From the IMG/VR virus record IMGVR_UViG_3300017774_006254, positions 64,001 through 128,000 of that record: a DNA stretch of 64,000 nucleotides; one strand, 5' to 3'. The position numbers were made by a program, and so were the translations under genes. Origin of the DNA: a virus. Every line of letters starts with the position of its first letter. Positions within the stretch are counted from its first letter, which is position 1. The notes beneath the pieces are model-generated. The model was not told the DNA's origin. It was given only the letters and a program-made list of their open reading frames with translations, and did not search any database. Positions 1 through 64,000 of this stretch are shown piece by piece.

Positions 1-226
1 TTCTCAACTGCGGTGCAGCACTTCCCGAAGCTTTCGCCATGATCATCAAGCTCCGCGAACTCATCGTACTGCACAGTTCGCAACGCAGGCTCTATCTAGG
101 AATTTCGCTCCCAGCATGGCCCGAATTCACGTTCTGGCGTGACACACGCTCTCGCAAAACCAAGCGCGCCATCGAACGCGCAGATCGCAAAGCCCTGAAA
201 CGACAACGCCGCGAAAGCGGAGAAGG

Positions 227-1165
227 ATGATCCCAATGACCGACGCAACCGAGACTGAAACCCACGAAGAATCCACCTCGAAGAAGAAGCAGCTGATCGA
301 CGGCAAGCGCTCACCGCTGTTCCTGGTCGACCCTGAGACGCTGACGATCATCGGCGTGGACACCGACGACAAGCAGGGCGAGCACCCGCTGTGGGACGAG
401 CGCGCGTTCGAGCCGCTTGCAGAGACGATGGTTTTGAACATCATGGCTTTGGGCGTTCAAGAGCCGGTCATCGTCGTGGTCGAAGGCAAGGACAAGGACC
501 GCAGGTCCATCATCGTCGACGGCCGAAGGCGCTGTCTCCATGCTCGTGAGGCAAATCGTCGCCTCAAGGCACTGGGAGAAGAGACGATTCCCGTCCCGGT
601 CATCGCGAAGAAGGGCATGAGCGAAGAGGACCAGTCCATGGTCATGGTGAGCCTGAACGAGCAGCGCGCCGAAGACTCCATGATGATCAAGGCTGCGAAG
701 GCTGCCCGCATGCACTCGCGTGGTGTCTCCGCCGGAAAGCTCGCGATCGCGTTCGGCGTGAACGTCCAGAGCATCGAGCTGTGGATCAAGATCAACAGCT
801 TGAGCAACGCGACGAAGGAGATGATCGCCGAGAAGAAGATCAGCCCCACGGCCGCCGCCGCTTTCGCGGGGATGAGCGCCGCCGACCAGAAGACTTCCAT
901 CACGGAGTTGCTTGCCGAGTCCGCCGCGACCGGTGAGAAGCCCACCGTCGAGCGTGCAAAGCAGAAGGTGAAGGCCAAGCGCAACGAGAAGAACGGCACG
1001 ACCGTCGAGGTGACTGGCGTTGCTCCGAAGCTGCGCGTTCTCAAGAAGGTCATCGAGAACGGCGCGGGCGTGCTGAGCGATGACTTCATCCGTGGCTTGC
1101 GCGTCGCGATTGGGGACTTGAGCCCCAGTGCGATCAAGGGCCTTCAAGAGCTGATGCGGAAGTAG
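227..1165 (+). CDS. ParB/Srx N-terminal domain protein with HTH-like C-terminal region
   Basis: GVQEPVIV...IVDGRRR ParB arginine patch, LNEQR motif, downstream helical region KLAIAFGVNVQSIELW. Confidence 0.75.
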   Translation: MIPMTDATETETHEESTSKKKQLIDGKRSPLFLVDPETLTIIGVDTDDKQGEHPLWDERAFEPLAETMVLNIMALGVQEPVIVVVEGKDKDRRSIIVDGRRRCLHAREANRRLKALGEETIPVPVIAKKGMSEEDQSMVMVSLNEQRAEDSMMIKAAKAARMHSRGVSAGKLAIAFGVNVQSIELWIKINSLSNATKEMIAEKKISPTAAAAFAGMSAADQKTSITELLAESAATGEKPTVERAKQKVKAKRNEKNGTTVEVTGVAPKLRVLKKVIENGAGVLSDDFIRGLRVAIGDLSPSAIKGLQELMRK

Positions 1166-1167
1166 TC

Positions 1168-1398
1168 ATGAACACGAACGAACCCAAGCCCGAGTCCCCC
1201 GAGCTGGACGAACCCACACGACTGCGTCTGGTCGACCACGCGCGAGAGGAGTACGCCAATGACGACCTGGAGATCGACGACAACGCGAAGGTCTCACTGA
1301 ACGACGAGGGCGGCGCCTGGATCGCGGCTTGGGTCTACGTCCGACTCGAAGACTTGCCAGATAACAGCGCAGCGTCAGCAGCGGAGAGCGACACATGA
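1168..1398 (+). CDS. small acidic hypothetical phage protein
   Basis: ORF tightly packed between neighbours; GAWIAAWVYV C-terminal motif. Confidence 0.6.
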   Translation: MNTNEPKPESPELDEPTRLRLVDHAREEYANDDLEIDDNAKVSLNDEGGAWIAAWVYVRLEDLPDNSAASAAESDT

Positions 1399-1595
1399 CT
1401 ACTTCGAAACCGATCCTGAAGAAGATCGAAGAAGCCCAGAAGGGTGATCGGGTAGAAATCACCTATCGAGGCGAGAAGGTCACCGGCAAAGTCATGCTCG
1501 TGAAGAAGGACGGCACGGTCACGGTGGCCACAGAAAACCACTCTGACCCGGACGTGGGCTGGGTCGACGTTCGTCTGCCAAAGAATACGGGTTGA
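1395..1595 (+). CDS. small SH3/KOW-like hypothetical protein
   Basis: ATGA overlap with previous gene; KGDRVEITYRGEKVTGKV beta pattern. Confidence 0.55.
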   Translation: MTTSKPILKKIEEAQKGDRVEITYRGEKVTGKVMLVKKDGTVTVATENHSDPDVGWVDVRLPKNTG

Positions 1596-1619
1596 CAGTC
1601 ACGTCGTAATCGTTACTTT
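1592..1619 (+). promoter_or_regulatory. sigma70-like promoter
   Basis: TTGACA (1592-1597), 16 bp, TACTTT (1614-1619), upstream of AGGAG RBS and ATG 1663. Confidence 0.6.
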
Positions 1620-1662
1620 CTACACACACGAGAAGTCGCCTGATACGGCGCAGGAGAATCTG

Positions 1663-2787
1663 ATGAGCAACGAGTCCGCACCACGCGTCCCCAACCGCAA
1701 GCCCGATCACCCCGTCGACATGAAGGAAGATCCGATCGGAACTCTTCCCGATCAGAAAGATGTCTGGAACGACAAGTCATTCGCCTCCCTCGACGATGCG
1801 ATCGATTGCGTGCTCGCTGCCCATGAGAAGGATGGGCCACGCACGGACGTGAAGATCGAAGACGTGAACAAGTGGATTGCGAGCGCGTACTGCGGAAGCT
1901 CTTGCTTCTACCGCCCAGGCGAGGATTTCCTCTTGCTGCGAGGTACCGCGTTCGCTCACTTGTGCGAGCGTGCCAAGGCGCCGCCGAGGTACTTGCAGAG
2001 TATCCCGATGATTCACTCGCTTCCCGCTCTCAACTGGGGCATTCGCAAGCAGACAGAAGGCACGGCTCTCCTCCGGCTCGTCAATGGCGATGAGGTGCGA
2101 GCCATCCTCTCTCATCGCTACGCGATGCTGGATGACGCAGTGGCGCTCCCGCAGCTTCGCGACTGCCTGAAGATGATCGACCTTCTCCCGAAGGTGTCTA
2201 CGCGCGTTGTGGCGACTGGCCTCACGACGCTCGTGCGCCTCTCACTCCCGGAAGATGAAGCGCAGGAGGTGAACGGAGAGATCGTCGACGTCTCGTTCGA
2301 TCTGACCAATGGCGAAGTGGGCAATCGCGCCGTCGCGCTTTCACCGTCGATCTACCTTCGCAGTCGAAATACATCCGCTCGCCGTAAGGGTCTCCGCCTT
2401 CGGCACCTCGGATCCCCCGACCGCATGGAGCTGGAATTCCAGGAAGCGATGCCCGCTATCCTGGAAGAGGCAGAGCTGATGCGAAGTCAGCTCGTTGATA
2501 GCGTCGACAAGATCATCAAGAACATGGCTGCCGAAGCGGAGAGCTTGCGGACGCTTGGTCTCTCGATCGCTGAGGCTCGGGATGTCGTGCGCACGATCGC
2601 CCGCGACTCCAACGTCACTCTCCCGAACGACACGAGCGAGTGGGAGGCCCCGCTGAAGGCGATGACAGGCGTCAACGCTTACGACGTCTTCACCGCCATC
2701 ACACAGCTCGGCGACGAGCGTCCGAACGAGCGCCGGTTGGATCTGGAGGAGTCGGCTGGACGCTACCTGAATCGGGTGTCGCGATGA
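1663..2787 (+). CDS. DUF932-like protein
   Basis: RAILSHRYAMLDD and LTNGEVGNRAVALSPSIY resemble the DUF932 family of phages/mobile elements. Confidence 0.55.
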   Translation: MSNESAPRVPNRKPDHPVDMKEDPIGTLPDQKDVWNDKSFASLDDAIDCVLAAHEKDGPRTDVKIEDVNKWIASAYCGSSCFYRPGEDFLLLRGTAFAHLCERAKAPPRYLQSIPMIHSLPALNWGIRKQTEGTALLRLVNGDEVRAILSHRYAMLDDAVALPQLRDCLKMIDLLPKVSTRVVATGLTTLVRLSLPEDEAQEVNGEIVDVSFDLTNGEVGNRAVALSPSIYLRSRNTSARRKGLRLRHLGSPDRMELEFQEAMPAILEEAELMRSQLVDSVDKIIKNMAAEAESLRTLGLSIAEARDVVRTIARDSNVTLPNDTSEWEAPLKAMTGVNAYDVFTAITQLGDERPNERRLDLEESAGRYLNRVSR

Positions 2788-3293
2788 CCCTCGGCGCAGC
2801 GATCAACTCGATGGTCATCACAGGCATCACGGGCACGGCGAAGGCTGTCACACCGGCCTGGAAGCTCGCGAGGATCAGCGAACGCGGCGAATGGAACCCG
2901 ACCGTCACTGACGGGAAGTTCTTTCTCGATCACACGGAACTCGTCTTCGGCCTGTACGCATTCGACAGCAATTCCCACACGTACTGCGCGGAGATCACCC
3001 CTTCGTACGAACTGCACAGAGTCGGCTCCGACTACACGCTTTCAGAAGCTGGACACGCTCTCTCTGACGAAGACCGAGAGAGGCTCTACACCATCCAGGA
3101 CGAAGCGAACGTCGACGCTGATTGCGTCATCTACATCCATGTTGGAGTCGTAGAGCGCTTGATTGGCGCTCATCCGGAGAACTTCAAAGACGTCGAAGTG
3201 GACCAGGACGCGCTCGGCGCTGATGACCCAACTCTTGCCGCCGTAGACGAGATCCGAGAGCGCGTCTGCACTGGCTCACTCAGCTTCTACTGA
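2784..3293 (+). CDS. hypothetical protein
   Basis: ATGA overlap with previous stop; 169-aa ORF. Confidence 0.55.
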   Translation: MTLGAAINSMVITGITGTAKAVTPAWKLARISERGEWNPTVTDGKFFLDHTELVFGLYAFDSNSHTYCAEITPSYELHRVGSDYTLSEAGHALSDEDRERLYTIQDEANVDADCVIYIHVGVVERLIGAHPENFKDVEVDQDALGADDPTLAAVDEIRERVCTGSLSFY

Positions 3294-3362
3294 TCCTTCA
3301 CGTTTCTGTTCCGCAACCATCAACGAAGGCGCCCCTTACGGCGCCAAGAAAGAGTCCCCTAC

Positions 3363-4502
3363 ATGTCGAACGATCACATCATCGCCGCGCAGATCTGCGT
3401 ACAGGCCCGTTTCGCTCTCTTCCTCTGGGGCGCCCCAGGCATCGGCAAGACGGCCGTACTCGAAGAGCTAGCCCCGATGCTCGACGAGAAGATCTGGACC
3501 GTCCTCCTCTCGATCCGCGAGCCCAGCGATCAGGGCGGCCTGCCGATCATCCGCCCGAACGGCGTCACCATGCACCCGCCCCTGTGGGCTCATGAGTTGA
3601 ACCAAGAGCAGAAGGGGATCGTTTTTTGGGATGAGTTCAACACAGCCCCCGCAACAACCCAGTCGTCAGCCTTGCGCATCATTCACGGCGGCTATGCCGG
3701 TGACATGAAGCTCCCTCGTGAGACAAGCCACGTCGCGGCCGGAAACCCACCCGAGGAATTTCCGGGAGGTTTCAACCTGACAGCTGCCATCGCGAACCGA
3801 TGGGTACACATCCGGTGGCCTCTTCAGCCCGCCATCTGGTGCAGTGGGATGGTCTCTGGCTGGGAGTCGCCCCCCGTCGTGCAGGTGCCCGCAGATTGGC
3901 GACGCAAGGTTCCCGTCAATCGCGGTCTCATTGCCGCCTTCATCTCTCAGCACCCCGAGCTTCTTTTGTCCTACCCAACGTCGCGAGTTGAGCAGGGCAG
4001 GGCATGGCCTAGCCCGCGCACCTGGGAGCGAGTCGCCTTCCTGATCGCGGCCTGCGATGCAGCTGGCTACCACGTGAAGTCCGAAGTCACGCGCCTGCTC
4101 GTTCTCGGATGCGTTGGAGAGGGTGCAACGATCACGTTCTACACCTGGCTCAACGAGCAGGACTTGCGTGACCCCGAGGAGTACCTCGCCGAGCCGTACA
4201 AGACGCCACTGCCTGACCGTCAGGACAAGGTGATGTCGACGCTGATGTCCGTCTGCGCCGCAGCACTCAGCAAGTCCCACGCAGACGCTGAACGCGCAGG
4301 AAGGTGGGTGACCGCATGGAAGGTCATCGGGCGCGTGATGGACTCCGCTCCTGACTTGGCAATCCCCGCAGCACGCATCCTCGCTACGGTGATCACGACA
4401 GATCCCGCGCTCAAGAGCGTCAAAACCAACTTGCCTCCAGAGCTGTCCAAGATCCTCCCGTTCCTGGAGGAAGCCAAGATCGATCACAAGAAGTCGCGAT
4501 GA
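3363..4502 (+). CDS. MoxR-type AAA+ ATPase
   Basis: Walker A GAPGIGKT, Walker B VFWDEFN, AAGNPP sensor, ANRW arginine finger; paired with VWA gene. Confidence 0.85.
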   Translation: MSNDHIIAAQICVQARFALFLWGAPGIGKTAVLEELAPMLDEKIWTVLLSIREPSDQGGLPIIRPNGVTMHPPLWAHELNQEQKGIVFWDEFNTAPATTQSSALRIIHGGYAGDMKLPRETSHVAAGNPPEEFPGGFNLTAAIANRWVHIRWPLQPAIWCSGMVSGWESPPVVQVPADWRRKVPVNRGLIAAFISQHPELLLSYPTSRVEQGRAWPSPRTWERVAFLIAACDAAGYHVKSEVTRLLVLGCVGEGATITFYTWLNEQDLRDPEEYLAEPYKTPLPDRQDKVMSTLMSVCAAALSKSHADAERAGRWVTAWKVIGRVMDSAPDLAIPAARILATVITTDPALKSVKTNLPPELSKILPFLEEAKIDHKKSR

Positions 4503-5911
4503 AGAAGAACAAAAACGTCAAAGCGGAGGAACGAGTTCGGGTAGCTCGCGCTAGAGCCTCATTTCTTCGCGGCTACTTCGCGAGCGCGCTCTACGCGCTG
4601 ATTCCAATCGAGTCGGAACTGGTCCCGACGATGGCCGTAGACGTCTACGGGCGACTCTATTACAGCCCCACGTTCGTCCTCAGCGTGACAGTCGACGAGC
4701 TGACAAGCGTGTGTCTTCATGAGGTGGGGCACAAGCTTCGTCGCCATCATGAGCGGGCAGACGCCATCGGGGTAACCGAGGCAACGCACACGATTGCGAA
4801 CTGGTGCCAAGACGCGGAGCTGAACGATGACCACGCTGACGAGGTCAAGAAGTTCAAGGACGTGGCAGCTTTGCCCGGTAGCCCGTTCTACCCTTCAACC
4901 TTCGGGTTCGAAGATGGAAAGATGTGGGAGACCTACTACTTCGAACTGCTCAAACAGGCGCTTCCGTTCAACCCGTCACCTTCGACTGACCCGTCGGCCA
5001 AAGGATCTGGTGAAGGTGACGGCGACGGGTCTGGCGACGGAGACTCCGACAGCGAAAAAGGCTCCGGATCTTCGAAGAGCAAGGGCGAAGACAAGGACGG
5101 CAAGGGCTCCTCTCCCGCCAAGTCCGGAAAGGGCGGCTTCGACGCAAGCGGAAAGCACAACTGCGGCTCCGCAGCTCATGGCGTGAAACAGCCGTGGGAA
5201 CTCGGGGCACCTAACGCCGATGGTTCCAACGAAGGTCTGGAAGATGGCGACTGGCGCAACATCGAGCGCATCGTTGCTTCTGAGATCAAAGCGGAAGCTG
5301 CCAAGGGAAGAGGCACCGTTCCCGGCTCGTGGGTTGACTGGGCGAACGAGCTTCTCAGGCCGGTCCATGTCCCATGGGATCAGGAACTGAGCGTACTAAT
5401 GAAGCACTCTGTGAATACCGTTTCTGGCAGGGTCTTTCACTCCTACGCTCGACCGTCTCGACGACAGAACCCCGAAATCGTCTTCCCTTCGATGCGGAGT
5501 CCAGTCCCGTGCATCGCGTTCATCGGGGACACGTCTGGGAGCATGAGCGGCAGAGCTTTGGGCCTTGTCCGTGGCGTAGTGCAAGACATCTGCTCGGATG
5601 TCCAAGCAGACCTTCGCTTCATCGCGACTGACATGGTGGCTCATGATGCGCAGCGAGTCACCGACGGCCACTCTCTGGAGATGAAAGGACGTGGCGGCAC
5701 AGACATGCGCGTTGGCTTTGCCGCTGCTGAAGAGATTTCGCCTTCGGTAGACATCATCGTGATCGCCACTGATTGCGATACGCCGTGGCCTGAAGTCGAG
5801 CCGATGGTGCCAGTCATCGTGTGCGCCATCGACGCTTCGGAATATGCCATCGCAGCCATCCCTAAGTGGGCAACTGTGATCATTATCGAGGAGGACGCGT
5901 GTCAGTCGTAA
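4499..5911 (+). CDS. metallopeptidase-VWA protein (DUF2201-like)
   Basis: HEVGH zincin motif, Gly/Asp/Ser-rich linker, MIDAS DTSGSM, GRGGTDM. Confidence 0.85.
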   Translation: MKKNKNVKAEERVRVARARASFLRGYFASALYALIPIESELVPTMAVDVYGRLYYSPTFVLSVTVDELTSVCLHEVGHKLRRHHERADAIGVTEATHTIANWCQDAELNDDHADEVKKFKDVAALPGSPFYPSTFGFEDGKMWETYYFELLKQALPFNPSPSTDPSAKGSGEGDGDGSGDGDSDSEKGSGSSKSKGEDKDGKGSSPAKSGKGGFDASGKHNCGSAAHGVKQPWELGAPNADGSNEGLEDGDWRNIERIVASEIKAEAAKGRGTVPGSWVDWANELLRPVHVPWDQELSVLMKHSVNTVSGRVFHSYARPSRRQNPEIVFPSMRSPVPCIAFIGDTSGSMSGRALGLVRGVVQDICSDVQADLRFIATDMVAHDAQRVTDGHSLEMKGRGGTDMRVGFAAAEEISPSVDIIVIATDCDTPWPEVEPMVPVIVCAIDASEYAIAAIPKWATVIIIEEDACQS

Positions 5912-6375
5912 GGGCCAAGAAGACCGCCACGCAAGCCGTGGTCGATGAAACCTCTGCGTCCGCCTGGAAGGCGCTCCTGGAGGCCGCGCAAGCGGTTGAC
6001 GCGATGGTCTGGCGCGCAGAAGGCCAGGGGTCCGGCTGCGAAGTCCAGGCAGCCACCATGCGCCAGCACCTCACCAAGGTTACACGCCTCACCCCGGCAT
6101 CGACGGTAGAGAGCGCCCGCTCCGCCGTACCACCCAAGTGGTCCTTCATGGACTACAAAAAGGCCGCGACGGTCTGCGTCGAGCTGCGACTCATCGTGCT
6201 CGAAATGTCGTCGAAGCTTGTTGGTATTTGCCCCGAGATGGACAAGGTTCGGGGAGACGCTCTGCTGAGCGTCGTCGCGAGCACTGAGGCCCTGGGGCCG
6301 TACACAGAGCTGTGCAAGAGAGAGCGTTCTTTCGAACGTCTCGTTGGAGACGAAAGCGATCGCCGAAGATCCTGA
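5899..6375 (+). CDS. hypothetical protein
   Basis: GTG start after GAGGAG; operon packing. Confidence 0.55.
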   Translation: MSVVRAKKTATQAVVDETSASAWKALLEAAQAVDAMVWRAEGQGSGCEVQAATMRQHLTKVTRLTPASTVESARSAVPPKWSFMDYKKAATVCVELRLIVLEMSSKLVGICPEMDKVRGDALLSVVASTEALGPYTELCKRERSFERLVGDESDRRRS

Positions 6376-6410
6376 ATGTGAATGAACCGTCGACAATCGA
6401 CGGAGAAAGC

Positions 6411-7088
6411 GTGACAAACGTGAAGAAGAACAAAGAGCCGGTACAAGTTGGTCGTTCGTTGGTTACATGCGCCGGAAGCACTGACGGGAAAAAGCACTAC
6501 GTCTGCTACTACGCCGATGGGACCGTGACGTGTGGATGCGGAGAGAGCGCCATCGAGAGCGCTGCCCGCGCCGGAGCACTCGTGCGCCTTGGAGGATCGG
6601 AACCAACAGAGCGAACCTGCGCGTCACTCGCCTGTTTCCTGATGTCCACCCTCCCCGGACTGATCGGTAGCGATGACTGGCAAAATTCAGAAGGGTGGAA
6701 GAGCTACAGCTCTCTCGCGGTGACGCAGGACGTCTACGGCTTCATCCAGAGCCAAGACCCACGAGCGAAAGCTCGCTCTGTCGCAACGAAGGAGATCTTG
6801 AAGTGCAAGAGCTACCGCGATGGGATGACGCGAGACGACTTCGCCGAAGAGCTGCACTTCAGCAACGCCGACCCGTCTGAAGGAACTCAAGTCGCCGCGT
6901 TCTCCTCAGACACATGGTCCATCCCACTGGCCACCGACTGGCTGGAGAGCGTCGCCAAGAAGGGCATGGCTCTGTTCAAGGGCATGTTCGTCGTCGCCAT
7001 GGAGAACGAGTCGCTACTGGCGATCGCTGGCTCCAACGACGAGGGTTTTGTCATTAAGCGGTTTTCGCGCCTGGAAGGTGCGCAGTGA
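6411..7088 (+). CDS. hypothetical protein (SWIM-like Cys motif)
   Basis: GTG after GGAG; HYVCYYADGTVTCGC; exact start uncertain. Confidence 0.5.
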   Translation: MTNVKKNKEPVQVGRSLVTCAGSTDGKKHYVCYYADGTVTCGCGESAIESAARAGALVRLGGSEPTERTCASLACFLMSTLPGLIGSDDWQNSEGWKSYSSLAVTQDVYGFIQSQDPRAKARSVATKEILKCKSYRDGMTRDDFAEELHFSNADPSEGTQVAAFSSDTWSIPLATDWLESVAKKGMALFKGMFVVAMENESLLAIAGSNDEGFVIKRFSRLEGAQ

Positions 7089-7618
7089 CCTCCGCTTTGT
7101 ATCGCGCGTTTTTGATCGGCTCGCTTCGTTTGAACGAGCGGGGCCAGATTGCACTAACGCAGGTGCACGTCAGTCACAGGCCTACTCATATGAACTACGC
7201 GAGAGCTAGTGTTCTTCGTGTCAAGAAAGAAGACGTGACAGAGTTCGATCTACTGGAGAGTCCGGAGTTCAACGACTTTGAGGAGGCCAAGCTCTGGATC
7301 GAAGGGGCGTACAAGGGCCGCTTCCCGAAGCTTGCGAGCGCTCTCTCGATTACCGAGAGCAGTGACGTGGCGAGCCAGGCGAAAGCGCAAGCCCCGAGCA
7401 AGCCGAAATGCCGCGAGTGCGGTGGTACCGACCTTGAATGGCAGTGCATGCAGTCGAATCGTGGCGGAGCGGTGAATGGACGCCTGCGACTGAACGAAGT
7501 GAGCACGGTGTTCGTGCTGTCGTGCACTGAGTGCTCAGAAGACGTGCGCAGGGTGAGCGGAGATGACGTGGCGGCGTGGATGACGACTGCGAAGTTGTCG
7601 CCTGAGGTGGCGACGTGA
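7085..7618 (+). CDS. hypothetical protein with C-terminal Zn ribbon
   Basis: GTGA overlap; CRECGG...CTECS. Confidence 0.6.
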   Translation: MTSALYRAFLIGSLRLNERGQIALTQVHVSHRPTHMNYARASVLRVKKEDVTEFDLLESPEFNDFEEAKLWIEGAYKGRFPKLASALSITESSDVASQAKAQAPSKPKCRECGGTDLEWQCMQSNRGGAVNGRLRLNEVSTVFVLSCTECSEDVRRVSGDDVAAWMTTAKLSPEVAT

Positions 7619-7944
7619 GCCTGATGTCCGTGGATATGACCAACGCGAAAGAGCGCGACGCCCGCCTTCCAGACGGCCGCCTGAGCCACGACGGACATCC
7701 GTTCCGCGCCCCCATTGTCTTCAAGGCGTCATGGAGAAACGCCCAAGGGCACGCGATGACCGGTCGGTTGCGCACCAACCGAGTCCAAAAGCGCTGGTGG
7801 TACGAAGACGGCTACGACGAAAGCCCAAGCTTCTGCGCCAACAGGGCTTCAACTAGTTCGCCACGCATCGCTCAGGGATGGGCAGATGCAATGGCTGTGA
7901 TGAGTCAAACAACAGCACCCCAGATCACCAAAGGTAAGTCATGA
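7615..7944 (+). CDS. hypothetical protein
   Basis: 4-bp overlaps at both ends. Confidence 0.5.
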   Translation: MSLMSVDMTNAKERDARLPDGRLSHDGHPFRAPIVFKASWRNAQGHAMTGRLRTNRVQKRWWYEDGYDESPSFCANRASTSSPRIAQGWADAMAVMSQTTAPQITKGKS

Positions 7945-8348
7945 AGGTCAAAATCACCGAGTATCGCGGGTTCCTGGCGATCGAAGCTTTGGAACCTGAG
8001 ACGCCGCATCCCGACTGGGCGCCCATTGGTCCCGGCCGCTTTGGTTGCGTGGTCAACAACACGAAGACGAATCTCGGCATCAGCAAAGAAGCGATGCTCG
8101 TGCTCTCCAAGTTGCCCAAGAGCAGAGATTCGATCGGGAACATCATGTGGTTCACCACGAAGTCGCCCTCGGGGGAAGCGGAGGGCGCGGCCTTCGGTTG
8201 GATGGGCGGCGCGCTGTGCATCATCGGGCCTGACGCAGACACAGACCGCTCCACACGGATGCACCAAGGCCAGCACATCGACATCCCCAACGACACCTCC
8301 GCAATCCTGCGTGATGCCATCGATCTGGATCTGGAGAAGAAGCCATGA
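7941..8348 (+). CDS. hypothetical protein
   Basis: ATGA overlaps at both ends. Confidence 0.6.
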   Translation: MKVKITEYRGFLAIEALEPETPHPDWAPIGPGRFGCVVNNTKTNLGISKEAMLVLSKLPKSRDSIGNIMWFTTKSPSGEAEGAAFGWMGGALCIIGPDADTDRSTRMHQGQHIDIPNDTSAILRDAIDLDLEKKP

Positions 8349-8815
8349 GCAAGATGATTACACTCCTCGACGGGTTCTCCCCGTCTGACATCCAGAAGAC
8401 CTGCATACTTCTGGCGTGGAGGGCTCGCGCAGAGCTTTCAATCGCCGAACAGAACCCCGACATGATCTTGCCGATCAGAGGGGGTCACGTGTCCAACGCG
8501 ATCTCAGCGCTGAGCGCCGCGATCGACCTCATCGGCCCGCAGAAAAAGATGGACCGTGCGCGCATGCTGCTGGACGTCGCCAAGTACGCCAGCGAAGCCA
8601 GCGAAGCTCACCTCAACGTCGCGGGCAACGCCGCGTTCCTCGTTCCCTCGATGCCCGAAATGGCGAAGAGGGCCGAGCACGCCCTTCTCATCTTCACGAA
8701 GTCGACCGAAGCCGCTCGCAAGGACGCGCATCGCGCGCTGGCCGAGCTGTGCGAGCTGTTCCCCGAGTCGGTCCCTGTCGAAGCACACCCGGAAATCGTC
8801 CAGGAGAACGTCTGA
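8345..8815 (+). CDS. hypothetical helical protein
   Basis: ATGA overlap upstream, TGATG coupling to thyX. Confidence 0.6.
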   Translation: MSKMITLLDGFSPSDIQKTCILLAWRARAELSIAEQNPDMILPIRGGHVSNAISALSAAIDLIGPQKKMDRARMLLDVAKYASEASEAHLNVAGNAAFLVPSMPEMAKRAEHALLIFTKSTEAARKDAHRALAELCELFPESVPVEAHPEIVQENV

Positions 8816-9705
8816 TGTACGCCGCGAAAGTTCTAGCCGACTCAATGGCCCCCAACGGTGTCCGCCTCGTGACCATGGAAGTCACGTTCCCCCGCTTCAT
8901 CCTGGCGGAATTCAATACGCATCGAATGTTCTCGCGGAACAGCGCGTCGAGCCGCGCTATCCCACTTGAGCGCCGCATCGCTCAAGTGCGTGCCAACCCG
9001 TTCGTTCCAGAAGCCTTCGGCGCCAACAAGAGCGGGATGCAGGCTGGCGCCGACCTCGGCGGCTGGAAGGCAGTCGTCGCACGCTGGCTCTGGCTTCTGG
9101 CCGCGAAGTTCTGCGTCTTGATCGCTTGGGGCATGAGCCACCTGGGCATTCACAAGCAGCACGCCAACCGCGTCATCGAGCTGTGGGCTTGGCATACCGT
9201 TGTCGTGTCGGCGACGGAGTGGGAGAACTTCTTCCGGCTTCGCACTCACAAGGACGCGCAGCCCGAGATGCAGATCGTGGCGAAGATGATGCGCGACGCG
9301 CACACGAGCAGCGTCTCCCTGCTACTCAAGGAAGGCGACTGGCACCTGCCCTACGTCACGAGCGACGAGAGGTCTTCCCTGTCGGAGAGCCAGGAGGTCG
9401 CGCTCAGCGTGGTGAAGTGCGCAGCTGTTTCTTTCGAACGGCAGAACACAGAGCGAACTCGCGAAGCTGTCACAGCGCGCCACGACGCGATGATCAAGTC
9501 GGCTCACTGGTCGCCGTTCGAACACGTTGCGCAAGTGGGCTCCGAAAGAGACGTGGACAAACTTGGCCTCTTCAAGATGGGCGAGGACGATTTTATCCCC
9601 GAGTTCATCGGCAACTTCCGGGCGCCGTGGGTCCAGTATCGAAAGAGGTTTCCAAACGAAGAGGTCTGGGAGCATCTGGAGTACGTGCCGGGGGCAAGTG
9701 TCTGA
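8815..9705 (+). CDS. thyX: flavin-dependent thymidylate synthase
   Basis: EFNTHRMFSRNSASSRAIP, FFRLRTHKDAQPEMQ, HWSPFEH motifs of phage ThyX. Confidence 0.9.
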   Translation: MYAAKVLADSMAPNGVRLVTMEVTFPRFILAEFNTHRMFSRNSASSRAIPLERRIAQVRANPFVPEAFGANKSGMQAGADLGGWKAVVARWLWLLAAKFCVLIAWGMSHLGIHKQHANRVIELWAWHTVVVSATEWENFFRLRTHKDAQPEMQIVAKMMRDAHTSSVSLLLKEGDWHLPYVTSDERSSLSESQEVALSVVKCAAVSFERQNTERTREAVTARHDAMIKSAHWSPFEHVAQVGSERDVDKLGLFKMGEDDFIPEFIGNFRAPWVQYRKRFPNEEVWEHLEYVPGASV

Positions 9706-10078
9706 CGTCGAAAGCGAACCGAAGCCGTGCGCCAAGTGTCCTTATCGCAAAGACGCCCCTCTCGAACTCTGGAGCCCAGAAGAGTTCCAGAACGTGCTCG
9801 AACAGGACAAAGCGATGGTTGGGCATGTGTTCGGCTGTCACAAGTACATCAAGAGGAAGCTCGCTGGCGAAGCGACTCCTCTCTGCGCAGGGTGGGTCCT
9901 CGACCAACTCAAGCGCGACCTTCCGTCGATTGCTCTGAGACTTTTGATCGCAAAGAGCGACAACCCTCAGCAGTCGTTTGCCCAGTTGCAGTCGGTTTCA
10001 TCGGACGGCCTTGACATGTACGAAACGATCGAAGACATGTGCGCCGCAAACGGAGTTGAAGATGACCAAGATCCCTGA
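9698..10078 (+). CDS. DUF6283-like Cys-rich protein
   Basis: PCAKCPYRKD...FGCH...CAGW motif set. Confidence 0.6.
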   Translation: MSDVESEPKPCAKCPYRKDAPLELWSPEEFQNVLEQDKAMVGHVFGCHKYIKRKLAGEATPLCAGWVLDQLKRDLPSIALRLLIAKSDNPQQSFAQLQSVSSDGLDMYETIEDMCAANGVEDDQDP

Positions 10079-10706
10079 AATGCCTCCCATCTACACGTTC
10101 ATCGGAACCAAGTTTCGCTTTCTCGACGCGGACCCGAAGGACGTCTCGCTCATCGACATCGCCCAGTCGCTTGCCATGACGTGCCGCTACAACGGCCACA
10201 GCCTCCGCCACACGTCAACGGCAGCTCATTCCGTCCGCGTTGCAGAGCGAGCGCTCCAGGAAACCGGGGTACCCGGTATCGCCTGGCTCGCGCTCATGCA
10301 CGACGCTCCCGAGGCGTACGTCGGAGACATTCCCACGCCACTCAAGCACGCGATGCGCATCGTGTGTGGGGAAAAGAAGAGCCCATTCGACACCATCGAA
10401 GACGCGGTCACCGCTGTCGTCGCGCAGGCGCTTGGACTCGACGAAAAGATCACCGGAAGATACTCGCTCAGGGAAGCCTGGGCCATTGTCAACGGTCTCG
10501 ACTACGAAGACTTCATCGCCGAAGCCAGTGTTGAGTGTCGTCAGCCAAAACGCCTGGTCCCTGAAAAAGCGATCTACCCCACCGGCCACACCGCCAAGCA
10601 AGCGCGAGCGCTGTGGCTACGTACGGCTGCCAAGTACGCCCCCACGACCGAGTTGCTTGTTCGCGTCCGAAGTGCCCAAGCGTACTTCCGAGGAGCGCAT
10701 CAATGA
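10062..10706 (+). CDS. HD-domain 5'-deoxynucleotidase-like hydrolase (YfbR/YfdR-like)
   Basis: DIAQSLAMTCRYNGH, STAAHS, LMHDAPEAYVGDIPTPLK. Confidence 0.85.
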   Translation: MTKIPEMPPIYTFIGTKFRFLDADPKDVSLIDIAQSLAMTCRYNGHSLRHTSTAAHSVRVAERALQETGVPGIAWLALMHDAPEAYVGDIPTPLKHAMRIVCGEKKSPFDTIEDAVTAVVAQALGLDEKITGRYSLREAWAIVNGLDYEDFIAEASVECRQPKRLVPEKAIYPTGHTAKQARALWLRTAAKYAPTTELLVRVRSAQAYFRGAHQ

Positions 10707-12487
10707 CCTTCCGTGTCTACAGGTACGGCTTGCAACCGCCCATCGAGAACGCGGAACTTGTTCGAAGCCAATTTGTCCTGGCTCACAAGTACCAGAACAA
10801 GCTCATCGAGATCGAAATTCAGCAGCGCGCAGAGGTGCGTGCTCTGTCTGCCAGGCACGGCGTCATCCCTGAGCTTGAAGCCAATGCCAAGGCTGCCGTC
10901 GACAGCGTCGACAAGCTCTTGGCAGAAATCAGGGTCCTGAAGTCGGCATCGAGAACGCGGGTCGTGCCGCAGGAACTCAAAGACCAGCTCGCCGCCGCGA
11001 AGGTAATCAAGAAGGAGACGCGAAATGCTCTCCAGGCGGCGCGCTACGAGACGCGCTCCGACACCGCGATCGCAGCCATCAGCAAGGAGATTCAGGAGAA
11101 GTACCTCGCAGCGCGCAAAGCAGCTCGTGCCGCTAACGGTCTCTACTGGGGCTCCTATCTGCTGGTCGAAGACGCAGACGACGCGCGGCGCAAGATGCCG
11201 TTCTACAAGGGCATCGAGCCGAATGACCCCCGCTTCGTGCGCTGGTCGGGTGAAGGTGCTGTCGGAGTGCAGATGCAGAAGGGGCTCCCGGTGGAAAGTA
11301 TCTCCACATCAAGGCACATTCGCATCGACCCCCGTCAGGCTCCTCCAGGAGTTGACCCTGCAAGCAAACGCTCCGCGAAGCGCTCGTACTGCACGCTCCG
11401 AATGCGCGTCGAAACGAATGATGACGCCACCAAGACACCGGTGTGGGCAGCTTGGCCTATGGTGTTCCACCGGCCCCTGCCAGAAGGCGGCGTGATCAAG
11501 CGAGCAGCCGTGCACATGAGGAAGATCGGCCCGCGAGAAGAGTGGTACGTGCTGTTCTCGGTCGATTTCAGCGGGGCTCCCGCGACTCCAGCTACAACAG
11601 AGCGAGTAGCCGTTGACATCGGATGGCGAGTGACTGAGGACGAAGGCATCTGCGTCGCCACTTGCGTCTCAGACAGCGGAGAGATCACGCGACTCGTCTT
11701 GGACAAGAAACTGCTGTCTCAGGCGAAAAAAGCGGAAGAGCTTCAGTCCATCCGAAAGAGGAACTTCAACGAAGCCATCGTAGCGCTCGTGAGCCAAGTT
11801 CACCTGGCAACCAATCCACCGGACGGGAGCGCGCCCACGATGCTGCTGCCAGAGTGGTTCCCTACGAACCTGATGCAGTGGAAGTCGGAGCAACGCTTTG
11901 CGGGCCTGGTGCACCAATGGGCGACCAATCGTTTTGAAGGCGACGAAGAGATCTTCACCGCCGCAGAAGCATGGCGCATCCACGACCGACACCTGTGGGA
12001 CTGGGAATGCAACCAGAGGTCAAAGGCTCTCCGTCACCGACGAGAGGTGTATCGAATCTTCGCGGCTCGACTTTCAAACAAGTACGCGCAGATCGTCCTC
12101 GAAGACTTCGACCTCCGGAAGGTGGCTCAAGTCCCAAGCGTTGAGAATCAAGTCGGCGACAACGAGCAGGCTCGGGCGAACCGACACTCGGTCAGCGTGA
12201 GCGAGCTGCGGCTCTGCCTGGTCAACAAGTTTGTAGACCGTGTATCCATCGTGCCCGCCGAGTTCACAACCAAGAGGTGTGCTCACTGTGGCCATCTGAA
12301 CACCTGGGACCAGGCGAAGTACGTCAGCCACACGTGCGCCAGCTGCGGTACCACTTGGAACCAAGACGAGAATGCGGCGCGCAACATGCTCGCTTACGAG
12401 AGCCCGCCTGTTGAAGCCAAAGCCCCATCCAAGGGTCGATGGATCAAAGCTAAGGAGGCGAAGAGGGAGCGAGAGGCGGCCGAGTAA
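10703..12487 (+). CDS. cas12m: Cas12m-like (type V-M/V-U1) RNA-guided effector, TnpB/Cas12 RuvC family, 594 aa
   Basis: N-terminal VYRYGL, long coiled-coil REC insertion, GLYWGSY, GAVGVQMQ, RuvC-I VAVDIGWR (D305), QWKSEQRF, RuvC-II VLEDF (E467), CxxC..CxxC zinc finger, RuvC-III QDENAARN (D555); AGGAG RBS and ATGA overlap. Confidence 0.8.
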   Translation: MTFRVYRYGLQPPIENAELVRSQFVLAHKYQNKLIEIEIQQRAEVRALSARHGVIPELEANAKAAVDSVDKLLAEIRVLKSASRTRVVPQELKDQLAAAKVIKKETRNALQAARYETRSDTAIAAISKEIQEKYLAARKAARAANGLYWGSYLLVEDADDARRKMPFYKGIEPNDPRFVRWSGEGAVGVQMQKGLPVESISTSRHIRIDPRQAPPGVDPASKRSAKRSYCTLRMRVETNDDATKTPVWAAWPMVFHRPLPEGGVIKRAAVHMRKIGPREEWYVLFSVDFSGAPATPATTERVAVDIGWRVTEDEGICVATCVSDSGEITRLVLDKKLLSQAKKAEELQSIRKRNFNEAIVALVSQVHLATNPPDGSAPTMLLPEWFPTNLMQWKSEQRFAGLVHQWATNRFEGDEEIFTAAEAWRIHDRHLWDWECNQRSKALRHRREVYRIFAARLSNKYAQIVLEDFDLRKVAQVPSVENQVGDNEQARANRHSVSVSELRLCLVNKFVDRVSIVPAEFTTKRCAHCGHLNTWDQAKYVSHTCASCGTTWNQDENAARNMLAYESPPVEAKAPSKGRWIKAKEAKREREAAE

Positions 12488-12663
12488 TGGGCGCACGTGC
12501 ACGAGCATGGGGGACGTCTCCTGCCTGGTGGTAGTGCGGCAAGTGCAATCGCGAGCGCGATCACAAGAACTTCGCCAAAGCAGGACAGCCAGTTCCCACC
12601 GGCCGTATCAAAGGAAAAGTCACGAGTCCGCACGTGCAGTACAGTCGTGACCATCCGACGTGA
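12487..12663 (+). pseudogene. interrupted paralogue of the Zn-ribbon gene at 61908-62171
   Basis: reads SPAWW*CGKCNR...AGQPVPTGRIKGK versus SPPCWKCGKCNR...HGKPTPTGRIEKK; in-frame TAG at 12532, early TGA at 12661. Confidence 0.6.
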
Positions 12664-12775
12664 TCGCAGCACTTACACACTTCTGCGCGCACCTTTCATT
12701 CGTTCGGATGTTCCCCGACGAAGCAGTCAAGTCAGGTCTGTTTTCCGAAATGCAACTAGATCGCTGGAGAAAACG

Positions 12776-13021
12776 ATGAACACAACAAGACCATACGTGG
12801 TGAAGTCCGGAGACACACTGTCTCGAATTGCCACGGACCATGGCTTGTCTTGGCGTGCTCTCTACGACTCACAAGAGAACGCCGACTTTCGAGCGAAACG
12901 TCCGGACCCTCAGAAAATCTTCGTTGGCGACGTCATCAACATTCCAGAGAAGAATGTAGCTCTCCGCAGGCTCGGGACGGTTGCCGAGCTGGACCCGTTG
13001 TGGTCGCCGATCAAGGTCTAA
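12776..13021 (+). CDS. LysM-domain protein (81 aa)
   Basis: YVVKSGDTLSRIA...NADFRAKRPDPQKIFVGDVINIP; GGAG RBS. Confidence 0.85.
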   Translation: MNTTRPYVVKSGDTLSRIATDHGLSWRALYDSQENADFRAKRPDPQKIFVGDVINIPEKNVALRRLGTVAELDPLWSPIKV

Positions 13022-13035
13022 CCGCAGTACACGAA

Positions 13036-13310
13036 CTCGACGCGTCGAGGCATTGGTTGGTGGACAAGTGGCGCTCGCGTCCGAGGCGAGACAGATCCAA
13101 ACCGCTTGGAGTATCCAAGACCCGAGGACAAGCTTTGAAGGCCGCTCGGCGCCCAGCCGAGACCGTAACGGAGTTTCGGCGACAAAGACGAGACGAGATC
13201 ACCGTCCGCAAAAGCAGCTCGACGCTCCAAGTCGAGACCTGGATGCTCGCTGTGCAAGCGCAATGGCATCTCGGCGCCCAGCCGAGACGAAAGGATCGCA
13301 CACGAATGCG
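13036..13310 (+). CRISPR. degenerate structure-conserved CRISPR-like mini-array (6-7 hairpin+AC units)
   Basis: hairpins ending (G/A)AGAC at 13092, 13121, 13163, 13194, 13238, 13288; CTCGGCGCCCAGCCGAGAC identical at 13145-13163 and 13270-13288; intergenic, about 550 bp downstream of the cas12m-like gene. Confidence 0.65.
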
Positions 13311-13339
13311 CCTTGACTGGCCAACTGTTACACTTGGCC

Positions 13340-14152
13340 ATGTCTTCACGTCAGCGCAAAACCAGCCGAAATCCCGAGTCCAAAAATCGTCGCGTAACGA
13401 TTAGACCAGGGCTAATCTCTGGGCCTGGATTCAAAGCCACCGCCTACAAGGGATCCGATCCCACCTTCAAAGGTCGTATCGCAGTTCTGCGTGGCTCCGG
13501 GATGACTGAGTTCCCCAACGTGCAGCAGCTCACTCGCATTCTGCGCGAGGAGGGCATTTCACCTTCCGCCGCTGAGCAGGCCTTTGGCTCGAAGAAGATG
13601 AAGAAGAACGGCGGCGCGGGGAAGACCGTTCGCCATGGCTACCTCAAGATCGGCGGCATGGAAGCAGCCGAGTACAAGGGTCCCGAGAAGAAGCTTACTG
13701 GCAAGATTCACATCTCGGCCCCCGGCATCAGCGCTTACAAGACCGTGAGCGAATTCCAGCAGATCGCCCAAAAAATCGGCATCGACATGGAGGACCTTGT
13801 CGCGGCGTTCGGGCACATGTTCGAACTCGAAAAGCCAGAGAAGATCGACGCCAAACTCACGTACGGACCGAAGCGCATGAAGCTTGGCCACGTTGGGCCT
13901 CGCGGCGTGAGCTTGGGGACGAAGCAGGGAAGCCTAGTCTTGCTCGATAGCCAGAGCGGTCAGATTGTCTGGGGCGTCATGGAGGAGTCCAAGGCAATTC
14001 GCAACATGGCGACGAACCGTGAAGTCTCCGTCGCAAGCGTGTTTACCAAAGCGAAGTCACTGAGGATTCCAGCACAAGCAGTCTACGACGCATTCGGGCA
14101 CATGCTGAGTGCCGAGGAGCGTCGAAAGCTTGTTACTTCATTCCATCGCTGA
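13340..14152 (+). CDS. basic protein with three internal domain repeats
   Basis: repeats end ISPSAAEQAFG, IDMEDLVAAFG, IPAQAVYDAFG; TGnTACACT 5 nt before ATG. Confidence 0.65.
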   Translation: MSSRQRKTSRNPESKNRRVTIRPGLISGPGFKATAYKGSDPTFKGRIAVLRGSGMTEFPNVQQLTRILREEGISPSAAEQAFGSKKMKKNGGAGKTVRHGYLKIGGMEAAEYKGPEKKLTGKIHISAPGISAYKTVSEFQQIAQKIGIDMEDLVAAFGHMFELEKPEKIDAKLTYGPKRMKLGHVGPRGVSLGTKQGSLVLLDSQSGQIVWGVMEESKAIRNMATNREVSVASVFTKAKSLRIPAQAVYDAFGHMLSAEERRKLVTSFHR

Positions 14153-14168
14153 CGTCTGTCGAAAGTAG

Positions 14169-14197
14169 TTGACGGCGAGATCCGCGAGAACTACTTT
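14169..14197 (+). promoter_or_regulatory. sigma70-like promoter, likely leaderless transcript
   Basis: TTGACG, 17 bp, TACTTT, then ATG 14204 6 nt later with no SD. Confidence 0.65.
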
Positions 14198-14203
14198 CGA
14201 CAG

Positions 14204-14545
14204 ATGACTCTGAAATCCCGGCTCAGTGCCCTAGCTGAAAAGTGCGCTGAGTCCATGCATCGGGCTGCCTGGGAAGCTCTGACTCGAACGACGGCTTTCC
14301 GTCAGAAGTTCGACGCGGTAGCCGACTCTCTGTCTCAGATCGAGATTGCGATTTCGAACGTGGAGGAAGGCGTTCTGAATCAGTTTCCGGCGAACGAACA
14401 CCGTGCCGATCTGTTGGAAGCTCTCGCGCTAATTCGCAAGACGCTGAACCTCACAAGGGAGGCCGTTGCTGGTGTTTCCGGTGAGTCGAAAGTTGTTGAC
14501 ACAGAGAGTGCTCCAACCTACAAGGTTTCGAATGAGCCTCAGTAA
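14204..14545 (+). CDS. hypothetical helical protein
   Basis: ORF directly after promoter. Confidence 0.6.
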   Translation: MTLKSRLSALAEKCAESMHRAAWEALTRTTAFRQKFDAVADSLSQIEIAISNVEEGVLNQFPANEHRADLLEALALIRKTLNLTREAVAGVSGESKVVDTESAPTYKVSNEPQ

Positions 14546-14744
14546 AAAGTTCATCGAATCCGGGCTGTTGAGCACTGGCGCCGTCGCAAAGAGGTGCGGT
14601 GTCGACCGGAGTACACCGTTCGTTTGGATCAAGTCCAAGATGCTCAAATCAACGAAAGTTGATGGCTACATTGGGGTCAAAGAGAGTGACCTCAAGAAGT
14701 TCCTTTCGATCTACAACGTGAACGGAGAAAAGAAGAATGAGTGA
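14532..14744 (+). CDS. excisionase/MerR-like HTH DNA-binding protein
   Basis: LLSTGAVAKRCGVDRSTPFVWIKSKML winged HTH pattern. Confidence 0.75.
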   Translation: MSLSKKFIESGLLSTGAVAKRCGVDRSTPFVWIKSKMLKSTKVDGYIGVKESDLKKFLSIYNVNGEKKNE

Positions 14745-15990
14745 TTCCGAATTGGTGACTACAACGCCGCTTACGGCGGCTGAGCTTGAGTCGTATGGCG
14801 TCATCATGCCTCTCGCGAGTGCTGCGCAATTGCGTCGAGTCCACGCTGAGAAGCAGGCAATGTACGCGGCGATCCTCGACGAGAACGACTACATCTACGT
14901 GGTCGCGTTTCAGGAGGGAGGCAAGGCAAAGCAGAGCGTCTATGCTCTCAAAGAGCACGCTGAGAAGGCCGCCGACGCATACAAAGTGAAGGTCATGGCG
15001 AGCCCGAAGAAGAGTGGCATCACGAAGCTCGCTGCCGCTCTTGGCATCGAGTGCAGGCGCATTGACGGCGGCGGAGTGCCAAAGGAGCCAGGAGCAAATC
15101 ACTCCTGGGTTCTTTACGAGGCCAAACACGCGAAGACGGGGCGAACTGCCGAGGGCATCGGATGGTGCGACAAGTCCGAGCAGGGCGGGAAGATTGCCAC
15201 GCACGCGATGCTCGGGACGGCGGACACGCGCGGATTCAACCGTGCGGTCTTGCGCCTCTCAGGGTTCGGAAACGTGTCAGCTGAAGAGGTTCTTGGAGGC
15301 GAGGACACCATGGTGCAGTTCTCCGACCCAATCGCAACTTCACAGCAGAAGGCTGCCGCTCTCCCCGCGCCTTCCGATGAAAGTGTCATCATGGCGATGA
15401 GGGGTTGGGCGGAAGAACTCGCTCGGCGCCCTGAAGGGCTTCAGCCAGCCGCACAGCAGTCCACAAGGGCTGCGAGAGAGATGAGGGCCAAGGCAGCCCG
15501 TGGGGCTTACACGGAGGCCCGTGTGATGGGTTCGATGGGATTTGCGTGGGACGGCCCAGCTCAGGACTCACCAGCTCACGAGCTGTTCAACGTTGAACCG
15601 CCCACCATCACCGTCGACGATGTCACGCGCTCCGCCAAGCTCATCGCTGCCACGGAGACCAAGCCTGTGGGCTGGGATCTGAGCGGGATGTCCAACGCTC
15701 ACGAAGAGAACCGCACGGAAGAGAAGCCGATCACGCGCGAACAAGGCGCCGCTGGCGTTCCTGCCGCGAGCGTTCCGCTTGCTGCCACTCATGGCGCGGG
15801 CTCCGACACCATCAGCCAAGCTCAGCAGAAGATCCTGAGCGCCGCATTGCTCGGGCGACTCGGAACACGAGAAGCGTGTCAGGCGTGGCTGATGACACAT
15901 GCAAACGTCGAACGAAGCGCTTTCGTTCGTCAAAACCAGTACGACGCTCTGCTGAAGTTGCTGGAAGAAGGAGACAAGAAGAATGCCTGA
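14737..15990 (+). CDS. putative single-strand annealing (Rad52/Sak-like) recombination protein
   Basis: KKSGITKLA and ADTRGFNRAVLRLSGFGNVSAEE motifs; next to an SSB-like gene. Confidence 0.45.
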   Translation: MSDSELVTTTPLTAAELESYGVIMPLASAAQLRRVHAEKQAMYAAILDENDYIYVVAFQEGGKAKQSVYALKEHAEKAADAYKVKVMASPKKSGITKLAAALGIECRRIDGGGVPKEPGANHSWVLYEAKHAKTGRTAEGIGWCDKSEQGGKIATHAMLGTADTRGFNRAVLRLSGFGNVSAEEVLGGEDTMVQFSDPIATSQQKAAALPAPSDESVIMAMRGWAEELARRPEGLQPAAQQSTRAAREMRAKAARGAYTEARVMGSMGFAWDGPAQDSPAHELFNVEPPTITVDDVTRSAKLIAATETKPVGWDLSGMSNAHEENRTEEKPITREQGAAGVPAASVPLAATHGAGSDTISQAQQKILSAALLGRLGTREACQAWLMTHANVERSAFVRQNQYDALLKLLEEGDKKNA

Positions 15991-16471
15991 AGTGAAAATT
16001 GGTTACGCGAAGATCACCGAGCCCGAAGCGGCCAAGAAGCCGCCGAAGAAGCCGCCCGTCGCCATCGGCACGTACAAGGCCGTGATCGCGGGCGCGCCCC
16101 TGGGCGTGACGAAGGGAACGCCACTCCAGAAGCTGGCTGTCGAGTTTCAGATCATCTGCGCAGCAGAGACCGGAGACATGGCAGAGACCGGTCGTCGCGT
16201 GTACCAGGACTACGTGCTTGAGCCCGACCCGGCAAAGCCCGACTGGGATGACCAGCGGCGCTTCGAGCTGCGCAGCCTGCTTGATGCCTCTGGCATCAAA
16301 TACTCCGAAGGGGCGTTCAACAACGATCATCTCGTCGGATGCACGGTGCTCATCTCGGTTATCCATCGCCTCGGAAAAGAGGTCGACCAGGACACTGGCA
16401 CGTTCCCCAAGTTCGCCAACATCTCCAAAGTCGACACCGCGGAGCCGATCAATCCAGACGAACTGGTCTGA
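15983..16471 (+). CDS. DUF669-like ssDNA-binding protein
   Basis: GTYKAVI...LAVEFQI...LVGCTVLISV, acidic C-terminus; context in replication module. Confidence 0.55.
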   Translation: MPEVKIGYAKITEPEAAKKPPKKPPVAIGTYKAVIAGAPLGVTKGTPLQKLAVEFQIICAAETGDMAETGRRVYQDYVLEPDPAKPDWDDQRRFELRSLLDASGIKYSEGAFNNDHLVGCTVLISVIHRLGKEVDQDTGTFPKFANISKVDTAEPINPDELV

Positions 16472-16490
16472 CCTGTTCCTCGGCAGCAAG

Positions 16491-16528
16491 ACGGCCCGTG
16501 ACTCATCATCATCGGGCCGTTTTCTTTT
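16491..16528 (+). terminator. putative intrinsic terminator
   Basis: ACGGCCCG/CGGGCCGT stem followed by TTTCTTTT. Confidence 0.5.
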
Positions 16529-16537
16529 GGAGTGTGT

Positions 16538-17383
16538 ATGAGCCCAGTCTTCTTGATCGACATCTCCTCGTACCTGCATCGCGCAATGCACGTGATTCAC
16601 GGAAAGCTTGCCTCTGAAGCCGATCCGTCAGACATCTCGTTCACCGTTCACGCAGCGAACATGCTCGCCAACACCATGTTTCGACTTCACATCGAAAGAA
16701 TGGCCGTGGTGTTCGACTCGACCGAGCCATCAGCTCGGTGCCAAGTCTACCCGCAGTACAAAGCCGACAGGAAGCCTCACACTCCTGTGTTCGCGGCCCA
16801 GATGCCTCGGTTCATGGCAGCCCTGGCTGACGTCGGAGTAAGCGTCTTCGAAGAACCTACCTTCGAAGCCGACGATATCATCGCGACTCTGGTAGGAGAT
16901 GAAAGAGTTCCGTACTCGATCGTGTCACACGACAAAGACCTGCTTGCTCTTGTCGACGATGCGTCAGAGGTGGCCGTCTACAACCCAACATCTGACAAGT
17001 GGCACCGCATGGATGACATCTTCTCCAAACTGGGAGTGTTTCCATGGCAGTTGCATGACTACATGGGACTAGTCGGAGACACGTCAGATGGAATCCCAGG
17101 CGTTCCTGGGATTGGAGCCAAGACCGCTTCAGCTCTCGTGGTGAAGTACGAAACGCTAGAACGTATCTACAGCGCGGAATGTCGCGAGCTTGTAGAAGAT
17201 GATCTGTCCAAGAAGCAGTTCTCTTCGCTTATTGAGAGCGAGGAAGTGGCTTTCTTGTCCAGGAGTCTAGCCAAGCCAATCATCTGCCCCGAGTTGATTA
17301 TGGTTGGGCATGGGCCCCTCTCTGCGCCGAGTCCCGACAGGATACGAACGGCCGTACAAGACTACGAGAGGAGGAATCGCTGA
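16538..17383 (+). CDS. 5'-3' exonuclease / flap endonuclease (Pol I N-terminal-like)
   Basis: LIDISSYLHRA, YKADR, FEADDIIATL, DKDLL, GDTSDGIPGVPGIGAKTA (H3TH). Confidence 0.92.
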   Translation: MSPVFLIDISSYLHRAMHVIHGKLASEADPSDISFTVHAANMLANTMFRLHIERMAVVFDSTEPSARCQVYPQYKADRKPHTPVFAAQMPRFMAALADVGVSVFEEPTFEADDIIATLVGDERVPYSIVSHDKDLLALVDDASEVAVYNPTSDKWHRMDDIFSKLGVFPWQLHDYMGLVGDTSDGIPGVPGIGAKTASALVVKYETLERIYSAECRELVEDDLSKKQFSSLIESEEVAFLSRSLAKPIICPELIMVGHGPLSAPSPDRIRTAVQDYERRNR

Positions 17384-20300
17384 TGCCTTTGGTGCGGACG
17401 ACCCACAACTTCGAACTTCCGATGACGCCTCGGAGCCCAGACGTTCGTACCTGGACGCCTCAGATGGGCACGCAAGACCTCGTGTACTCGCTTGCTGTTG
17501 GTGCTTGTGCTCCGACAGCCGAGACACAACTTCAGCGGCGCGCTGTCGAGGCCGTGAGCGTTCCATTGGCCAAGTCAGGAGGCGGCTCTGTCGTCACGAT
17601 GAGACCATACCAGAACGAGGCCATCGAAGCCGTTTCAGCGGCCTGGAAGAGTGGTTCGAAGTCGCCATTGATTGTCTTGCCGACGGCTTGCCACCGTGCC
17701 GGACAAGGCGTCCTCATGATGGATGGAACCGTTAGAAACGTAGAAGACGTGCAAGTGGGAGATGTCCTGCTCGGGCCAGACTCCAGGCCTCGAAATGTCC
17801 TCAAGACGCACCGCGGGTTCGGTCAGATGTTTGAAGTCATCCCTGTAAAAGGAAAGCCCTTTGTCGTGAACGGCGAACACGTGCTCACGCTGTACCGAAC
17901 CCCCCAGAAGCCCAACGCTAAGTACCCAAGTCAAAGATCGGCCATCGTTGACGTGACGGTGAATGATGTACTGACCAAGTCAAAGACATGGCGTCACATT
18001 CACAAACTGATCCGAGCGAGCGATGTAGAGTTTTCCGTCAGAGAGGCCCCGGTCATTCCTCCGTACTTCCTCGGCCTTTACATCGCAGACGGCTCCATGG
18101 CACAGCCCAATCAAGTTGCAGTGTCCAAGCCGGACCCGGAGGTAAGAGCTGCCTGCATGGAGCTTGCGGAAAGCTGGGGACTCAACATGCGAACGGACGT
18201 CGGTGGGAGTGGTTGCCCTTCGCATCACCTCTCAGGACTCACGTCTCCAGGAAAGACTCGCGGAGACAACCATATCCTGACGGAACTTCGCAAGCTTGGC
18301 CTCATGAACATTCCCTCCGAGGAACGCTTCATACCAGACAGTTACAAGTTCGGGTCGATTGCGGTGAGAAGAGAGCTTCTGTCCGGCTTCTTAGACGGAG
18401 ACGGACATCTCCATCGAACTGACTACGACGTCATTACGAAATCGAAGCGACTGTCCGATGACATCGTCTTCGTAGCTCGGAGCCTGGGGCTTGCTTCGTA
18501 TTCCGCTCCTTGCGTGAAGGGGTGCCAGAACGGGTTCATCGGGAATTACTTTCGCGTGACCGTATCCGGGGAAACCTCAAAACTGAAACTGAGGATACCG
18601 CGCAAGCAAGCGCCTCTCAGAGCCCAGAAGAAGAATCCTCTCGTTGCTGGATTCAGCGTGAGAAGACTTGAAGAGGAGCCGTTCTTCGGCTTCACACTTG
18701 ACTCAGATCACCGATACCTGCTTGACGACTTCACGATCACGCACAATTCGGGAAAGACGATCATCTCCGCCGAAATCATGGCTCGCACGTACGCGGGCTC
18801 TGGAGAGAAGAGCCTGTTTATTGCGCATCGTGAGGAACTGCTCACTCAAACGGTCGACAAGGTAAGGCTAGTGAGTCCCAACACTCGCGTTGGGTTGGTG
18901 CAGGGGAAGATTGCAGAGTTCGGCCGCGATGTGACCGTCGCCTCGATTCAAACGGTCGGCCACAGTAGCAAGAAGAAGCTGCGTGAACTCATCGACGGCG
19001 GACCGTACAGAACCATGATCATCGATGAGTGTCATCACGCTACGGGCAAACAGTATCGCGATGTCATCTCCGCGTTGATGGAAGCGAACCCCTCGATGCT
19101 GATCATGGGAATGACAGCAACACCCGGCCGGTCCGATGGCCTAGCTCTCGATGCCGTGTTCGACTCGGTGGCATTCGAGAAGGACATCTTCTCGATGATC
19201 CGCGAGGGATGGCTCGTTCCTCCCGTTGGCTTCGCGCAGAAGATCGATGTCGACCTCGACAAGGTTGCAACAGGTAACGGTGACTACGTATTGAGTCAGC
19301 TGTCGAAATTGATGAACACGCCCAAGGTCAACCGCGCAGTTGTCGAAGCGTGGCAGACGCATGGGCTCGACCGGAAATTCATCGCCTTTGCTTGCGACGT
19401 CGCTCACGCAAAAGCCCTAGCGCAAGAGTTCAACGACAGTGGATACCCCGCAGCGGCCGTCGACGGGAAGATGAAGAAGACGGAACGCAAGAGCATACTC
19501 ACTGCATTCCGCGAAGGCGCATTGAAAATCCTCGTGAACTGCAACATCTTGATCGAGGGGTACGACGATCCAAGCGCCGAAGGAGTCCTCTTCGCGCGCC
19601 CGACACAGAGCCAGGGCCTGCACATCCAGTCGCTCGGAAGAGGACTTCGCCTGTTCCCTGGGAAGACAGAGTGCCTGGTGATCGACTGCGTTGGAAACAG
19701 CGCGAAGCACCGCCCAGTGCAGCTCGCTTCCCTCGTCGGCTTTGATCCGCAAAGGAAGTACAAGGGCTTCGCCGGGTTCGGAAACGAGGAAGAGGAAGAA
19801 ACTGAGAAGCCAGCCGAAGTAGGCGTCGACGATGCTCGACTTGGTCAAGCGTCAGAACTTGGATTCGGATTCGCTCCGCTGAAAAGCACGTACCAGTGGA
19901 GAGAAACTTCTTTGGGGTGGATCATCCAGATACCGAAGATCGGCTACTACCTAGTCGCATGGAGCGACAAGACCAAGGTGATGGCCACGATTCGCTTCTA
20001 TGACCAAAGAAAAGGGCGCAAAACAGACAAGCCTCGCGAGGTGACCCGAATGCCGATCGAGTTCGACATGGCCTATGGGCTTGTTGAAGGAGAACTTGAC
20101 CGAATGTTCCGCGCCAAAGACTTGCGACGCGAGGAGAAGAAGGACGAGACAGGCGCAGACCTCGTCTCGTTCGTCCCGCTCGATGATGGTCTGGATGAAG
20201 ACCTGTCCGTCAGAGAAGAGCAGATGCTCAAGGACGCCGAGTGGCGAAACAAGCCCAAAACAGAGAAGCAGCGAGAGTGCCTCGAATCGCTGGGCGTGAA

Positions 20301-20505
20301 GATGAAGACGATGCCCGAGCTTGCTGGAGAAGCCAGCGACCTAATCACCATTATGCGCGTTGAGAAAGAGCTGAAGATGCGCGTGCCCGCGACGCTGAAG
20401 CAGCTGAACTTCCTTCGCTTCCACGGTATCCCGTTCTCCGAAGACATCACCAAGGGCCAGGCCGCCAAACACATCTGGCTTCATCGAAAGGCGACTGAGG
20501 TATGA
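17383..20505 (+). CDS. SF2 DEAD/DEAH-box helicase precursor containing an intein
   Basis: Q motif MRPYQ, split Walker A LPTA|SGKT, IIDECHH, GMTATP, EGYDDP, QSLGRGLR. Confidence 0.92.
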   Translation: MPLVRTTHNFELPMTPRSPDVRTWTPQMGTQDLVYSLAVGACAPTAETQLQRRAVEAVSVPLAKSGGGSVVTMRPYQNEAIEAVSAAWKSGSKSPLIVLPTACHRAGQGVLMMDGTVRNVEDVQVGDVLLGPDSRPRNVLKTHRGFGQMFEVIPVKGKPFVVNGEHVLTLYRTPQKPNAKYPSQRSAIVDVTVNDVLTKSKTWRHIHKLIRASDVEFSVREAPVIPPYFLGLYIADGSMAQPNQVAVSKPDPEVRAACMELAESWGLNMRTDVGGSGCPSHHLSGLTSPGKTRGDNHILTELRKLGLMNIPSEERFIPDSYKFGSIAVRRELLSGFLDGDGHLHRTDYDVITKSKRLSDDIVFVARSLGLASYSAPCVKGCQNGFIGNYFRVTVSGETSKLKLRIPRKQAPLRAQKKNPLVAGFSVRRLEEEPFFGFTLDSDHRYLLDDFTITHNSGKTIISAEIMARTYAGSGEKSLFIAHREELLTQTVDKVRLVSPNTRVGLVQGKIAEFGRDVTVASIQTVGHSSKKKLRELIDGGPYRTMIIDECHHATGKQYRDVISALMEANPSMLIMGMTATPGRSDGLALDAVFDSVAFEKDIFSMIREGWLVPPVGFAQKIDVDLDKVATGNGDYVLSQLSKLMNTPKVNRAVVEAWQTHGLDRKFIAFACDVAHAKALAQEFNDSGYPAAAVDGKMKKTERKSILTAFREGALKILVNCNILIEGYDDPSAEGVLFARPTQSQGLHIQSLGRGLRLFPGKTECLVIDCVGNSAKHRPVQLASLVGFDPQRKYKGFAGFGNEEEEETEKPAEVGVDDARLGQASELGFGFAPLKSTYQWRETSLGWIIQIPKIGYYLVAWSDKTKVMATIRFYDQRKGRKTDKPREVTRMPIEFDMAYGLVEGELDRMFRAKDLRREEKKDETGADLVSFVPLDDGLDEDLSVREEQMLKDAEWRNKPKTEKQRECLESLGVKMKTMPELAGEASDLITIMRVEKELKMRVPATLKQLNFLRFHGIPFSEDITKGQAAKHIWLHRKATEV
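17689..18747 (+). mobile_element. intein with LAGLIDADG homing endonuclease (353 aa)
   Basis: starts at Cys (CHRAGQ), block B NGEHVL, FLGLYIADG and LLSGFLDGDG, ends THN followed by Ser, inserted in Walker A. Confidence 0.93.
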
Positions 20506-21158
20506 GTTACAACGTTTGGTTCACTGAGCCGTACTTGATTTTGGACACGGAGACGACTGGAACGACGAGCAAAGATCGCGTCGTTCAGCTAGGCCTGTCG
20601 CTGTTTGATCAGGGGAAGCTCATCAAGACCCACTCCGCGATGTTCTGGCCTGGAATTGAGATCCCAGAAGAAGCGACGGCCATCCACGGAATCACAACCG
20701 TGCAAGCTTCTTCTTGTCCTCTCTGGGCGTCGAGCATCGTCGACATCATCCGGCTCTCAAGAGGCGCGAACGTTGGCGCGTATCACGCGGACTTTGATAA
20801 GGACATGATTCACAGGGAGATGTCGCGTGTACCGATGGACCTCTCGATGTTCCCTGTATTTCAGCAAGACCACCGTTGGATCGATCCGCTTGTCTGGGTC
20901 AGACACTTGGACAGGTTCGTAAAGGGCCAAGGCCGCCACAAGCTCGCCGCCACATGCGCGCGAAGAGGGATACCCCTGCTCAACGCCCACGAGGCAGTAG
21001 CCGACTCTACGGCCGCCGGATTCCTCCTGTGGGACATGCGTCACGACATCGGGGAGATGACCGTGAGTGAGCTACTTCGGCAGCAAGCACTACTAGCCGA
21101 AGCCCAGGAACGTCAGTTCCAGGCGTGGAAGGCCAGAGAGAGCAGCATCGGGCGATGA
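20502..21158 (+). CDS. DEDDh 3'-5' exonuclease (DnaQ/epsilon-like)
   Basis: LDTETTG, AIHGIT, HADFD, AHEAVAD. Confidence 0.9.
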   Translation: MSYNVWFTEPYLILDTETTGTTSKDRVVQLGLSLFDQGKLIKTHSAMFWPGIEIPEEATAIHGITTVQASSCPLWASSIVDIIRLSRGANVGAYHADFDKDMIHREMSRVPMDLSMFPVFQQDHRWIDPLVWVRHLDRFVKGQGRHKLAATCARRGIPLLNAHEAVADSTAAGFLLWDMRHDIGEMTVSELLRQQALLAEAQERQFQAWKARESSIGR

Positions 21159-21742
21159 CAGCTCCCGAAGAACCGGTCGCCGAGATAGAAGCCCTGCGAC
21201 GGCTCGGGGCTCGCACTGGAACTTGCCTTCGATGTGAGAAGAAGTTCATCGTTCCAGCGGTTGGAACATTCATCGTAGACCAGCATCGTTCCGAGGGCGG
21301 ACCGCGGAGCAGATACGCTTGCTCGCTTCAGTGTGCCATTGAGGCTCTCGAATTCATGACCGATGGTTACGTGTGGCGAGACGGATTACTGGGCGGGTAC
21401 CCGTACTACGAAAAATGGCCAACCCTGGAGAGCAAGCTCGGCCTGTGCACAGAGACCGTCAAAGCGAACTTGATAGCTGCTGGCTATCAACTCGAAAGCT
21501 GTCACGCGTGCAAAGAGCGCTATGTCCTCACGTCCACAAATTTTGTTGTCATGGGCTGTGACCCGAGCGTCGACTACGACTTCGACTCTGGGATGATGAT
21601 CGCGTTGCCAGTGTGCTCGTACAAGTGCGGGGCCCATGTTCTAGCAACGGGCCCGTTCGGGGAATCAAGCGTCCTGCTGAGAGGCGACAATCCGGTACTC
21701 GACAGGAGGACTATCGATGGACGCAGACAAGATCGATTTTGA
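21155..21742 (+). CDS. Cys-rich protein with two CxxC...CSxxC units
   Basis: CLRC..CSLQC and CHAC..CSYKC. Confidence 0.55.
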   Translation: MTAPEEPVAEIEALRRLGARTGTCLRCEKKFIVPAVGTFIVDQHRSEGGPRSRYACSLQCAIEALEFMTDGYVWRDGLLGGYPYYEKWPTLESKLGLCTETVKANLIAAGYQLESCHACKERYVLTSTNFVVMGCDPSVDYDFDSGMMIALPVCSYKCGAHVLATGPFGESSVLLRGDNPVLDRRTIDGRRQDRF

Positions 21743-22106
21743 CTGGCGATCCTGGCGATCGCGCCATGAGCAGGTGCTTGCCCTCAATCGCCTTGGAGCA
21801 CACATGTTCGTTTGTGACTGGTGTGGCGAGGTGACCGATGCCGACGCCGTGTGGATTCAAGTCTACTGCGACAGTGGCACATTCGTCCCTGGACATCACT
21901 GCTCTCTCGGATGCGCCGTCGAATATGCGAAGTCGGAATCGGACTCCGCATCCATCACCACGTTCATCTCTTCTTCTGGCTTCCGTCTCGGCACTGGATC
22001 CTTCACAAAAATGGGGCACTTCCTGCTCTCACTAAGCGCTAACGGCGATCACATCTGGATCAAGGAGAGGGTTCGCCAACTTCAAGACTTGGGAGAGCTT
22101 GCGTGA
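21717..22106 (+). CDS. Cys-rich CxxC...CSxxC protein
   Basis: CDWC..CSLGC; AGGAGG RBS. Confidence 0.55.
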   Translation: MDADKIDFDWRSWRSRHEQVLALNRLGAHMFVCDWCGEVTDADAVWIQVYCDSGTFVPGHHCSLGCAVEYAKSESDSASITTFISSSGFRLGTGSFTKMGHFLLSLSANGDHIWIKERVRQLQDLGELA

Positions 22107-22423
22107 AGCCGGATTGGAAAGACGTACTTCGAAAAATGGCGTCCGTCGCAATTCCGACGTGTGTCGAATGTAGTTCGGAGTATGATGCAGAGGACAGCTT
22201 TCTCGTGTACGAGAAAACGTCCACAACGCAACGCGTTCACGAGGGTTACTGCTCCATGCACTGCGCTATTCACGCCGCACACAAGATCGATGCTCTCTAC
22301 ATGCGTGTCGGCCCTGCTGTCCTTGTCGACGAGCCATGGGCAACCATCTCCGACGGCGACTGGGATGTCTCTGCCGACGGAAAAGAGAGACTGATCGAAG
22401 AGACCTCCGAGGGCCTGAGGTGA
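22103..22423 (+). CDS. Cys-rich CxxC...CSxxC protein
   Basis: CVEC..CSMHC; GTGA overlaps. Confidence 0.55.
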   Translation: MKPDWKDVLRKMASVAIPTCVECSSEYDAEDSFLVYEKTSTTQRVHEGYCSMHCAIHAAHKIDALYMRVGPAVLVDEPWATISDGDWDVSADGKERLIEETSEGLR

Positions 22424-23568
22424 GCTTCTCATTCGAAGAGAAGGTACGGCTTCTGCGCGAGCTGACGCGCTCTTGTGACGATGCGTACGCGCTTCGTACG
22501 CATAAGAACAACGGATGGTCATGGCGTCCGGTGTACGCGCCACTATCCGACAACGCGATCGCGCTCCATCTCAAAGGCCATATCGAAATAGGGAGCTACG
22601 CGCTCGTGCCGAACGGTAACGGACTACTTCCAAACGTCTGGTGGATCGGCGCCGACTTCGATGGGAAAAAGCAGTACACCGAGTGGGAGCGAGACGTGCA
22701 GAGGACAACCGAGTTCCTCATTGAGACAGGCGCACCGCTGAGCGTGAACCTGTCACGAAGCGGCATGGGCGCCCACATTCGAGTGCTGTTCAAGGAGCCC
22801 GTTCCCGCCTGGATGGCGCGACGATGGTTCAACGCGTGGCTAGAAGAAGCGGAAGTTCTCACCTCTGACGACGACCTACACGACGGAACTCCGCAGAGCT
22901 TTGACCGGTTGATACCGCCTCAGGACTTCTTGACGACCATGATCGAAGCCGACGGCAACAGGTCTGTCGGAAACCTACTCGGATCGCCACTGAACAAGAA
23001 GTGCGCAGAAGAGAACAACGGCGGGTCTTTGGTTCTGGACCCGTACAAGGTCGTAGAAGGAGACTTCACGCCCGACGGAATGCACTGGGAACATGTCGAA
23101 ACGGCCCTCAACAACCGAACCTGGGGCGTCGCGGAACTGCAAAGAGCGCTAGACGATGCACCTGGCTCTCCAGCGTCTACTCCACCGTCGTCCAACTACA
23201 AAACACGACTTCCGATTGTCACAGGAGACAGCGGGCAACTCGGCTACACAATGATGTTCTGCGAGTTCATGCGGCACATGCGCGATCCGCGAAATCAGAC
23301 CTATCAGCTATGGGTCGCCCTGGCCTCACAGCTGCACCGTTTTGGTCCCTCCGGAAACGAGGCGTTTCACATGATCAGTAGCGCCTACTCCGGCTACAAA
23401 GCATCGGAGACTGAGCGCAAGTGGAACGAGACGGCGAACATGCGTCCGATTCGCTGCGACACCCTCGTGTCATGGGGATACCGGTGTCCGCACCTCACGA
23501 CGATCCGCTGCGGGGGCGCGAAATGCCCAACTTATTTCGCCGAACATACGTTCGCAGAAATCCTGTGA
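22420..23568 (+). CDS. archaeo-eukaryotic primase (AEP, TOTE-like) with Cys-rich PriL-like C-terminal domain
   Basis: HLKGHIEIGSY, ADFDG motif I, SRSGMGAH motif II, DRLIPPQD, GNL; C-terminal CEF..CDTL..CPH..C..CP. Confidence 0.8.
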   Translation: MSFSFEEKVRLLRELTRSCDDAYALRTHKNNGWSWRPVYAPLSDNAIALHLKGHIEIGSYALVPNGNGLLPNVWWIGADFDGKKQYTEWERDVQRTTEFLIETGAPLSVNLSRSGMGAHIRVLFKEPVPAWMARRWFNAWLEEAEVLTSDDDLHDGTPQSFDRLIPPQDFLTTMIEADGNRSVGNLLGSPLNKKCAEENNGGSLVLDPYKVVEGDFTPDGMHWEHVETALNNRTWGVAELQRALDDAPGSPASTPPSSNYKTRLPIVTGDSGQLGYTMMFCEFMRHMRDPRNQTYQLWVALASQLHRFGPSGNEAFHMISSAYSGYKASETERKWNETANMRPIRCDTLVSWGYRCPHLTTIRCGGAKCPTYFAEHTFAEIL

Positions 23569-23706
23569 CATCCACCATAGGTAGTAGGAGATATCCACCC
23601 GGAGCACTACGACCAAGCGAATCAACACGGCACGAACTTCGCGCCTCAGTACGGCCCTTGACCGAGCCACATGAGCATGGTTCTGTGCCGATTCACCCAT
23701 AGACGC

Positions 23707-23746
23707 AAAAGCGCCCCAACCAGTTTAGCCGACCAGTTGGGGCGCG
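23707..23746. terminator. GC-rich hairpin with flanking A-tract (possible minus-strand terminator)
   Basis: GCGCCCCAAC...GTTGGGGCGC in the primase-helicase intergenic region. Confidence 0.4.
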
Positions 23747-23799
23747 GAGCTAAGCAGTGACAACTGCTGAACTCTTTAGACAAAAGAGCATCACCTCAA

Positions 23800-23808
23800 T
23801 GTCCGACA
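23800..23808. promoter_or_regulatory. TGTCNGACA operator
   Basis: TGTCCGACA 50 bp upstream of the large helicase-like gene. Confidence 0.55.
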
Positions 23809-23857
23809 GCGACGTTAGTACGCCTAATAAGCACTGTCCAGTCCGCCGGGTATTTGC

Positions 23858-26800
23858 TTGTCGTTGAACAGCAATGATCCGTACGACAACCCGTACGGAG
23901 ACTTCGATCCCGACCTGACACGGGCGCACGCACACGAAGCCGCTATCGTGGCGCAAGAACGCGCCCTCGAAGTTCGCTCATGGATCGCACTCCACGCTCA
24001 AGGCGATACGAGCAACATCATCGCTCGGTCGGCTCGCAAAAGCGCCAACTTTTCAGCGGAAAAACTAGACAGGACGGCAAGTCTCGCCCTGGCCTCTTTT
24101 GAAGCCGGAGAAGCTGCGACAGCTCCAGAGGAAAAAGCAGTCGCATACGACGCTGCTATCGAGCACTACATCGCCGCGAACAAGATCTACAGCGAAGTCG
24201 CAGAAAACGCTTACCTCGAAGCAGCCGCAGCAAGACCCGACCCCGCTGAACTACCCATCGTAGAACCACCACTGCCAACCACTCAAGACTGGAAGTCCGT
24301 TTCGTCTCAAGTGAACGTGGAAACCATGCGGTGGGCCGCCAGCGTGCGCGGGCAGACGGGGAAGATGTTGATTCTTCGCCCATCTCCAGGAACAGGAAAA
24401 ACGCACTCGATGTGCGACCTGGCGATTAACGAACAACGACTGCGACAGCGCGTCGTATTTGCTGCTCGCACCAAAGACGTCTTGTGCGAGGAGCTAGAAC
24501 CGCGCGTACGAAAAAGCGGGCCGTTCGTCCGACTGCACGTGATCCAAGGTCGCGACGCAACATCCTGCTGGAACTTCGCCAACGTGGAGGCTGTGCAGCA
24601 GCACGGATACGCCCCAGGTCGGACCGTCTGCTTTTCTTGCGACCACCATCCGCGCGTCGCCTTCTCTGTAGGGGCAAACATCTGCCCCTACTATCAAACG
24701 CGTATTCGCGCGCAGAACGATACGAACTCGGCGCGAAGAGGAATGCACGAGTACCCCATCATCCTTACGACCCACTCCGGATTCCTAGCAGCCGTGGACT
24801 CCGGAGGCGGAATGTACGGCCAGTTCTGGCCGTGCGACACCCTGCTGATCGACGAAGATCCAACGGAATCATTCGAGCCAGAAGTCATCGTGAACCAGCG
24901 CCACGCTGCATTCACGTCAGCGAATCCAGTCGACCGACCGGCAGTCGTGATGGCAGCGATGCTGCGTTCGGCTATCGACCTGGCCAGCATAGAACGCAAG
25001 GCTATGCGTGACACCGCCTGGAAGTCGACAGACGGTGTCCAAAGTCCAATCCACAATCGACTCGGAAGCGTCTACGCAGGACAAGCTCTCCATGACCTCC
25101 TGTCCCGCGTTGCCACCGGTGCCTTTGGTCAACAGTACAACGTGCGAAGCGCCATCCAAGTGCTTCGTGACGTCAGCGACAGCCATGCGCAGCCCGCCGT
25201 CGGCGCGCTCTTCGGGGCAACCACAGCGGCGGCTGTGAGCCTCGTAGTGCCCCCACAGGGCCTCGCAAGGACCGGCGAGGCCCTCTTCGAAGAGATCTCG
25301 ATGCGGGCGAATCTGAGACGCTACGTCTACCAACAAGTCCACGGCCGAGAACTGCCAATCGCCACGGCACCTGAAGTCGAAAAAGAATTGTCGGAGCGAG
25401 TCGAGACGCTAGACACCGCGTATCGAGTCCGACTCGAATTTGCCAGAGACGAATGGAGGTTCGTCGTCCAAGGATTTACAGACATGCGAGACCAGACAGC
25501 CAACGTTGTCGTAGGAGACGCATACGCCCACGTTGAACACTATCGCCAGGTGTTCGATAAGCCTGCAACCACGTCAGACCCCAACTACGTAGACCCGGTC
25601 ACGGTATGCTCGTTGGTTGCGAAGTTCCCGGAAGGAAGCCTTGTCTGGCGCCTTCGAACGCAAGCGAACATCACGCACCTGCTCAACGAAGGATGGCAGG
25701 ACCACGCGGCTATCATCGGGGAGGTTGTAAGCCAGTTGGAGGGCAAGAAGGTACTTGTCTACGGGCACCGGTCCCTCAAAGAGCGCATCGAAAAATTGTT
25801 CGACGATCATGCTGGCTTTGGTACCGACGAGTGGGCGTTCGAGCACTGGTGGGGCGGTCGCGGCAAGGATCATTACCGCGACTTCGACGCTGTACTTCTA
25901 GTGTCAGAACCCATTCAGAACATCGACGGCATGCTGCACAAAGTCAACGCACGTGCTGCCCGAGAGACCGCTCGCTTACTTGCCCAGAACAAGAAAGAAG
26001 AGGCTCTAGTCGAGGGGCAGAAGATCACCTTCTCGACGGGCAAAATGAAGGCTTCTTTTGCTCATACGATGAGGCTCCCTGGCACACATTGGCGCGTGCG
26101 CCAGGAGCACGAAAGACAAAATGTCAGTGAATTGGCGCAAGCTTCTCATCGTGTTCGAGGGCTGATTTCACCCAAGCTGATGGTGATCTTGGGTCAAGAA
26201 ATCGAGCTGACTCGGGACACCATCGCAGCTGCTGTCACGACAGTTCCGGCCAGCCAGCCAGATTCTTCGGGCTCAACGAAGGGTCCCAGCAAGGTGACTG
26301 ATCGGATGATGGACGGCTGCCTGACTGCCGCCGAAGCGTTTGCGTACATGGAGCAAATCGAGGAGCACTTTGGCTGCTGGAGTCCAGCGTTTCTCCATGC
26401 TTTTACTGCTGTTGAGGTATCCAGCGTGCTCGGCGCTATTGGGACCCGAAACTACAAAATGGCACCCAGTTCTTCCTCAGGTGTGACAGGTCGTCATAGT
26501 TCAGGGCGACCTATTATAGAAGAGGCTACTAATAGGTCGCCCTGGACTATGTCAGACTGTCACAGTTGCGGGGCCGTTAGACCTCAACGAGATGATGGAG
26601 ACTCAACCCAGGAAGCGAGTGTTTTGCCCCAGGTCAGACCAGGTCAGATTGTGGATGCAGTCGGACACGGTGCCGGACCCAGTGACCGGGGGACCTGCCA
26701 AGTGTGCCACTCACCTCTCCAACGCGAGGTTGTGCCACTCGCATTGATGCAGCGAGTTTGGTTCCCTCCGACACGGTGGAAGAACCTCTACCAGCTCGCT

Positions 26801-27037
26801 CAAAACAACATGAAGAGACTGCACCAGGCCAGCGGCATGGCTCGCCAAGAATTTAAGTTCCAAGGCAAGTACCGTCCTTCATGGGAAGACAAAGCTCACC
26901 AGGGGTACGCATGGTACTCTCGACACAGTGCCCAACGAGGACACGACTCGTTCGTCGAAATCATGGAATGCCAGTACGGTGTTCACACGACCACGGGACT
27001 TGTTACTCCAAACAAGAAACAGTTCGTTCCGTTTTGA
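23858..27037 (+). CDS. large SF2-like helicase / putative replication-initiator protein
   Basis: PSPGTGKT Walker A, LLIDED Walker B, GRDATSC..CFSCDHH..CPYY cluster as in DinG-like helicases, QASHRVRG motif VI-like; start codon uncertain. Confidence 0.6.
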   Translation: MSLNSNDPYDNPYGDFDPDLTRAHAHEAAIVAQERALEVRSWIALHAQGDTSNIIARSARKSANFSAEKLDRTASLALASFEAGEAATAPEEKAVAYDAAIEHYIAANKIYSEVAENAYLEAAAARPDPAELPIVEPPLPTTQDWKSVSSQVNVETMRWAASVRGQTGKMLILRPSPGTGKTHSMCDLAINEQRLRQRVVFAARTKDVLCEELEPRVRKSGPFVRLHVIQGRDATSCWNFANVEAVQQHGYAPGRTVCFSCDHHPRVAFSVGANICPYYQTRIRAQNDTNSARRGMHEYPIILTTHSGFLAAVDSGGGMYGQFWPCDTLLIDEDPTESFEPEVIVNQRHAAFTSANPVDRPAVVMAAMLRSAIDLASIERKAMRDTAWKSTDGVQSPIHNRLGSVYAGQALHDLLSRVATGAFGQQYNVRSAIQVLRDVSDSHAQPAVGALFGATTAAAVSLVVPPQGLARTGEALFEEISMRANLRRYVYQQVHGRELPIATAPEVEKELSERVETLDTAYRVRLEFARDEWRFVVQGFTDMRDQTANVVVGDAYAHVEHYRQVFDKPATTSDPNYVDPVTVCSLVAKFPEGSLVWRLRTQANITHLLNEGWQDHAAIIGEVVSQLEGKKVLVYGHRSLKERIEKLFDDHAGFGTDEWAFEHWWGGRGKDHYRDFDAVLLVSEPIQNIDGMLHKVNARAARETARLLAQNKKEEALVEGQKITFSTGKMKASFAHTMRLPGTHWRVRQEHERQNVSELAQASHRVRGLISPKLMVILGQEIELTRDTIAAAVTTVPASQPDSSGSTKGPSKVTDRMMDGCLTAAEAFAYMEQIEEHFGCWSPAFLHAFTAVEVSSVLGAIGTRNYKMAPSSSSGVTGRHSSGRPIIEEATNRSPWTMSDCHSCGAVRPQRDDGDSTQEASVLPQVRPGQIVDAVGHGAGPSDRGTCQVCHSPLQREVVPLALMQRVWFPPTRWKNLYQLAQNNMKRLHQASGMARQEFKFQGKYRPSWEDKAHQGYAWYSRHSAQRGHDSFVEIMECQYGVHTTTGLVTPNKKQFVPF
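26482..26564. repeat. long imperfect inverted repeat (35-bp arms, 13-nt loop), candidate origin
   Basis: left arm 26482-26516 and right arm 26530-26564 pair at 30 of 35 positions, inner 15 bp perfect; AT-rich centre. Confidence 0.85.
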
Positions 27038-27042
27038 GGCCT

Positions 27043-27606
27043 ATGCACATCGTAAAGATCCCAGATGAGCTTTTGAATTGGGGCAAGTCGTCCGTGTCCA
27101 CACGGTTCGCTCGACCATGGGCGACAGAACTTGAACGCTTGAGCGCGCGGCCAATTTCTGACGAGCGAGGGTTTCGCGAGTTGATGTCCAACTTCGAAGC
27201 CCTTTGTGTCGAAGCCGTCAGAGCGAACAGACCCGAATTGCTTGACGGTGTAGATCTTCTGTCGGCCGAGTACATCGGCCTCAAGTACAAGTTCGAGTTT
27301 CTCGGCAAGCAAATTGGCGTCGGACATGGCGAGAGGTACTCATGGACCGAACTTCGAGGAATACTGGAGACAGACGATCCGGAGTCGGCGCTGATGGCCG
27401 TTGATCGAGCAAAAACGTTACTGGAGCAGGCTTTTCCGCACGCACGACTACAAGTGCATGACGCGCAAGAGGTCCAGGTTTCCTGTTCGGCTTGCCAGAC
27501 CACAACCTCACGAGTCATGCTGGACACCGCCCAGTCCAGTCTTTGTGGCCCATGTTGGGTAACGCTTACGGACGCAAAGCCCCTGACCTTCAAACGCAAG
27601 CGGTAA
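27043..27606 (+). CDS. hypothetical protein with C-terminal Zn finger
   Basis: CSAC...CGPC; follows the helicase gene. Confidence 0.6.
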   Translation: MHIVKIPDELLNWGKSSVSTRFARPWATELERLSARPISDERGFRELMSNFEALCVEAVRANRPELLDGVDLLSAEYIGLKYKFEFLGKQIGVGHGERYSWTELRGILETDDPESALMAVDRAKTLLEQAFPHARLQVHDAQEVQVSCSACQTTTSRVMLDTAQSSLCGPCWVTLTDAKPLTFKRKR

Positions 27607-27610
27607 ATCC

Positions 27611-28318
27611 ATGAGTCGAGGCGCTGAGTTTGGTGATGTAAAGCCGCTGAGGACACAAGGTGGTCCACTTGGCGTCACGCCTTTTACGATTTTGCCAGCG
27701 GCTTCGTTTGGGTCCGGTGATGCCATCAACACCGCGTTCATCCAACAGGTTTGCCCGCTGAACAGCTTCCGACTTGGCCAGCAAGTCTTTTTTTGGCTTG
27801 GAGTCGTTCCGGGACCGGGCGGAATTTCGCCATGGGCAAGCCGCGTGCGTCTGAAGTTGTGGTGGCTTCGTCCAAACAAGCAGTACCGAGCGCCTGGCGT
27901 GAATGGGTGGCTGCCTATCGACAAAGCTACGTTCGGAGATGGTCCGGCTCCGACGTCAGACTTCACAGATAACCGTTACTGCTGGATTCCGAGTCCTAAG
28001 CGACTTGACGTGACTCCGTACGGTACTGCGCCTCCGGCGGTTCCTCCGCTTCCGAATAGCGACTCGGCCCTTCTGGATGACTGCCTTGTGCTCGACCTGC
28101 CCGACCCTGGCAATCCGGCGTATCAGGCTAAGTTCGTGTCGCCCCAGGTGGTTTCGCGCTGGACATCGTTTTTCTACCCAGCGATGGGCTACTCTTTGGG
28201 CATGACGTGGGACGCGACGGGCGGCGGGCAGGGCACAGTGCCAGCGACGCTAAGCATCAGCCTTAACTGGGCAGTCGGCACTCTGGGAGGTTCTAACTAC
28301 CAGGAGTCGGTCGGCTGA
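27611..28318 (+). CDS. Pro/Trp/Gly-rich beta-type protein, putative virion component
   Basis: first gene of a coupled run of beta-rich ORFs. Confidence 0.45.
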   Translation: MSRGAEFGDVKPLRTQGGPLGVTPFTILPAASFGSGDAINTAFIQQVCPLNSFRLGQQVFFWLGVVPGPGGISPWASRVRLKLWWLRPNKQYRAPGVNGWLPIDKATFGDGPAPTSDFTDNRYCWIPSPKRLDVTPYGTAPPAVPPLPNSDSALLDDCLVLDLPDPGNPAYQAKFVSPQVVSRWTSFFYPAMGYSLGMTWDATGGGQGTVPATLSISLNWAVGTLGGSNYQESVG

Positions 28319-29574
28319 TGGGTAGCCGCGGCATACCGAGGATCTCTTCTTCTGGAGGTGGCGGAGGTCCGCCTCCAGGCGACAGTCAAGACCGCTTTGC
28401 TCCGAAGTACATGGTGGGAAACGAACTGGCGGGAGACACTGCTCCGGCCTATTCGGCGGGCGGCTTTGTTTACATCTTGGATCCTGGCGATGGCACTGGC
28501 ATTGAAGCGGCCCTGGCGCTTGCCGCTATCAACCCAGGTGACATCAGCGTGCGCCCCGGAGTCTACGATTTTGCCGCCGGAGCCGCCGTGATGCCATTGT
28601 CGGTTCCGGATGGAGTGCGGATCACAGGTTCGGGTCCTGGCACCTGCGAACTCCGCAGCCGTACCAGTGGGGATCAGGGTATTTTCGAGCTTGGTACCCA
28701 AGTGGGCATCGAGGACATTGCTTTTGTAGTGCAGAGCGCTGGTGAGGCGATCTATCTCGGGTCGCAAGCTGTCATCACAAACTTGGGCGATGGTGGCGGT
28801 TACGTCGCTCGCTGTACGTTCTCGCTTTCACTGGCAGCCGCGTCGGTGCTTCGTGCGTGCGTGCTTGATGGTGGTCCGGGGTCTTTTGCAGTGCGGCAAT
28901 GCTCTGGTACTGGTCCGAGCGTCGGAGGCTTGGATCCAGATCTGTGGATCTCGTTCGTCGTTGCCGCAAAGACTGGAAGCGGTCGCCTTACGATGCCTGG
29001 AAACGCGGTCGTTGGCTTCGACGTCGGCCTTCTGTGTGACGACGTAGCAGGCGTCGACGATGTGCTCGTGCAAGACCTTTCTGCAACGGCCTTTGCGCTG
29101 TATGCGGTGTACCAGCGCGGCTATGGTTTTCTGGGTCTGTCCGACTGCTTCTTCTTGCTCGAAGATGTGACCGCAGGCGTGGTTGTGTTTGGCGCTGCGA
29201 TTGTTGGTCCTGGTTCTACCCCGGGCTCGCATATCATCGATTCGACGATAGCTTCGTCTGCGGGCACGCAGACCGCACCCGCTGTACTCATTCGATCTGG
29301 CGCTGGTGGTGGTTACACCCGAGTGCAGAACAATCTGATTACGTGGGATCGTGTGGGCGCCGTGGTGTCGGTCGGAACGGCATCGGGGTCGTGCAACTAC
29401 AACCTGATTCAGAACAATCAGATCTTCAACGTGAACGCAGATCCCGTGGCTGCCGGTGTGGAGATCTTCAACAACGGCTGCATCTCCAATATCGTCTCGA
29501 CGAACGTAATCGTTGCGTCGATTCCTGTGGTGAACAACTCTACCTCGACGCAGATTATGGGTAACACGCCATGA
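28318..29574 (+). CDS. right-handed beta-helix (pectin-lyase-like) spike/fibre protein
   Basis: GIEAALALA..GDISVRPGVY N-cap, GVRITGSG, Asn-ladder repeats NLIQNNQIFN. Confidence 0.7.
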   Translation: MGSRGIPRISSSGGGGGPPPGDSQDRFAPKYMVGNELAGDTAPAYSAGGFVYILDPGDGTGIEAALALAAINPGDISVRPGVYDFAAGAAVMPLSVPDGVRITGSGPGTCELRSRTSGDQGIFELGTQVGIEDIAFVVQSAGEAIYLGSQAVITNLGDGGGYVARCTFSLSLAAASVLRACVLDGGPGSFAVRQCSGTGPSVGGLDPDLWISFVVAAKTGSGRLTMPGNAVVGFDVGLLCDDVAGVDDVLVQDLSATAFALYAVYQRGYGFLGLSDCFFLLEDVTAGVVVFGAAIVGPGSTPGSHIIDSTIASSAGTQTAPAVLIRSGAGGGYTRVQNNLITWDRVGAVVSVGTASGSCNYNLIQNNQIFNVNADPVAAGVEIFNNGCISNIVSTNVIVASIPVVNNSTSTQIMGNTP

Positions 29575-30107
29575 GCACGGTTACCCCTGCCATCCAGCCC
29601 CGCAATGGGCACCCTCGAAACTGGGGCAATTACCCATCAGCGGCTGTGCTTCCAAATGCTGCTGGGTGGCCTGGTGGCCCATTACCCGGAGGCGTCAATC
29701 CCACGACTGCGGCAACGCCTTTGGAGCTTGGCGACACGGCCATCGTAGTGGGAGTTGGCCCCTATTGGTGCTTCTCCGCAGGCACTCCTGGGCTTCTGGA
29801 TGCTGTTTGGCTGCCGGTTGGGAGTAGTTCCCCGATTTCGGTAGTGCAGTTGCCGTTCACAACACTGCCCTCCGAGAAACCGGTCTGGTCCAAGACGTTC
29901 TCCGTGGTCGACGCTCGGGTGACACCAGCCAGCGTGATTGTGGTATCCCAGTCCGGGAACACGGCAACGGGACGCGTGGGCAATGATCTCGAATGGGATC
30001 AAATACTCCTTGGAGCGGTCGCAGGAACAGGCTCATTCGAGGTCACAGCATACGCAGTTCCAGGGCCCATCGTGGGCAATCGCGTCATCATCTACCAAAT
30101 TTTCTGA
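29571..30107 (+). CDS. putative virion fibre-associated protein
   Basis: beta-rich C-terminal domain VVDARVTPASVIVVS; ATGA coupling. Confidence 0.5.
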   Translation: MSTVTPAIQPRNGHPRNWGNYPSAAVLPNAAGWPGGPLPGGVNPTTAATPLELGDTAIVVGVGPYWCFSAGTPGLLDAVWLPVGSSSPISVVQLPFTTLPSEKPVWSKTFSVVDARVTPASVIVVSQSGNTATGRVGNDLEWDQILLGAVAGTGSFEVTAYAVPGPIVGNRVIIYQIF

Positions 30108-30113
30108 GGCACC

Positions 30114-31583
30114 ATGGCAGTCATTGATACAGGCTCCGATACCGCTGGCAAGGCAAACGTAGACTCCGCGTTCAACCTTCGGGTTAACACTCCGGGGTAC
30201 TCCAGCACAGGTGTGCCCGTGGGAGGAGGTCCGGAGAACGGCCCTGCGATGTTCAGCGAAAATGATGCGGGGACCGCAACGGGCACTCGCAGCGTCATCT
30301 CTCCTGAGACTGACGACGATTTCCGACTTCGCGTCGTCTCCGACATGATTTTCGACACGGAGATCTTCAACTACGCCGCCCAAAACACTGGCAAACACAC
30401 GCTTCTCAACACAACGCTTACAGCATCCTTCGGAGCGACAGGTCTTCTGACGAACGCCGCGGGCACAGGTGGCGTTAACACCGGCCTGACATTCGGCACC
30501 TACGCAACATTTCCGCTGCTCGGCGCCGCGGTTTTGTACTTTGAATTCATGCTGTCGCTCACGCAGCAGCCACCGACGAACACTGTGGTGAATTTTGGCG
30601 CATTCACCCGAGGCGCCGCGACGGGCTATGTCCCGACGGATGGGGCTTACTTCCAGCTGGAAAATGGCCTGTGGCAGGGCGTGCTGATGATCAATGGCGT
30701 GCCTACGTACGTACCCTTGGCCGCCGCCGCCATGGCGTACACCGAAGGCAACGTACGCCAGTACATCGTGTCGATCCACCCGAGACATGTTGAGTTCTGG
30801 GTCAACAACATCCTCGTGGGCGCTGCCGTTGTTCCGGTTGCGCAAGGAATCCCGTTCCTTTCGTCTGCGCAACCTCTTTCCTTGAGCCACAGCATCATTG
30901 GTGGCAACGCCAGCATTGTGGACTTCCGTGTTCTTCTGAAGAATTACACGGTTTCCATGGGCGGGTTCCAAGTTGCTGACGACTTCGGCGCAATCGGAAA
31001 CCGAATGTATGGCTCCTACCAGGGCCTCAGCGGTGGCACGATGGGGTCTCTTGCGCAGATGCCGAACGGGCTTGGAGTGGCGCCGACGGTAGCGTTGCCA
31101 ACCAACAGCAGCGCAGCGGCGCAGCAGGTGGGTCTCGGAGGTCAGGTATGGGAAACCGATACGCTGGCCGTGCTGACAGACGGCATCATTTGCTCGTTCC
31201 AGGTACCTGCTGCTTCCACCTCGGTGGCAGGAAGAAGGCTTCGTGTCACGGGCGTGAAGATCGATAGCTTTGTACAGGTCACGCTCACAGGAGGCGGATA
31301 CAACGCGGTGTGGTCGTTGGCGTTCGGACATACTGCGGTCTCCCTTGCCACTGGCGAAGCAGCGGCTACCAAAGCGCCTCGGCGATTGCCCTTGGGTTCG
31401 AATGCTGTGGCGGCGAACGCAGCAGCGCTCACACAACTTGCGACTATTTTTCTCGACATGAGCGCCTCTCCCGTCTACGTGAATCCAGGAGAATTTATCC
31501 AGGCGGTCAAGAAAAAGGTGGGCACCGCTCCGTCCGCAGGTGTTATCGCCCATACCATCGCCATCATCGCGTCGTGGGAGTGA
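30114..31583 (+). CDS. beta-sandwich / lectin-like virion protein
   Basis: Gly/Thr/Ala-rich; DGAYFQL..VEFWVNNILVG concanavalin-like strand pattern. Confidence 0.55.
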   Translation: MAVIDTGSDTAGKANVDSAFNLRVNTPGYSSTGVPVGGGPENGPAMFSENDAGTATGTRSVISPETDDDFRLRVVSDMIFDTEIFNYAAQNTGKHTLLNTTLTASFGATGLLTNAAGTGGVNTGLTFGTYATFPLLGAAVLYFEFMLSLTQQPPTNTVVNFGAFTRGAATGYVPTDGAYFQLENGLWQGVLMINGVPTYVPLAAAAMAYTEGNVRQYIVSIHPRHVEFWVNNILVGAAVVPVAQGIPFLSSAQPLSLSHSIIGGNASIVDFRVLLKNYTVSMGGFQVADDFGAIGNRMYGSYQGLSGGTMGSLAQMPNGLGVAPTVALPTNSSAAAQQVGLGGQVWETDTLAVLTDGIICSFQVPAASTSVAGRRLRVTGVKIDSFVQVTLTGGGYNAVWSLAFGHTAVSLATGEAAATKAPRRLPLGSNAVAANAAALTQLATIFLDMSASPVYVNPGEFIQAVKKKVGTAPSAGVIAHTIAIIASWE

Positions 31584-31584
31584 C

Positions 31585-31779
31585 ATGACCAAGGATGCAG
31601 CGCTGGCTCAGAGGGTTGAGGACGCGGTCACGGCTCAGTACGCACTTCCAGGCTGGGAACTCTGCAATGAAATGCAGTTTGCAGCGGACACTCAAGAGAT
31701 TCTGCAAAATGACGAGCGCTGGTTGTCGGAGCGCAAGCGCCGAGAAGCGCTTCGAAAAGCGCTTAGCGGTTTGCAGTAA
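31585..31779 (+). CDS. hypothetical protein
   Basis: short ORF ending the structural run. Confidence 0.45.
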   Translation: MTKDAALAQRVEDAVTAQYALPGWELCNEMQFAADTQEILQNDERWLSERKRREALRKALSGLQ

Positions 31780-31827
31780 CACTTGAATTAAACTTGCGTG
31801 CGTCGAAAGTATGAGTAGGGTCGGGGC

Positions 31828-32502
31828 ATGAAAAAAGCCCTACTACTAGGCGTTCTGACTGTTGCGTTTGCGATCGGAGCGGGGATTGCCCACGGAGATG
31901 ATGCTCTGGTGGCTGACGAACCGCCCCTTACACCCGAACAGCACGATCTCTACCTCGCTGTCTCTCGGGTGTGTGCGAACGAGGCGTTTGGACATCCAGC
32001 TGACTGCATGGTGGTGTGGCAGGCAGTGCGCAGGCACGGCCGCACACCTTCAGAGCGTCTCGCATGGCTGCGTCAGCATTCCAGGTGCGTACTTGGCGCT
32101 TCAGCGCCTGTGAGAGCTTTGGGGAACTGCCCGTGGACCAGGAACCTGACCGACTCAGACAGGCAGCCCGATGGCTGGCCTGCTGACTGGCGTTGGGAGC
32201 CGAATGCGTCGAGTCGCAACGGAGGACATGTTGCGACCTGGGCTCGAACTCGCAGGTTGGTGAGAAGGATGGTGCTCGGCGGCACGCCTCCTCGCGGATG
32301 GCCGTGTGCACAGGACCCCGACTCGTGGGCGGGGCGAGTGACAGACGCCGCTCACATCCAAGCACACGCAGGGACGCGGCTCGCATTGCGCTGCACAGAC
32401 CCTGTGACGCGCAGGCCTACCCTCAACGAGGGATTCCGGTACGTGCGTAGGGCCGCAGCCGCGACAGCCATTGCTCCAACCGACCGCCCCAATTACGATT
32501 GA
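31828..32502 (+). CDS. secreted protein, possible SleB/Hydrolase_2-like cell-wall hydrolase
   Basis: signal peptide MKKALLLGVLTVAFAIGAGIAHG; VSRVCANEA resembles the LARxIxAEA motif. Confidence 0.45.
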   Translation: MKKALLLGVLTVAFAIGAGIAHGDDALVADEPPLTPEQHDLYLAVSRVCANEAFGHPADCMVVWQAVRRHGRTPSERLAWLRQHSRCVLGASAPVRALGNCPWTRNLTDSDRQPDGWPADWRWEPNASSRNGGHVATWARTRRLVRRMVLGGTPPRGWPCAQDPDSWAGRVTDAAHIQAHAGTRLALRCTDPVTRRPTLNEGFRYVRRAAAATAIAPTDRPNYD

Positions 32503-32505
32503 GGC

Positions 32506-33411
32506 ATGGCCTCCTCACCTCCTGTTGCTCCTTCTACGTCTCGCCTGATCTCTCGCTACGGGGTTCGCCCGTCTCAAGGGTCAGGCGAGCTTCGCATGCA
32601 TGCAGGGTTCGACATTGGTACGTCGAAGCGCAGTCGTGAAGACGAGCCTGTCTTTGCGGTAAAGGGCGGCACGGTCACGCTCGTCGCTCCGAATACCGCG
32701 AACAGCAACATGATGGGGTACGGCAATGCCGTCGTGATTCGTCACACCGGCGGGAAGTACGCGCTCTATGCGCACTTGAAAGACGGATCTGTTCGAGTCA
32801 CTCCTGGTCAGACGGTGGATGGTGGCACCCAGATCGGCGTGATGGGCAACACGACCAACGGCAACTTCTCTCCTCTTCCAGGAGAGAGCATCGACGCGTG
32901 GACAGTCCGGGCAAGAGCGCGTGGGTACCGCAGCGGCCCGATGAACCGGCATCTCCATTTCGAGATTCGGTCTGCGCGGCCTGATGGTTCGAGCCCTTTT
33001 CCTGGACCGTACCCAAGTAGCCCTGCTCAAGCGCTGTTCAATGAAGATCCTGGGCCATGGCTTCGAGAGCTGGGCCTTCAGTTCTCGACGCGCGGAGCGA
33101 CTCAAATTCAACCCGGAAGCTCGATCGACACCTCACGCGCCCGCTGGTCGCCGTCGATGGCAGGTGCGTTCGCGGACCTTGGTATGAGCGGAGCTGAAAT
33201 CGACAAGCAGCTTGGCCAAGATTACCAACCGCCTGCGCCAGAGCGTGATGTCAAGTGGGGCCTCACACCAACCGAGTGGACAGTCGCAGCAGTAGGTGGC
33301 GCAGCAATCACGGCGACCGTCGTGGGACTCATCGTACGGAGTCGCATGCAGCCGAACAGGCGTCGCCTCGGCCCAAGGAAGAGCAGGCTCCGAACGTGGG
33401 GAACAAAGTAG
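32506..33411 (+). CDS. M23 family peptidoglycan endopeptidase with C-terminal TM anchor
   Basis: HAGFD (HxxxD), YGNAVVIRH, YAHL, HLHFEIR; TM helix then QPNRRR. Confidence 0.9.
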   Translation: MASSPPVAPSTSRLISRYGVRPSQGSGELRMHAGFDIGTSKRSREDEPVFAVKGGTVTLVAPNTANSNMMGYGNAVVIRHTGGKYALYAHLKDGSVRVTPGQTVDGGTQIGVMGNTTNGNFSPLPGESIDAWTVRARARGYRSGPMNRHLHFEIRSARPDGSSPFPGPYPSSPAQALFNEDPGPWLRELGLQFSTRGATQIQPGSSIDTSRARWSPSMAGAFADLGMSGAEIDKQLGQDYQPPAPERDVKWGLTPTEWTVAAVGGAAITATVVGLIVRSRMQPNRRRLGPRKSRLRTWGTK

Positions 33412-33417
33412 GGCACT

Positions 33418-33426
33418 TGTCGGACA
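33418..33426. promoter_or_regulatory. TGTCNGACA operator
   Basis: TGTCGGACA, intergenic, upstream of TAGGCT -10-like box and ATG 33452. Confidence 0.6.
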
Positions 33427-33451
33427 CGCCTGCCGCGAGTAGGCTGAGACG

Positions 33452-33856
33452 ATGCACGACAAAACAAAGACATGGTCTGACGGACAGGGTGAGAGCCGCG
33501 CATCAGCCGAAGACATGATGGAGGCTCTTGGAGATCAAGAAGACGTCAAGGTGAAGGCTACCCCTTGCGCGACCGGCGTGATCTTGATGGGCAACTGCCA
33601 TCACTGCGGTAGGCAATGGAAGATGATTTCTCCATGGGCCGAAGTCGCGATGATGTTCGTAGGACAGGTTCCGAACGGGACAAATGGCGAGCCGCCGTGG
33701 AAGCCCACAAGGCAGGGCATCTTCATGCGTACGGACTGCGCTTGCGGCAAGAAGAGCCCGATGGTGACCGAGTGGGACGAGATTCGCGCTTGGGTGGACA
33801 TTGGCATTCGCATCGGAGCGCTCAGTCCCATGATTCTAAAGGCGGTCAGGGGGTAG
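33452..33856 (+). CDS. Zn-binding hypothetical protein
   Basis: CHHC...CAC. Confidence 0.6.
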   Translation: MHDKTKTWSDGQGESRASAEDMMEALGDQEDVKVKATPCATGVILMGNCHHCGRQWKMISPWAEVAMMFVGQVPNGTNGEPPWKPTRQGIFMRTDCACGKKSPMVTEWDEIRAWVDIGIRIGALSPMILKAVRG

Positions 33857-34283
33857 CAGGTTCGGGCTTCTGCTCGACTGGAGCTGGCGGGATGTACCCT
33901 CCCAGCTTCACAAAGCTCTCTTCAGCTACAGTTTGAAAGCCCGCCACGATGTGCCGCGCATAGATCACAGCCGAGCGCTCAGCAACCGTCCGACCGTTCT
34001 GAGCAAGGGTGCTGTTGATGCCGTCGAGGCGCACGGCGACGGCGACGAACGTTGCGACATCGCCATGGCGAATGGCCTCAGCTGCCATCTCGGGCGTGAT
34101 GTCGTAGATGCGTCTCGCTAGGTACGTCACAGCTCGGGGCATCTTGCCCATGGCAGGATCCAAACAGACAGAGTCCTGCATGCGCCGCCAGACGGAGTAC
34201 AGCGCCTCGACGCTGCGCACTCTCCCGAGCTGCTGAGGAAGCGCTTTGTACTCGATGACAGCGCCATGCCTGGAAACGGTCAT
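33846..34283 (-). CDS. hypothetical protein
   Basis: ATGA-coupled to the phosphatase gene. Confidence 0.55.
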   Translation of the reverse strand: MTVSRHGAVIEYKALPQQLGRVRSVEALYSVWRRMQDSVCLDPAMGKMPRAVTYLARRIYDITPEMAAEAIRHGDVATFVAVAVRLDGINSTLAQNGRTVAERSAVIYARHIVAGFQTVAEESFVKLGGYIPPAPVEQKPEPATP

Positions 34284-34720
34284 CGTGGTGTCTGGCGCAA
34301 GAGCCACTGTTCGAACATGGGGTTGCCCAGGCAGTCTTTGTGACGCCTGGTGCGAATCAGCCTGATCGCATCGACGGGCTTCATCTTGTACCCGTACATC
34401 AAGGTGAGAGTGGTCATGAGCCCGCTCCTGTTGAAGCCCATCGCGCACGTGATGATCATGCGCTTGCCACGGAGAGCTTTCGCGCCGAGCACCTTCGCGT
34501 GCGCGTGAAAAATGTCGCCAGCTTCCTCAGGTACAGGCCGATAGATGTCGTCGTCGAAACCGAGGCGGATGATCTCCTTCCCCGGTGGAGGCTTCAAGCC
34601 TTTCGCCTGATGCTCTTCGGCGCACAGCACAAGGATATCTGCGTGGTTGAAACCAGTACCCTGGAGCCCGGGGTACGAGCCTTGGGCTACCCCAGGGACG
34701 ATCCAATCAAAAGCGTTCAC
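34280..34720 (-). CDS. dual-specificity protein phosphatase
   Basis: CX5R P-loop CAMGFNRS, GFDD acid loop, NPMFEQWL. Confidence 0.88.
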   Translation of the reverse strand: MNAFDWIVPGVAQGSYPGLQGTGFNHADILVLCAEEHQAKGLKPPPGKEIIRLGFDDDIYRPVPEEAGDIFHAHAKVLGAKALRGKRMIITCAMGFNRSGLMTTLTLMYGYKMKPVDAIRLIRTRRHKDCLGNPMFEQWLLRQTPR

Positions 34721-34757
34721 AAATCCTCTTGTTCTTTCGACACACGTGAAGTAACGT

Positions 34758-34766
34758 TGTCAGACA
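34758..34766. promoter_or_regulatory. TGTCNGACA operator
   Basis: TGTCAGACA in the divergent intergenic region 34721-34790. Confidence 0.6.
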
Positions 34767-34790
34767 TCAGCATGGTAGCAGAGGAGCGAC

Positions 34791-35189
34791 ATGGACACGA
34801 CCAAGATGAAAGACGACACGACTCTCCCTGGGCACAGTTACTCGTTGGGGGAGATGCGGGACACGATCCGGAAGATGCGGGAAATCAACAGCGCCTTCTA
34901 CGCGATGGTTTTTCAGGCAGGGATGGGTAGCCATTGCCACGCCTTTGTCGAGTTCAGTGGCCTGCAAGCGAAGTTCATCGACATGGCAGAGGCCGCGCTC
35001 GACGCCGGGATTGAGTTTCCTTTCGCGAACACGCACAGCAGCACCTCTTGGCCGATGGAGGTTCATCACGCGGCGTACCTCGGGGAAAAGTTCAACTGCA
35101 TCTACGGCTTCGCTCTCGCTCAGAGTCCAGATCTTCTGGAGGCCTTCAACAAAGAAGCCTTTGGAGAGAAGAGGGAATCCAATGGCTGA
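34791..35189 (+). CDS. hypothetical phage protein
   Basis: GAGGAG RBS; YLGEKFNCIY. Confidence 0.6.
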   Translation: MDTTKMKDDTTLPGHSYSLGEMRDTIRKMREINSAFYAMVFQAGMGSHCHAFVEFSGLQAKFIDMAEAALDAGIEFPFANTHSSTSWPMEVHHAAYLGEKFNCIYGFALAQSPDLLEAFNKEAFGEKRESNG

Positions 35190-35745
35190 AGACATCGAGA
35201 AGAACCGAAGCAAGGCGGAGGCTGGGGAGGACATCCTTCTCAGCTCGCACCCGTGCCCGCACTGCCATCATTTGACCGGCGGCACATACGACCGCTATTG
35301 GTCAACACGTGGCGGTTTTGGGAGACACTCAGCCCAAGAAAAAGACTGTTCGTTTTCTACGGACAATTACGAAAGGGCGATGAACCGGCTCGGTGTGGAT
35401 GACGGAGCGGACAGGTCTACCTCGTACCAATACAGCACTTGGTACCACGCCGCGATGGAACCTAAGTGGGCAGCAGCTTACGCCAAGCAAGTCGCCGAAG
35501 AACTGGCGAGGCGAGAGCAGGAGCTAGCTCACTTCGCCAGAATTCGCCCGATGGCGGAACTCATCTATGCGTGCGATCGAGCTGCGACTCCGCAGTTTGC
35601 AATTTCCAGAGCGGAGGAGTTCGTCAAGGCGTACGCCGAGAACGTGGACCCTCTGACCGACGCCTTGGAAAGAGCCAAGAAGGCCATGGCGGAGGCGACG
35701 GAGCGACTCTCGCGCTCCGAACGAAAACTCGCGGAGAAGACGTGA
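35182..35745 (+). CDS. hypothetical protein
   Basis: CPHC, C-terminal coiled coil. Confidence 0.55.
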   Translation: MAEDIEKNRSKAEAGEDILLSSHPCPHCHHLTGGTYDRYWSTRGGFGRHSAQEKDCSFSTDNYERAMNRLGVDDGADRSTSYQYSTWYHAAMEPKWAAAYAKQVAEELARREQELAHFARIRPMAELIYACDRAATPQFAISRAEEFVKAYAENVDPLTDALERAKKAMAEATERLSRSERKLAEKT

Positions 35746-35942
35746 TGAATGGGCCGGAAAAATTTGGAGCGATAACGGTGGTCGCACTCTGCGCTGTGGG
35801 CATTGCACTCATAGTCAGCAGGCATGTCTCCGACCAAGCTGAGCGGGGCGTGCGACCGAGCGCAGACACGGTGATTCAATGTTCTGACGAGTGCGTACGC
35901 GCTTGCGTCAGAGCTGACCGAGAGGAGATTGTGTTCGAATGA
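35745..35942 (+). CDS. small membrane protein
   Basis: TM AITVVALCAVGIALIV; TGATG/ATGA coupling. Confidence 0.5.
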   Translation: MNGPEKFGAITVVALCAVGIALIVSRHVSDQAERGVRPSADTVIQCSDECVRACVRADREEIVFE

Positions 35943-36658
35943 GTATCCAACTTACATGCGGAGACGCCTGCGACCTGATGCGCTCCCTCCCCGCTGAGTC
36001 GATTGACATGATCGTTACGGATGTCGCGTACGAGAGCTTGGAAGAGCACCGCGCGAAGGGGAGCACAACCCGTCTCAAGGTGAGCGACGCGAGTTCCAAC
36101 GAGTGGTTCGACATCTTTCACAACGACCGCTTCGCCGAGTTCTTCAGTGAGGCCTATAGGGTTCTGAAGAAGGATGCGCACCTGTACTTCTTCTCCGACG
36201 GGAAGACGTCTCGTGTGGCTATCCCGGTCGGAGAAGCGGCTGGCTTCAAGTTTTGGAACGACATCACCTGGGTGAAGACAGGCGATGTGGTGAAGGCTGA
36301 AAGCTTGGACCCTCGGGATGTTCGCATCGGAATGGGCTACCACTACAGGAACGCGAAGGAGCTGGTTCTCTTTTTCGAGAAGGGGAAGAAGCGGCTGGCG
36401 GACTTGAGCGTGCCGAACGTTCTCTGCTATCCGTCAGTGCGCAACAAGTACCCCACGGAGAAGCCTGTCGACCTGATTCGTGTCTTCGTCCGGCAAAGCA
36501 CTGTCCAGGGTGATGTCGTGTTGGATCCGTTCATGGGCTCTGGAAGCGCGGGAGAAGCGGCGCTGCGCACTGGCCGGTCATTCATCGGTGGCGACATCAA
36601 GCAGAGCGCCGTGGACCTCGCGAAGACGCGTCTGGAGGCTCTCCAGCGTCCAGGCTAG
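35939..36658 (+). CDS. orphan beta-class N4/N6 DNA methyltransferase
   Basis: SIDMIVTDVAY (motif IV variant), YPTEKPVDL, VLDPFMGSGS. Confidence 0.85.
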   Translation: MSIQLTCGDACDLMRSLPAESIDMIVTDVAYESLEEHRAKGSTTRLKVSDASSNEWFDIFHNDRFAEFFSEAYRVLKKDAHLYFFSDGKTSRVAIPVGEAAGFKFWNDITWVKTGDVVKAESLDPRDVRIGMGYHYRNAKELVLFFEKGKKRLADLSVPNVLCYPSVRNKYPTEKPVDLIRVFVRQSTVQGDVVLDPFMGSGSAGEAALRTGRSFIGGDIKQSAVDLAKTRLEALQRPG

Positions 36659-36661
36659 AAT

Positions 36662-37909
36662 GTGACGGTGCATCAGAACCCGAAGATCGTATCTCTCTCT
36701 CCCAATAGGCCAGCAAGCGTCGACGTACGGGCGGCACTACTGGCCGCTCCTTCGTCATTTCTTGACAGCATCGGCCTGACGGTCGAAGACGTAGAGAGTA
36801 TGGGAACACAGAGAGACCGCGTTCCTTCGATCGGCGAGGGGCACTACGCTCACGCGTACGCGCTCCCCAATGGCATGGTTCTCAAGGTCACAGACGACCC
36901 GGACGACGCTGCCGCGGCTGACGTGGTCAGGAAGGCAAACGAGAGAGGAGAATTCCCAGTTGGCATCCTGCACGTCACTGCCGTGAAAAAGTTCAGGACG
37001 CAGGTCTACGAGAACGAGCGAGAACCGAACGAGCTTCGGGACATCTTCGCTATCGTATCTGAGCCTGTCATGTCGCTGAAGGATAGGATTTGGGGCGCGT
37101 TCCTTATGATCGGGCAGAAGCGCCGGTGGAAAGGGCGCGCAGACGGAATGCTCGTGAAACCGTTCTTCGGATACATGGTTCGCAATGGAATCAGGTCCAT
37201 CGAGGAATTCCTTCGAGCGAAAAGCGACCACTCAAGCGACTACACAGACTTCGCGTGGACGCTGGCACTTGAAGCTCCTGAGGTCGTAGAGATCTTCGAC
37301 GAGGTGCTAGAGGGTGCCCACTGGATGGCTGGCCACGGCTTTCAAGTAACTGATATTCACATGGGCAACTTTGGGGTCGCTGCGGGTGGGCGCACCGTGC
37401 TGTTCGACTTTGGGCACGGCTCTCGCCTCGATGAGACCGTGCATTCTGCGGAAAACGTCGAGCTGATGGCAAACGGCCCGATGAAGCGCGTGGTCGCCGC
37501 CTTCGACGAGTGCTTCGCCGTCCTCGTGAAGGAATTCCCAGACTTCGGGAAGATCGAGCTTGTGAACGACGAGAAGGCTGGCTCGGACAATGGGCATGGC
37601 TCGGAGCGCCAGTTCGGATACTGCATGGACGGTCCGACCATCCGCATCGCGTTCGCCGCGAAGACAGACGCCCTGCCAGTCGCAAACATCCGCGGCCTGA
37701 TGGCTCACGAGTTCGGCCACGCCATCGATTTTAGGTACGGAGGCAAGCTGGGCAAGATGCTCGGACAGCGCCTCCCAGGGGGCATAGAGCGCCGCGCAGA
37801 CGCCATCGCGAAAGCAGTATTCGGTCGCACCATCAAGTACGACGGGAAAGACGTGCAATGCGTGGCGTGCCAGGGCGTCAGCGTGCGACCGCGCAGGCTG
37901 GGCGCGTGA
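36662..37909 (+). CDS. protein-kinase-like domain fused to a HEXXH metallopeptidase-like domain
   Basis: IGEGHYAHAY, VLKVT, DIHMGNF, LFDFG, then AHEFGHAID; start may be GTG 36668. Confidence 0.75.
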   Translation: MTVHQNPKIVSLSPNRPASVDVRAALLAAPSSFLDSIGLTVEDVESMGTQRDRVPSIGEGHYAHAYALPNGMVLKVTDDPDDAAAADVVRKANERGEFPVGILHVTAVKKFRTQVYENEREPNELRDIFAIVSEPVMSLKDRIWGAFLMIGQKRRWKGRADGMLVKPFFGYMVRNGIRSIEEFLRAKSDHSSDYTDFAWTLALEAPEVVEIFDEVLEGAHWMAGHGFQVTDIHMGNFGVAAGGRTVLFDFGHGSRLDETVHSAENVELMANGPMKRVVAAFDECFAVLVKEFPDFGKIELVNDEKAGSDNGHGSERQFGYCMDGPTIRIAFAAKTDALPVANIRGLMAHEFGHAIDFRYGGKLGKMLGQRLPGGIERRADAIAKAVFGRTIKYDGKDVQCVACQGVSVRPRRLGA

Positions 37910-37936
37910 GCGTGGCGGATGCGCTAGGATAGACGC

Positions 37937-38476
37937 ATGCCTAACGCGTTGGTTTTTGGAGACAGCACAGCAGGAGCCCCCGGCACAGCGGCGGCGACGG
38001 TGCTTCGAGCTAACGGTTACCAGGTGACCGTCATTCACAATGATGGGAAGTCGCCAATCGTGCAGACTCGTGCGCCGTACTGGGCTCAGTACGTCAACGC
38101 TGCTCGGGGAGCGGATGTGGTGCTGCTCATCTTCGGCAGTAACAGCTCAGCGAGCACAGCGCATCGTGTCGCCCTGGAGAAGCTGCGTGATGGTGTGAGG
38201 CCACCGGTCTTGATGAGCGGTCCGCCGATCTACAACGCCGAGCGACGGCCAATTGGTGACGCGCTTCGAGCGATGAACGCGCAGGTCTTCGGCCCTCGGT
38301 ACATTGATGCCTATCCGCACACGTCGCTGTCTCTTCCGCGAGCGCCGGACGGTGTGCATCTGACAGCTGCGGGGGCGGTGCCGTGGGGAACGGCGATGGC
38401 TCGGGGCGTGATGGACTTCATGGCAGATCCCAGTTCGTACCCTCGCGTGGGAGGCGCCTCCAGAAACCCTACCTGA
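37937..38476 (+). CDS. SGNH/GDSL hydrolase
   Basis: VFGDS, FGSN, PDGVHL blocks. Confidence 0.85.
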   Translation: MPNALVFGDSTAGAPGTAAATVLRANGYQVTVIHNDGKSPIVQTRAPYWAQYVNAARGADVVLLIFGSNSSASTAHRVALEKLRDGVRPPVLMSGPPIYNAERRPIGDALRAMNAQVFGPRYIDAYPHTSLSLPRAPDGVHLTAAGAVPWGTAMARGVMDFMADPSSYPRVGGASRNPT

Positions 38477-38530
38477 GCACCAGCGGACTGCTTCTCGCTG
38501 GTGCCTTGGTTCTGGGAATCGGGTGGTTGC

Positions 38531-38806
38531 TTACTCCTCGACGCTGACAATGTTTTCTGGCGCGAACATCACGTCGTCGTTCTTGTTGAGTTGGGCGAAG
38601 GCAAGCCCCTCAATGACCTTGCCCTTGTAGGGGATGTCAAGCGAGTGGTCGACGGCTGAGATTCGAACGACAGCTTCTTCTTGAAGTTTTCGATTCGTCA
38701 GTTCAATGAGCAGTCGCACGACGTCTCCGCGCCGAAGATTGCGTCGCAGTTCCAGAAGCGGTGGTTTCTTTTGACCTGCGTCGGCCGAGGCAAGCTTCCA
38801 GTTCAT
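38531..38806 (-). CDS. hypothetical SH3-like protein
   Basis: LRRGDVVRL..FAPENIV; coupled operon. Confidence 0.5.
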   Translation of the reverse strand: MNWKLASADAGQKKPPLLELRRNLRRGDVVRLLIELTNRKLQEEAVVRISAVDHSLDIPYKGKVIEGLAFAQLNKNDDVMFAPENIVSVEE

Positions 38807-39633
38807 CCTTCGAGATCGTCCATGGAGATCATTTCCGGTGGGACGATGTCTACGATTCCGCACTGATTGAGCACCGCTCGCCCAACGTGCGTGGAGAGCT
38901 GTAGGTCGAGCATGGCGGCGTCGACCTGCATGTGCTGGTGGAGCCCCAAGATCAGATCGGGCCATGTCTTCGGGGTCCATCCCGAGTTCTTCAGCGTCTG
39001 GAGTCTGTCTCGAACCTGATCGAGAAACGCGGGGCTCTCTGGCATCTTCTCTTCGTCCGATTCGTACTCCCTTCGTTCCCAGGGCATCAGAGGGGTAATC
39101 TCCGCTCCGTGTCCAGCCATGGGATCAATGGTCTCTGGAGCGACCATCATGTCCGTCATCCCTGGCGACGTCTCGGGGTTGAACGGAACGGCAATCGGCT
39201 TGTACGGGGCCTGTATCGAGATCATCGGAGCAGGCTCGGCAGTGGCTGCTGGCGCGTACCTCATTGGAGCATCATCGAGCCAAGACTTCGAGAGAAGTCC
39301 TGCGTCCAAGCCGAGACGATCGAGCCACTCTTTTTCCATTTCCCGAAGTGGCGTGTCGCTACTGCCGTAGATCAGGGCGTGGAGCTGAAACGGCTTCTGA
39401 GCAAGAGGCTCGGGAACGCCGCTCTCTGCCTTCACCATCTCGGCCGCAAGGGCTGCGATGGCCACACCTTGCCTGAGCCCCTCGAAGTAAGCCATCTGCT
39501 CGATCTTGCCGACGTTGCGAAGCGCTTCGCTTCCGGCGACATCTGGCAGGCCGTTCTGAGCAAGGGCTCGAAAGAGTCCAGCGTGAAGAAGGTTGAACCG
39601 ACGCTCATCCGCTTCAAATCGAAACCTGATCAT
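38803..39633 (-). CDS. hypothetical protein
   Basis: ATGA-coupled minus-strand operon. Confidence 0.6.
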   Translation of the reverse strand: MIRFRFEADERRFNLLHAGLFRALAQNGLPDVAGSEALRNVGKIEQMAYFEGLRQGVAIAALAAEMVKAESGVPEPLAQKPFQLHALIYGSSDTPLREMEKEWLDRLGLDAGLLSKSWLDDAPMRYAPAATAEPAPMISIQAPYKPIAVPFNPETSPGMTDMMVAPETIDPMAGHGAEITPLMPWERREYESDEEKMPESPAFLDQVRDRLQTLKNSGWTPKTWPDLILGLHQHMQVDAAMLDLQLSTHVGRAVLNQCGIVDIVPPEMISMDDLEG

Positions 39634-40016
39634 TCTTCTTCCTCGTCTTCGTTGTCATCGTCGATCTCACTCGGCTCCTCCTCATCGTCAATTTCCCATG
39701 ACGATGAAGCGATGCGTGGTGTCAGCGCAGAGCGAAACCGACTGATCCAGTGCGCGAGAGTCGTCTCTGACTGCGATACATCGTCGAGGAACGACCCTTG
39801 TTCCTTGAGCCACCGCTCGAAGTCGTCACGCGAATGTGCTGCGCCACCGTCGGCGCAGTCCACGACCTTCACTTCTCGCACGCCCCCCACTTGGCTCAGC
39901 TTTGTGCAGGTGATCTTGAGCCACTGCGGAAGTGTGGTGGCCTTCACCTTCACCTCATCGAGGGCATCTTCCCGATGGTCGTCAAGCCAGTCGTCGAACT
40001 CGTCTCGCGTCATCAT
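39630..40016 (-). CDS. acidic protein with internal duplication
   Basis: TRDEFDDWL..TTLPQW and SRDDFERWL..TTLAHW repeats, acidic tail. Confidence 0.6.
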   Translation of the reverse strand: MMTRDEFDDWLDDHREDALDEVKVKATTLPQWLKITCTKLSQVGGVREVKVVDCADGGAAHSRDDFERWLKEQGSFLDDVSQSETTLAHWISRFRSALTPRIASSSWEIDDEEEPSEIDDDNEDEEEE

Positions 40017-40459
40017 GACGGTTTTGATTCCGGAGCTGGGAGCTTCACGGCGGGCCCTTCAAGGTTCTCGACGACCAGAGCCATTGCCCTCAGAAACACC
40101 TCTCCTTGCTCAGGAGGAAAGTTCGTCGTGAGAAGCTTCTTGGCCCAGTCGATCTTCACGCACCGATCGTAGATGACGCCGTCGATGGTTTCTGGACTGC
40201 GCTCAAGAGGCGCTACCTCGTACTCAGCGACCGCTCGAATCACACACTCGCGGAACTTCGGCACCCCAATCATCCCCGTGGCCCCTGGGATGACATACTT
40301 GACGCGATTGTTCTTCACGAAGAACAGAATCACAGTCGGAGAGCCGAGGAACGTCATGGCGGCGTCCTGGGCTTCGATGGCCTGCGCTTCAGCTTTTTCA
40401 ATCAGGCTAGCCAGGCTTCCGGAGACTATCGGGCTGAAGATCAGGTCTTTTTTCTTCAT
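40013..40459 (-). CDS. hypothetical protein
   Basis: first gene of minus operon, MKKKDLIF start. Confidence 0.55.
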   Translation of the reverse strand: MKKKDLIFSPIVSGSLASLIEKAEAQAIEAQDAAMTFLGSPTVILFFVKNNRVKYVIPGATGMIGVPKFRECVIRAVAEYEVAPLERSPETIDGVIYDRCVKIDWAKKLLTTNFPPEQGEVFLRAMALVVENLEGPAVKLPAPESKPS

Positions 40460-40478
40460 CGGGCGATAGTGCTTGAAC

Positions 40479-40487
40479 TGTCCGACA
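40479..40487. promoter_or_regulatory. TGTCNGACA operator
   Basis: TGTCCGACA in the divergent intergenic region 40460-40521. Confidence 0.6.
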
Positions 40488-40521
40488 AAGGCAAACCCGT
40501 TCGAATCGGCTAGCATTGGGC

Positions 40522-41229
40522 ATGTCATACGCGACGAAGCGCACATCTCTTGGGCAGGTAGACGTTGGTAGCGCTCCTGGTGGAGGTGTCATCCGAAGCA
40601 AGAATGGCTTTTCCTACCAGCTGACACCGGAGGATTTGCTTTGGCTCGCGCGGTCCGTGCAGTACGAAGCGGGCAATTATGCGGCAACCGCCTGGACCTA
40701 CGCGCAGCGCCTTGCAATGGCACGCGGAAGCAGTCTCAAGAACCTCGTGCAAGCGCATAGTCAGCCTATCAACCCCATCTGGCGTCGGGACGGTGACAAG
40801 TGCCGTCCAGGCGGCACGTATCATGGCCGCGACGAGTGCTCTGAGCGCAGGCTTGCCGTGCGCGATCAAGCCGCCTCGCTTCCCTGGACCAGCGTGCGCC
40901 CTGAAGTTCGCGAAACGATTGTGAAGTTCGCGACGGGGCGCCTGCCAAATCCTGTCCCTCGCGCTGCCAACTTTGCGAATGCGCCAGTCACACAAGGCTA
41001 TCTCTCGCGCAACCCCGACTCAGCTATCGTGCTGCGCGACGGCAACTGGTACATCACCGAACGGGCAACGAACTCTTGGCCAGCGGATTTCGTGACCATC
41101 GAAAGCGACGGGCGAATCGCCGGACCCGCAGTTGCCGTCGGAGCAACCGTTGTCGGTGCCGTGGGGGTTGCGGCAGCGGCGAGTTTTGCCTGGTGGGCTT
41201 ACTCGACGAAGTATAAGAAGCGAAGATGA
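40522..41229 (+). CDS. MSY-family protein, SleB-like hydrolase motif, C-terminal TM
   Basis: MSY..SLGQV; DLLWLARSVQYEAG; TM then KYKKRR. Confidence 0.6.
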   Translation: MSYATKRTSLGQVDVGSAPGGGVIRSKNGFSYQLTPEDLLWLARSVQYEAGNYAATAWTYAQRLAMARGSSLKNLVQAHSQPINPIWRRDGDKCRPGGTYHGRDECSERRLAVRDQAASLPWTSVRPEVRETIVKFATGRLPNPVPRAANFANAPVTQGYLSRNPDSAIVLRDGNWYITERATNSWPADFVTIESDGRIAGPAVAVGATVVGAVGVAAAASFAWWAYSTKYKKRR

Positions 41230-41621
41230 TCGAACTTGTCCGTCCAATTCGAGTTGGGTTCTGGAGGCCAGTTACGCAGCCAGCGAAGTCAGCAAAATCG
41301 CTACTTGGGCAACTTCTTGAGGGCTTGGACGACTGTCTTTCTCCCGAGCCCGATGTGCGCAAGTTCGTCAGTCGCAACTGGAATGCTGAAGAGCGACAGG
41401 TCGTAGCCGAATACGTCGAAGATCAGCGGTTTCGTTCAGCGGTGTACTTCGGAAGCTCCCGTTGTCGATTTTGCGGCAAAGAGAACGGAGTCGCCGACTT
41501 TACGGACAAGACGTATGTCTGGCCGGAAGGTTTTGGCCATTACTTGCGTGAACACAGTGTTCGTCCTCCGTTGGAGTTCGTCGCGCATGTACGCCGCCGC
41601 CTTCGGGATGGTTTGCGTTAG
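41226..41621 (+). CDS. hypothetical protein
   Basis: GSSRCRFCG..WPEGFGHYLREHSVRPP. Confidence 0.65.
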   Translation: MIELVRPIRVGFWRPVTQPAKSAKSLLGQLLEGLDDCLSPEPDVRKFVSRNWNAEERQVVAEYVEDQRFRSAVYFGSSRCRFCGKENGVADFTDKTYVWPEGFGHYLREHSVRPPLEFVAHVRRRLRDGLR

Positions 41622-42661
41622 GTGACGATGCCCCTGGCAAGCTCTTCGGCCGCGGCACGCACCTTCAAGAACATCTCTTCGTGAGACTTTGTGGGACCGC
41701 TGATCTTGTGTAGGTAGATAGCTGTTGTGTTGGGCGTGGCATGGCCCAGGAAGGCCTGGATGTCCTGAAGACGGGCTCCAGCCTTGTCCAGATCGCGAGC
41801 GGCCATGTGACGCAGACCGTGCAGGCGTACGGTGGCCAGGTCTACTTCGGCTCGTTTTGCGGCCCGAGCCAAGATCTTGTTCATCATGCGCGGGGACAGG
41901 GGTTTGTTTGGCTCGCACTTCTCCGTGAGCGCGCAGTCTCGCATCGAGCAGAAGACGCCATCGTCAGGACCCAACCCTTGAAGGCGACCAGCAGCAATCC
42001 AGTACGCTTTGAGAGCCTCGTAGCAGATGCTTGGTATCTCGAAGTGCTTCACGGCGCCGCCCTTCACTCGGCATCGGTATGACCGTGGTGTCGCTTTGAG
42101 ATCGAGGTCTTTTAGGCAAAGCGAGGCGACTTCAGTGCGACGGCGGCCAGTGAAGGCGAAGAACAGCAAGATGGCCCGATCGCGAATTCCAGCAGCATCC
42201 GATGGGAGCTTGTCTAGTATCAGCTTGAACGTCTGCCACTCCATCGGAATGGCATGTCCGTAGGGCGTAGGCTTGATGTCCGAGCGAGGAACGTGCTCAA
42301 ACGGGTTGTATCTAAGAAGCGGTTCCCCGTTCGCGCCGCTAGGCTTGCGCAAGAAGTCGAAGTACGAACTCATGGCGGAGATTCTGTAGTACGCCGTCGA
42401 AGCCCCGACGTTCTCCATGAGGTGCTTCTTGAACCCAACGGCATGGGCCACCGTTACATCTTCGGGGCACATCCAGTTGTAGAGCGTGAAGAACTGCTTG
42501 ATCGAGGTACGGTACGCACGCTTCGTGTTTTCGGGCTTTCCTTCGAGGAAAGCAGCCAGCATCAACAGATGGCTCTTCAACTTCACGTTGTCCCCATTGC
42601 CGAACCTGGACAACGAAGCACTGTCTCGTGGCACGAACGTAAGTTCAGTAGCGGTACTCAT
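41618..42661 (-). CDS. tyrosine recombinase/integrase (XerC/D-like)
   Basis: RDRAILLFFAFTGRRRTE, VKGG, HGLRH, LGHA, TTAIY catalytic residues; N-terminal SAM-like domain. Confidence 0.92.
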   Translation of the reverse strand: MSTATELTFVPRDSASLSRFGNGDNVKLKSHLLMLAAFLEGKPENTKRAYRTSIKQFFTLYNWMCPEDVTVAHAVGFKKHLMENVGASTAYYRISAMSSYFDFLRKPSGANGEPLLRYNPFEHVPRSDIKPTPYGHAIPMEWQTFKLILDKLPSDAAGIRDRAILLFFAFTGRRRTEVASLCLKDLDLKATPRSYRCRVKGGAVKHFEIPSICYEALKAYWIAAGRLQGLGPDDGVFCSMRDCALTEKCEPNKPLSPRMMNKILARAAKRAEVDLATVRLHGLRHMAARDLDKAGARLQDIQAFLGHATPNTTAIYLHKISGPTKSHEEMFLKVRAAAEELARGIVT

Positions 42662-42681
42662 GCGAAGAACAATACTCCTTC

Positions 42682-42706
42682 TTGACACCAAGTGCTCTGT
42701 CTGACA
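42682..42706. promoter_or_regulatory. TTGACA box plus TGTCNGACA operator
   Basis: TTGACA 42682-42687 and TGTCTGACA 42698-42706 between the integrase and a divergent gene. Confidence 0.6.
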
Positions 42707-42748
42707 CGGTGAACATCCTGACATCTATTTGTCGGAAAGGACGTACAA

Positions 42749-42958
42749 GTGAGCAAAGTTTCTGAGTTGACGGCGAAGAAGAACGCCAAGGTTGAAGTGC
42801 GAGTTCCAGTCCACATGCAGAAGGAGCACAAGCTTGCCGAGACTGTCACCGGCAAGGTCGGCGACATCCGCACAGAAGGTCGCTTGGCGCGCGTGACGGT
42901 CCTCGTCAGAGGCAAGCCGTTCGAGTTCCGGCCCCAGGACATTTCTCTCGTCTCCTGA
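42749..42958 (+). CDS. small SH3-like protein
   Basis: AGGA RBS, beta-rich basic 69 aa. Confidence 0.55.
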   Translation: MSKVSELTAKKNAKVEVRVPVHMQKEHKLAETVTGKVGDIRTEGRLARVTVLVRGKPFEFRPQDISLVS

Positions 42959-43042
42959 ATTCGCCTTCGCCTCGGCGCGGTGGCCAGTGCACCGGAGATC
43001 ACAGCGGACTGGAAAGCCAGAGCCGCTGTTGTCTTTTCTGAA

Positions 43043-43116
43043 GCTCCCGTAGCTCAGTTGGATAGAGCAGTCGCTTCCTAAGCGAAAGGTCCCAGGTTCA
43101 ACTCCTGGTGGGAGCG
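43043..43116 (+). tRNA. tRNA-Arg (anticodon CCT)
   Basis: acceptor GCTCCCG/TGGGAGC, D arm AGCTCAGTTGGATAGAGC, loop TTCCTAA, T arm CCAGG-TTCAACT-CCTGG; no encoded CCA. Confidence 0.93.
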
Positions 43117-43413
43117 TGTGTCGAAAGTCGTTGCTATGTAGTGGCCCGCGAAGTACCATGGGGAATGGTCGAAAGCGCAGCGTACGCGGCAGAATTTGAA
43201 CTCGAAACGAGAAGCGCGCAAAGCTCTCGCCTTAGCATCCTTGGCCAGAGCACTAAGATTTGCAGGGGAGACTTTGTGCGCGTCATCGATGGCCCATTGA
43301 AGGGGCGCGGTGGACTTGTCGTCTACGCGTCTATCCACTTTGCGTCCGTCCACTTTGCGTCCGATGGAAAGATTCGCGTTCTTGAGCAACTGCAACTCGC
43401 GGTGGGCCAATGA
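43108..43413 (+). CDS. KOW-motif protein
   Basis: GDFVRVIDGPLKGRGGLV; true start probably downstream of the tRNA. Confidence 0.45.
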   Translation: MGACVESRCYVVAREVPWGMVESAAYAAEFELETRSAQSSRLSILGQSTKICRGDFVRVIDGPLKGRGGLVVYASIHFASVHFASDGKIRVLEQLQLAVGQ

Positions 43414-43604
43414 AGCTACACCACGCGGTCCTCACTGCCGAGAAGATGCTCGAACGACAAGACCTCTCATCAGAAGAACGCATCGCTCTTGTCGTCGTGA
43501 CTCGATTCTCGAAGAGAGTGCTTGCCGCAAAGCGGGCCATCCGATCTCTCGAAAAAGCTGTCAGCGGAGAAGACCTGAACCAGGACGAGTTGCCTGCCGG
43601 ATGA
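43410..43604 (+). CDS. hypothetical protein
   Basis: ATGA overlaps. Confidence 0.5.
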   Translation: MKLHHAVLTAEKMLERQDLSSEERIALVVVTRFSKRVLAAKRAIRSLEKAVSGEDLNQDELPAG

Positions 43605-44017
43605 TAGAGTTGGTCATGCGTAACACGGGCAAAGAAGCACTGCGTCGGCTAGGAGCATTTGTCTGTGGCATCTGCGACGAGCTGTCTGAGAAAGCGGGCT
43701 CTGTTGTCCCGCAGGACGTGCAAGTGGGCATCTACGCCGTAGGGACGACTATCGACGTGTGCGCCGCCTGCCTAGAGCGGCACAGCGAAGAAGCACAGCG
43801 AAAGCAGGCCGAACTCAAGCGCCAGGACGAACACCGTCGTCGAATGGACGAAATCGAGAGGAACCACAAGAAGTGGATGGACAAGCATCTCGAAAAAGCC
43901 ATTCCGCTCCTGTCCGTGACGCACAGTTCAAGCAGCTCCTCCTACAAGCACAGCTGCATTCAAGCTCATGATGATTTGATGGCGGCCACAAACGGTCGCT
44001 TCGGAACGAGACGCTGA
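43601..44017 (+). CDS. Zn-finger/coiled-coil hypothetical protein
   Basis: CGIC..CAAC. Confidence 0.5.
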   Translation: MIELVMRNTGKEALRRLGAFVCGICDELSEKAGSVVPQDVQVGIYAVGTTIDVCAACLERHSEEAQRKQAELKRQDEHRRRMDEIERNHKKWMDKHLEKAIPLLSVTHSSSSSSYKHSCIQAHDDLMAATNGRFGTRR

Positions 44018-44022
44018 CGACC

Positions 44023-44256
44023 ATGGCCGACCCGATTCACCACTGCGAACTCTGCGGAAGGAAGCTGGGTCAAATTCGCATCGAGCTTCCGCAGGACATG
44101 ATCGCCCGTATTGAGCTGGAGTCGGAGATGGTAGAAGACCCGACGTGCCTTCGGTTTTGTGACCAGAAGTGCAAGAAACGCTGGGGCGATTTGAAGCAGC
44201 AGGCTGCTTGGAAGGCTCACGGCGCGCTCTGTATGTGCCCCAGATGTCTCAGGTGA
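44023..44256 (+). CDS. small Cys-rich protein
   Basis: CELC..CDQKC..CMCPRC. Confidence 0.5.
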   Translation: MADPIHHCELCGRKLGQIRIELPQDMIARIELESEMVEDPTCLRFCDQKCKKRWGDLKQQAAWKAHGALCMCPRCLR

Positions 44257-44278
44257 GCGCGCGTGTTACGATCTGCGC

Positions 44279-45778
44279 ATGAGCTACAGTCACAGCCTCG
44301 GGGCCGGTCTATCAGCGCCACTGCTCTCCGCTTCGAATGCGGTGTTGCCGAAGAACACCCTGTCGGTGGCTCCGAAGGCTGCGACTGCGCCTGTGTCAAC
44401 GGATCCGTTTCAGATTGTTCCACCAGAGTGCAGCCGCATGCGTCCTACCGGCACCAGCATCTACCCCACGATTGCTGCGGGTCAGATTGCTATGTTCACT
44501 TGGCCGTATGTGACGCTGGATGACGTCCAGGTTCGGTCTGCGCTTGATGCCATCGTTGGGAACGGTTCACAGGGCGGAGGGCCAGCTGTACTTGCGGGTT
44601 TGGTGAGTGCTGTCAGCTCAGCCGTTGTTGCGACGTCTACCGCTCAGACAGGGCAGGTGACGTCCGACGCTGTGCGCGCAAGAGCGGTCGCCCTTGCTCC
44701 TGCTTTTTTGGCAGCGGGTTTCATCAGAGATGCCGAGGTGAATCAGTCGGTCACGCGGGGGTACTTGTGGATCGCTGCATCTTGGACTGCGGCTCAGAAT
44801 GTCAACGAAGCGAAGCGAATCGTGACGTCTGTTCTGAGGTCCGCGCTTCCTCCTGATGCTCTGTGGACGGGAGCAACGCTTCCATCGGGGAAGGTCAAGG
44901 CGATCTCGGGACTTGTCACGGCAGTGGCGAACGAGTCGGACGTTGCGCTTGAAGCTGCCGCGAAGGAGTCGGTAGTCAGTTTCGTCGAAGCCGCGAGCGC
45001 TCTGGCTTCGGTTGTTGCCACGGTGCTTGGTGGAAGAACCGTATCGAGCGCTGCGGTGGCTATGCGAAACGAGTTCAGCACTTCGTCCGAGAGGATGAGG
45101 AAAGCTGCTTTGGCCATCCAGTCGGCCACCAGCTTGGTCGGTCAAGTTGAGGCCGTGGCTGCGGCGGCGATGGCTCTCCCGGCTGAAGCGCAGAATACGG
45201 CGGGCATTGCGCTACAGGAGATGCAGCAGCGTCTCCGAGAGAGCAAGAGTTGGATCACGGACGGCATGCAGAATGCGCGTTCCGTTCTGGAAACCTGTGC
45301 GCAAGAGACCAACGGAACGGGAGGCATCGCTCGTCGTCTTCGAGATCTCGTGTACGAAGATGCCCGAGCGACCATCGATCGACGAGGCGTACCTACGGTG
45401 GCACGTGAGTACGCAAAGTGTCAGCTGTGGAAGCGGGCTCAGCAGCAGCTGGACAACGAGCTTCGAGGCCTGGCCGCAGAGCTGAGCGGCGCATGCACTG
45501 TTGCTGGCGGCCTCATTCAGAATGGCAATTCACTCGAAGCTTTGATCGCGACTGTCGACGCCGCACTTGCTCGTCTCGACTTCGTCATCTCTCAGCTCCG
45601 GATGAACTGGTGGTCGCGTGACTACATGGGAGTACCAGTCGGCTACTGGATTGGTGGCGCATCTGCGATTGCTCTGGTTGGTGGCGGCCTTGTGATTCGG
45701 TCCATCAAGCGAAGGAGAGCGACAGCTGCGCCACCCAAGCCTGCGCCAGTATCCAAGAACAGGAGGAGATCTCGATGA
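44279..45778 (+). CDS. MSY-family Ala-rich helical protein with C-terminal TM
   Basis: MSYSHSLGA; TM YWIGGASAIALVGGGLVI; tail SKNRRRSR. Confidence 0.7.
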   Translation: MSYSHSLGAGLSAPLLSASNAVLPKNTLSVAPKAATAPVSTDPFQIVPPECSRMRPTGTSIYPTIAAGQIAMFTWPYVTLDDVQVRSALDAIVGNGSQGGGPAVLAGLVSAVSSAVVATSTAQTGQVTSDAVRARAVALAPAFLAAGFIRDAEVNQSVTRGYLWIAASWTAAQNVNEAKRIVTSVLRSALPPDALWTGATLPSGKVKAISGLVTAVANESDVALEAAAKESVVSFVEAASALASVVATVLGGRTVSSAAVAMRNEFSTSSERMRKAALAIQSATSLVGQVEAVAAAAMALPAEAQNTAGIALQEMQQRLRESKSWITDGMQNARSVLETCAQETNGTGGIARRLRDLVYEDARATIDRRGVPTVAREYAKCQLWKRAQQQLDNELRGLAAELSGACTVAGGLIQNGNSLEALIATVDAALARLDFVISQLRMNWWSRDYMGVPVGYWIGGASAIALVGGGLVIRSIKRRRATAAPPKPAPVSKNRRRSR

Positions 45779-46695
45779 GCTACGTCGGACACAGGCATGG
45801 CGTCCCGCCAATGACCCGGCACTTCTACTTGCGTGACCGTGGCCTCGGACAGAGCCCCTCACCTCCGCTTCGCTCTTTTGACGAGCTGCCAAAAGAGGGT
45901 GAGCGATTCAACATCATGTGGGCGCTCTTGAGCGACGCTCCGACGATCCAAGCTCTTCGAAATCGACTGATCGAGCTTCGAGCGTTGAACCCTAGCGAAG
46001 CGGATGATTCTTTGTCCGAGACAGGGGCACTTGTCACTGGATTGAAGAACTTCTGGCTCAGGGCTTCATCCGATCCAGACCTGTGGCCAGGTATCCACGC
46101 TCACCAGAACTTCAACTTCGGCCCGACGAATATGCAGAACGGAGTGGGTCAGATTCGCATCAATAGGGGCATGTGGGACCTCTTGAACGGTGCTGACGTG
46201 CACCGACCATGGCGCGAGACGGACCGTGGATTTGTACGCTTGCGCGCTTCGGACCCTGTCATGACAGCGATGCGCAACAGGCTTTACAGCCTCGGCTACA
46301 TCGACGCAGCCGTCATGCCTTCTGTTCAGGAAAACAGTGAGTTCGTGCGCGCTCTCATGACGTACGCATACGAGCTTGGCGGCATTGGTGTAGACGCGGG
46401 ATCCTGGCCGAGCGGCTTCAATTTCGGCCCGAACGACGGAGATAAGCTCAGGATCTCGTCGCAGCTTCTTAACTCACTGATCAACACACAGGACAACCCG
46501 AGGTCTGTGGCGGCCGTGGAGGGGTTCACATCGGGGATTGCGACCATGCGCACAAAGCCGCCGTTGATTGGCAGCGTGGGCGCAGGTTCGCCGTCGGCGC
46601 TCTTGTTGACGCCAGCGCCTGTCTTGAGAAGGGTAGCCATCTCCAGCATTGCATCTCGCCCCGGCTTGGTCGCGGCAATGACGAAGGCCAGATGA
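45775..46695 (+). CDS. MSY-family protein with two internal repeats (possibly peptidoglycan-binding-like)
   Basis: GLGQ; ALRNRL..FNFGPT..IRI and AMRNRL..FNFGPN..LRI. Confidence 0.6.
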   Translation: MSYVGHRHGVPPMTRHFYLRDRGLGQSPSPPLRSFDELPKEGERFNIMWALLSDAPTIQALRNRLIELRALNPSEADDSLSETGALVTGLKNFWLRASSDPDLWPGIHAHQNFNFGPTNMQNGVGQIRINRGMWDLLNGADVHRPWRETDRGFVRLRASDPVMTAMRNRLYSLGYIDAAVMPSVQENSEFVRALMTYAYELGGIGVDAGSWPSGFNFGPNDGDKLRISSQLLNSLINTQDNPRSVAAVEGFTSGIATMRTKPPLIGSVGAGSPSALLLTPAPVLRRVAISSIASRPGLVAAMTKAR

Positions 46696-47156
46696 TGGAT
46701 GCCAACGCACAAAAAGACCTGTACTGGTTCTTCGTCCAGCTCTGGCCATCGATGGTCGTGGCTCTCATCGTGTACGTGGGCGGTCTGACAACCAACGCGC
46801 TCGCGTCTCTGTTTTTCCCAGCGGCAAAGGCGTACCTCTCTGGCAAGCAAGCAGAGATCGATCCCTCGTGGCCGTTTCTGTTTCGCTTGTGGGCGTCGAC
46901 ACGAGTGTCTCACCCGTTTCTGGTCGGCGCGCTGATTTCTCTTGTTCCAGAACTTCCTCGGCCGGAGTTCGCCGAGGGCGAAATTAGCGCGGCTATGTGG
47001 TTCGGGCTCGTCGGCATGCTCAACGGGCAGGTGCACATGATCGGTGAGTCCGTTGTTCGACAAATTACCAGGGTGGTGGGACTCATTCTTCCGTGGGCTC
47101 GAACGAAGCTTGGCCTTCCAGCAAGCGAGACCGAATCGGACAAGACGGATGCCTGA
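46692..47156 (+). CDS. multi-TM membrane protein (holin-like candidate)
   Basis: three hydrophobic segments. Confidence 0.45.
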   Translation: MMDANAQKDLYWFFVQLWPSMVVALIVYVGGLTTNALASLFFPAAKAYLSGKQAEIDPSWPFLFRLWASTRVSHPFLVGALISLVPELPRPEFAEGEISAAMWFGLVGMLNGQVHMIGESVVRQITRVVGLILPWARTKLGLPASETESDKTDA

Positions 47157-47502
47157 CATTCTGAAGAAGCCTGGTGTTGTTCTGGTCCTGGCGATGGCGA
47201 TCTTGCTCCTGGTCGCACTGGCTGCGACGGCGTTCCAAGGCTGCCACTGCTCGGGGACGCCCGCTCTAATCGTCACGGGAATTGATGCGGGGCCTGGAGA
47301 GCGCATCATCGAGGACAGGCTTGACGCTCGCGTCCAGCAGTTGTCGGTGCGCATTGAGCAGATCGAAGAGAAGTTCTCAGACGACCTAGCGGCTTTCGAT
47401 GCGCAGCAGCGCGCTGAGTACGAGCGCTTGCGCGAAGGTGAAGACCTGGAAGCCGCAGCACGAATGCTGTCTGATTGGAATCGGCACCGGACTCGCCAAT
47501 GA
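47149..47502 (+). CDS. membrane-anchored/lipoprotein coiled-coil protein (spanin-like candidate)
   Basis: N-terminal hydrophobic helix ending AFQGC, then coiled coil. Confidence 0.45.
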   Translation: MPDILKKPGVVLVLAMAILLLVALAATAFQGCHCSGTPALIVTGIDAGPGERIIEDRLDARVQQLSVRIEQIEEKFSDDLAAFDAQQRAEYERLREGEDLEAAARMLSDWNRHRTRQ

Positions 47503-48833
47503 AGTACAGCTTCCGCGAGTTCTCGGATGCATTACCGAAGTCGATTGTGGCACTTGCCCAGGCCAACACCTACGAGGTGCTCAGTCATCCGCGTCTCATC
47601 TTGATGCACGCGGCGGAAGAAGTGCAAATCTTCCTGGATTCCCGTTGTCGCCAGTATCTACCCGAAGCACTACGAGTCCTGCCGAATGACCCTGAGGCCA
47701 GGTTCGACTCTGCGCATGATGATAGACGGTTGATATTCGCAGCTATCGGGGCTCTTTGCGACGAGGGTTTTCAGCCTTTTGCAGCAAATCTAGCTCCGCC
47801 GCCAGATCATGAAGTAGCGGGACTATTGCCGGACATAGGCTTGCTCATTCAGCTGGTTCAACAGGATGAGCCTCTGTACCAGGAGCAAGCAAGCCGGTGG
47901 CTCGTCGCTGCGCATTTTTATGAGCAGTTCCGTGCCTACCTAGAAGAGAGCCCGGGCTTCTCTGAGTCCAGCTTGCGCATGACGCCAGAGCAAGCGGCCA
48001 TTGGAGTGGGAATTATCAACAAGTGGTGGCCGTGGGTTGAAGCGATCGAAGCGGCCTCCAAGTCGGGCGAATGGGTCGACTGGAAAGGCCTTGGCGCGTC
48101 TGGTCTTCATCCGAACGCGAGAGCGACAAGTTTTCGCAAGTTGCTCGCCAGCCTTCCCGAGCCGCTGTCCGGGCCGTTGCGCGTCAAAGATGCGCGCGAG
48201 TCGCTCCAACGATGTGGGAGCGAAGCGCTGTCTACGGCGGCGATCATATGCCGTGCGTCCAAACCGGATGCACTGCGAAAGGCCATCAGCGAAACCGCGC
48301 TCATGAGAAGCGATTTTGAGTTTCTTACTCGCTTCACGTTTGCTGCGATTGCCCGTCTTTCCGATGAGGGCTTTCAGCCGTTCCTTTCCAGTCTGACACC
48401 TCCAAACGATCCCGGGTTTGACGAGTTCTTACCGAGCGCTGACGCGTTGATTCGCCTGGTGCAGCAAGACGAGCGCCTGTATCAGGAGCAAGCTAGCCGC
48501 TGGCTTGTGGCAGCTCATTGCCACGCGCAACTGCGCGCTTACAGCAAGGACAACCCTGAATGCTTTCTTGGTCATTCATACGACAATCTGATGACCATCG
48601 AGCAGGCTGAGGGCTTGGTTGCCATTTTGAACAAATGGTGGCCGTGGGTCGCAATCTGCGACAAGGCGATCTCGACCGAAGGCACCTATGACCCTGCTCG
48701 GCGCTTGCGGGATGGAACGACCAACTACATCGACTGGAAGCATCTTTTTGGCGCTACCGAACTTCGTCCGAATGCAAGACGCACGAGCAAGCGCCGCCGC
48801 ACAAGCAGACGCTCCTCCAGGCGTGTAAGGTAG
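47499..48833 (+). CDS. protein made of two tandem homologous domains with Arg/Ser-rich tail
   Basis: DEGFQPF..LVQQDE.LYQEQASRWLVAAH..NKWWPWV occurs twice; both units end L.PNAR. Confidence 0.75.
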   Translation: MKYSFREFSDALPKSIVALAQANTYEVLSHPRLILMHAAEEVQIFLDSRCRQYLPEALRVLPNDPEARFDSAHDDRRLIFAAIGALCDEGFQPFAANLAPPPDHEVAGLLPDIGLLIQLVQQDEPLYQEQASRWLVAAHFYEQFRAYLEESPGFSESSLRMTPEQAAIGVGIINKWWPWVEAIEAASKSGEWVDWKGLGASGLHPNARATSFRKLLASLPEPLSGPLRVKDARESLQRCGSEALSTAAIICRASKPDALRKAISETALMRSDFEFLTRFTFAAIARLSDEGFQPFLSSLTPPNDPGFDEFLPSADALIRLVQQDERLYQEQASRWLVAAHCHAQLRAYSKDNPECFLGHSYDNLMTIEQAEGLVAILNKWWPWVAICDKAISTEGTYDPARRLRDGTTNYIDWKHLFGATELRPNARRTSKRRRTSRRSSRRVR

Positions 48834-48837
48834 AACC

Positions 48838-49311
48838 ATGTTTCGTCACATCGCTGCGCTCACCATCTGCCTCTGCACTGCCTCCGTGCCCGCTGAGGCC
48901 CAGAATGCGCCCGAGTATCAGCTCACTGAGCCAGCGGACATTCTCCCTCTGCGAAGGGGTTCCGTTGCGCCACGTGACGGGCTTCTCATTGACGCGTCGG
49001 ACCTCCTACAGATTCGCGCCGACTACGAGCGTCTGCGGTTCCTCTTGGCGCGCACCTCAGAGCGCGACACTGAGGTCTGCGGGATACGCGTGCAGATTGA
49101 AGAGGCGCGGACGGCCGCTTGCGGCGAGCGCGTGAGGCTCCGAGACGATCTGTGGACCGCGCGGCAGGCGGAGCTTGTGGGCCAGGTTGCCGCCGCTCAG
49201 GAGCAGGCTCGTCGCGCCGCGGAGCGTGGCTGGTGGGAGCTTCCGATCGTCTGGGCGATACTCGGGGCGGCCGTAGTCGGAGCCGCGTGGATTGCAGCCG
49301 CTGTGTACTAG
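48838..49311 (+). CDS. secreted coiled-coil protein with C-terminal TM
   Basis: signal peptide (AEA-Q), APRDGLLI, C-terminal WAILGAAVVGAAWIAA. Confidence 0.6.
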   Translation: MFRHIAALTICLCTASVPAEAQNAPEYQLTEPADILPLRRGSVAPRDGLLIDASDLLQIRADYERLRFLLARTSERDTEVCGIRVQIEEARTAACGERVRLRDDLWTARQAELVGQVAAAQEQARRAAERGWWELPIVWAILGAAVVGAAWIAAAVY

Positions 49312-49331
49312 TTGACGACCCAGTCTGAACC

Positions 49332-49340
49332 TGTCAGACA
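49332..49340. promoter_or_regulatory. TGTCNGACA operator upstream of the LexA-like gene
   Basis: TGTCAGACA 6 nt before ATG 49347; TTGACG at 49312. Confidence 0.65.
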
Positions 49341-49346
49341 CGTGGT

Positions 49347-50135
49347 ATGTCGAATGAAGGCGGTCCGAAGATACTGGTGAACCCGATCACAGATCGGCAG
49401 CGAGACGTGCTCGTCTGTATCCGCAAGTCCCTCGATGACCATGCGTACGCTCCAACGCTTCGGGAGATTGGTGACGCCCTCGACATCCAGAGTACCAATG
49501 GTGTGACCGAGCACCTCCAGGCGCTGATCCGCAAGGGCTACGTCGAGAAGGATGGTCAGAAGTCGAGAGCGCTGCGTCTTACGAAGATGGGGATGATCAT
49601 CACGGACCCGCCTCGACTTCCTGATGTCAGAAGAGGGAACTACCCCAGCAATCCCACGGAGGGTATCGAGCAGACATACTCGGTCGTCTCTTCCTTGCGG
49701 TATCTGGCAGACGCCGCGGACCATCTGCTCCACGACCACAACTGCGACACGTTGCACTGGGAGCAGATCGTGGCCGCGAAGGACGCGGCTCGTATTCACG
49801 CGGACAGGCTGGAAAAATCAGGAGACCCCGAATCCGAGCGAGACGCTCTGCGCTCGGAGAACGCAAAGCTAAGGCGTCGCCTTGAGACAGCTTCGCCTTG
49901 GCAGGCAAAGTCGTTCACGGAAGAAGAGATGCGCGCGATCGAGTCGAGGTGGGCTACGGGACCTGAGAGGTATCAGGCAGACGCAGACTCGATGATCGCC
50001 TTCATCCGGTTCCTGAAGGGCGCCAACCAAGAGCTGCGCGCGAGAATCATGGAGTCGTCTGACGAGAAGCTGCAAGGAGCGGCGACTGAGTCGGTGGAAG
50101 AATTGTTCGCTGCGCACCGGCGGAGGGAGTCGTGA
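49347..50135 (+). CDS. LexA-type winged-HTH repressor domain fused to a non-peptidase coiled-coil region
   Basis: TDRQRDVL..PTLREIGDALDIQSTNGVTEHLQALIRKGYV..SRAL; no Ala-Gly site or Ser/Lys S24 domain seen. Confidence 0.8.
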   Translation: MSNEGGPKILVNPITDRQRDVLVCIRKSLDDHAYAPTLREIGDALDIQSTNGVTEHLQALIRKGYVEKDGQKSRALRLTKMGMIITDPPRLPDVRRGNYPSNPTEGIEQTYSVVSSLRYLADAADHLLHDHNCDTLHWEQIVAAKDAARIHADRLEKSGDPESERDALRSENAKLRRRLETASPWQAKSFTEEEMRAIESRWATGPERYQADADSMIAFIRFLKGANQELRARIMESSDEKLQGAATESVEELFAAHRRRES

Positions 50136-50440
50136 GACTCTTCGGCGTTCAGGTTTGCAGGCGCCTCGGCCTCCCCAAGACGCAGCAGATCGCTGTTGGG
50201 AAAGAGTGGACGGCGCTGATTAGCCAGCCGGGAGACGAGTCTTGCTACGAACTCGAAGTGATGTTCTCGGGCGAAGTGGGTTGCAATGTTCGTGTTCGCG
50301 TAGGAGCGCAGGGCTCGACATTCGCGACGGCGACTCGTGCCATCGAGCTTGAAATCGAAGCAGCCGTTCGCGGCGAAATTGATCGCCGGTCTACGCAGCT
50401 GAAGCACATGCGGGCTTCGCTGTCGCAGCAGCGTGCCTAG
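50132..50440 (+). CDS. hypothetical protein
   Basis: GTGA overlap after GGAG. Confidence 0.5.
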   Translation: MRLFGVQVCRRLGLPKTQQIAVGKEWTALISQPGDESCYELEVMFSGEVGCNVRVRVGAQGSTFATATRAIELEIEAAVRGEIDRRSTQLKHMRASLSQQRA

Positions 50441-50603
50441 TCCGTCGGATGCGTCAAGTGCAGGTACCACGGACCAGCGAACGTCTTCTTCTTTCGACGC
50501 CGCTTGCTCTCTTTGACCATCTCCAGCTGACGCTCGACCTTGATCGACTTGTAGCGCGGAGGTGGTGGGATGAGAGTGCTGTCCCGCGGCGACTGGATGG
50601 TCT

Positions 50604-50819
50604 TCACGTTGATACCGGCGTCGCGCTGATGCGATTATTCTTCAGCCAGTCGTCCACCACTCGCTTCGCACAAGCGAATCTCGGCTTCTCTGTCTGGCCG
50701 TTCAGTACCTTTGCGATGAACATGACGGTTGGCAGCTGCCCCGGAAACCTTCGAAGTTCCTGGTGTATCTCGGCTACCACTACGCCGCGGCCATCGACCC
50801 ATTTGAACATCGCTGCCAC
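50604..50819 (-). CDS. hypothetical protein
   Basis: short ORF in minus-strand run. Confidence 0.45.
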   Translation of the reverse strand: MAAMFKWVDGRGVVVAEIHQELRRFPGQLPTVMFIAKVLNGQTEKPRFACAKRVVDDWLKNNRISATPVST

Positions 50820-50823
50820 GGGG

Positions 50824-51033
50824 TCACCTGTGTCGACGGCGACGCCTGTTCTTGCTCATCGCTCTTGCCGGAAGGAAGAGGAGCGCGGCGCCCAGTCCCG
50901 CAATCAGCAGGCCCGTTCCCCACCTTGACTGACTGACACCCTCACCAAGGCCGTTCATGCCACAGCCGCATCCCTCCAAACCCTGCAACGGAAATCGGGT
51001 GCTGCGCATACCTGTGTTCTGCGTGTAACTCAT
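50824..51033 (-). CDS. small MSY-family membrane protein
   Basis: MSYTQ..GLEGCGCGMNGLGE, TM, tail MSKNRRRRRHR. Confidence 0.65.
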   Translation of the reverse strand: MSYTQNTGMRSTRFPLQGLEGCGCGMNGLGEGVSQSRWGTGLLIAGLGAALLFLPARAMSKNRRRRRHR

Positions 51034-51122
51034 AGCAGTCACTGTAGCCCACCCGCGCTCGTCTCCCAAGCCAACTATCAGCTAACTATCAATCAGCCGC
51101 GAATTGATACAGACGAGACTCG

Positions 51123-52334
51123 ATGCGAATTCTAATGGCCACGAACACATATCTTCCCCATGTTGGCGGTGTAGCCAATTCTGTCGACAGAATGGTCAGA
51201 AGCCTTCGAAAGATGGGGCATGACGTCCTTGTCGTGGCGCCTGGGGACAGCGCGATGGCACCCATCTATCTCGATGATGAGCACGTGGTGCGGATGCCTG
51301 CACTCGCTTCTGTCGCTGGCAGTGGATTTGCCCTCCCCCTGCCGACGGCCGAAAAACTGACGGCGATCATCGCCGCATTCGATCCGGACATCATCCACTC
51401 GCACCACCAATTCTCGCTTGGAAAAGCCGCGCTCACGGCGGCTCGCCTTCTTCAGAAGCCCATCGTCGTCACCGTTCACACGTTCCTTGAGAACATGGTC
51501 ACGAGCTTCAAGTCGCCGATCAAAACATCGCCGTCAACAAAGATTGTTGCGGCAGCCGCTTCGTTCCTGGGGATGGCCACGTTCCCGATTTTCTATGAGA
51601 ACCAGTGTGACGCGGTGCTCGCGCCAACCGATAGTGCAGCCAGGCTTCTTCTTGAAAGAGGGGTCACGTCTCCCATCTACATCACGCCGTCGGGCATCGA
51701 CGCTGACATGTACGCGCGGCCTGACGGCGCTCCGGTGAGAAAGAAGTACGCGATAGATCCAGGCGCGTTCGTAATCGGTCACGTTGGCCGACTGTCGAAG
51801 GAGAAGAATCTCATTCTTCTTGCGAATGCGATGGCCATCGCTCTGGCCGACAACTTCGGCACCCGAGCTGTCATCGTGGGAGACGGGCCCTGCATGGGCG
51901 AGATGAAGGCAATCTTTCAGCGGCGTCGCGTCGGGGCTCGTGTGCGCTGGCTTGGCGTGAAGCGTGGCCAAGATCTGGCGAACGCATACGGAGCTATGGA
52001 CGTGTTCGGCTTTGCTTCGGTCATCGAAACCCAAGGCCTTGTCCTGGCTGAGTCAATGGCGGCGAGTACGCCTGTCATCGCGCTGGATGGACCAGGCACG
52101 CGGGACATCATCCGCAGTGGGGAGAACGGCCAATTGGTCTCCGAGTTGAGCCCGGAGGCGCTCGCAGAGGCGATGATCGATTGGGCGAAGATTCCTCGGC
52201 CAGAACGAGTCAGGAGGCGTGCTCAGGCAAGGGCTACTGGGTTCGATTACGCGCTTGAGAAAACCACAGCGAGACTCGTGTCTGTGTACATGCGGGTTGC
52301 ACATGATGTCAGACAGCGAGTACAGTCGCGCTGA
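51123..52334 (+). CDS. GT4 (GT-B) glycosyltransferase, lipid glucosyl/mannosyltransferase-like
   Basis: TNTYLPHVGGVANSV, DIIHSHH, VGRLSKEKN, ETQGLVLAESMA. Confidence 0.9.
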   Translation: MRILMATNTYLPHVGGVANSVDRMVRSLRKMGHDVLVVAPGDSAMAPIYLDDEHVVRMPALASVAGSGFALPLPTAEKLTAIIAAFDPDIIHSHHQFSLGKAALTAARLLQKPIVVTVHTFLENMVTSFKSPIKTSPSTKIVAAAASFLGMATFPIFYENQCDAVLAPTDSAARLLLERGVTSPIYITPSGIDADMYARPDGAPVRKKYAIDPGAFVIGHVGRLSKEKNLILLANAMAIALADNFGTRAVIVGDGPCMGEMKAIFQRRRVGARVRWLGVKRGQDLANAYGAMDVFGFASVIETQGLVLAESMAASTPVIALDGPGTRDIIRSGENGQLVSELSPEALAEAMIDWAKIPRPERVRRRAQARATGFDYALEKTTARLVSVYMRVAHDVRQRVQSR

Positions 52335-52747
52335 TGTCAGACGAAGACTTGAGCCCTCCACCAGCGAACACCGGCGACGCCTACAGGCTCGTCTTCCTGA
52401 AGATTGACTCTGAAGGTGTCATCTCGATCAGCGGTTCGGTCAGGTCTCTCACTACGAAGATCTACGACCGGCGGACAGCGATTCGCTTCGCGGCGCATGA
52501 GATTCAAGAAGCGCCAGTCGGGGTCGCGGAACAGATCGTGGCTGTTGTTGGCCCGAACGGGAGAGCGCTCGCGGTGCTCGCGGCAAGCGGGAAGCCGGTT
52601 CGAGCTGCTCTTGCTCTGCGAACGAAGCGAGCGCTTTCTGGGCTCCTTCCTAACGACATTCAGCCGCGACGCCGAACGAGCCGGACGCCTGTCGATCGCC
52701 TGAGCAAGGGGTCCGAGGCGAAGCGTCGCACGTCGAGACGGGCCTAA
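52334..52747 (+). CDS. hypothetical protein with Arg-rich tail
   Basis: TGATG coupling; LLPN..RRRTSR; TGTCAGACA at 52307-52315 just upstream. Confidence 0.55.
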   Translation: MSDEDLSPPPANTGDAYRLVFLKIDSEGVISISGSVRSLTTKIYDRRTAIRFAAHEIQEAPVGVAEQIVAVVGPNGRALAVLAASGKPVRAALALRTKRALSGLLPNDIQPRRRTSRTPVDRLSKGSEAKRRTSRRA

Positions 52748-52794
52748 TTGCCCAAGGGTGGAGCCAAGGCACCGGGTCGCGTATGCTTGAGCCC

Positions 52795-53178
52795 ATGCAT
52801 GTGAACCCCTCTCCCGCAAGCGTTCAACCGTACGTCCCCTCGCTGTACCTTCCAGGGAGCCTCGGACGCTTTCGTCAGTACCCTCGGCGCGTCGTGACGC
52901 CTATTCCAGGCGCGGGCTACAACGTGGGCCGAGGCGTGTGGGGAGAGCAGGTCTTGTACCTCGGCGGGTACGGCGACCTGTTCCGTCGAGGCCGCTCGTA
53001 CCCGTACGGCAAATACGCTCAGGTGCCATTGCGTGGCATGGGACAGGTTCCGACTTCGCCTTGGTACATGAGGGGCTGGGTCTGGGCTCTCGCAGGAGGA
53101 GGCTTGGCTGTCCTTGGCGCTGGGTCTTACATGGCCCTTCGCAAGAACGGTCGCAGCCGTCGCAGGAGAGCGCGATGA
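52795..53178 (+). CDS. small membrane protein (GMGQ, TM, basic tail)
   Basis: RGMGQVP; TM WVWALAGGGLAVLGAG; LRKNGRSRRRR. Confidence 0.6.
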   Translation: MHVNPSPASVQPYVPSLYLPGSLGRFRQYPRRVVTPIPGAGYNVGRGVWGEQVLYLGGYGDLFRRGRSYPYGKYAQVPLRGMGQVPTSPWYMRGWVWALAGGGLAVLGAGSYMALRKNGRSRRRRAR

Positions 53179-53624
53179 GCTACGCATCCAAGAAGTATTG
53201 GAACGAGTACGCAAGTGCTTGCCAAGGGATGGCGGACGAAGGCGCGTGCTTGAACCGAGCGATTCAGCATGGGGCGTCTGTGACGTTCGCGGCGAGCGGC
53301 ATGGGCCAGGTGCCCGTGCAGACCGTCCAGCAGGGCATCGCCACAGCTGCGAACGTCTCGGAGATCACTGTTCAGCTCTTGCGCAACCCTGAGATGTTTG
53401 CGTCGCAGCAAGCGCCTCGAATCGTCAATGCGCTCGACACGTACATCGTGACGCCGTTAGTCGACCGAGCTGCGGACAGAGCCACGCCGTACTTCGTGCG
53501 CTACGTGATGCCGCCGCTGGCGGTGCTGTACGTGCTGTCTGGTCTCGCGGCTTTCTACAGCTACAAGGTTTTGGAAGGTCAGCGAGACCGAAAGGTGTCG
53601 CCGAACCGTCGTCGACGCAGGTAA
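53175..53624 (+). CDS. MSY-family membrane protein
   Basis: MSYASKK..GMGQVP; TM; VSPNRRRRR. Confidence 0.65.
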   Translation: MSYASKKYWNEYASACQGMADEGACLNRAIQHGASVTFAASGMGQVPVQTVQQGIATAANVSEITVQLLRNPEMFASQQAPRIVNALDTYIVTPLVDRAADRATPYFVRYVMPPLAVLYVLSGLAAFYSYKVLEGQRDRKVSPNRRRRR

Positions 53625-53647
53625 TCAAAAGAAGGCTGGGCGCCACC

Positions 53648-54202
53648 ATGAATGTTTCAAAACGTGATCTTTTCTCGATGAGTTCGCAGCAGGCGGCGGC
53701 CGGTCGTCAGGCCTGGACGAAGGCTGGTCAGAAGGGCCGATTGGCAAGCTCGTCGTTTGATGCCGAGGCTATGGCTCCGAAGACTTGGATCATCTGGGTC
53801 GGACCCAAGGGTGATGAGATCGCGACGATTGAATGCGAGCTGTACGCCGTGCCACGTGCCAGCAATGCGAACGAGCAGATCGGTATGCTGATTGGCATGT
53901 GCCCCCGGTGTGGCGAGAACTTCACGGTCCGCGAGGACAACAAGGGCATGACGTGCGAGCGCGTGTCTTTCCGCAAAGCGCCCAAGCACCTGAAGATCAA
54001 CTGGCAGTTCCATTGCAAGAACGTGCTGATGAAGCCGGTGATGGACGACGATCAGATCCCTGTCATCAGCAGTCCCGAGCGCTGGGCCTGTGACTACTGC
54101 AAGGGCTGGTGTGTGCGAGTGAGCGGGGGCATTGCTACAACGGATATGACCGGAGTCACGCAGTTCTCAGTATCGGGCAACACGCCCATCATCGGAAGGT
54201 AG
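53648..54202 (+). CDS. Zn-ribbon hypothetical protein
   Basis: CPRC...CDYCKGWC. Confidence 0.6.
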   Translation: MNVSKRDLFSMSSQQAAAGRQAWTKAGQKGRLASSSFDAEAMAPKTWIIWVGPKGDEIATIECELYAVPRASNANEQIGMLIGMCPRCGENFTVREDNKGMTCERVSFRKAPKHLKINWQFHCKNVLMKPVMDDDQIPVISSPERWACDYCKGWCVRVSGGIATTDMTGVTQFSVSGNTPIIGR

Positions 54203-54204
54203 CT

Positions 54205-54555
54205 ATGTCGTATCACTTGGGCCCGAGTCCAATTCCGCAACCACTGGTGCGGCCGAGGTACACGGCCCCACAGCCTGTGTACGAGTTCCTGCCGCTGGCA
54301 CAAGTTCCTTCTCAGCCCACAGGGCTGGTTCTGGACGCGACCACGAAGCGCGTTCTCATTGCGGTAGGGCTGTTCTTGCTCGCCGTGGTGCTCTTCTACG
54401 TGTTCCGAGGTAAGCCGCTTGCGAAGAACCATCGCCCAATCAAGCGGGCCTCGACGCCAGAACTTGCGAAGAATTTGTACGACCGACTTGAGCGACGCGG
54501 GGGCGCGAACGAGGCGACGATGCGAAGTCTCAAAGCGTACTCAAGAAAGAAGTAG
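54205..54555 (+). CDS. MSY-family membrane protein
   Basis: MSYHLG..LAQVP; TM VLIAVGLFLLAVVLFYVF; LAKNHR. Confidence 0.65.
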   Translation: MSYHLGPSPIPQPLVRPRYTAPQPVYEFLPLAQVPSQPTGLVLDATTKRVLIAVGLFLLAVVLFYVFRGKPLAKNHRPIKRASTPELAKNLYDRLERRGGANEATMRSLKAYSRKK

Positions 54556-54572
54556 TCTGTCGTAAGAACCAG

Positions 54573-54602
54573 TTGACACGAGTGTCAGACAGGTGGTACT
54601 TC
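54573..54602 (+). promoter_or_regulatory. promoter with TGTCNGACA operator in the spacer
   Basis: TTGACA 54573-54578, TGTCAGACA 54583-54591, TACTTC 54597. Confidence 0.65.
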
Positions 54603-54611
54603 TGACGCTCG

Positions 54612-54761
54612 ATGATCGCTGATTCAGTACGCAGAGCCGCAGAGTACGTCGTCATGTTTTGTGGCGCGGCGAGCCTGTTCAGCGATACAGCTTTTCAAGT
54701 AGCGCTGGTTGCCGCGGTAGCTTTGATTGCGTTCGATACGCTAGATCGCGTCAAAACATGA
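54612..54761 (+). CDS. 49-aa hydrophobic small protein
   Basis: MIADSVRRAAEYVVMF..ALVAAVALIAF; ATGA overlap with next ORF; below the ORF-track cutoff. Confidence 0.45.
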   Translation: MIADSVRRAAEYVVMFCGAASLFSDTAFQVALVAAVALIAFDTLDRVKT

Positions 54762-55135
54762 AGGCGCTCACAAGCATCGCAGCGACGTACGCCGCACGCC
54801 CGGACGAGCAAGTTGTGTCCGATGTGCTGGGTGGCGTTGTCATGTCTGTGACGGCACTGCTTCTGTTCTTCTGGGAGACCTTCTGGCAGTGGCTAACAAA
54901 GGATCTCCGGACAGGTGAAACCAAGCGGAAGCGGCGTAAAGCGAGCCGCGTCTTCTTCGGCTGCCATTCTTGCAAGGTGGTAGCCAAGTACGCTCTCTCG
55001 GATGGTCCGAAGGTGAGCATTGCGAACTCAGGACTGATCGACCATTTCCACCGGCGATCAATAATCATCGCATGGAGAACGAGTGCTACAGGTCTTAGTA
55101 GCATGCGGGTGGCGCCCGCAGTTCAGCGGATCTGA
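54758..55135 (+). CDS. membrane protein
   Basis: TM VLGGVVMSVTALLLFFW, CHSC. Confidence 0.45.
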   Translation: MKALTSIAATYAARPDEQVVSDVLGGVVMSVTALLLFFWETFWQWLTKDLRTGETKRKRRKASRVFFGCHSCKVVAKYALSDGPKVSIANSGLIDHFHRRSIIIAWRTSATGLSSMRVAPAVQRI

Positions 55136-55245
55136 TACCAGGATGCGCGTAATTCGCGGCTGGGCAGAGTCATTAGTCAGGTAAGCGAATGAGAACCCGC
55201 AAACTAACCAGGGCGGGCAAGTAGTGTATCCTGACCTGCCACTAT

Positions 55246-55611
55246 GGGCGTGAAAGGTGTCGACGGAGTGACTGGAGACCGTGTTGCGTGCAGGGGTTGA
55301 TCGGCTGGCCCCTATATCAAGCCGATCATCGTAGATGCGAACGAAAGCAACTACGCTCGCGCCGCGCAAGCAGCCTGAGCCGTTTGGTGAAGTAGGCGGC
55401 GGACTTCATCGGGCGTCATTTAGCCGAGGCAAGCTTGTTTTGTATCCTCAGGATTCAAGCCCAAGGCTGTTCATCTGAAGATTGGTGGAGGAGTGACCGT
55501 CACTCCCGACCGGGCCGCACCAGCTGAGAGCGGTACTCTCGAACAGGTGATACGCACGTAGACGCACGGAATTTGGCATTTCGGACCCGGGTTCGACTCC
55601 CGGCACGTCCA
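55246..55611 (+). ncRNA. ssrA: tmRNA; tag (A)ANESNYARAAQAA
   Basis: acceptor GGGCGUG/CACGUCC with G3-U wobble and A discriminator; 5' GAAAGGUGUCGAC; 3' GACCCGGGUUCGACUCCCGG T arm; tag ORF 55337-55378 after UAGAU. Confidence 0.93.
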
Positions 55612-55612
55612 T

Positions 55613-55642
55613 CGCCACCTGGAAACGGGTGGCGTTTTCTTT
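55613..55642 (+). terminator. intrinsic terminator after tmRNA
   Basis: CGCCACC-TGGAAACG-GGTGGCG followed by TTTTCTTT. Confidence 0.8.
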
Positions 55643-55647
55643 GGCCG

Positions 55648-55695
55648 TTGACACCTGTCTGACATGCGCGTAGCGTGTCGGACATATGTCAGACA
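55648..55695 (+). promoter_or_regulatory. promoter with three TGTCNGACA operators
   Basis: TTGACA, 17 bp, TAGCGT; boxes at 55656-55664, 55676-55684, 55687-55695. Confidence 0.8.
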
Positions 55696-57041
55696 ATTCT
55701 GAAGCGAACGCCTACGCGCCTCATTCCGATGTGACCATCAAGGAGATGGGGGAGGACTTCAAGAGGAGTCCGATCCGCAACTACGTTGCGCCGCCTGCCC
55801 CCGGATACGACGTGCATGGTCTTTGGTCCTGCTTCGGCTCTCAGCACCGCTCGGGCTACGCAACTCACGCGATGGCACTTCATTGGATGCTGTCGAAGGA
55901 GCTTAGTATTCCGACGCAGCTGACTCCACATCGCACGATGGACGTCGACATCGAGAGGTTCCCAGCGGACAGAGAGCAGGTGCTGTTCGAGTGGCACAAG
56001 GAGGCTGTCGGCATCCCTCACGCGCTGTTCGTCAGCTTCCCGCTGGAAGTGGCTGCGGAGATGGAAGAGGCGGCGGGCGCTGTCGTTCCGTACTGCGCGT
56101 TCGAAGGCGACCGTGTGAGCAAGTACGCTCGGGACCTTGCTGAAGGTCCAATCTTCAAGAAGGTCTGGGTTGTCAGCGACTTCGTGAAGCAATCCTTGCT
56201 GGCGGCGGGCGTTCAGTCAGACCGTGTCGACGTGGTGCGACCGATGCTCACGGATGGCTTCTGGTCGATGACCGACATCGACAAGCTCCGGACGAGTCGC
56301 GATCGACCGGTGACCGCCCAGGACCCTTTCGTGTTCGGCGTCATGGGCACGTGGCAGAAGCGCAAGGGCATGCTGGATTTGGTCCGCGCGTACTATTCGT
56401 CGTTTCGACGCGAAGAGCATGTCGAGCTGGTCATTCGCACCAGCTCCATCGCGAGCAATGTCACGATTCGTCGACTGAAGGAACAGATCACAGCGGATCT
56501 TGCTGCGGTTGCTGCGGAGTTTGGCGATCACAACTTCCCGCATGGGCACAGGCAACCTCGTCTTCGTCTTGAACTCGGCACAGACCTGACGGACCAGCAG
56601 GTGATCGAGTGGCTCGGTACGCTCGACTGCTACGTGACGCCTTCGTACGGAGAAGGTCTTGGTATCCCGCAGGTCTGGGCGAAGGCACAGGGCGTCCCGA
56701 TGGTTGCCAGTTCATTCGGCGCGGTCGGCGATCTGCTCACAGAGATTGCAATCGCGAACGGAGGGACCGTCGACGAGATGTTCCCGCATGAACTCGTGCC
56801 GGTTGACCCAGAGATCCTCAGGCTTGGCTTGATGTTCGAGCGGTCGACGCAATGGGGCGGGTACAGGGTGCCAGACCTCGCACAGCACATGCGCTCTGCG
56901 ATGAACGCCGGAAGGATCACGGATGTTGCCGGTGCGATGTACGTGAGGCATGCGTTCGGGAAGGACACGCTTGTTCCGCTCCAGACTGCGCTCGCGAAGG
57001 TCATCCCGAGCAAGATGTCAGAGGAGTGGTTCGAAAAATGA
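55686..57041 (+). CDS. GT4-like glycosyltransferase
   Basis: SGYATHA, GTWQKRKG, PSYGEGLGIPQVWAKAQGVP. Confidence 0.85.
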   Translation: MSDNSEANAYAPHSDVTIKEMGEDFKRSPIRNYVAPPAPGYDVHGLWSCFGSQHRSGYATHAMALHWMLSKELSIPTQLTPHRTMDVDIERFPADREQVLFEWHKEAVGIPHALFVSFPLEVAAEMEEAAGAVVPYCAFEGDRVSKYARDLAEGPIFKKVWVVSDFVKQSLLAAGVQSDRVDVVRPMLTDGFWSMTDIDKLRTSRDRPVTAQDPFVFGVMGTWQKRKGMLDLVRAYYSSFRREEHVELVIRTSSIASNVTIRRLKEQITADLAAVAAEFGDHNFPHGHRQPRLRLELGTDLTDQQVIEWLGTLDCYVTPSYGEGLGIPQVWAKAQGVPMVASSFGAVGDLLTEIAIANGGTVDEMFPHELVPVDPEILRLGLMFERSTQWGGYRVPDLAQHMRSAMNAGRITDVAGAMYVRHAFGKDTLVPLQTALAKVIPSKMSEEWFEK

Positions 57042-58099
57042 TTTCTGTCGTCGGTCACTTTGGCACCCTGTACTCGTACTCGACTGTTGCAGGGAACATC
57101 GCGGAAGCCCTGCGCGCTGAAGGCATGCTGGCAAACTGCCAGAACCTCGATGAAAGATGGCACCCACGATGGGCAGCGCTCTCCGAGGTGAAGGGGGAGC
57201 CGACACACGGCCTGCTCGTCTCCGCGCCTAACCATTACGTTGACGTGTTCGCGAGCATGTTCGGCCGCGATCGCGCGGCGATCTTCGTGAGCCCGAACAC
57301 AGACGCGCTGGCGGACGAGCACGCTCAGACCATCAGCCTGTTCGGGCTTGTGATCGCGCCTTCGAGGTTCTGTGCGAACGCGGTGGCGCGGCAGTGCACA
57401 GTCGACAGCGTGTCCGTCTTGCCGCTCGGGACGCCCCTCGTCCTGGAGAAGTCTTTCGAGCGCATTGAGCGCATCCACGCTGAAGGGCCTAGCACGCGAC
57501 CACGCGTGCTTCACTTCACGTCGGACCAGGCGTGGCCATCCCGCAAGGGCACGGAGACTCTGCTGGCTGCGTGGGCGGCTCTGTGTCCGCGGGCTGACCT
57601 GACGGTCCACGGACCGCCTTCTTTGCGCAAGGAAGCGCTCTACGCCATCGCAGACCTTGGCATCGATGAAAGCGTCACGTACGAGACGTCTGGTCGGTAC
57701 GGGTCTTCTGATGATGAGCTGTCGAGCTTGTTCGCGTCAGCAGATCTCATCGTCGCCCCATCGCGTTCTGAGGGATACGGGATGATGATTGCTACGGCTG
57801 TCGACTACGGGATTCCGCTTTTGACCACGTACAACACAGGTCACGCGGAGTTCCTTCGGTCTTACGCAGGAGCGTGGTTGCAGATTCCGACGCCGAACGC
57901 CGGTCCAATCGCCTACGAGTGGGGCCAAGCTCCCCTTCTTGAGGCGGAGACTCTTGCGGCGGCACTTCGAGTCGCGTTGATGCCGAGCGTGCGAATGAGC
58001 ATGATCGTCGACGTGGCAAGTCCTGTTGAGCCCGCGGTGGGTTCTTGGAAATGGGCGTCTGCCCAATGGGTCGAACGCCTGAAAGAGTGGATGGCATGA
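57038..58099 (+). CDS. GT4-like glycosyltransferase
   Basis: SRKGTETLL, ADLIVAPSRSEGYGM. Confidence 0.85.
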   Translation: MISVVGHFGTLYSYSTVAGNIAEALRAEGMLANCQNLDERWHPRWAALSEVKGEPTHGLLVSAPNHYVDVFASMFGRDRAAIFVSPNTDALADEHAQTISLFGLVIAPSRFCANAVARQCTVDSVSVLPLGTPLVLEKSFERIERIHAEGPSTRPRVLHFTSDQAWPSRKGTETLLAAWAALCPRADLTVHGPPSLRKEALYAIADLGIDESVTYETSGRYGSSDDELSSLFASADLIVAPSRSEGYGMMIATAVDYGIPLLTTYNTGHAEFLRSYAGAWLQIPTPNAGPIAYEWGQAPLLEAETLAAALRVALMPSVRMSMIVDVASPVEPAVGSWKWASAQWVERLKEWMA

Positions 58100-58395
58100 G
58101 CAGCAAGAAACCAGTTCTGAAGCACCTCAACGGCGAGGGGCCTGTTGAGATTTTGACTCGCACCATGGACTTCAACATCCAGCAGATGGAAAGCCCTGAC
58201 GGGAAGAGGGTGGACCTTCCCGCGAACACTCTCGTCGCGTTCACAGCTCAACGGTTCCGTGAGCTTGGCGACACTGACGAGTGGGAGTTCACTACGGTCA
58301 ACGTGGCCCCGTCTGGTGCTTCGGTGACGAGCTACGTCTACCTCTCCGGCGTGGACATCTTCATGGTGCGGGCAGCCGCCCGAGTGGCACTCTGA
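58096..58395 (+). CDS. hypothetical protein
   Basis: coupled operon. Confidence 0.55.
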   Translation: MSSKKPVLKHLNGEGPVEILTRTMDFNIQQMESPDGKRVDLPANTLVAFTAQRFRELGDTDEWEFTTVNVAPSGASVTSYVYLSGVDIFMVRAAARVAL

Positions 58396-58607
58396 TGTCG
58401 TCGCGCGAAACGCAGAGCGCACGACTTTCGTTTCGTGCGACCACGCAGAACATGGCGAAGCTCATCGCTGTCGCAAAAGCGAAGGCGATGACGACGGCGA
58501 AAGGCCTACCGAACGTATCGGCGGCCATGAACTTCCTCATCGAGGAATTTGATATCACTACGCTGGCTCGACGGAAGCCGAAGAAGAAGGAGAAGTCTGA
58601 TGTCTGA
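58395..58607 (+). CDS. ribbon-helix-helix-like DNA-binding protein
   Basis: ARLSFRA strand, helix, NVSAAMNFLIEE helix, basic tail. Confidence 0.45.
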   Translation: MSSRETQSARLSFRATTQNMAKLIAVAKAKAMTTAKGLPNVSAAMNFLIEEFDITTLARRKPKKKEKSDV

Positions 58608-59109
58608 TGACAATTTGTTTGGTGTGCCGGACTTCAAGCCCGATGCTGTTGCGGGCACCGCTTTGACGCTGTCGAATGCTGTCGAAGCGCGTGCTCTTGT
58701 TCGGCGCATGTCTGGCGAGGAGGATCCCACTCGATGCCATTTTCACTGCGTCATGTGTGGATGGTCCAAGACGCTTCACTTCGACGAAGAAGAGCGAGCC
58801 GCGGTCGGAGATGTCCGCTCGTACACGGGTCCTTGTCCTGACTGCAATTCCATGACGCTTCAGCCGTTCGACACGATCGCCAATGGCGCGTTCAAGTCGA
58901 TCCATGAGATGGCCAGCGACAACCGCAAGAAGGACTACAGCGAGGCCGCGGACGTCTTCATTGATCGGGTGACAGATCGGTTCGGCGGCAGCATCGCAAG
59001 CATGGCGCCCAAGGACCCTGTGGCGTCAGGTGGAACGACACGAGACCAGTTTCCCGACGCCGACATGAGCGACACTTCTGTGGGCGCCACACGCACGAAG
59101 CAGGAGTAG
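58600..59109 (+). CDS. Zn-ribbon hypothetical protein
   Basis: CVMC..CPDC; AGGAG RBS. Confidence 0.6.
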   Translation: MSDDNLFGVPDFKPDAVAGTALTLSNAVEARALVRRMSGEEDPTRCHFHCVMCGWSKTLHFDEEERAAVGDVRSYTGPCPDCNSMTLQPFDTIANGAFKSIHEMASDNRKKDYSEAADVFIDRVTDRFGGSIASMAPKDPVASGGTTRDQFPDADMSDTSVGATRTKQE

Positions 59110-59111
59110 TC

Positions 59112-60335
59112 ATGGAGCACCGTTTTCAGCACATCGATGGTTGGTTCGACTTTGACGACATCTACAGCGAGGCCGTGGCCTCAGTGGACGGCGCAGCGGT
59201 GTTCGTCGAGGTCGGCTCTTGGCTCGGCCGTTCAGCGGCCTTCATGGGCGTGGAGATCGTGAATTCCGAGAAGCCCATCTCGTTCTTCTGCGTGGATACG
59301 TGGAAGGGATCCGTTACCGAGAAGTATCACCAGGACATGGTCGCTGCGAATGGAGGGTCGCTTCGATCTTTGTTCGAGAAGAACGTCGAAGGACTTCCCG
59401 TGATGTCTCTCGAAGGCGACTCCGCTGAGTCCGCTTCGACGTTTGATGACGAGTCGGTTGACTTCGTCTTCATCGATGCAGCTCACGACTTCGAATCGGT
59501 GAGCCGAGACATTCGAGCGTGGTATCCGAAGGTGAAGCCAGGCGGCGTCATCGCGGGACACGACATCGGCTGGAGCGGGCTCTTTGCCGCAGTGCAAAGC
59601 GCCATCCCGGCGAAGGAGATTGAGCAGCGGCGTTCGAGCTGGTGGCACCGGAAGCCGCTTGCTGTGGAACCAAAGCTTCCAGAGCCGCTCGACTTCCAGA
59701 GCGCCGATGCGGTCGTCTGCATCCCATGGGTGAACCGAGAAGACCTCCTGGAGAAGGCGATCTCGTCTGTCCCCTCGTGGCTGCGCGTTGTGGTCATCGA
59801 TCACGGCCAGGACATGTCCATTTCACTTCCCAGCGGAGTGACCCGCTTGAGCACGGCAACGCGGCTCAAGTTCACACAGGTTCAGAATCTCATGCTGCGC
59901 CTCGCCGCAACGAATGGGATCAAGCACCTGTTCTTCATGCACTCGGACGCTTCGTGCTCGACGGACGTCTTCGACAGGCTCAGTGAGGCGGCGCGAGCAA
60001 ACGACGACTGGGGCGTCATCTTCACCCACTACGACGTGCTGGCGGCGTTCCATGTGCCGAACCTGCTATCGCGCGTCGGTGTCTGGGACGAGACGTTCGA
60101 GTGGTATCGAGCTGACTGCGACTACTACAGGCGCGTGCGCCTCGCAGGCCTTGCCACGGCCGACACAGGCCTGGTCGTTCACCATGCACCGTCGTCGACC
60201 ATCGGCGCCGATCCCGCGGAGAAGGCGCACGTGGACGCCGTCGCTGAGTGGCACAAGCTTCACTACCTCCACAAGTGGGGCGGAGAGGACGGGGGAGAGA
60301 AGTTCTCCGTCCCGTACAATCAGAGCGGAAAGTAG
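59112..60335 (+). CDS. class I SAM methyltransferase (Methyltransf_24-like) fused to a GT2-like glycosyltransferase
   Basis: VEVGSWLGRS, VFIDAAH, KPGGVIAGHD; then CIPWVNR, MHSD, WDETF..DCDY. Confidence 0.85.
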   Translation: MEHRFQHIDGWFDFDDIYSEAVASVDGAAVFVEVGSWLGRSAAFMGVEIVNSEKPISFFCVDTWKGSVTEKYHQDMVAANGGSLRSLFEKNVEGLPVMSLEGDSAESASTFDDESVDFVFIDAAHDFESVSRDIRAWYPKVKPGGVIAGHDIGWSGLFAAVQSAIPAKEIEQRRSSWWHRKPLAVEPKLPEPLDFQSADAVVCIPWVNREDLLEKAISSVPSWLRVVVIDHGQDMSISLPSGVTRLSTATRLKFTQVQNLMLRLAATNGIKHLFFMHSDASCSTDVFDRLSEAARANDDWGVIFTHYDVLAAFHVPNLLSRVGVWDETFEWYRADCDYYRRVRLAGLATADTGLVVHHAPSSTIGADPAEKAHVDAVAEWHKLHYLHKWGGEDGGEKFSVPYNQSGK

Positions 60336-60336
60336 C

Positions 60337-60654
60337 TCAAGCGCGGTGTGTGGCCGTCCACACGTAGTTCGCGACCCAGCAAATCGCAGCCCCTGCAAAA
60401 GCCCCCATCAGCGGGGCTTTTTTGCTGCCTCCAGCAGCCATGGACCCCACCGCGCCCGCGATGGCACCGCCCACAACAGCCGCCTGTGTCCCCGCGTTCA
60501 TCGCGCCAACGAGACGAGTCCGGAAGGCATTGCTGACGGCGGTCGGGTCGCACATGGATGACGTGAGAACCTGGCCCATGCCCACATGGCGCAGGTTGGC
60601 CTTCATGTCTCGGATCATCCACTCGGGAACGTCTGTTTTTGACTTGTAGCTCAT
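60337..60654 (-). CDS. MSY-family membrane protein
   Basis: MSYKS..GMGQVL; two Gly/Ala-rich hydrophobic helices. Confidence 0.65.
   Translation of the reverse strand: MSYKSKTDVPEWMIRDMKANLRHVGMGQVLTSSMCDPTAVSNAFRTRLVGAMNAGTQAAVVGGAIAGAVGSMAAGGSKKAPLMGAFAGAAICWVANYVWTATHRA
60395..60425. terminator. bidirectional-type intrinsic terminator
   Basis: GCAAAA-GCCCC..GGGGC-TTTTTTGC at the convergence of operons. Confidence 0.7.
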
Positions 60655-60699
60655 GCAGGAAGCTTAGCCCCTTGGCGCCCGAGAGGCGACGGAGTAGTC

Positions 60700-60719
60700 T
60701 GTCCGACAATGGTCAGACA
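60700..60719. promoter_or_regulatory. TGTCNGACA operator pair
   Basis: TGTCCGACA 60700-60708 and GGTCAGACA 60711-60719 flanking the kinase ATG. Confidence 0.65.
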
Positions 60720-61482
60720 ACAGCACCGGTTCTACGACTCCGATGGCCCTGGAACGCTCACGCGCGTCCTGAACGAACCCCATCACCGCATTGGACACGT
60801 GCTTCTGAGGCAGCGGGATGCCGCTCGTGCGCTTGGCATACACAATCCTCGCAGCCAGCGCTTAGGGAGGGGATCGTTTGGCTCTGCGTACGAGGTGGAC
60901 ATCATTCCTGGTGTTCGTTCCGTGATCAAATTCACGCGCGACCCCTCGGAGGCATTGGCCTCAGCATTCCTCTGCGGCAAGAGCGACCCGCGCGTGGTCG
61001 ACATCTACCGCACCTGGTCTCTGAACTGGACGCACGAGCGGAACCTTCGTGGCTGGTACGTCGTGCATCGAGCGTATCTCCACAACCTCTCGAAGCGCGA
61101 CACGGACCTCGTCGAAGTCTTGTGGCGCCTCTACAACGACATGGAGATCGACCTGAAGTTCCCCCGAGCGAACAACAGGGCGATGATCGACAAGTGGCTC
61201 AACTACGTCCGCGAAGAACTGGAGGAGATGCAGGCGTACACGAAGACGAACGTCTCACGCACCATGTCGCTGCTCATGGAGGTCAGCCAGTGCGTGCACG
61301 CGATGCATCGACTTGGCATCGACTGGGAGGACATTCATCCGGGCAACATGATGCGACGTGACGACGGCACCATGGCGATTGGCGATGTTGGTTTTGGGCT
61401 TCTGCACAATCCTGTGGAGGCGCATGTCGACAACCTCACGACAGACCTGGCGATTGATTACATGGAGAGCCTTCGGCCATGA
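60709..61482 (+). CDS. protein-kinase-like protein
   Basis: LGRGSFGSAY, VIKFT, DIHPGNM, IGDVG. Confidence 0.8.
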   Translation: MVRQQHRFYDSDGPGTLTRVLNEPHHRIGHVLLRQRDAARALGIHNPRSQRLGRGSFGSAYEVDIIPGVRSVIKFTRDPSEALASAFLCGKSDPRVVDIYRTWSLNWTHERNLRGWYVVHRAYLHNLSKRDTDLVEVLWRLYNDMEIDLKFPRANNRAMIDKWLNYVREELEEMQAYTKTNVSRTMSLLMEVSQCVHAMHRLGIDWEDIHPGNMMRRDDGTMAIGDVGFGLLHNPVEAHVDNLTTDLAIDYMESLRP

Positions 61483-61706
61483 GCACCCCGGTTCGCCCTC
61501 CAGAGTGGTGGGCAGTGTACGGCGCGGTCTGGGCTCTCATGAGGCGCTCCGGGCCCACGGAAACGAAACAACTGCCCGACCGAACGTTCGTGACCAGCGT
61601 CGTACCGCGCAGCGCGCTTGCCGCCATGTGCGCGCAAGAAGCTGACGAGGCTATGAAGGCGTGGGAGGAGCACAACAACCCCGCACCGAAGGCCGTTGAC
61701 TACTAG
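61479..61706 (+). CDS. hypothetical protein
   Basis: ATGA overlap. Confidence 0.5.
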   Translation: MSTPVRPPEWWAVYGAVWALMRRSGPTETKQLPDRTFVTSVVPRSALAAMCAQEADEAMKAWEEHNNPAPKAVDY

Positions 61707-61907
61707 CTCAGAACGAAGTACCAAGTACGTTGCTGAGGAAGACTACAGGTCAGCGCGGGTTCGTTGTTTGTCCCAAGACCTTGCCCACGAGGATGACGCT
61801 TTATGCGTGGGATACGATTGCGGCGTATTAGCGGAAGACTGTGACATCCGTACCGCAAGGTCACATGGCAGGCCGGAAAGACGGTCACTACTCACCTGGA
61901 GACGAGC

Positions 61908-62171
61908 GTGGCAAGTCCACCCTGCTGGAAGTGTGGAAAGTGTAACCGGAAGTCCGACTTCGTGTCTGGATTCTGGGTGGCTCGGCACGGGAAGCCGACT
62001 CCCACCGGCAGGATCGAGAAGAAGTGGCTTGGTACCCGTGGTTACAACCGCCATCCAGCCACTGTGGTCGAGTACAAGTGCGGCGAGTGCGGACACGTTG
62101 GCTGGAGCAAGCTCGGGCAAGCCTTGCGCAAGTTCCGCGAAGTGTTTCCGGAGAAGGAGATTCTCACATGA
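61908..62171 (+). CDS. Zn-ribbon protein
   Basis: CGKC..CGECGHVGWS; GGAG RBS. Confidence 0.6.
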   Translation: MASPPCWKCGKCNRKSDFVSGFWVARHGKPTPTGRIEKKWLGTRGYNRHPATVVEYKCGECGHVGWSKLGQALRKFREVFPEKEILT

Positions 62172-62464
62172 ATGCGTACAAAGACGGGCCGTGTTCCTTT
62201 TGCGAGCCAGGCGAGCAGCGAAGCACATGCAGTGTGTGCGCGGGGACGGGCCTGAACGTGCCATCGCTTCAGTTCTTCGTGACGGGTCACCTGAAGCCAG
62301 AATTCAAGGAGATGGTTGAGAAGTTCCGTGATGTAGCGGTGTTCGTCGTTCAGAACTCCCCGAACAATCCCGAGCGCAGCCGTGCGCTCGGAAAGATTGT
62401 GGAAGCGAAGGACGCCGCGTGTCGTGCTCTGATCATGAAGACGCACGAGCGCCGAGCGCCGTAG
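62168..62464 (+). CDS. Zn finger fused to an Acb2/Tad1-like helical hairpin
   Basis: CSFC..CSVCAGTG then LQFF..HL..PERSRALGKIVEAKDAACRA. Confidence 0.5.
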   Translation: MNAYKDGPCSFCEPGEQRSTCSVCAGTGLNVPSLQFFVTGHLKPEFKEMVEKFRDVAVFVVQNSPNNPERSRALGKIVEAKDAACRALIMKTHERRAP

Positions 62465-62507
62465 CGGAAAGAGTGCGCTTCGAGGTTCCGCGCCATAGAA
62501 TCAGACC

Positions 62508-63116
62508 ATGGCAATTGGAATCGCGGTCATCGCTCTCACCGTTCTTGCGTTCGCCGCCATGGGGATATGGATGGCGGTGCGGGGAACCAAACCTCAGCTA
62601 CCCGCAGGTGACACGACCCTGCTCTCCGTGTTCAACGCGAAGCTTCATCTTGAGAGAGGCTTCTCCGTTGCGAACGTTGGAAACCTCATGCACGGGACCG
62701 GTCTCGACTGGGACGAGATGAAGACCGATGCGACAGCCGCTCTCCTTGAGGTTTCGAAGGCGTGGGGGGTGTACAGAGGCGTCTCGCCAGTCAAAGCGCT
62801 CGACGGCGTCATCATCCTCGTGCTTGGAGACGTTCAGTGGAAGGAAGCGCTCGCCTCGAACAGCCTCCAGGACAACACGGTGGCCTTCCAGTCCTACGCA
62901 ACGCAGTCAGTCGGGACTGGCCCCCTCATGCTGTGCATCAAGGGCTCAGCGGGGCCAATAGGGGAGCTGGTCGTCCATGAAGCGGCGCACGCCCTGCTGA
63001 CCGTCGCAAAAGCGAGCACGAGCGACAACAACCTGCATGAGGACCCCAACGTGTGGTCGGAAGGTGGCATCGAGCAGACGGCTGTGGCGCGTTTCAGGGA
63101 GCGAAGGGTCAGTTGA
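62508..63116 (+). CDS. membrane-anchored HEXXH metallopeptidase-like protein
   Basis: N-terminal TM; VVHEAAHALL. Confidence 0.6.
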   Translation: MAIGIAVIALTVLAFAAMGIWMAVRGTKPQLPAGDTTLLSVFNAKLHLERGFSVANVGNLMHGTGLDWDEMKTDATAALLEVSKAWGVYRGVSPVKALDGVIILVLGDVQWKEALASNSLQDNTVAFQSYATQSVGTGPLMLCIKGSAGPIGELVVHEAAHALLTVAKASTSDNNLHEDPNVWSEGGIEQTAVARFRERRVS

Positions 63117-63441
63117 GCGGGCCTGCGCTCGCCTGAAGCAGTGAAGAGAGCGTGGCGTAGGCGATGAGTGCGTGAGCCGTCTCTCCTGTCGCCCCGTTCG
63201 ACAAGAGCACTTGGAGTGCTTCGTCGTCTTCCACGCCGTAGAGTCGAATCGTCTCCACGGAAGAGTGGGTGAACGCCACCCAGAGTTGTCCCTCGCTCAT
63301 CGTGAAGACGACGTGGCTGTCTCCCAAGGCGATGGAGTCGGGTTCACCCCCGACCGCCTTCTTCATTGTTGCCTTGAGAGCCTCGACGTCACACGTGTAC
63401 ATGACGCCGTCACTGTCCTGTTCGTTGGCCATGGCGGACAT
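63109..63441 (-). CDS. hypothetical protein
   Basis: GAGG RBS before MSAMANE. Confidence 0.5.
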   Translation of the reverse strand: MSAMANEQDSDGVMYTCDVEALKATMKKAVGGEPDSIALGDSHVVFTMSEGQLWVAFTHSSVETIRLYGVEDDEALQVLLSNGATGETAHALIAYATLSSLLQASAGPLN

Positions 63442-63712
63442 CGTATCCCCATTTTCCTCTGTAGATGATCCCACGCTTCGCAAATTCTTCCCCGAGTGGA
63501 AGCGCGAAGAAGGTGACGATCTCGTGGTCCGTCCTGCGCTCCACAAGATTCGCTGTTTCCAGCTCGATCAGCTCAACGGTTACCTCTCCGGCCTCGTAGT
63601 GGTTCCTGTAGGGTTTTGTCCACCGGTGCTGATGGCCAGGAGGTCTGCGGATCCCAAGCATGTGTCGAAGACGGGCCAAGGCCTTAGGGCTTACGGCGAT
63701 GTTGCTCGGCAT
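63410..63712 (-). CDS. hypothetical protein
   Basis: LRHMLG..YRNHY motif. Confidence 0.5.
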   Translation of the reverse strand: MPSNIAVSPKALARLRHMLGIRRPPGHQHRWTKPYRNHYEAGEVTVELIELETANLVERRTDHEIVTFFALPLGEEFAKRGIIYRGKWGYDVRHGQRTGQ

Positions 63713-64000
63713 ATTTTTCTCCCAGTAGCTGAGGATTCAGCGAGCGCCACGACGCTGTTCGCGCTTCGTGGGCGCGGTGATTGCGCCTTGTCAGGACGAA
63801 TCTGTGAAACGCGAAGGGCGAGGCACCACCTCTGTTCTCGTGACTTGTACATGCTTTGCACATGTACAAGTCGGTCTCTTGCGCACCTCTCTCGTGCAGC
63901 CTTGCGATTCGAGATCCGCTGCGCCAGTGCACGGGGCGCTGGCACAGGATGCACGTATAGGTCTCCGCTCTTGAGACGAGCCACTTGCGCCACATCGTGA

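Follow-up and report, generated by a model that had tools for sequence, protein, structure and literature searches.

The virus studied here, whose genome is complete at 161.5 kb, encodes a protein that is, by comparison of its amino acid sequence, a genuine full-length Cas12m, and the hairpins located downstream of its gene (13060-13288; array A) are, as far as alignment and covariation reveal it, worn Cas12m CRISPR repeats whose fold is held by compensatory changes. Coordinates refer to a 64-kb window, the stretch of 64,000 nucleotides (positions 64,001 to 128,000 of the IMG/VR record IMGVR_UViG_3300017774_006254) that was analyzed, unless they are designated as genome positions. We favor, with a probability of roughly 0.55, a reading in which these elements constitute a virus-borne type V-M CRISPR-Cas12m system that lacks an adaptation module, whose guide arrays have become compacted and have drifted, and which would act in the manner described below.

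The cas12m gene and its genomic neighborhood

An earlier note on this DNA had pointed to a 594-aa reading frame with the layout and several motifs of type V-M effectors, and both layout and motifs are indeed present (Table 1). Its proposal that the product belongs to the Cas12m family rather than to the TnpB proteins associated with insertion sequences agrees with HMM and PDB comparisons to Cas12m, other V-U and TnpB proteins. The protein matches 23vw_A with an E-value of 1.8e-80 (spanning residues 6-566), Cas12m2 (8hio) with 6.5e-32 and 8pm4 with 2.3e-28, while the value for TnpB (8bf8) is 0.42. PADLOC assigns it to Cas12u1 (2.1e-96, versus 4e-09 or weaker for Cas12u2-u4), and the NCBIfam TnpB models score far under their cut-offs (guided_TnpB, 39.7 bits, cut-off 100; IS607_TnpB, 26.5 bits, cut-off 350; IS200_TnpB, 23.7 bits, cut-off 425). 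The Pfam Cas12f1-like_TNB domain is found with an E-value of 2.2e-09, and the RuvC domain is split by a C4 zinc finger near the C-terminus. Across 40 homologues, E467, C529, and C545 are invariant, and D305, C526, C548, and D555 are nearly so (at least 90%). The gene is present in a single copy in the virus genome, and homologues of it occur in metagenome-assembled genomes of many phyla.

The start codon of cas12m shares four nucleotides (ATGA) with the stop codon of a YfbR-like HD gene, which is in turn preceded by genes for ThyX and a DUF6283 protein, so that the translational coupling into a nucleotide-metabolism operon described previously is borne out; it is conserved in three viruses, this one and the two syntenic sister viruses L003 and L004. 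The samples that contain the sister viruses are SRR19430219 and SRR15633504. An IS200/IS605- or IS607-associated TnpB was rejected as an identity of the protein on account of the sub-cut-off TnpB scores, the protein-coding 3' flank (a decayed ORF) and the coupling into a conserved operon. A candidate omegaRNA or tracrRNA at 12488-12775 was likewise discarded, because a zinc-ribbon ORF is intact at this position in the sister viruses (CxxC...CxxC ORFs of 52 and 90 aa in L003 and L004, respectively), of which the window carries a broken copy with TAG in place of AAG and a diverged middle part; the repeat model R1 described below has no match within this segment. The absence of cas1, cas2, and cas4, stated before for the window, extends to the entire 161.5-kb genome.

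The Pfam models Terminase_6N, HK97 capsid, and portal have no match in the virus genome. In view of this lack of tailed-phage hallmarks, its viral status rests on the IMG/VR classification and on the terminal repeats. Close DNA relatives were found neither among phage records nor in a single-protein scan of IMG/VR.

Table 1. Coordinates of cas12m, the intervening genes and the units of array A in the window.
Feature	Position	Strand	Remarks
cas12m, type V-M effector, 594 aa	10703..12487	+	RuvC D305/E467/D555; zinc finger C526/C529/C545/C548
Decayed small zinc-ribbon ORF	12488..12775	+	between cas12m and LysM gene; intervening, not scaffold RNA
LysM-domain gene, 81 aa	12776..13021	+	Pfam LysM 1e-09; syntenic in L003 and L004; separates cas12m from array A
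Palindromic hairpin CTCGAC-GC-GTCGAG, without AC tail	13036..13051	+	doubtful unit; missing from L004; no repeat-model match
Array A unit 1, worn repeat (ACAAG..GGC..CTCGC-loop-GCGAG-AC)	13060..13092	+	strict hairpin; weak repeat-model match, 6.1 bits
Short hairpin CTTGGA-GTA-TCCAAG-AC, without 5' flank	13105..13121	+	possible remnant unit
Array A unit 2, GGC..CTCGGC-GCC..GCCGAG-AC	13132..13163	+	R1 16.7 bits; pseudoknot arms GGC/GCC
Degenerate unit	13175..13194	+	better hairpin in L004
Array A unit 3, GCAAAAGCAG-CTCGAC-GCT..GTCGAG-AC	13204..13238	+	top R1 match in window, 21.8 bits, local E 0.00067
Array A unit 4 (last), GCAATGGCAT-CTCGGC-GCC..GCCGAG-AC	13256..13288	+	R1 18.8 bits

Two tracts of worn repeats and the fold of their units

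With respect to the hairpin array that the earlier note had placed about 550 bp downstream of cas12m, its guide-type repeats were confirmed; however, a LysM gene and a decayed ORF intervene, and the main array resides elsewhere. Array A, the smaller of two tracts, starts ~550 bp past the cas12m stop codon and comprises four to six units: four strict hairpins (CTC..stem..GAG-AC) ending at 13092, 13163, 13238, and 13288, plus a weaker pair with ends at 13121 and 13194. The second tract comprises at least 24 units on the minus strand, at a distance of 67 kb (genome positions 143.7-146.1 kb), and hence is outside the 64-kb window; in its densest stretch (143.7-144.6 kb), ~18 units follow one another with a period of 38-63 nt and are free of ORFs between them. 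The strict hairpin motif was seen 24 times genome-wide where ~7 occurrences are expected, and 20 of the 24 fall within two clusters, which places the tract far beyond chance. In both tracts, all units are oriented co-directionally with the flanking genes.

Neither Tandem Repeats Finder nor a direct-repeat search detects a regular CRISPR array, and the repeat sequences differ between units. The unit period amounts to ~38-50 nt, in contrast to 72-75 nt in canonical arrays, and leaves room for guides of ~12-20 nt. A period of 71-75 nt considered for array A was replaced by 38-50 nt in the light of locus L005 and of the second tract.

R1 is a covariance model whose training set consisted solely of canonical V-M repeats taken from other loci. 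In 34 such repeats, stem and pseudoknot are paired in 93.7% of the cells with 60 double-sided changes, a result that none of 500 shuffles matched. Across the virus genome, R1 yields 23 matches, 20 of which are located inside the two tracts and on the correct strand; with filters switched off, its 24 best matches in L006 lie without exception on the minus strand (2183-4556). In the virus's own units, the arms of the pseudoknot pair as GGC/GCC, AGC/GCT, AGT/ACT, and GGT/ACC, and 0 of 1000 shuffles were as good; the pseudoknot had played no role in selecting the units scored for covariation. The units keep the crRNA scaffold of Cas12m, consisting of a pseudoknot arm of 3 bp, a stem of 5-6 bp and, ahead of the guide, an AC tail. 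Their geometry agrees with that of the Cas12m2 crRNA, in which A-2 and C-1 come after a 6-bp stem and the heteroduplex measures 17 bp (PMC10442227), and with that of GoCas12m, which has a handle of roughly 30 nt and an 18-bp duplex (PMC11013384).

These data bear on the idea that the hairpins are unrelated to Cas12m and instead represent, for instance, intergenic repeats of a generic kind or terminators for transcription of the opposite strand. Read on that strand, a few units resemble weak intrinsic terminators (9 found versus 3.0 +/- 1.8 expected), which fits the idea. However, R1, although trained on Cas12m repeats of unrelated loci, finds the units specifically and on one strand, the pseudoknot covaries, and homologous tracts follow cas12m in L003, L004, L005, L141, and L142; we therefore attach very little credence to this idea.

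Comparison with the two sister viruses informs on the state of preservation of array A. Unit 1 is kept in both, the hairpin at 13105..13121 is deleted in L003 together with the spacer before it, and unit 4 of L003 exhibits a compensatory change of a G-C to an A-T stem pair; within array A itself, the pseudoknot arms of unit 3 (AGC/GCT) co-vary relative to those of units 2 and 4. Overall, array A is 91% identical to its counterparts (spacer columns, 89-90%; handle columns, 93-94%), whereas the figures for cas12m are 82% over the whole gene and 62% for third codon positions, which indicates that array A is under selection. One might nevertheless regard the tracts as decaying relics of canonical CRISPR arrays that have no present function, a view in keeping with degenerate repeats whose R1 scores are weak (10-25 bits), with two barely recognizable units in array A, with block insertions and deletions by which unit content differs among the sister viruses, and with the lack of an adaptation module for array renewal. 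We consider it improbable, since dozens of units show compensatory changes that uphold stem and pseudoknot, the conservation of array A far exceeds that of synonymous sites in cas12m, and none of the three sister viruses has a disrupted cas12m ORF, identity at codon positions 1+2 being 92-94%.

Possible modes of action and the search for targets

We infer that the units serve as guides. In the favored scheme of a compacted Cas12m system, the tracts would be transcribed as parts of long viral transcripts, and Cas12m would bind each scaffold and cut upstream of it, like its relatives. Each mature RNA would then combine a handle of ~26-30 nt with a guide of ~12-20 nt that is fixed and inherited, and the resulting complexes would bind PAM-flanked sites in DNA other than the virus's own, be it that of the host or of rival elements, where they would block transcription or replication. 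PAM-dependent binding of double-stranded DNA and silencing without cleavage have been described for D-E-D, H-D-D, and N-D-D Cas12m orthologues (PMC11013384). Since none of the D-E-D orthologues assayed to date cuts DNA, we likewise lean toward binding over cutting for the viral protein, while granting the latter an appreciable share. In the lack of Cas1-Cas2, only the RNA fold would be selected, so that repeat sequences are free to diverge, and units would be gained and lost as blocks.

Searches for targets covered the virus's own genome, phage records, and IMG/VR, and no target was found in any of them, which counts against the guide reading. In the own genome, matches of 10-13-nt seeds and 17-nt matches with up to three mismatches are at chance level, and a self-targeting or autoregulatory crlRNA of the CreR or tracr-L type was rejected for this reason. 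A blastn search with the 2.4-kb tract against 50,697 phage records gave no target (all E-values at least 0.7), and exact IMG/VR scans with two guides common to all three viruses gave no match. In a metagenome scan, a conserved 20-mer had four matches, three of them in NRAMP-type transporter genes; we did not count NRAMP as a target, because the sites are homologous, their 5' flanks differ (GGA, TCA) and their number is about that expected by chance for a 20-mer. Spacers of 456 canonical arrays of relatives had no match in the virus genome. Two further observations speak against guides: the gaps between units are often just 6-16 nt when the repeat is taken at its full length of 33-36 nt, which is shorter than the 17-18-bp duplex of the solved complexes, and some guides are near-duplicates (AAGTGGAACGG...).

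The units might instead be cis-acting RNA operators or processing sites, at which binding of Cas12m to polycistronic mRNAs, perhaps combined with cutting, tunes the translation or stability of neighboring small genes; the segments between units would then have no guide function. The two tracts are embedded in co-directional transcription units and are mixed with small, variably present genes; units abut an ATG at three places (GAGAC-ATG), and the last unit of array A ends 51 nt ahead of the ATG of the next gene (13340). Moreover, the more distant relative L036 carries tandem units without any unique spacer directly upstream of its cas12m, from which it follows that scaffolds in some viruses do something other than carry guides. 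Set against these points are the ~18 units without an ORF between them, the conservation of the inter-unit segments in array A, which exceeds what a mere spacer role would need, and the finding that no unit is located upstream of cas12m in this virus. On balance, regulation in cis strikes us as unlikely, though not negligibly so.

Quite improbable, in our estimation, is a role of the units as decoys resembling RNA anti-CRISPRs (the Racr or viral crlRNA type) that sponge or misdirect a V-M effector of the host. Viral repeat mimics that inhibit Cas proteins of the host, or redirect them, are known (PMC10651486; bioRxiv 10.1101/2024.10.29.618823), and numerous scaffold copies with short segments between them would suit a sponge; however, the virus encodes its own cognate Cas12m, array A occupies the position of the canonical array of 53 of 79 relatives, and the decoys described are mostly solitary units.

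Relatives, known systems, and implications

At least 79 IMG/VR contigs contain a virus-borne Cas12m, and in 53 of 79 homologue loci a canonical array with a 72-75-nt period is positioned directly downstream on the same strand. Among nearer relatives (L142, L141, L020), canonical repeats grade into compact and degenerate ones inside one array. The protein shares full-length homology and domain order with characterized type V-M (formerly V-U1) effectors (MmCas12m2, 8hhl/8hio; GoCas12m, 8pm4; 23vw), including the helical 'Roof' insertion in REC, RuvC and the C4 zinc finger; the crRNA scaffold is built to the same plan, nothing resembling a tracrRNA is evident, and an adaptation module is lacking in both. 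In contrast to these systems, regular 36-nt repeats with ~36-nt spacers are missing here, the units differ and are split over two loci, two unrelated genes lie between cas12m and the nearer array, and the carrier is a virus. MmCas12m, previously chosen as the comparator, is not the best one, as the protein keeps the D-E-D triad found in 23vw and in the D-E-D orthologues of Bigelyte et al. (2024).

Nor can the system be called undescribed, as had been suggested: its type, a virus-borne V-M Cas12m with an array and without cas1/2/4, is known from a preprint, a GenBank record, and the IMG/VR contigs mentioned above, while the compact, drifted array format is new. MvCas12m of myxophage MV-1 is a virus-encoded Cas12m with an array and no cas1/2/4 (bioRxiv 10.64898/2026.09.14.751636) that resembles our protein in size (~600 aa), in its D-E-D triad (D305/E463/D555 there, D305/E467/D555 here), in the adjacent array and in that no protospacers were found. 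By its description (CRISPRCasTyper), however, the MV-1 array is canonical, with one consensus repeat and eight spacers, whereas repeat finders are blind to the tracts described here. Virus Rctr197k (GenBank KX853510, 197 kb) encodes a 34%-identical homologue labeled 'similar to transposase' and has an annotated CRISPR; its array follows directly after the gene on the same strand, and its 36-nt repeat ends with CTCAGA-loop-TCTGAG-AC, but this array is regular (71-76-nt period, ~20 identical repeats). An effector-binding fold on degenerate stand-alone repeats, as seen here, is also known from crRNA-like mini-arrays and solitary units (Shmakov et al., bioRxiv 10.1101/2023.03.03.530964) and from RNA anti-CRISPRs (PMC10651486), which have short or partial guides and are often overlooked by automatic CRISPR finders. 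They differ in comprising 1-3 units, usually for targeting of cas promoters or mimicry of host repeats, while at least 28 units are present here, the cognate effector stems from the same virus, and guide matches in the own genome are at chance level.

As a tentative generalization, the tracts might represent a hard-wired multi-target program, in which ~30 inherited guides of ~14-18 nt aim a non-adaptive Cas12m simultaneously at numerous sites in the host chromosome or in rivals; arrays conserved in their fold only could then be the general end state after loss of Cas1-Cas2, recurring in many virus-borne V-M loci (L005, L020, L141, L142).

As a compact effector that binds DNA, Cas12m is currently the subject of engineering for base and epigenome editing. 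Arrays found in nature that accommodate a guide in ~44 nt and tolerate wide variation of the repeat, with pseudoknot and stem kept, define a minimal scaffold, and they would offer a natural design for multiplex guide arrays that do not recombine. As CRISPR finders based on repeat identity miss such arrays, the guide repertoires borne by viruses are probably under-counted. The locus illustrates the fate of a viral CRISPR array after the loss of adaptation, and if the roughly 30 guides match host genes, it would represent a virus that uses CRISPR interference for host takeover.

The Cas12m effector and its viral setting

All of the protein motifs quoted in the earlier note are present in the 594-aa cas12m product, and its proposal of a Cas12m-like effector rather than an ordinary TnpB protein was borne out by HMM and structure-sequence comparisons. 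Solved Cas12m structures align along the whole length of the protein, with 23vw ('CRISPR-associated DNA-binding protein Cas12m') matching at an E-value of 1.8e-80, Cas12m2 at 6.5e-32, 8pm4 at 2.3e-28 and UnCas12m4a at 6e-22. Matches to TnpB and Cas12f structures are limited to the C-terminal zinc-finger region (E 3e-4 to 0.7); the Cas12u1 model of PADLOC, in which V-U1 is the former term for V-M, gave 2.1e-96, and the TnpB models of NCBIfam scored far under their cut-offs. Among 40 homologues, residues E467, C529 and C545 of the RuvC triad (D305/E467/D555) and the zinc finger (C526/C529/C545/C548) are invariant, and D305, D555, C526 and C548 are nearly so (90% or more). The intact triad does not count as evidence for cutting; Cas12m orthologues with D-E-D, H-D-D and N-D-D triads in every case bound dsDNA without cleaving it (Bigelyte et al., PMC11013384); cleavage by D-E-D clades was left as a possibility by Omura et al. 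(PMC10442227).

The ATG of cas12m overlaps the stop codon of a YfbR-like HD 5'-deoxynucleotidase gene, which is preceded by a DUF6283 gene and thyX. This gene order is common to two sister viruses (Logan assemblies), whose Cas12m proteins are 89% (L003; 157.6-kb contig) and 86% (L004; 139.4-kb contig) identical to that of the window. The complete genome contains a single cas12m copy, and the absence of an adaptation module holds beyond the window, since Cas1, Cas2 and Cas4 were not found across this entire genome. The decayed ORF downstream of cas12m (see table) had been considered as a 'structured spacer' encoding an omegaRNA or tracrRNA, a candidate that we rejected; its structured appearance is due to the remnant of a small zinc-ribbon gene, which the sister viruses carry in intact form (90 aa in L004), and in the window copy TAG replaces AAG and the middle part has diverged.

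Features of the cas12m region (window positions)
Feature	Position	Strand	Remark
cas12m ORF	10703-12487	+	594 aa
Decayed small ORF	12488-12775		remnant of CxxC...CxxC zinc-ribbon gene, between cas12m and array A
LysM gene	12776-13021		between cas12m and array A
Array A unit	13060-13092	+	R1, weak match
Array A unit	13132-13163	+	R1, 16.7 bits
Array A unit	13204-13238	+	R1, 21.8 bits
Array A unit	13256-13288	+	R1, 18.8 bits

The virus record in IMG/VR comprises 161,502 bp with direct terminal repeats and is rated complete; the window covers its positions 64,001-128,000. No Pfam model for a terminase (Terminase_6N), HK97 capsid or portal matched in the complete genome, and very few of its large ORFs have PHROG matches. 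Its virion module is unrecognised, and the grounds for calling it a virus are its IMG/VR classification, its terminal repeats and the 139-158-kb contigs of the sisters. The virus also encodes a tmRNA (window 55246-55611; tag ANESNYARAAQAA; Rfam, 112 bits) and a tRNA-Arg(CCT) (window 43043-43116), as well as a 1040-aa ResIII/DEAD helicase (window 17383-20505) that is split by an intein carrying a Hint and a LAGLIDADG homing-endonuclease domain.

Scaffold copies in two tracts

Array A (13060-13288) consists of four clear and two weak hairpin units, each of which closes with a CTCxxx-loop-xxxGAG stem and then AC. Likewise, a homologue with 34% identity in the virus Rctr197k (KX853510) lies directly 5' of an annotated CRISPR array whose 36-nt repeat ends CTCAGA-loop-TCTGAG-AC. 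A profile scan of IMG/VR recovered homologues at 79 viral loci, of which 53 carry, immediately 3' of the gene and in the same orientation, a regular array with a 72-75-nt period. We aligned 34 distinct canonical repeats, drawn from the IMG/VR viral loci and a further 42 loci of bacterial or MAG origin; they have in common GT..CAA, a 3-nt arm, a 5-bp stem with a loop starting in the arm's complement, and a terminal AC, an arrangement that constitutes an H-type pseudoknot. In this alignment 93.7% of the cells are paired, with 60 double-sided changes, a result that no shuffle out of 500 equalled, and slid-partner controls were clean. The Cas12m2 and GoCas12m complexes contain the same fold, with a 6-bp stem followed by A-2 and C-1 and a handle of ~30 nt (PMC10442227, PMC11013384).

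When a covariance model trained only on foreign canonical repeats (R1) was searched against the whole virus genome, 20 of its 23 hits fell in two places, each on a single strand. These hits support the cryptic guide-type array proposed earlier, as worn Cas12m repeats, and the hairpin tract downstream of cas12m is most probably a worn Cas12m array; that its hairpins are unrelated to Cas12m is scarcely credible. The second, larger tract, of at least 24 units, falls beyond the window, 67 kb from cas12m. A strict motif scan placed 16 further units there (minus strand, genome 143,769-146,041), with 24 occurrences in the whole genome versus ~7 expected; the best 24 R1 hits obtained with filters off in a 7-kb segment of this genome (L006) were all on the minus strand (143,682-146,055; L006 2183-4556), and a relaxed listing yielded ~30 units. 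The tract is hypervariable among the three sister viruses, which have gained or lost whole units and blocks of it, and some of its putative guides, the segments between units, are common to all three viruses and others private.

Our preferred reading, to which we assign a probability of about 0.55, is a functional non-adaptive type V-M system whose two arrays would provide short, fixed guides and so direct RNA-guided binding to external DNA targets. Unit spacing is mostly 38-50 nt, compared with 72-75 nt in canonical arrays. Removal of the 26-30-nt structured handle leaves putative guides of ~12-20 nt, and some gaps amount to only 6-16 nt if the full 33-36-nt repeat is counted. Because solved complexes read 17-18 bp (PMC10442227, PMC11013384), many putative guides are at or under the known optimum length, which weakens the guide reading more than anything else. 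The large-tract units are co-directional with the flanking genes, with a few small, variably present ORFs between; the scaffolds might instead be Cas12m-bound operators or processing sites within viral mRNAs, which we regard as unlikely.

Arrays of nearer relatives grade in format. Those of L142 and L020 are canonical at the start and turn compact and degenerate towards the far end, two compact tracts occur in L141, L007 has 28-nt repeats with a 61-nt period, and L005 has 18-nt hairpins with a period of 41-48 nt. In L036, an IMG/VR virus with a 30% identical Cas12m, ~32-nt tandem units without unique spacers, each a conserved ACATTCCCGTCA linker plus a GAGAC hairpin, lie directly upstream of cas12m (4740-4970) and in four other intergenic sites (8271-8383, 8893-8982, 10604-10945 and 11648-11735). 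Scaffold copies clearly occur in more than one format among these viruses. The 166-kb relative L143 carries, besides a canonical downstream array, a solo repeat copy (4885-4920; 22 bits) some 80 nt ahead of the cas12m start; the virus studied here lacks one at that place.

Constraint on the units and search for targets

For a covariation test within the virus's own units and those of its sisters, units were picked by the stem alone, and the pseudoknot played no part. The pseudoknot co-varies nevertheless, as GGC/GCC (21 units), AGC/GCT (11), AGT/ACT (10) and GGT/ACC (5), and none of 1000 shuffles matched the observed pairing. In L003 a G-C pair of the last array A stem is replaced by A-T, a compensatory change. 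Between array A and its counterparts in both sisters, identity is 91% (handle columns 93-94%, inter-unit columns 89-90%); for cas12m the figures are 82% overall and 62% at third codon positions, and both scaffolds and inter-unit segments of array A are therefore constrained. That the worn units are relics is a doubtful proposition, opposed by this covariation and conservation.

The searches for targets of the putative guides identified none. The guides match the virus's own genome only at chance level; the large tract gave nothing in a blastn search of 50,697 phage records, and an exact IMG/VR scan with two of the guides that all three viruses conserve gave no match. Very little weight goes to the units being decoys against a host V-M system. 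One conserved guide 20-mer, ATGGAACCTCCGGGATGAAA, had four hits in JGI metagenomes, namely three homologous NRAMP-type transporter genes (L137, L138 and L139), hit at the same codons (WNLRDEK) in GC-rich and AT-rich contigs alike, and one unrelated contig. Since the number of hits is near chance and their 5' flanks differ, we did not accept these genes as a target and judge the matches to be chance plus homology, though a curious coincidence. Among relatives, a canonical spacer of the viral Cas12m array in L019 (at 7006) matches 18/18 nt inside cas12m of another virus (L141, 5889-5906; E 4e-4 against a local database of 1.4 Mb, with ~0.2 such matches expected when all spacers are considered), which could reflect inter-virus targeting or chance.

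Relation to known virus-borne Cas12m loci

The suggestion of an undescribed system was not upheld. MvCas12m of myxophage MV-1 has been described as the first Cas12m carried by a virus together with an array but without adaptation genes (September 2026 preprint, bioRxiv 10.64898/2026.09.14.751636), the Rctr197k example was already in GenBank, and comparable loci are common in IMG/VR; the effector is therefore one more, new member of an already known family. No description of the array format of the two tracts was found in the literature searched, and both Tandem Repeats Finder and an exact-k-mer array screen miss these arrays. What appears to be novel is this format: dozens of sequence-divergent units at two loci that retain both pseudoknot and stem and are packed at ~44 nt.

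What the first reader, a model, noticed from the sequence alone, without database searches (positions are those of the whole stretch)
13036..13310. Array whose repeats conserve structure (5-6 bp stem + AC) but not sequence
Seen: CTCGAC-GC-GTCGAG-GC (13036-13051), CTCGC-GTCCGAG-GCGAG-AC (13074-13092), CTTGGA-GTA-TCCAAG-AC (13105-13121), CTCGGC-GCCCA-GCCGAG-AC (13145-13163), TTTCG..CGAG-AC (13174-13194, weak), CTCGAC-GCTCCAA-GTCGAG-AC (13218-13238), CTCGGC-GCCCA-GCCGAG-AC (13270-13288). Stems show compensatory changes (CTCGGC/GCCGAG, CTCGAC/GTCGAG, CTTGGA/TCCAAG) while loops vary. Most stems follow a loose AA..G leader (GCAATGGCAT, GCAAAAGCAG, TGAAGGCCG, CAAGTGGCG). As I recall, V-M repeats likewise end in a ~6-bp stem followed by AC. 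Identity-based CRISPR finders would probably miss this. Inference: repeat divergence protects a fixed guide set from recombinational loss.
Basis: partly seen in the sequence, partly recalled or inferred. Interest (0 to 1): 0.88.

Follow-up and report, generated by a model that had tools for sequence, protein, structure and literature searches.

The report
Small drifted Cas12m guide array
The hairpins are real: they form a small, partly decayed guide-RNA (CRISPR) array for the DNA-binding enzyme Cas12m that this 161-kb bacterial virus encodes just upstream, with repeats that kept the RNA fold but not the sequence, so it is an easily missed form of a known system.

Summary
Observation confirmed. 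All seven hairpins sit at the stated coordinates. The 318-nt intergenic stretch holds 5 hairpin+AC motifs, against 0.21 in shuffles.

A clear Cas12m homologue (PDB Cas12m, E 4e-81) ends 550 bp upstream on the same strand. A covariance model built only from a second, about 36-unit hairpin array elsewhere in the same genome finds three strong matches in the 64-kb window, all inside the finding: 13137-13163, 13210-13238 and 13262-13288. The same model picks out the canonical CRISPR repeats beside cas12m in other viral contigs.

The units have the solved Cas12m guide-RNA layout: a 3-bp helix, a 2-nt linker, a 6-bp stem, then AC. The other four hairpins score at noise level and look decayed or uncertain.

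Two related viruses keep the array, with whole-unit gains and losses. No Cas1 or Cas2 is present, no targets were found, and transcription could not be tested.

Drift without repeat renewal explains it more simply.

This scan has already reported the same phenomenon, for the larger array of this genome and for several other phages. Verdict: a new variant of a known kind.

The parts
10703..12487 (+). cas12m gene (594 aa from the ATG; the ORF lister starts it at GTG 10613)
   Evidence: phmmer against PDB: 23vw_A 'Cas12m' E 3.9e-81 over residues 28-596; Cas12m2 8hhl E 4.5e-32. Pfam Cas12f1-like_TNB. RuvC D305/E467/D555 and the zinc-finger cysteines are conserved in a 44-sequence alignment. It is the only such gene in the genome.
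13036..13051 (+). H1: 14-nt palindrome CTCGAC-GC-GTCGAG followed by GC; an uncertain or degenerate unit
   Evidence: 9.2 bits with model R1, noise level. Missing in relative L005 and altered in L004. A 2-nt loop is sterically implausible as drawn.
13066..13092 (+). U2: 5-bp stem CTCGC/GCGAG + AC with upstream GGC; a plausible but divergent handle
   Evidence: 7.9 bits. The stem is kept in all three viruses while the loop changes in L004.
13097..13121 (+). U3: CTTGGA-GTA-TCCAAG-AC; a degenerate unit
   Evidence: Perfect 6-bp stem + AC but not listed by R1. The whole 29-nt unit is absent in L004.
13137..13163 (+). U4: strong Cas12m handle, GGC-CG-(CTCGGC)-GCC-CA-(GCCGAG)-AC
   Evidence: 33.8 bits, E 4.5e-7, with a model built only from the distant array. 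1 of 27 columns varies among three viruses.
13167..13194 (+). U5: imperfect hairpin ending CGAGAC; a decayed unit
   Evidence: 7.2 bits. 6 of 28 columns vary, the same rate as the spacers. It forms a better hairpin in L005.
13210..13238 (+). U6: strong handle, AGC-AG-(CTCGAC)-GCT-CCAA-(GTCGAG)-AC
   Evidence: 36.5 bits, E 8e-8. Only the distal loop varies among relatives.
13262..13288 (+). U7: strong handle, GGC-AT-(CTCGGC)-GCC-CA-(GCCGAG)-AC, preceded by GCAAT as in canonical repeats
   Evidence: 34.6 bits. Its 5' part GCAATGGCAT equals that of the canonical repeat of viral locus L036.
13164..13180 (+). candidate 17-nt guide after U4 (it runs into the decayed U5)
   Evidence: Inferred from the position after AC. 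Identical in the window and L004. No target found.
13239..13255 (+). candidate 17-nt guide after U6
   Evidence: Inferred. The first 12 nt are kept in relatives with one change, and the distal part is variable with indels. No target found.
13289..13339 (+). trailer after the last handle, up to the ATG of the next gene; candidate last guide and/or 5' UTR
   Evidence: 1 of 51 columns varies among three viruses. Contains an inverted repeat at 13318-13340. The metagenome hits to its first 20 nt are at chance level.

Best explanation
The stretch 13036-13310 is a small, partly decayed type V-M CRISPR-like array that serves the Cas12m encoded 550 bp upstream in the same virus. Three units (U4, U6, U7), and possibly U2, are intact Cas12m handles. 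Each has a 3-nt strand, a 2-nt linker and a 6-bp stem whose first three loop bases pair back to the 3-nt strand, followed by AC and then the guide. The likely mechanism is inferred from characterised Cas12m enzymes. The region would be read through from the cas12m/LysM transcript. Cas12m would bind each handle and cut the precursor within the repeat and about 17-18 nt into the guide. The resulting RNPs would bind PAM-flanked DNA and block transcription without cutting. The virus has no Cas1 or Cas2, so repeats are never renewed. They drift independently under selection for the fold, spacers shrink towards the 17 nt actually used, and units are duplicated, deleted or decay (H1, U3, U5). The array is the minor partner of a roughly 36-unit array of the same handles 67 kb away. 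Shown here: the effector homology, the handle architecture, the covariation, the specificity to two loci and the conservation in relatives. Inferred: transcription, processing, DNA binding and what the targets are.
For: - **Effector.** The neighbouring gene is a Cas12m homologue.
- **Independent model.** Model R1, built only from the distant array, gives three hits of 34-36 bits in 128 kb of both strands, all inside the finding; the next best hit is 13 bits. In the rest of the genome it hits only the distant array.
- **Match to known arrays.** R1 gives 96 hits in 71 cas12m loci, all on the cas12m strand. Nearly all fall in canonical arrays downstream of the gene, plus the three orthologous units in L004 and L005.
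- **Canonical repeat layout.** Of 33 distinct canonical viral V-M repeats, 32 have the stem directly before AC and 29 have the full 3-bp second helix. The stem sequence CTCGGC/GCCGAG and the AAGGCC lead-in of locus L064 match U4.
- **Unselected helix.** The second helix is 94.7% paired across 30 units, with CG 15 and UA 13 at one pair.
- **Solved structures.** They show the same layout. Cas12m2 has a 6-bp stem followed by A(-2)C(-1) (PMC10442227). PmCas12m pairs (-28..-26) with (-17..-15) and (-23..-20) with (-6..-3), carries a 17-nt guide, and cuts at guide position 17-18 (bioRxiv 10.64898/2026.03.26.714355).
- **Spacing.** Three gaps in this array leave exactly 18 nt between AC and the next 3-nt strand (read).
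- **Conservation.** Strong cores vary at 4 of 83 columns among three viruses, against roughly 20-48% in spacers and in U5.
- **Compensatory changes between orthologous hairpins.** CTCAGT/ACTGAG becomes CTCGGT/ACCGAG, and CTCGGC/GCCGAG becomes CTCGAC/GTCGAG.
Against:
- No protospacer was found. The virus's own genome gave nothing beyond chance. Five 20-mers gave no hit in IMG/VR. One 20-mer in JGI metagenomes gave hits at chance level. 401 genomes of the phylum of the nearest cellular Cas12m gave only noise.
- Two strong handles (U2, U4) are followed by only 10-12 nt before the next hairpin, so their guides would run into a decayed unit.
- Four of the seven units are individually at noise level.
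- Stem pairing in the training units was selected by my own search pattern, so only the second helix and the cross-locus hits are independent evidence.
Confidence: 0.72

Rival explanations
1. Non-functional relic. The stretch is the eroding remnant of a once canonical array that no longer yields working guides.
For: Four of seven units score at noise level. U5 changes as fast as the spacers. Some gaps are too short for a guide (10-12 nt). Units come and go among relatives. The small zinc-ribbon gene between cas12m and LysM is broken in this virus, which shows local decay.
Against: The three strong cores are the most conserved segments of the region, at 4 of 83 variable columns. They keep both helices. 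cas12m is intact with all conserved residues. The same three units persist in viruses whose Cas12m is 86-89% identical.
Confidence: 0.12
2. Handles used on the virus's own messenger RNA. Cas12m binds or cuts the hairpins to process or stabilise the LysM and downstream transcripts, for example to define the 5' end of the mRNA of the gene starting at 13340, without targeting DNA.
For: U7 lies 51 nt before the ATG, and that 51-nt trailer is nearly invariant in three viruses. In related locus L077 the hairpin clusters flank genes on both sides. Another report of this scan (e1-5361522) proposed such a use in a different phage.
Against: Hits are confined to two dense clusters and are not spread over gene starts. 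The unit spacing fits handle plus 17-18-nt guide. Canonical arrays of relatives carry ordinary spacers.
Confidence: 0.08
3. RNA decoys (RNA anti-CRISPR-like). Repeat mimics soak up a host's or a competitor's Cas12m.
For: Some hairpins have almost no room for a guide. Solitary repeat mimics in phages are a known strategy (own knowledge: Camara-Wilpert et al. 2023).
Against: The virus encodes its own intact Cas12m next to the array. The units are arranged like an array in the orientation of cas12m. The host is unknown, so mimicry cannot be tested.
Confidence: 0.05
4. Unrelated hairpins such as terminators, REP-like elements or protein operators, or a chance cluster.
For: The sequence is G+C-rich and palindromes are common. 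H1 is a perfect palindrome that could bind a dimeric protein.
Against: None of 2000 shuffles reaches the observed count. There are no T tracts on the + strand. The variable loop lengths do not fit a dimeric operator. The model hits match CRISPR repeats of other cas12m loci.
Confidence: 0.03

Closest known systems
Type V-M CRISPR-Cas12m systems (MmCas12m2, GoCas12m, MsCas12m, PmCas12m; PMC10442227, PMC11013384, bioRxiv 10.64898/2026.03.26.714355)
   Same: Homologous effector. No tracrRNA needed. The repeat ends in a 6-bp stem plus AC, with a second short helix from upstream bases to the loop. The guide follows the repeat. The array lies downstream of cas12m on the same strand. About 17 nt of guide are used.
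   Different: Within one array the repeats are only about 70-92% alike, where canonical repeats are near-identical. The handle is cut down to 24-29 nt, against 33-36 nt, with a 2-4-nt distal loop, against about 6 nt. Unit spacing is 29-73 nt and irregular, against 72-75 nt. Two genes lie between cas12m and the array. Decayed units are interspersed. Standard repeat finders do not detect it.
Canonical arrays beside cas12m in 69 IMG/VR viral contigs (e.g. L064, L036, L037, L007) and the MV-1 myxophage locus (bioRxiv 10.64898/2026.09.14.751636)
   Same: Virus-encoded Cas12m without cas1, cas2 or cas4. The handle architecture is the same, and in L064 and L037 nearly the same stem sequence. Targets are mostly unknown.
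   Different: Those arrays have identical 28-37-nt repeats and 33-38-nt spacers. The MV-1 array was found by a standard tool, with one consensus repeat and eight spacers.
Irregular, drifted arrays in closer or independent viral Cas12m lineages (L077, L078, L019), and earlier reports of this scan on other phages
   Same: Hairpin + AC units with variable loops, short and irregular spacing, and arrays split by genes (L077).
   Different: The four units of the L077 cluster that lies after the two intervening genes are identical 17-nt hairpins with a 3-nt loop. L019 keeps a constant stem and is canonical near cas12m, becoming compact further away.
Solitary repeat units / RNA anti-CRISPRs of phages (own knowledge: Camara-Wilpert et al. 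2023)
   Same: Phage-borne CRISPR-repeat-like hairpins, some without a usable spacer.
   Different: Here the cognate effector is encoded by the same virus, and the units form arrays with guide-sized gaps.
VIPR systems (bioRxiv 10.64898/2026.04.26.720920)
   Same: A phage-encoded, non-adaptive RNA-guided repression system. A GGY-NN motif also appears here once per unit.
   Different: VIPR uses a RAMP protein and tandem 5-nt GGY/NN repeats. Here there is no 5-nt tandem repeat, the protein is Cas12m, and GGY is one strand of a helix.

Membership tests
Type V-M CRISPR-Cas12m locus | Cas12m effector encoded next to the array | tested here: met
   PDB Cas12m 23vw_A E 3.9e-81 and Cas12m2 E 4.5e-32, full length. 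The gene ends 550 bp upstream on the same strand.
Type V-M CRISPR-Cas12m locus | Repeat ends in a roughly 6-bp stem directly followed by AC, with the guide 3' of it | tested here: met
   32 of 33 canonical viral V-M repeats have it. U3, U4, U6 and U7 have perfect 6-bp stems + AC. The Cas12m2 structure is described this way in PMC10442227.
Type V-M CRISPR-Cas12m locus | Second short helix between bases upstream of the stem and the first loop bases (the 'stem I' or pseudoknot partner) | tested here: met
   U4 GGC/GCC, U6 AGC/GCT, U7 GGC/GCC. 94.7% paired with covariation in 30 units of the sister array. 29 of 33 canonical repeats have it. PmCas12m pairs (-28..-26) with (-17..-15).
Type V-M CRISPR-Cas12m locus | Units recognised by a model of bona fide arrays, and the reverse | tested here: met
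   R1, built from the sister array, hits U4, U6 and U7 at 34-36 bits. It also hits canonical repeats beside cas12m in L007, L030, L035, L050, L064-66 and L070.
CRISPR array in the strict sense | Near-identical direct repeats at regular spacing | tested here: not met
   TRF finds nothing. The 12-mer chain search finds nothing in the orthologous arrays. Best direct-repeat family: 3 copies at 71-92% identity, spaced 71 and 125 nt.
CRISPR array in the strict sense | Spacers derived from foreign DNA, with matching protospacers and a PAM | tested here: inconclusive
   No match beyond chance in the virus's own genome, IMG/VR, JGI metagenomes (one guide) or 401 genomes of one phylum.
CRISPR array in the strict sense | Adaptation genes cas1 and cas2 | tested here: not met
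   No Cas1 or Cas2 match in the complete 161.5-kb genome. These genes are commonly absent from viral loci, so this does not exclude effector function.
Type V-M CRISPR-Cas12m locus | Transcription and Cas12m-dependent processing into roughly 50-nt crRNAs | not testable with these tools
RNA anti-CRISPR (solitary repeat units) | Mimics the repeat of a CRISPR system of the host, with no cognate effector in the phage | tested here: not met
   A cognate effector is present in the virus. The host is unknown, so mimicry is untestable.

The most novel reading that the evidence does not exclude
The virus carries a vertically inherited guide library that works without Cas1 or Cas2: this small array plus the 36-unit one. 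The units are already trimmed to the size of a mature crRNA, a 24-29-nt handle plus a 17-18-nt guide. The library would serve as a fixed transcription-silencing programme against host genes or rival mobile elements. The sequence diversification of the repeats would be positively selected because it stabilises the array against recombination, a natural counterpart of engineered non-repetitive guide arrays.
Probability: 0.2. Interest if true: 0.8.

Novelty: new variant of a known kind. Interest (0 to 1): 0.55.

Why it matters
- **Detection.** Virus-borne Cas12m systems can hide guide arrays that repeat finders miss, so counts of 'array-less' or 'mini-array' viral effectors are probably too low.
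- **Engineering.** The natural units define a minimal Cas12m handle: a 3-bp helix, a 2-nt linker, a 6-bp stem with a loop as short as 5 nt, then AC. They also supply a set of sequence-diverse but equivalent handles. Both are directly useful for compact, recombination-proof multiplex Cas12m guide arrays.
- **Biology.** The arrays point to non-adaptive, inherited RNA-guided silencing by a large bacterial virus. Its targets are unknown and are the main open question.

Tried and rejected
- **Rfam.** Only a tmRNA and one tRNA in the window; nothing at the finding.
- **Global folding.** Folding the 318 nt on either strand is no better than shuffles (z about -0.7). The signal is local hairpins, not one large structure.
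- **Promoter and terminator scan.** Nothing on the + strand.
- **blastn against the phage collection.** No match for 10600-14200.
- **Self-targeting.** 17-mers with up to 3 mismatches and exact seeds of 12-14 nt are at chance level. Guides of relatives against this genome are also at chance.
- **Targets elsewhere.**
  - Five 20-mers in IMG/VR gave no hits.
  - One 20-mer in JGI metagenomes gave 10 hits in 5 independent families, about the number expected by chance, and none in an array. The best was a 22-nt match with a CTG flank inside a GDSL lipase gene.
  - 401 genomes of the phylum of the nearest cellular Cas12m (Polyangiaceae MAGs, 36-37% identity) gave only scattered noise. A 57-nt, 80% match in one of them is just the shared palindrome.
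- **Shared 11-mers with other loci.** Uninformative. A 15-mer match to the cas12m gene of L077 is within chance.
- **Rest of the relatives' contigs.** Could not be searched as genomes.
- **VIPR-type GGY/NN tandem repeats.** Considered and rejected.
- **Protein-coding reading of the region.** Rejected, because unit indels of 29 and 40 nt break every frame.

Full report
**What is there**

The window is bases 64001-128000 of a complete 161,502-bp IMG/VR virus genome with direct terminal repeats. The finding lies in a 318-nt non-coding gap, 13022-13339. A small LysM gene (12776-13021) lies upstream, and a gene of unknown function starts at 13340.

- CGAGAC occurs five times on the + strand within 200 nt, against 60 in the whole window on both strands.
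- The gap holds 5 hairpin+AC motifs. In 2000 dinucleotide shuffles the mean is 0.21 +/- 0.46 and the maximum is 3.
- Only two places in the genome reach such a density.
- Unit-sized indels of 29 and 40 nt between relatives rule out a coding reading.

**Surroundings**

The ORF ending at 12487 is a full-length Cas12m homologue. It matches PDB 23vw_A 'Cas12m' at E 3.9e-81 and Cas12m2 at E 4.5e-32. The D-E-D RuvC residues and the zinc finger are conserved.

The genome has no Cas1, no Cas2 and no second TnpB/Cas12-type gene.

A whole-genome scan for the hairpin motif showed a second, much larger cluster at genome 143.7-146.05 kb on the minus strand. It lies outside the window and has about 36 units.

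**Independent test of the units**

I aligned 30 units of the distant array (A2) and built a covariance model from them alone (R1).
- With filters off, R1 gives three hits in the 64-kb window above 13 bits: 13137-13163 (33.8 bits), 13210-13238 (36.5) and 13262-13288 (34.6). All lie in the finding.
- In the remaining 98 kb of the genome it hits only the distant array.
- The other hairpins of the finding score 7-9 bits, like random background (13036, 13066-13092, 13167-13194), or are not listed (13097-13121).

So the array has three solid units, one plausible unit (U2, whose 5-bp stem is kept in all relatives) and three degenerate ones.

**Are they Cas12m repeats?**

An alignment of Cas12m relatives retrieved 69 viral contigs from IMG/VR. 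Most carry a canonical array just downstream of cas12m, with 36-nt repeats and a period of 72-75 nt.

R1 gave 96 hits in 71 loci, all on the cas12m strand. Nearly all fall in those arrays, plus the three orthologous units in the two close relatives.

I parsed 33 distinct canonical repeats. 32 have the stem directly before AC. 29 have a full 3-bp second helix between a trinucleotide upstream (usually after a 2-nt linker) and the first three loop bases.

The units here have the same layout:
- U4: GGC-CG-(CTCGGC)-GCC-CA-(GCCGAG)-AC
- U6: AGC-AG-(CTCGAC)-GCT-CCAA-(GTCGAG)-AC
- U7: GGC-AT-(CTCGGC)-GCC-CA-(GCCGAG)-AC

My search pattern did not select for the second helix. In the sister array it is 94.7% paired, with CG 15 and UA 13 at one position. 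Stem pairing in that set was selected by my pattern and is not counted as evidence.

The literature describes the same fold.
- Cas12m2 has a flipped A(-24), a G(-23):A(-2) pair, a 6-bp stem and then AC (PMC10442227).
- PmCas12m pairs (-28..-26) with (-17..-15) and (-23..-20) with (-6..-3). It has a guide of about 17 nt and cuts the precursor after guide position 17-18 (bioRxiv 10.64898/2026.03.26.714355).

For example, GCAATGGCAT before U7 equals the start of the L036 repeat.

**Spacing**

In the sister array the commonest gap between AC and the next stem is 22-23 nt. That equals 17-18 nt plus the 3-nt strand and the 2-nt linker.

In this array three gaps (after H1, U3 and U5) leave exactly 18 nt before the next GGC/AGC strand. 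The strong units also follow one another at 71, 73 and 52 nt (U2 to U4, U4 to U6, U6 to U7), close to the canonical period.

Two strong units (U2, U4) are followed after only 10-12 nt by a weak hairpin. So either the weak hairpins are decayed units inside what are now long spacers, or those two guides are compromised. I cannot decide between these.

**Relatives**

Two Logan contigs encode Cas12m proteins 89% and 86% identical to this one, in the same gene order (L004 and L005). Both keep the array.
- The strong cores vary at 4 of 83 columns. U5 and the spacers vary at about 20-48%.
- Whole units differ. L005 lacks H1. L004 lacks U3 and has one extra unit. The spacer of that extra unit is 17 of 23 identical to an existing spacer, so it is a diverged duplication.
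- In the large array, orthologous hairpins show coupled changes, such as CTCAGT/ACTGAG to CTCGGT/ACCGAG and CTCGGC/GCCGAG to CTCGAC/GTCGAG.
- In the same comparison, many units and the distal spacers differ between the two viruses.

More distant relatives also have compact or drifted arrays.
- L077 (53% identity) has two clusters of 17-nt hairpins split by genes.
- L078 (49%) has a 1.4-kb irregular array.
- L019 is canonical near cas12m and compact further away.

**Interpretation**

The best reading is a small, partly decayed Cas12m guide array whose repeats drift because nothing renews them, while selection keeps the fold. The observed unit gains and losses show that rearrangement continues.

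**Targets and expression**

No targets were found in the virus's own genome, in viral contigs, in metagenome contigs or in 401 genomes of one candidate host phylum. Expression could not be examined. What the guides do therefore remains inferred from characterised Cas12m enzymes, which bind DNA and do not cut it even with a D-E-D triad (PMC11013384).

**Novelty**

Type V-M systems are well described. A 2026 preprint reports a phage Cas12m with an ordinary array, and IMG/VR holds dozens more.

What is unusual is the divergence of repeats within one array with a conserved fold, together with the miniaturised handle. A limited literature search did not find this described.

Within this scan the same phenomenon has already been reported for the large array of this genome and for several other phages. 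This finding is therefore the minor array of an already noted system: a new variant of a known kind.

Noticed in passing
genome 143,650-146,100, minus strand (outside the window; locus L006 5680-8050): Second, about 36-unit array of the same Cas12m handles, 67 kb from cas12m, with small ORF-like stretches between blocks of hairpins. In the relative (L124) it is about 1.6 kb, and its distal spacers are largely different.
   Followed up: partly
window 12487-12663 (+): A short zinc-ribbon ORF overlaps the cas12m stop codon (TAATG). It is intact in L005 (90 aa) but interrupted here by an in-frame TAG and truncated before the second CxxC, so it is a decaying gene.
   Followed up: partly
window 13289-13339 (+): The 51 nt between the last handle and the next ATG are almost invariant in three viruses (1 change). 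They include an inverted repeat (13318-13328 / 13330-13340) that overlaps the start codon. This could be a regulatory 5' UTR or the last guide.
   Followed up: no
window 17383-20505 (+): A 1040-aa helicase (ResIII/Helicase_C) is interrupted by an intein with Hint and LAGLIDADG homing-endonuclease domains.
   Followed up: no
window 55246-55614 and 43043-43116 (+): The virus encodes a full-length tmRNA (Rfam 112 bits, tag ANESNYARAAQAA) and a tRNA-Arg(CCT).
   Followed up: no
L077 7790-7949 and 8863-9044: A related virus (Cas12m 53% identical) has two mini-clusters of minimal 17-nt hairpin+AC units with 3-nt loops. One lies directly after cas12m. The other lies after two inserted genes, one of which looks like a methyltransferase from its sequence motifs (not checked against Pfam).
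   Followed up: partly
L036 2076-2106, 2507-2546, 4942-4972: Model R1 also hits three A+T-rich sites (G+C 0.32-0.35) upstream of cas12m in one viral contig, away from its canonical array. They may be solitary handles.
   Followed up: no
L019 4417-6735 (IMGVR_UViG_3300018432_000013): In one array the period is canonical (71-78 nt) next to cas12m and becomes short and irregular (43-62 nt, with gaps) further away, and the loops vary. This may be a snapshot of the compaction process.
   Followed up: partly

Follow-up and report, generated by a model that had tools for sequence, protein, structure and literature searches.

The intergenic hairpins described here are probably a small, partly decayed CRISPR array of a virus's own type V-M (Cas12m) system. 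They lie in a window of 64,000 nucleotides, the whole stretch of DNA that was analyzed, which corresponds to bases 64001-128000 of a complete virus record of 161,502 bp with direct terminal repeats (IMGVR_UViG_3300017774_006254). Analyses of this genome established the identity of the effector, the fold of the scaffold by covariation, the spacing of the units and the absence of cas1 and cas2. Processing of the array, DNA binding, silencing and the nature of what is targeted are proposed below by analogy with characterized Cas12m systems.

The hairpins lie downstream of an effector gene, and the features between that gene and the first unit are as follows:

10703..12487, + strand: cas12m, type V-M effector of 594 aa, assigned by structure-database matches and Pfam, single copy
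12778..13021, + strand: small LysM-domain ORF (Pfam LysM, 7e-9, inside ORF 12497-13021), between cas12m and the array
13036..13049, no strand assigned: perfect 14-nt palindrome with the stem of the hairpin family, lacking the AC tail and the 5' flank

Comparison of the 594-residue protein with the PDB identified near full-length matches to entry 23vw, "CRISPR-associated DNA-binding protein Cas12m" (E = 3.9e-81), to Cas12m2 (8hhl, E = 4.5e-32) and to a further Cas12m chain (E = 2.2e-22). The protein has the Pfam domain Cas12f1-like_TNB (PF07282), which is the zinc-ribbon TNB domain. The RuvC residues D305, E467 and D555 were invariant among 22 homologues, as were the four Cys/His residues of the zinc ribbon. 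Judged by its sequence matches, the effector is a Cas12m of type V-M, and its gene is present once in the 161.5-kb genome. Searches of the complete 161.5-kb genome for Cas1 and Cas2 families returned no matches, and the positive controls for these searches worked; the former V-U subtypes typically lack adaptation genes as well.

The hairpins occupy a 318-nt intergenic region between the end of the LysM ORF (13021) and the start of the next ORF (13340). They are oriented on the + strand, as is cas12m, and the first unit begins 581 nt past the cas12m stop codon, with one small ORF between. Rfam gave no match in or near the stretch, whether at gathering thresholds or at E values up to 10, and neither a sigma-70-like promoter nor a + strand terminator was found at the locus. 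The 318-nt region as a whole folded no more stably than shuffled sequence (z = -0.73), so the evidence for the hairpins is covariation and not energy. The palindrome at 13036-13049, which sits 14 nt past the LysM stop codon, matched only the hairpin part of our covariance model R1 (described below), on both strands, with E = 0.039 in a local search; it could represent a unit that has decayed, or an operator or other protein-binding site. The LysM ATG is separated from the cas12m stop codon by about 290 nt (12497-12777), which belong to a longer ORF started by GTG and contain a 7-bp hairpin at about 12620-12652; these nucleotides may be coding, a leader or some other RNA. Further downstream in the window, at 17383-20505, a helicase gene (ResIII/Helicase_C) is split by an intein with a LAGLIDADG homing-endonuclease domain.

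Direct reading of the sequence placed the ends of hairpins closed by AC at 13092, 13121, 13163, 13194, 13238 and 13288. The units and the intervals between them, with bit scores and E values from a local search with model R1 (filters off), are:

13068..13092, + strand: unit 1, 5-bp stem and AC, weak pseudoknot (23.9 bits, E = 1e-5)
13099..13121, + strand: unit 2, CTTGG/CCAAG stem and AC, 6 nt past unit 1 (17.3 bits, E = 5e-4)
13122..13138, + strand: candidate guide of exactly 17 nt, the gap from the AC of unit 2 to the next model start
13139..13163, + strand: unit 3, 6-bp stem, 5-nt loop, AC and 3-bp pseudoknot (36.8 bits, E = 6e-9)
13169..13194, + strand: unit 4, decayed repeat abutting unit 3 (2.9 bits, E = 1.9)
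13195..13211, + strand: candidate guide of exactly 17 nt, the gap between units 4 and 5
13212..13238, + strand: unit 5, 6-bp stem, 7-nt loop, AC and AGC/GCT pseudoknot (32.7 bits, E = 7e-8)
13239..13263, + strand: candidate guide region of 25 nt, the gap between units 5 and 6
13264..13288, + strand: unit 6, hairpin identical to that of unit 3 (33.0 bits, E = 5e-8)
13289..13305, + strand: terminal candidate guide assigned by position, the first 17 nt past the last AC

The distances from each AC to the next stem were 12 nt (13093-13104), 23 nt (13122-13144), 10 nt (13164-13173), 23 nt (13195-13217) and 31 nt (13239-13269), exactly as given in the original prediction, and the periods of the units were 29, 42, 31, 44 and 50 nt, with stems that vary from copy to copy. 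The same prediction had offered an alternative parse using only the hairpins that end at 13092, 13163, 13238 and 13288. This was also correct: the periods are then 71, 75 and 50 nt, of which 71 and 75 nt are near-canonical. Both the six-unit and the four-unit parse stand: unit 2 was locally significant, and its CTTGG/CCAAG stem variant recurs in the larger array described below, whereas unit 4 was not significant. Unit 4 is unsupported as a folded handle, yet aligns end to end with the 36-nt repeat of a related locus (L069). The pseudoknots of units 1 and 2 are weak. Unit 3 is the best-scoring scaffold of the stretch, and units 3, 5 and 6 rank among the five best-scoring copies in the genome.

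Model R1 was built from 28 hairpin-plus-AC units and searched over the whole 161.5-kb genome. The search identified 37 matches with E<0.2, nine of which lay outside the training set, and all were confined to two clusters, with five in the stretch (+ strand) and 32 at 143682-146047 (- strand). The 6-bp stem covaries among the 28 units: 98.8% of cells were paired and 22 were changed on both sides, a result reached in none of 500 shuffles. Since the units had been picked for a stem, the pairing of flank and loop was used as a feature independent of selection. In this pseudoknot, the loop contributes its first three nucleotides, which are paired with positions 2-4 of the 6-nt 5' flank. Its key pair is C-G in 21 units, U-A in 11 and unpaired in one, and the pseudoknot pair of unit 5 differs from that of unit 3 on both sides. 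Overall, 88% of flank-loop cells were paired compared with 76% in shuffles (0 of 500 reached the observed value). Both helices also covaried across 24 distinct canonical 36-nt repeats found beside cas12m homologues (92% paired, 69 cells double-changed).

Two helices are described for the crRNA of PmCas12m, one between G(-28)-C(-26) and G(-15)-C(-17), the other between C(-23)-C(-20) and G(-3)-G(-6). In the Cas12m2 crRNA a helix joins C(-22)-C(-17) to G(-8)-G(-3), and A(-2)C(-1) come next. By sequence, the two helices of the viral units correspond to those in these solved Cas12m crRNAs, and because of this match the AC would be the last two nucleotides of the scaffold before the guide. When flank-loop pairing, a 6-bp helix and a 3' AC are taken together as the signature of a V-M scaffold, units 3, 5 and 6 carry it in full and units 1 and 2 in part, and unit 4 does not carry it. 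The loops in the stretch are 4-6 nt shorter than in every characterized scaffold, so recognition of these scaffolds by the effector is assumed here.

The other cluster of matches is the main array of this virus. It has the same scaffold, spans genome positions 143682-146047 on the - strand (L009:7682-10047), which is the local direction of transcription, and lies 67 kb away from the stretch; its 32 model matches have a median gap of 17 nt. Guides are mutually unrelated and scaffolds conserved, with the exception of one trio of main-array guides (AC ends at L009 9154, 8843 and 8624, - strand) that share their first 11 nt and then diverge. These three could have arisen by duplication of units, or could all be directed at a single target family. 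The main array is broken in three places by longer stretches with small ORFs of about 71-72 aa, two of which read across a hairpin in the same frame. A second hairpin family, GGTTCCTCAGCACC ... CTGAGGC and variants, occurs in 4-5 copies inside the main array (L009 about 8480-8520, 8880-8920, 9390-9420 and 9700-9730, - strand) and has no AC tail.

The lengths of the gaps bear directly on which units might guide. With the 6-nt flank counted as scaffold, the gaps in the stretch are 6, 17, 5, 17 and 25 nt. Of the 31 main-array gaps, 24 are 40 nt or shorter; the median of these is 17 nt, 13 of them are between 14 and 18 nt, and 16-17 nt is the commonest length. The guide-target heteroduplex in the Cas12m2 and PmCas12m structures is 17 bp, and PmCas12m has an optimum guide of 17 nt and a mature crRNA guide of ~17 nt, longer spacers being trimmed at positions 17-18. 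The original prediction held that the guides are truncated. The 23-nt distances instead comprise the covarying 6-nt flank and a 17-nt interval, which would be a full-length guide of mature size. The 10- and 12-nt distances leave 5-6 nt and hold no guide, the 10-nt gap being the 5' part of the decayed unit 4. Gaps of 5-6 nt cannot guide, as one mismatch among the first 12 nt is enough to abolish PmCas12m activity. Two 17-nt intervals and one of 25 nt would thus be usable as candidate guides. The stretch does not contain identical repeats of ~36 nt with regular unique spacers of ~30-40 nt, as characterized V-M arrays do.

From the shortness of the spacers it had also been predicted that Cas12-type guides here bind DNA and do not cut it. 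For those units that carry a guide, binding is indeed the likeliest outcome, but the reason lies in the Cas12m family and not in guide length. Pre-crRNA self-processing, a 5' T-rich PAM and DNA binding without cleavage are family traits in the literature, which covers the characterized V-M systems of Cas12m2, GoCas12m, MsCas12m and PmCas12m (PMC10442227, PMC11013384, bioRxiv 10.64898/2026.03.26.714355). For eight Cas12m orthologues studied by Bigelyte et al., DNA cleavage was undetectable and cells were protected by binding; four of these eight have an intact D-E-D triad (PMC11013384). PmCas12m and two others are also nuclease-dead. Binding without cutting is a property of the family, independent of guide length, and by analogy would extend to this protein. 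The RuvC triad is intact here, so sequence alone still allows cleavage. The length of a guide is uninformative in this system on cutting versus binding, which belongs to the effector family.

We propose that the stretch would be read as one transcript on the cas12m strand. Each good unit, of ~25 nt, would form the 3-bp flank-loop pseudoknot and the 6-bp stem, followed by A(-2)C(-1). As in characterized Cas12m systems, the effector may cut the transcript upstream of every scaffold and retain the scaffold with the ~17 nt that follow it as a guide. It would then find a DNA target with a T-rich PAM and block transcription or replication by binding, with no cut. The gaps of 5-6 nt would be repeat-to-repeat junctions that arose from decay or compaction of the array. 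A more ambitious proposal, which we put forward tentatively and regard as somewhat doubtful, is that the six-unit stretch is the smaller of two arrays in a hard-wired, multiplex "CRISPR interference" program. Such a program would comprise 35-40 guides pre-cut to 17 nt on minimal, drifted scaffolds, would silence fixed genes of the host or of rival elements during infection, and would have been built and kept without Cas1-Cas2. The drifted stems may, in such a program, protect the array from recombination.

Searches for targets were made in the virus, in related viruses and in candidate hosts. In the virus genome, 17-mers with up to three mismatches gave scattered matches only, lacking T-rich PAMs. 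Outside the arrays, the counts of guide seeds of 11-16 nt equaled those of a reversed-guide control, and no seed of at least 12 nt matched. Within 6000-15000 of the window (~7 kb on either side) no guide seed of at least 9 nt matched, which argues against autoregulation of the cas12m operon. Two 20-nt guide prefixes, one of them the first 20 nt of 13239-13263, had no exact match in IMG/VR. Comparison of both arrays with five large Cas12m-carrying viral genomes gave chance-level matches only, and BLAST of the array against the four metagenome-assembled genomes (MAGs) with the nearest bacterial Cas12m homologues (Pirellulales, Brocadiaceae, Polyangiaceae and Phycisphaerales) gave chance-level matches that were mostly GC-rich hairpins. 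Likewise, 306 spacers of relatives, searched against all loci examined and this genome, yielded only same-array duplicates and GC-rich chance matches. The original prediction had reported no self-match in the window, and this now extends to the whole virus genome, in which no PAM-consistent match rose above the reversed-guide control. Its proposed targets, host promoters or defense genes, are not borne out, since the guides had no significant match in the virus, the five related viruses or the four genomes of candidate hosts. For guides of 17 nt searched against candidate hosts, a lack of matches counts for little. The virus encodes a tmRNA (55246-55614, tag ANESNYARAAQAA) and a tRNA-Arg(CCU) (43043-43116). 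In the four MAGs the tmRNA matched only at its conserved tRNA-like end, best in Polyangiaceae with 81% over 61 nt at the 3' end, which is too little for host assignment.

Relatives of the effector provided a broader view of the arrays that accompany it. A homologue alignment search identified Cas12m homologues at 50 loci on 49 IMG/VR viral contigs. At most of these loci the densest cluster of hairpins ending in GAC is just downstream of cas12m on the same strand, and at 25 of the 50 the gene is directly followed, on its own strand, by a regular hairpin-AC array whose units recur every 61-76 nt and have a 6-bp stem and a 9-nt loop; the canonical periods of these relatives are 72-74 nt. Cas12m proteins 89% and 86% identical to that of this virus are encoded on contigs of 157,568 and 139,356 bp, and a metagenome scan found no Cas12m closer than 47% identity. 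The repeats of one viral locus (L052) and of a contig binned as Pirellulales (L069) have the stem of units 3 and 6 and a similar 5' flank. Unit 3 shares both its stem and its GAAGGCC flank with the canonical repeat of L052, and the units in the window differ from these two repeats mainly by the 4-6-nt deletion in the loop.

Several relatives also have compact or irregular arrays. In L014, L015 and L020 (L015:7050-8100) the repeats beside cas12m recur every 47-48 nt, with ~19-nt spacers and with stems varying between copies, and this type of compact array is the nearest parallel to the arrays of this virus. The array of L099 (2600-3010) has identical 36-nt repeats with spacers of 38, 28, 12, 73 and 20 nt, so irregular spacer length occurs even with intact repeats. 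At L012 there are at least four stem variants within one locus. The arrays of L014/L015/L020 and L099 are compact or irregular like those of this virus, but keep the 9-nt loop and lie directly downstream of cas12m; they are undescribed sequences and not a published family. Together, the lack of an adaptation module, the varying stems, the guide trio and the irregular arrays of L015, L099 and L012 suggest that duplication, drift and deletion, and not insertion by Cas1-Cas2, lengthen and shorten these arrays. Sequence-diverse repeats may, we infer, resist recombination, and engineered non-repetitive guide arrays offer a parallel. One complete virus of 152,857 bp (IMGVR_UViG_3300032770_000005; L013 and L042) has two cas12m homologues ~48 kb apart, with a regular array adjoining only one of them within the stretch examined.

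Much of what sets the stretch apart from a canonical array could be ascribed to decay. It might be the remnant of an ancestral array site beside cas12m from which most spacers were lost after the working array moved or grew, so that it now does little or no guiding. The two essentially spacerless junctions, the degenerate unit 4 and the weak units 1 and 2 are consistent with this, as are the far larger and better formed main array and the LysM gene that parts the stretch from cas12m, unlike in relatives; spacerless repeat junctions are also present at the array ends of L013 and L017. We nevertheless think this reading unlikely, as random decay would not be expected to leave two gaps of exactly 17 nt, the length typical of the main array, and as three units have scores near the top for the genome. 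It is less probable still that the units are scaffold-only RNAs, acting as Cas12m-loading decoys, as Racr-like mimics that soak up host Cas12m, or as cutting sites that punctuate a polycistronic transcript. Such a role could apply to units 1 and 3, whose handles are followed by 5-6 nt gaps that cannot guide; phage RNA anti-CRISPRs made from solitary repeats are known (PMC10651486), and hairpins of the main array flank small ORFs. However, the virus encodes an effector itself, the gaps of the two arrays are mostly grouped around 17 nt, at which a guide is functional, and the guide sequences are diverse, as spacers are.

Regulation by partial pairing is a further candidate, in which crRNA-like RNAs of the Cracr or mini-array type would repress the virus's own cas12m operon or promoters of host cas or defense genes; this is what the idea of the original prediction looks like in a form already known. 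Documented examples are viral Cracr arrays, by which Cas proteins are reprogrammed for binding without cleavage (10.1101/2024.10.29.618823), and regulatory mini-arrays with degenerate repeats are common beside cas genes (10.1101/2023.03.03.530964). The lack of any guide seed match of at least 9 nt in 6000-15000, and genome-wide seed counts no different from the reversed-guide control, make this reading very improbable; on the host side the searches covered the four candidate genomes. We give almost no credence to hairpins unrelated to CRISPR, whether terminators, REP-like elements or operators of a DNA-binding protein. In favor of such elements, the hairpins are short, GC-rich and intergenic, and there is a perfect palindrome at 13036-13049. 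Against this, no T tracts follow the hairpins on the + strand, and the hairpins occur in two clusters only, each on the transcribed strand, and are not dispersed. They have a fixed orientation, an asymmetric AC tail and a covarying pseudoknot, are homologous to repeats beside cas12m in dozens of other loci, and have no Rfam match. REP and terminator elements were rejected on the clustering, the strand, the asymmetric tail, the pseudoknot and the homology to cas12m-linked repeats. A coding repeat was also rejected, as the periods are not multiples of three. The reading that we prefer remains a small, partly decayed type V-M array.

The biology of Cas12m itself is already known. If the units do guide, natural CRISPR arrays can be far more compact than the textbook form, and less repetitive, with a scaffold of ~25 nt and a guide of 17 nt, and it would be the fold of the repeat that is conserved and not its sequence. 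Standard CRISPR finders need near-identical, regularly spaced repeats and would miss such arrays, so virus-borne systems of this kind may be under-counted. The arrays could also be a natural template for short, recombination-resistant multiplex arrays in Cas12m-based gene silencing, and they raise the question of how a guide set is acquired and kept up in an element with no adaptation genes.

Comparison with known systems places the arrays of this virus closest to type V-M, with which they share a homologous effector, the scaffold topology (pseudoknot, 6-bp stem and AC end) and the lack of an adaptation module. The 17-nt guide fits the 17-bp heteroduplex, and by analogy PAM-dependent binding without cleavage would be expected. 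Characterized V-M arrays have identical 36-nt repeats with 9-nt loops (8 nt in Cas12m2) and spacers of ~30-40 nt that are trimmed to ~17 nt after transcription. In this virus, by contrast, the unit is 25-28 nt, loops are 3-8 nt, stems vary, and spacers are already 17 nt or almost absent; the carrier is a 161-kb virus, and 67 kb separate the two sites of the array. In the literature searched, no V-M arrays were found described whose repeats are shortened and drifting and whose spacers are 17 nt long. The MvCas12m of myxophage MV-1, which a September 2026 preprint presented as the first Cas12m of a phage, is likewise virus-encoded with an intact D-E-D triad (D305/E463/D555, compared with D305/E467/D555 here), and its locus lacks cas1, cas2 and cas4; protospacers were not found for it either (bioRxiv 10.64898/2026.09.14.751636). 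Unlike the arrays described here, that of MV-1 directly adjoins the gene and is built from a single consensus repeat with eight ordinary spacers. With 50 loci in IMG/VR, virus-borne Cas12m is far commoner than the MV-1 preprint implies.

The stretch also resembles two classes of RNA that act on Cas proteins. Viral Cracr arrays and mini-arrays (10.1101/2024.10.29.618823, 10.1101/2023.03.03.530964) similarly have compact, degenerate, multiplexed units with which a Cas protein binds and does not cut. These RNAs, however, take over a Cas protein of the host and recognize promoters of cas or toxin genes by at least 9 PAM-proximal bases, whereas here the effector is viral and no such match was found. 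Like Racr (PMC10651486), the units are repeat-derived hairpins on a phage genome, some of them with no usable spacer. A Racr is solitary and mimics host repeats, giving aberrant complexes with the Cas proteins of the host, whereas the units of this virus are arrayed, are mostly followed by 17 nt of unique sequence, and are accompanied by a viral effector.
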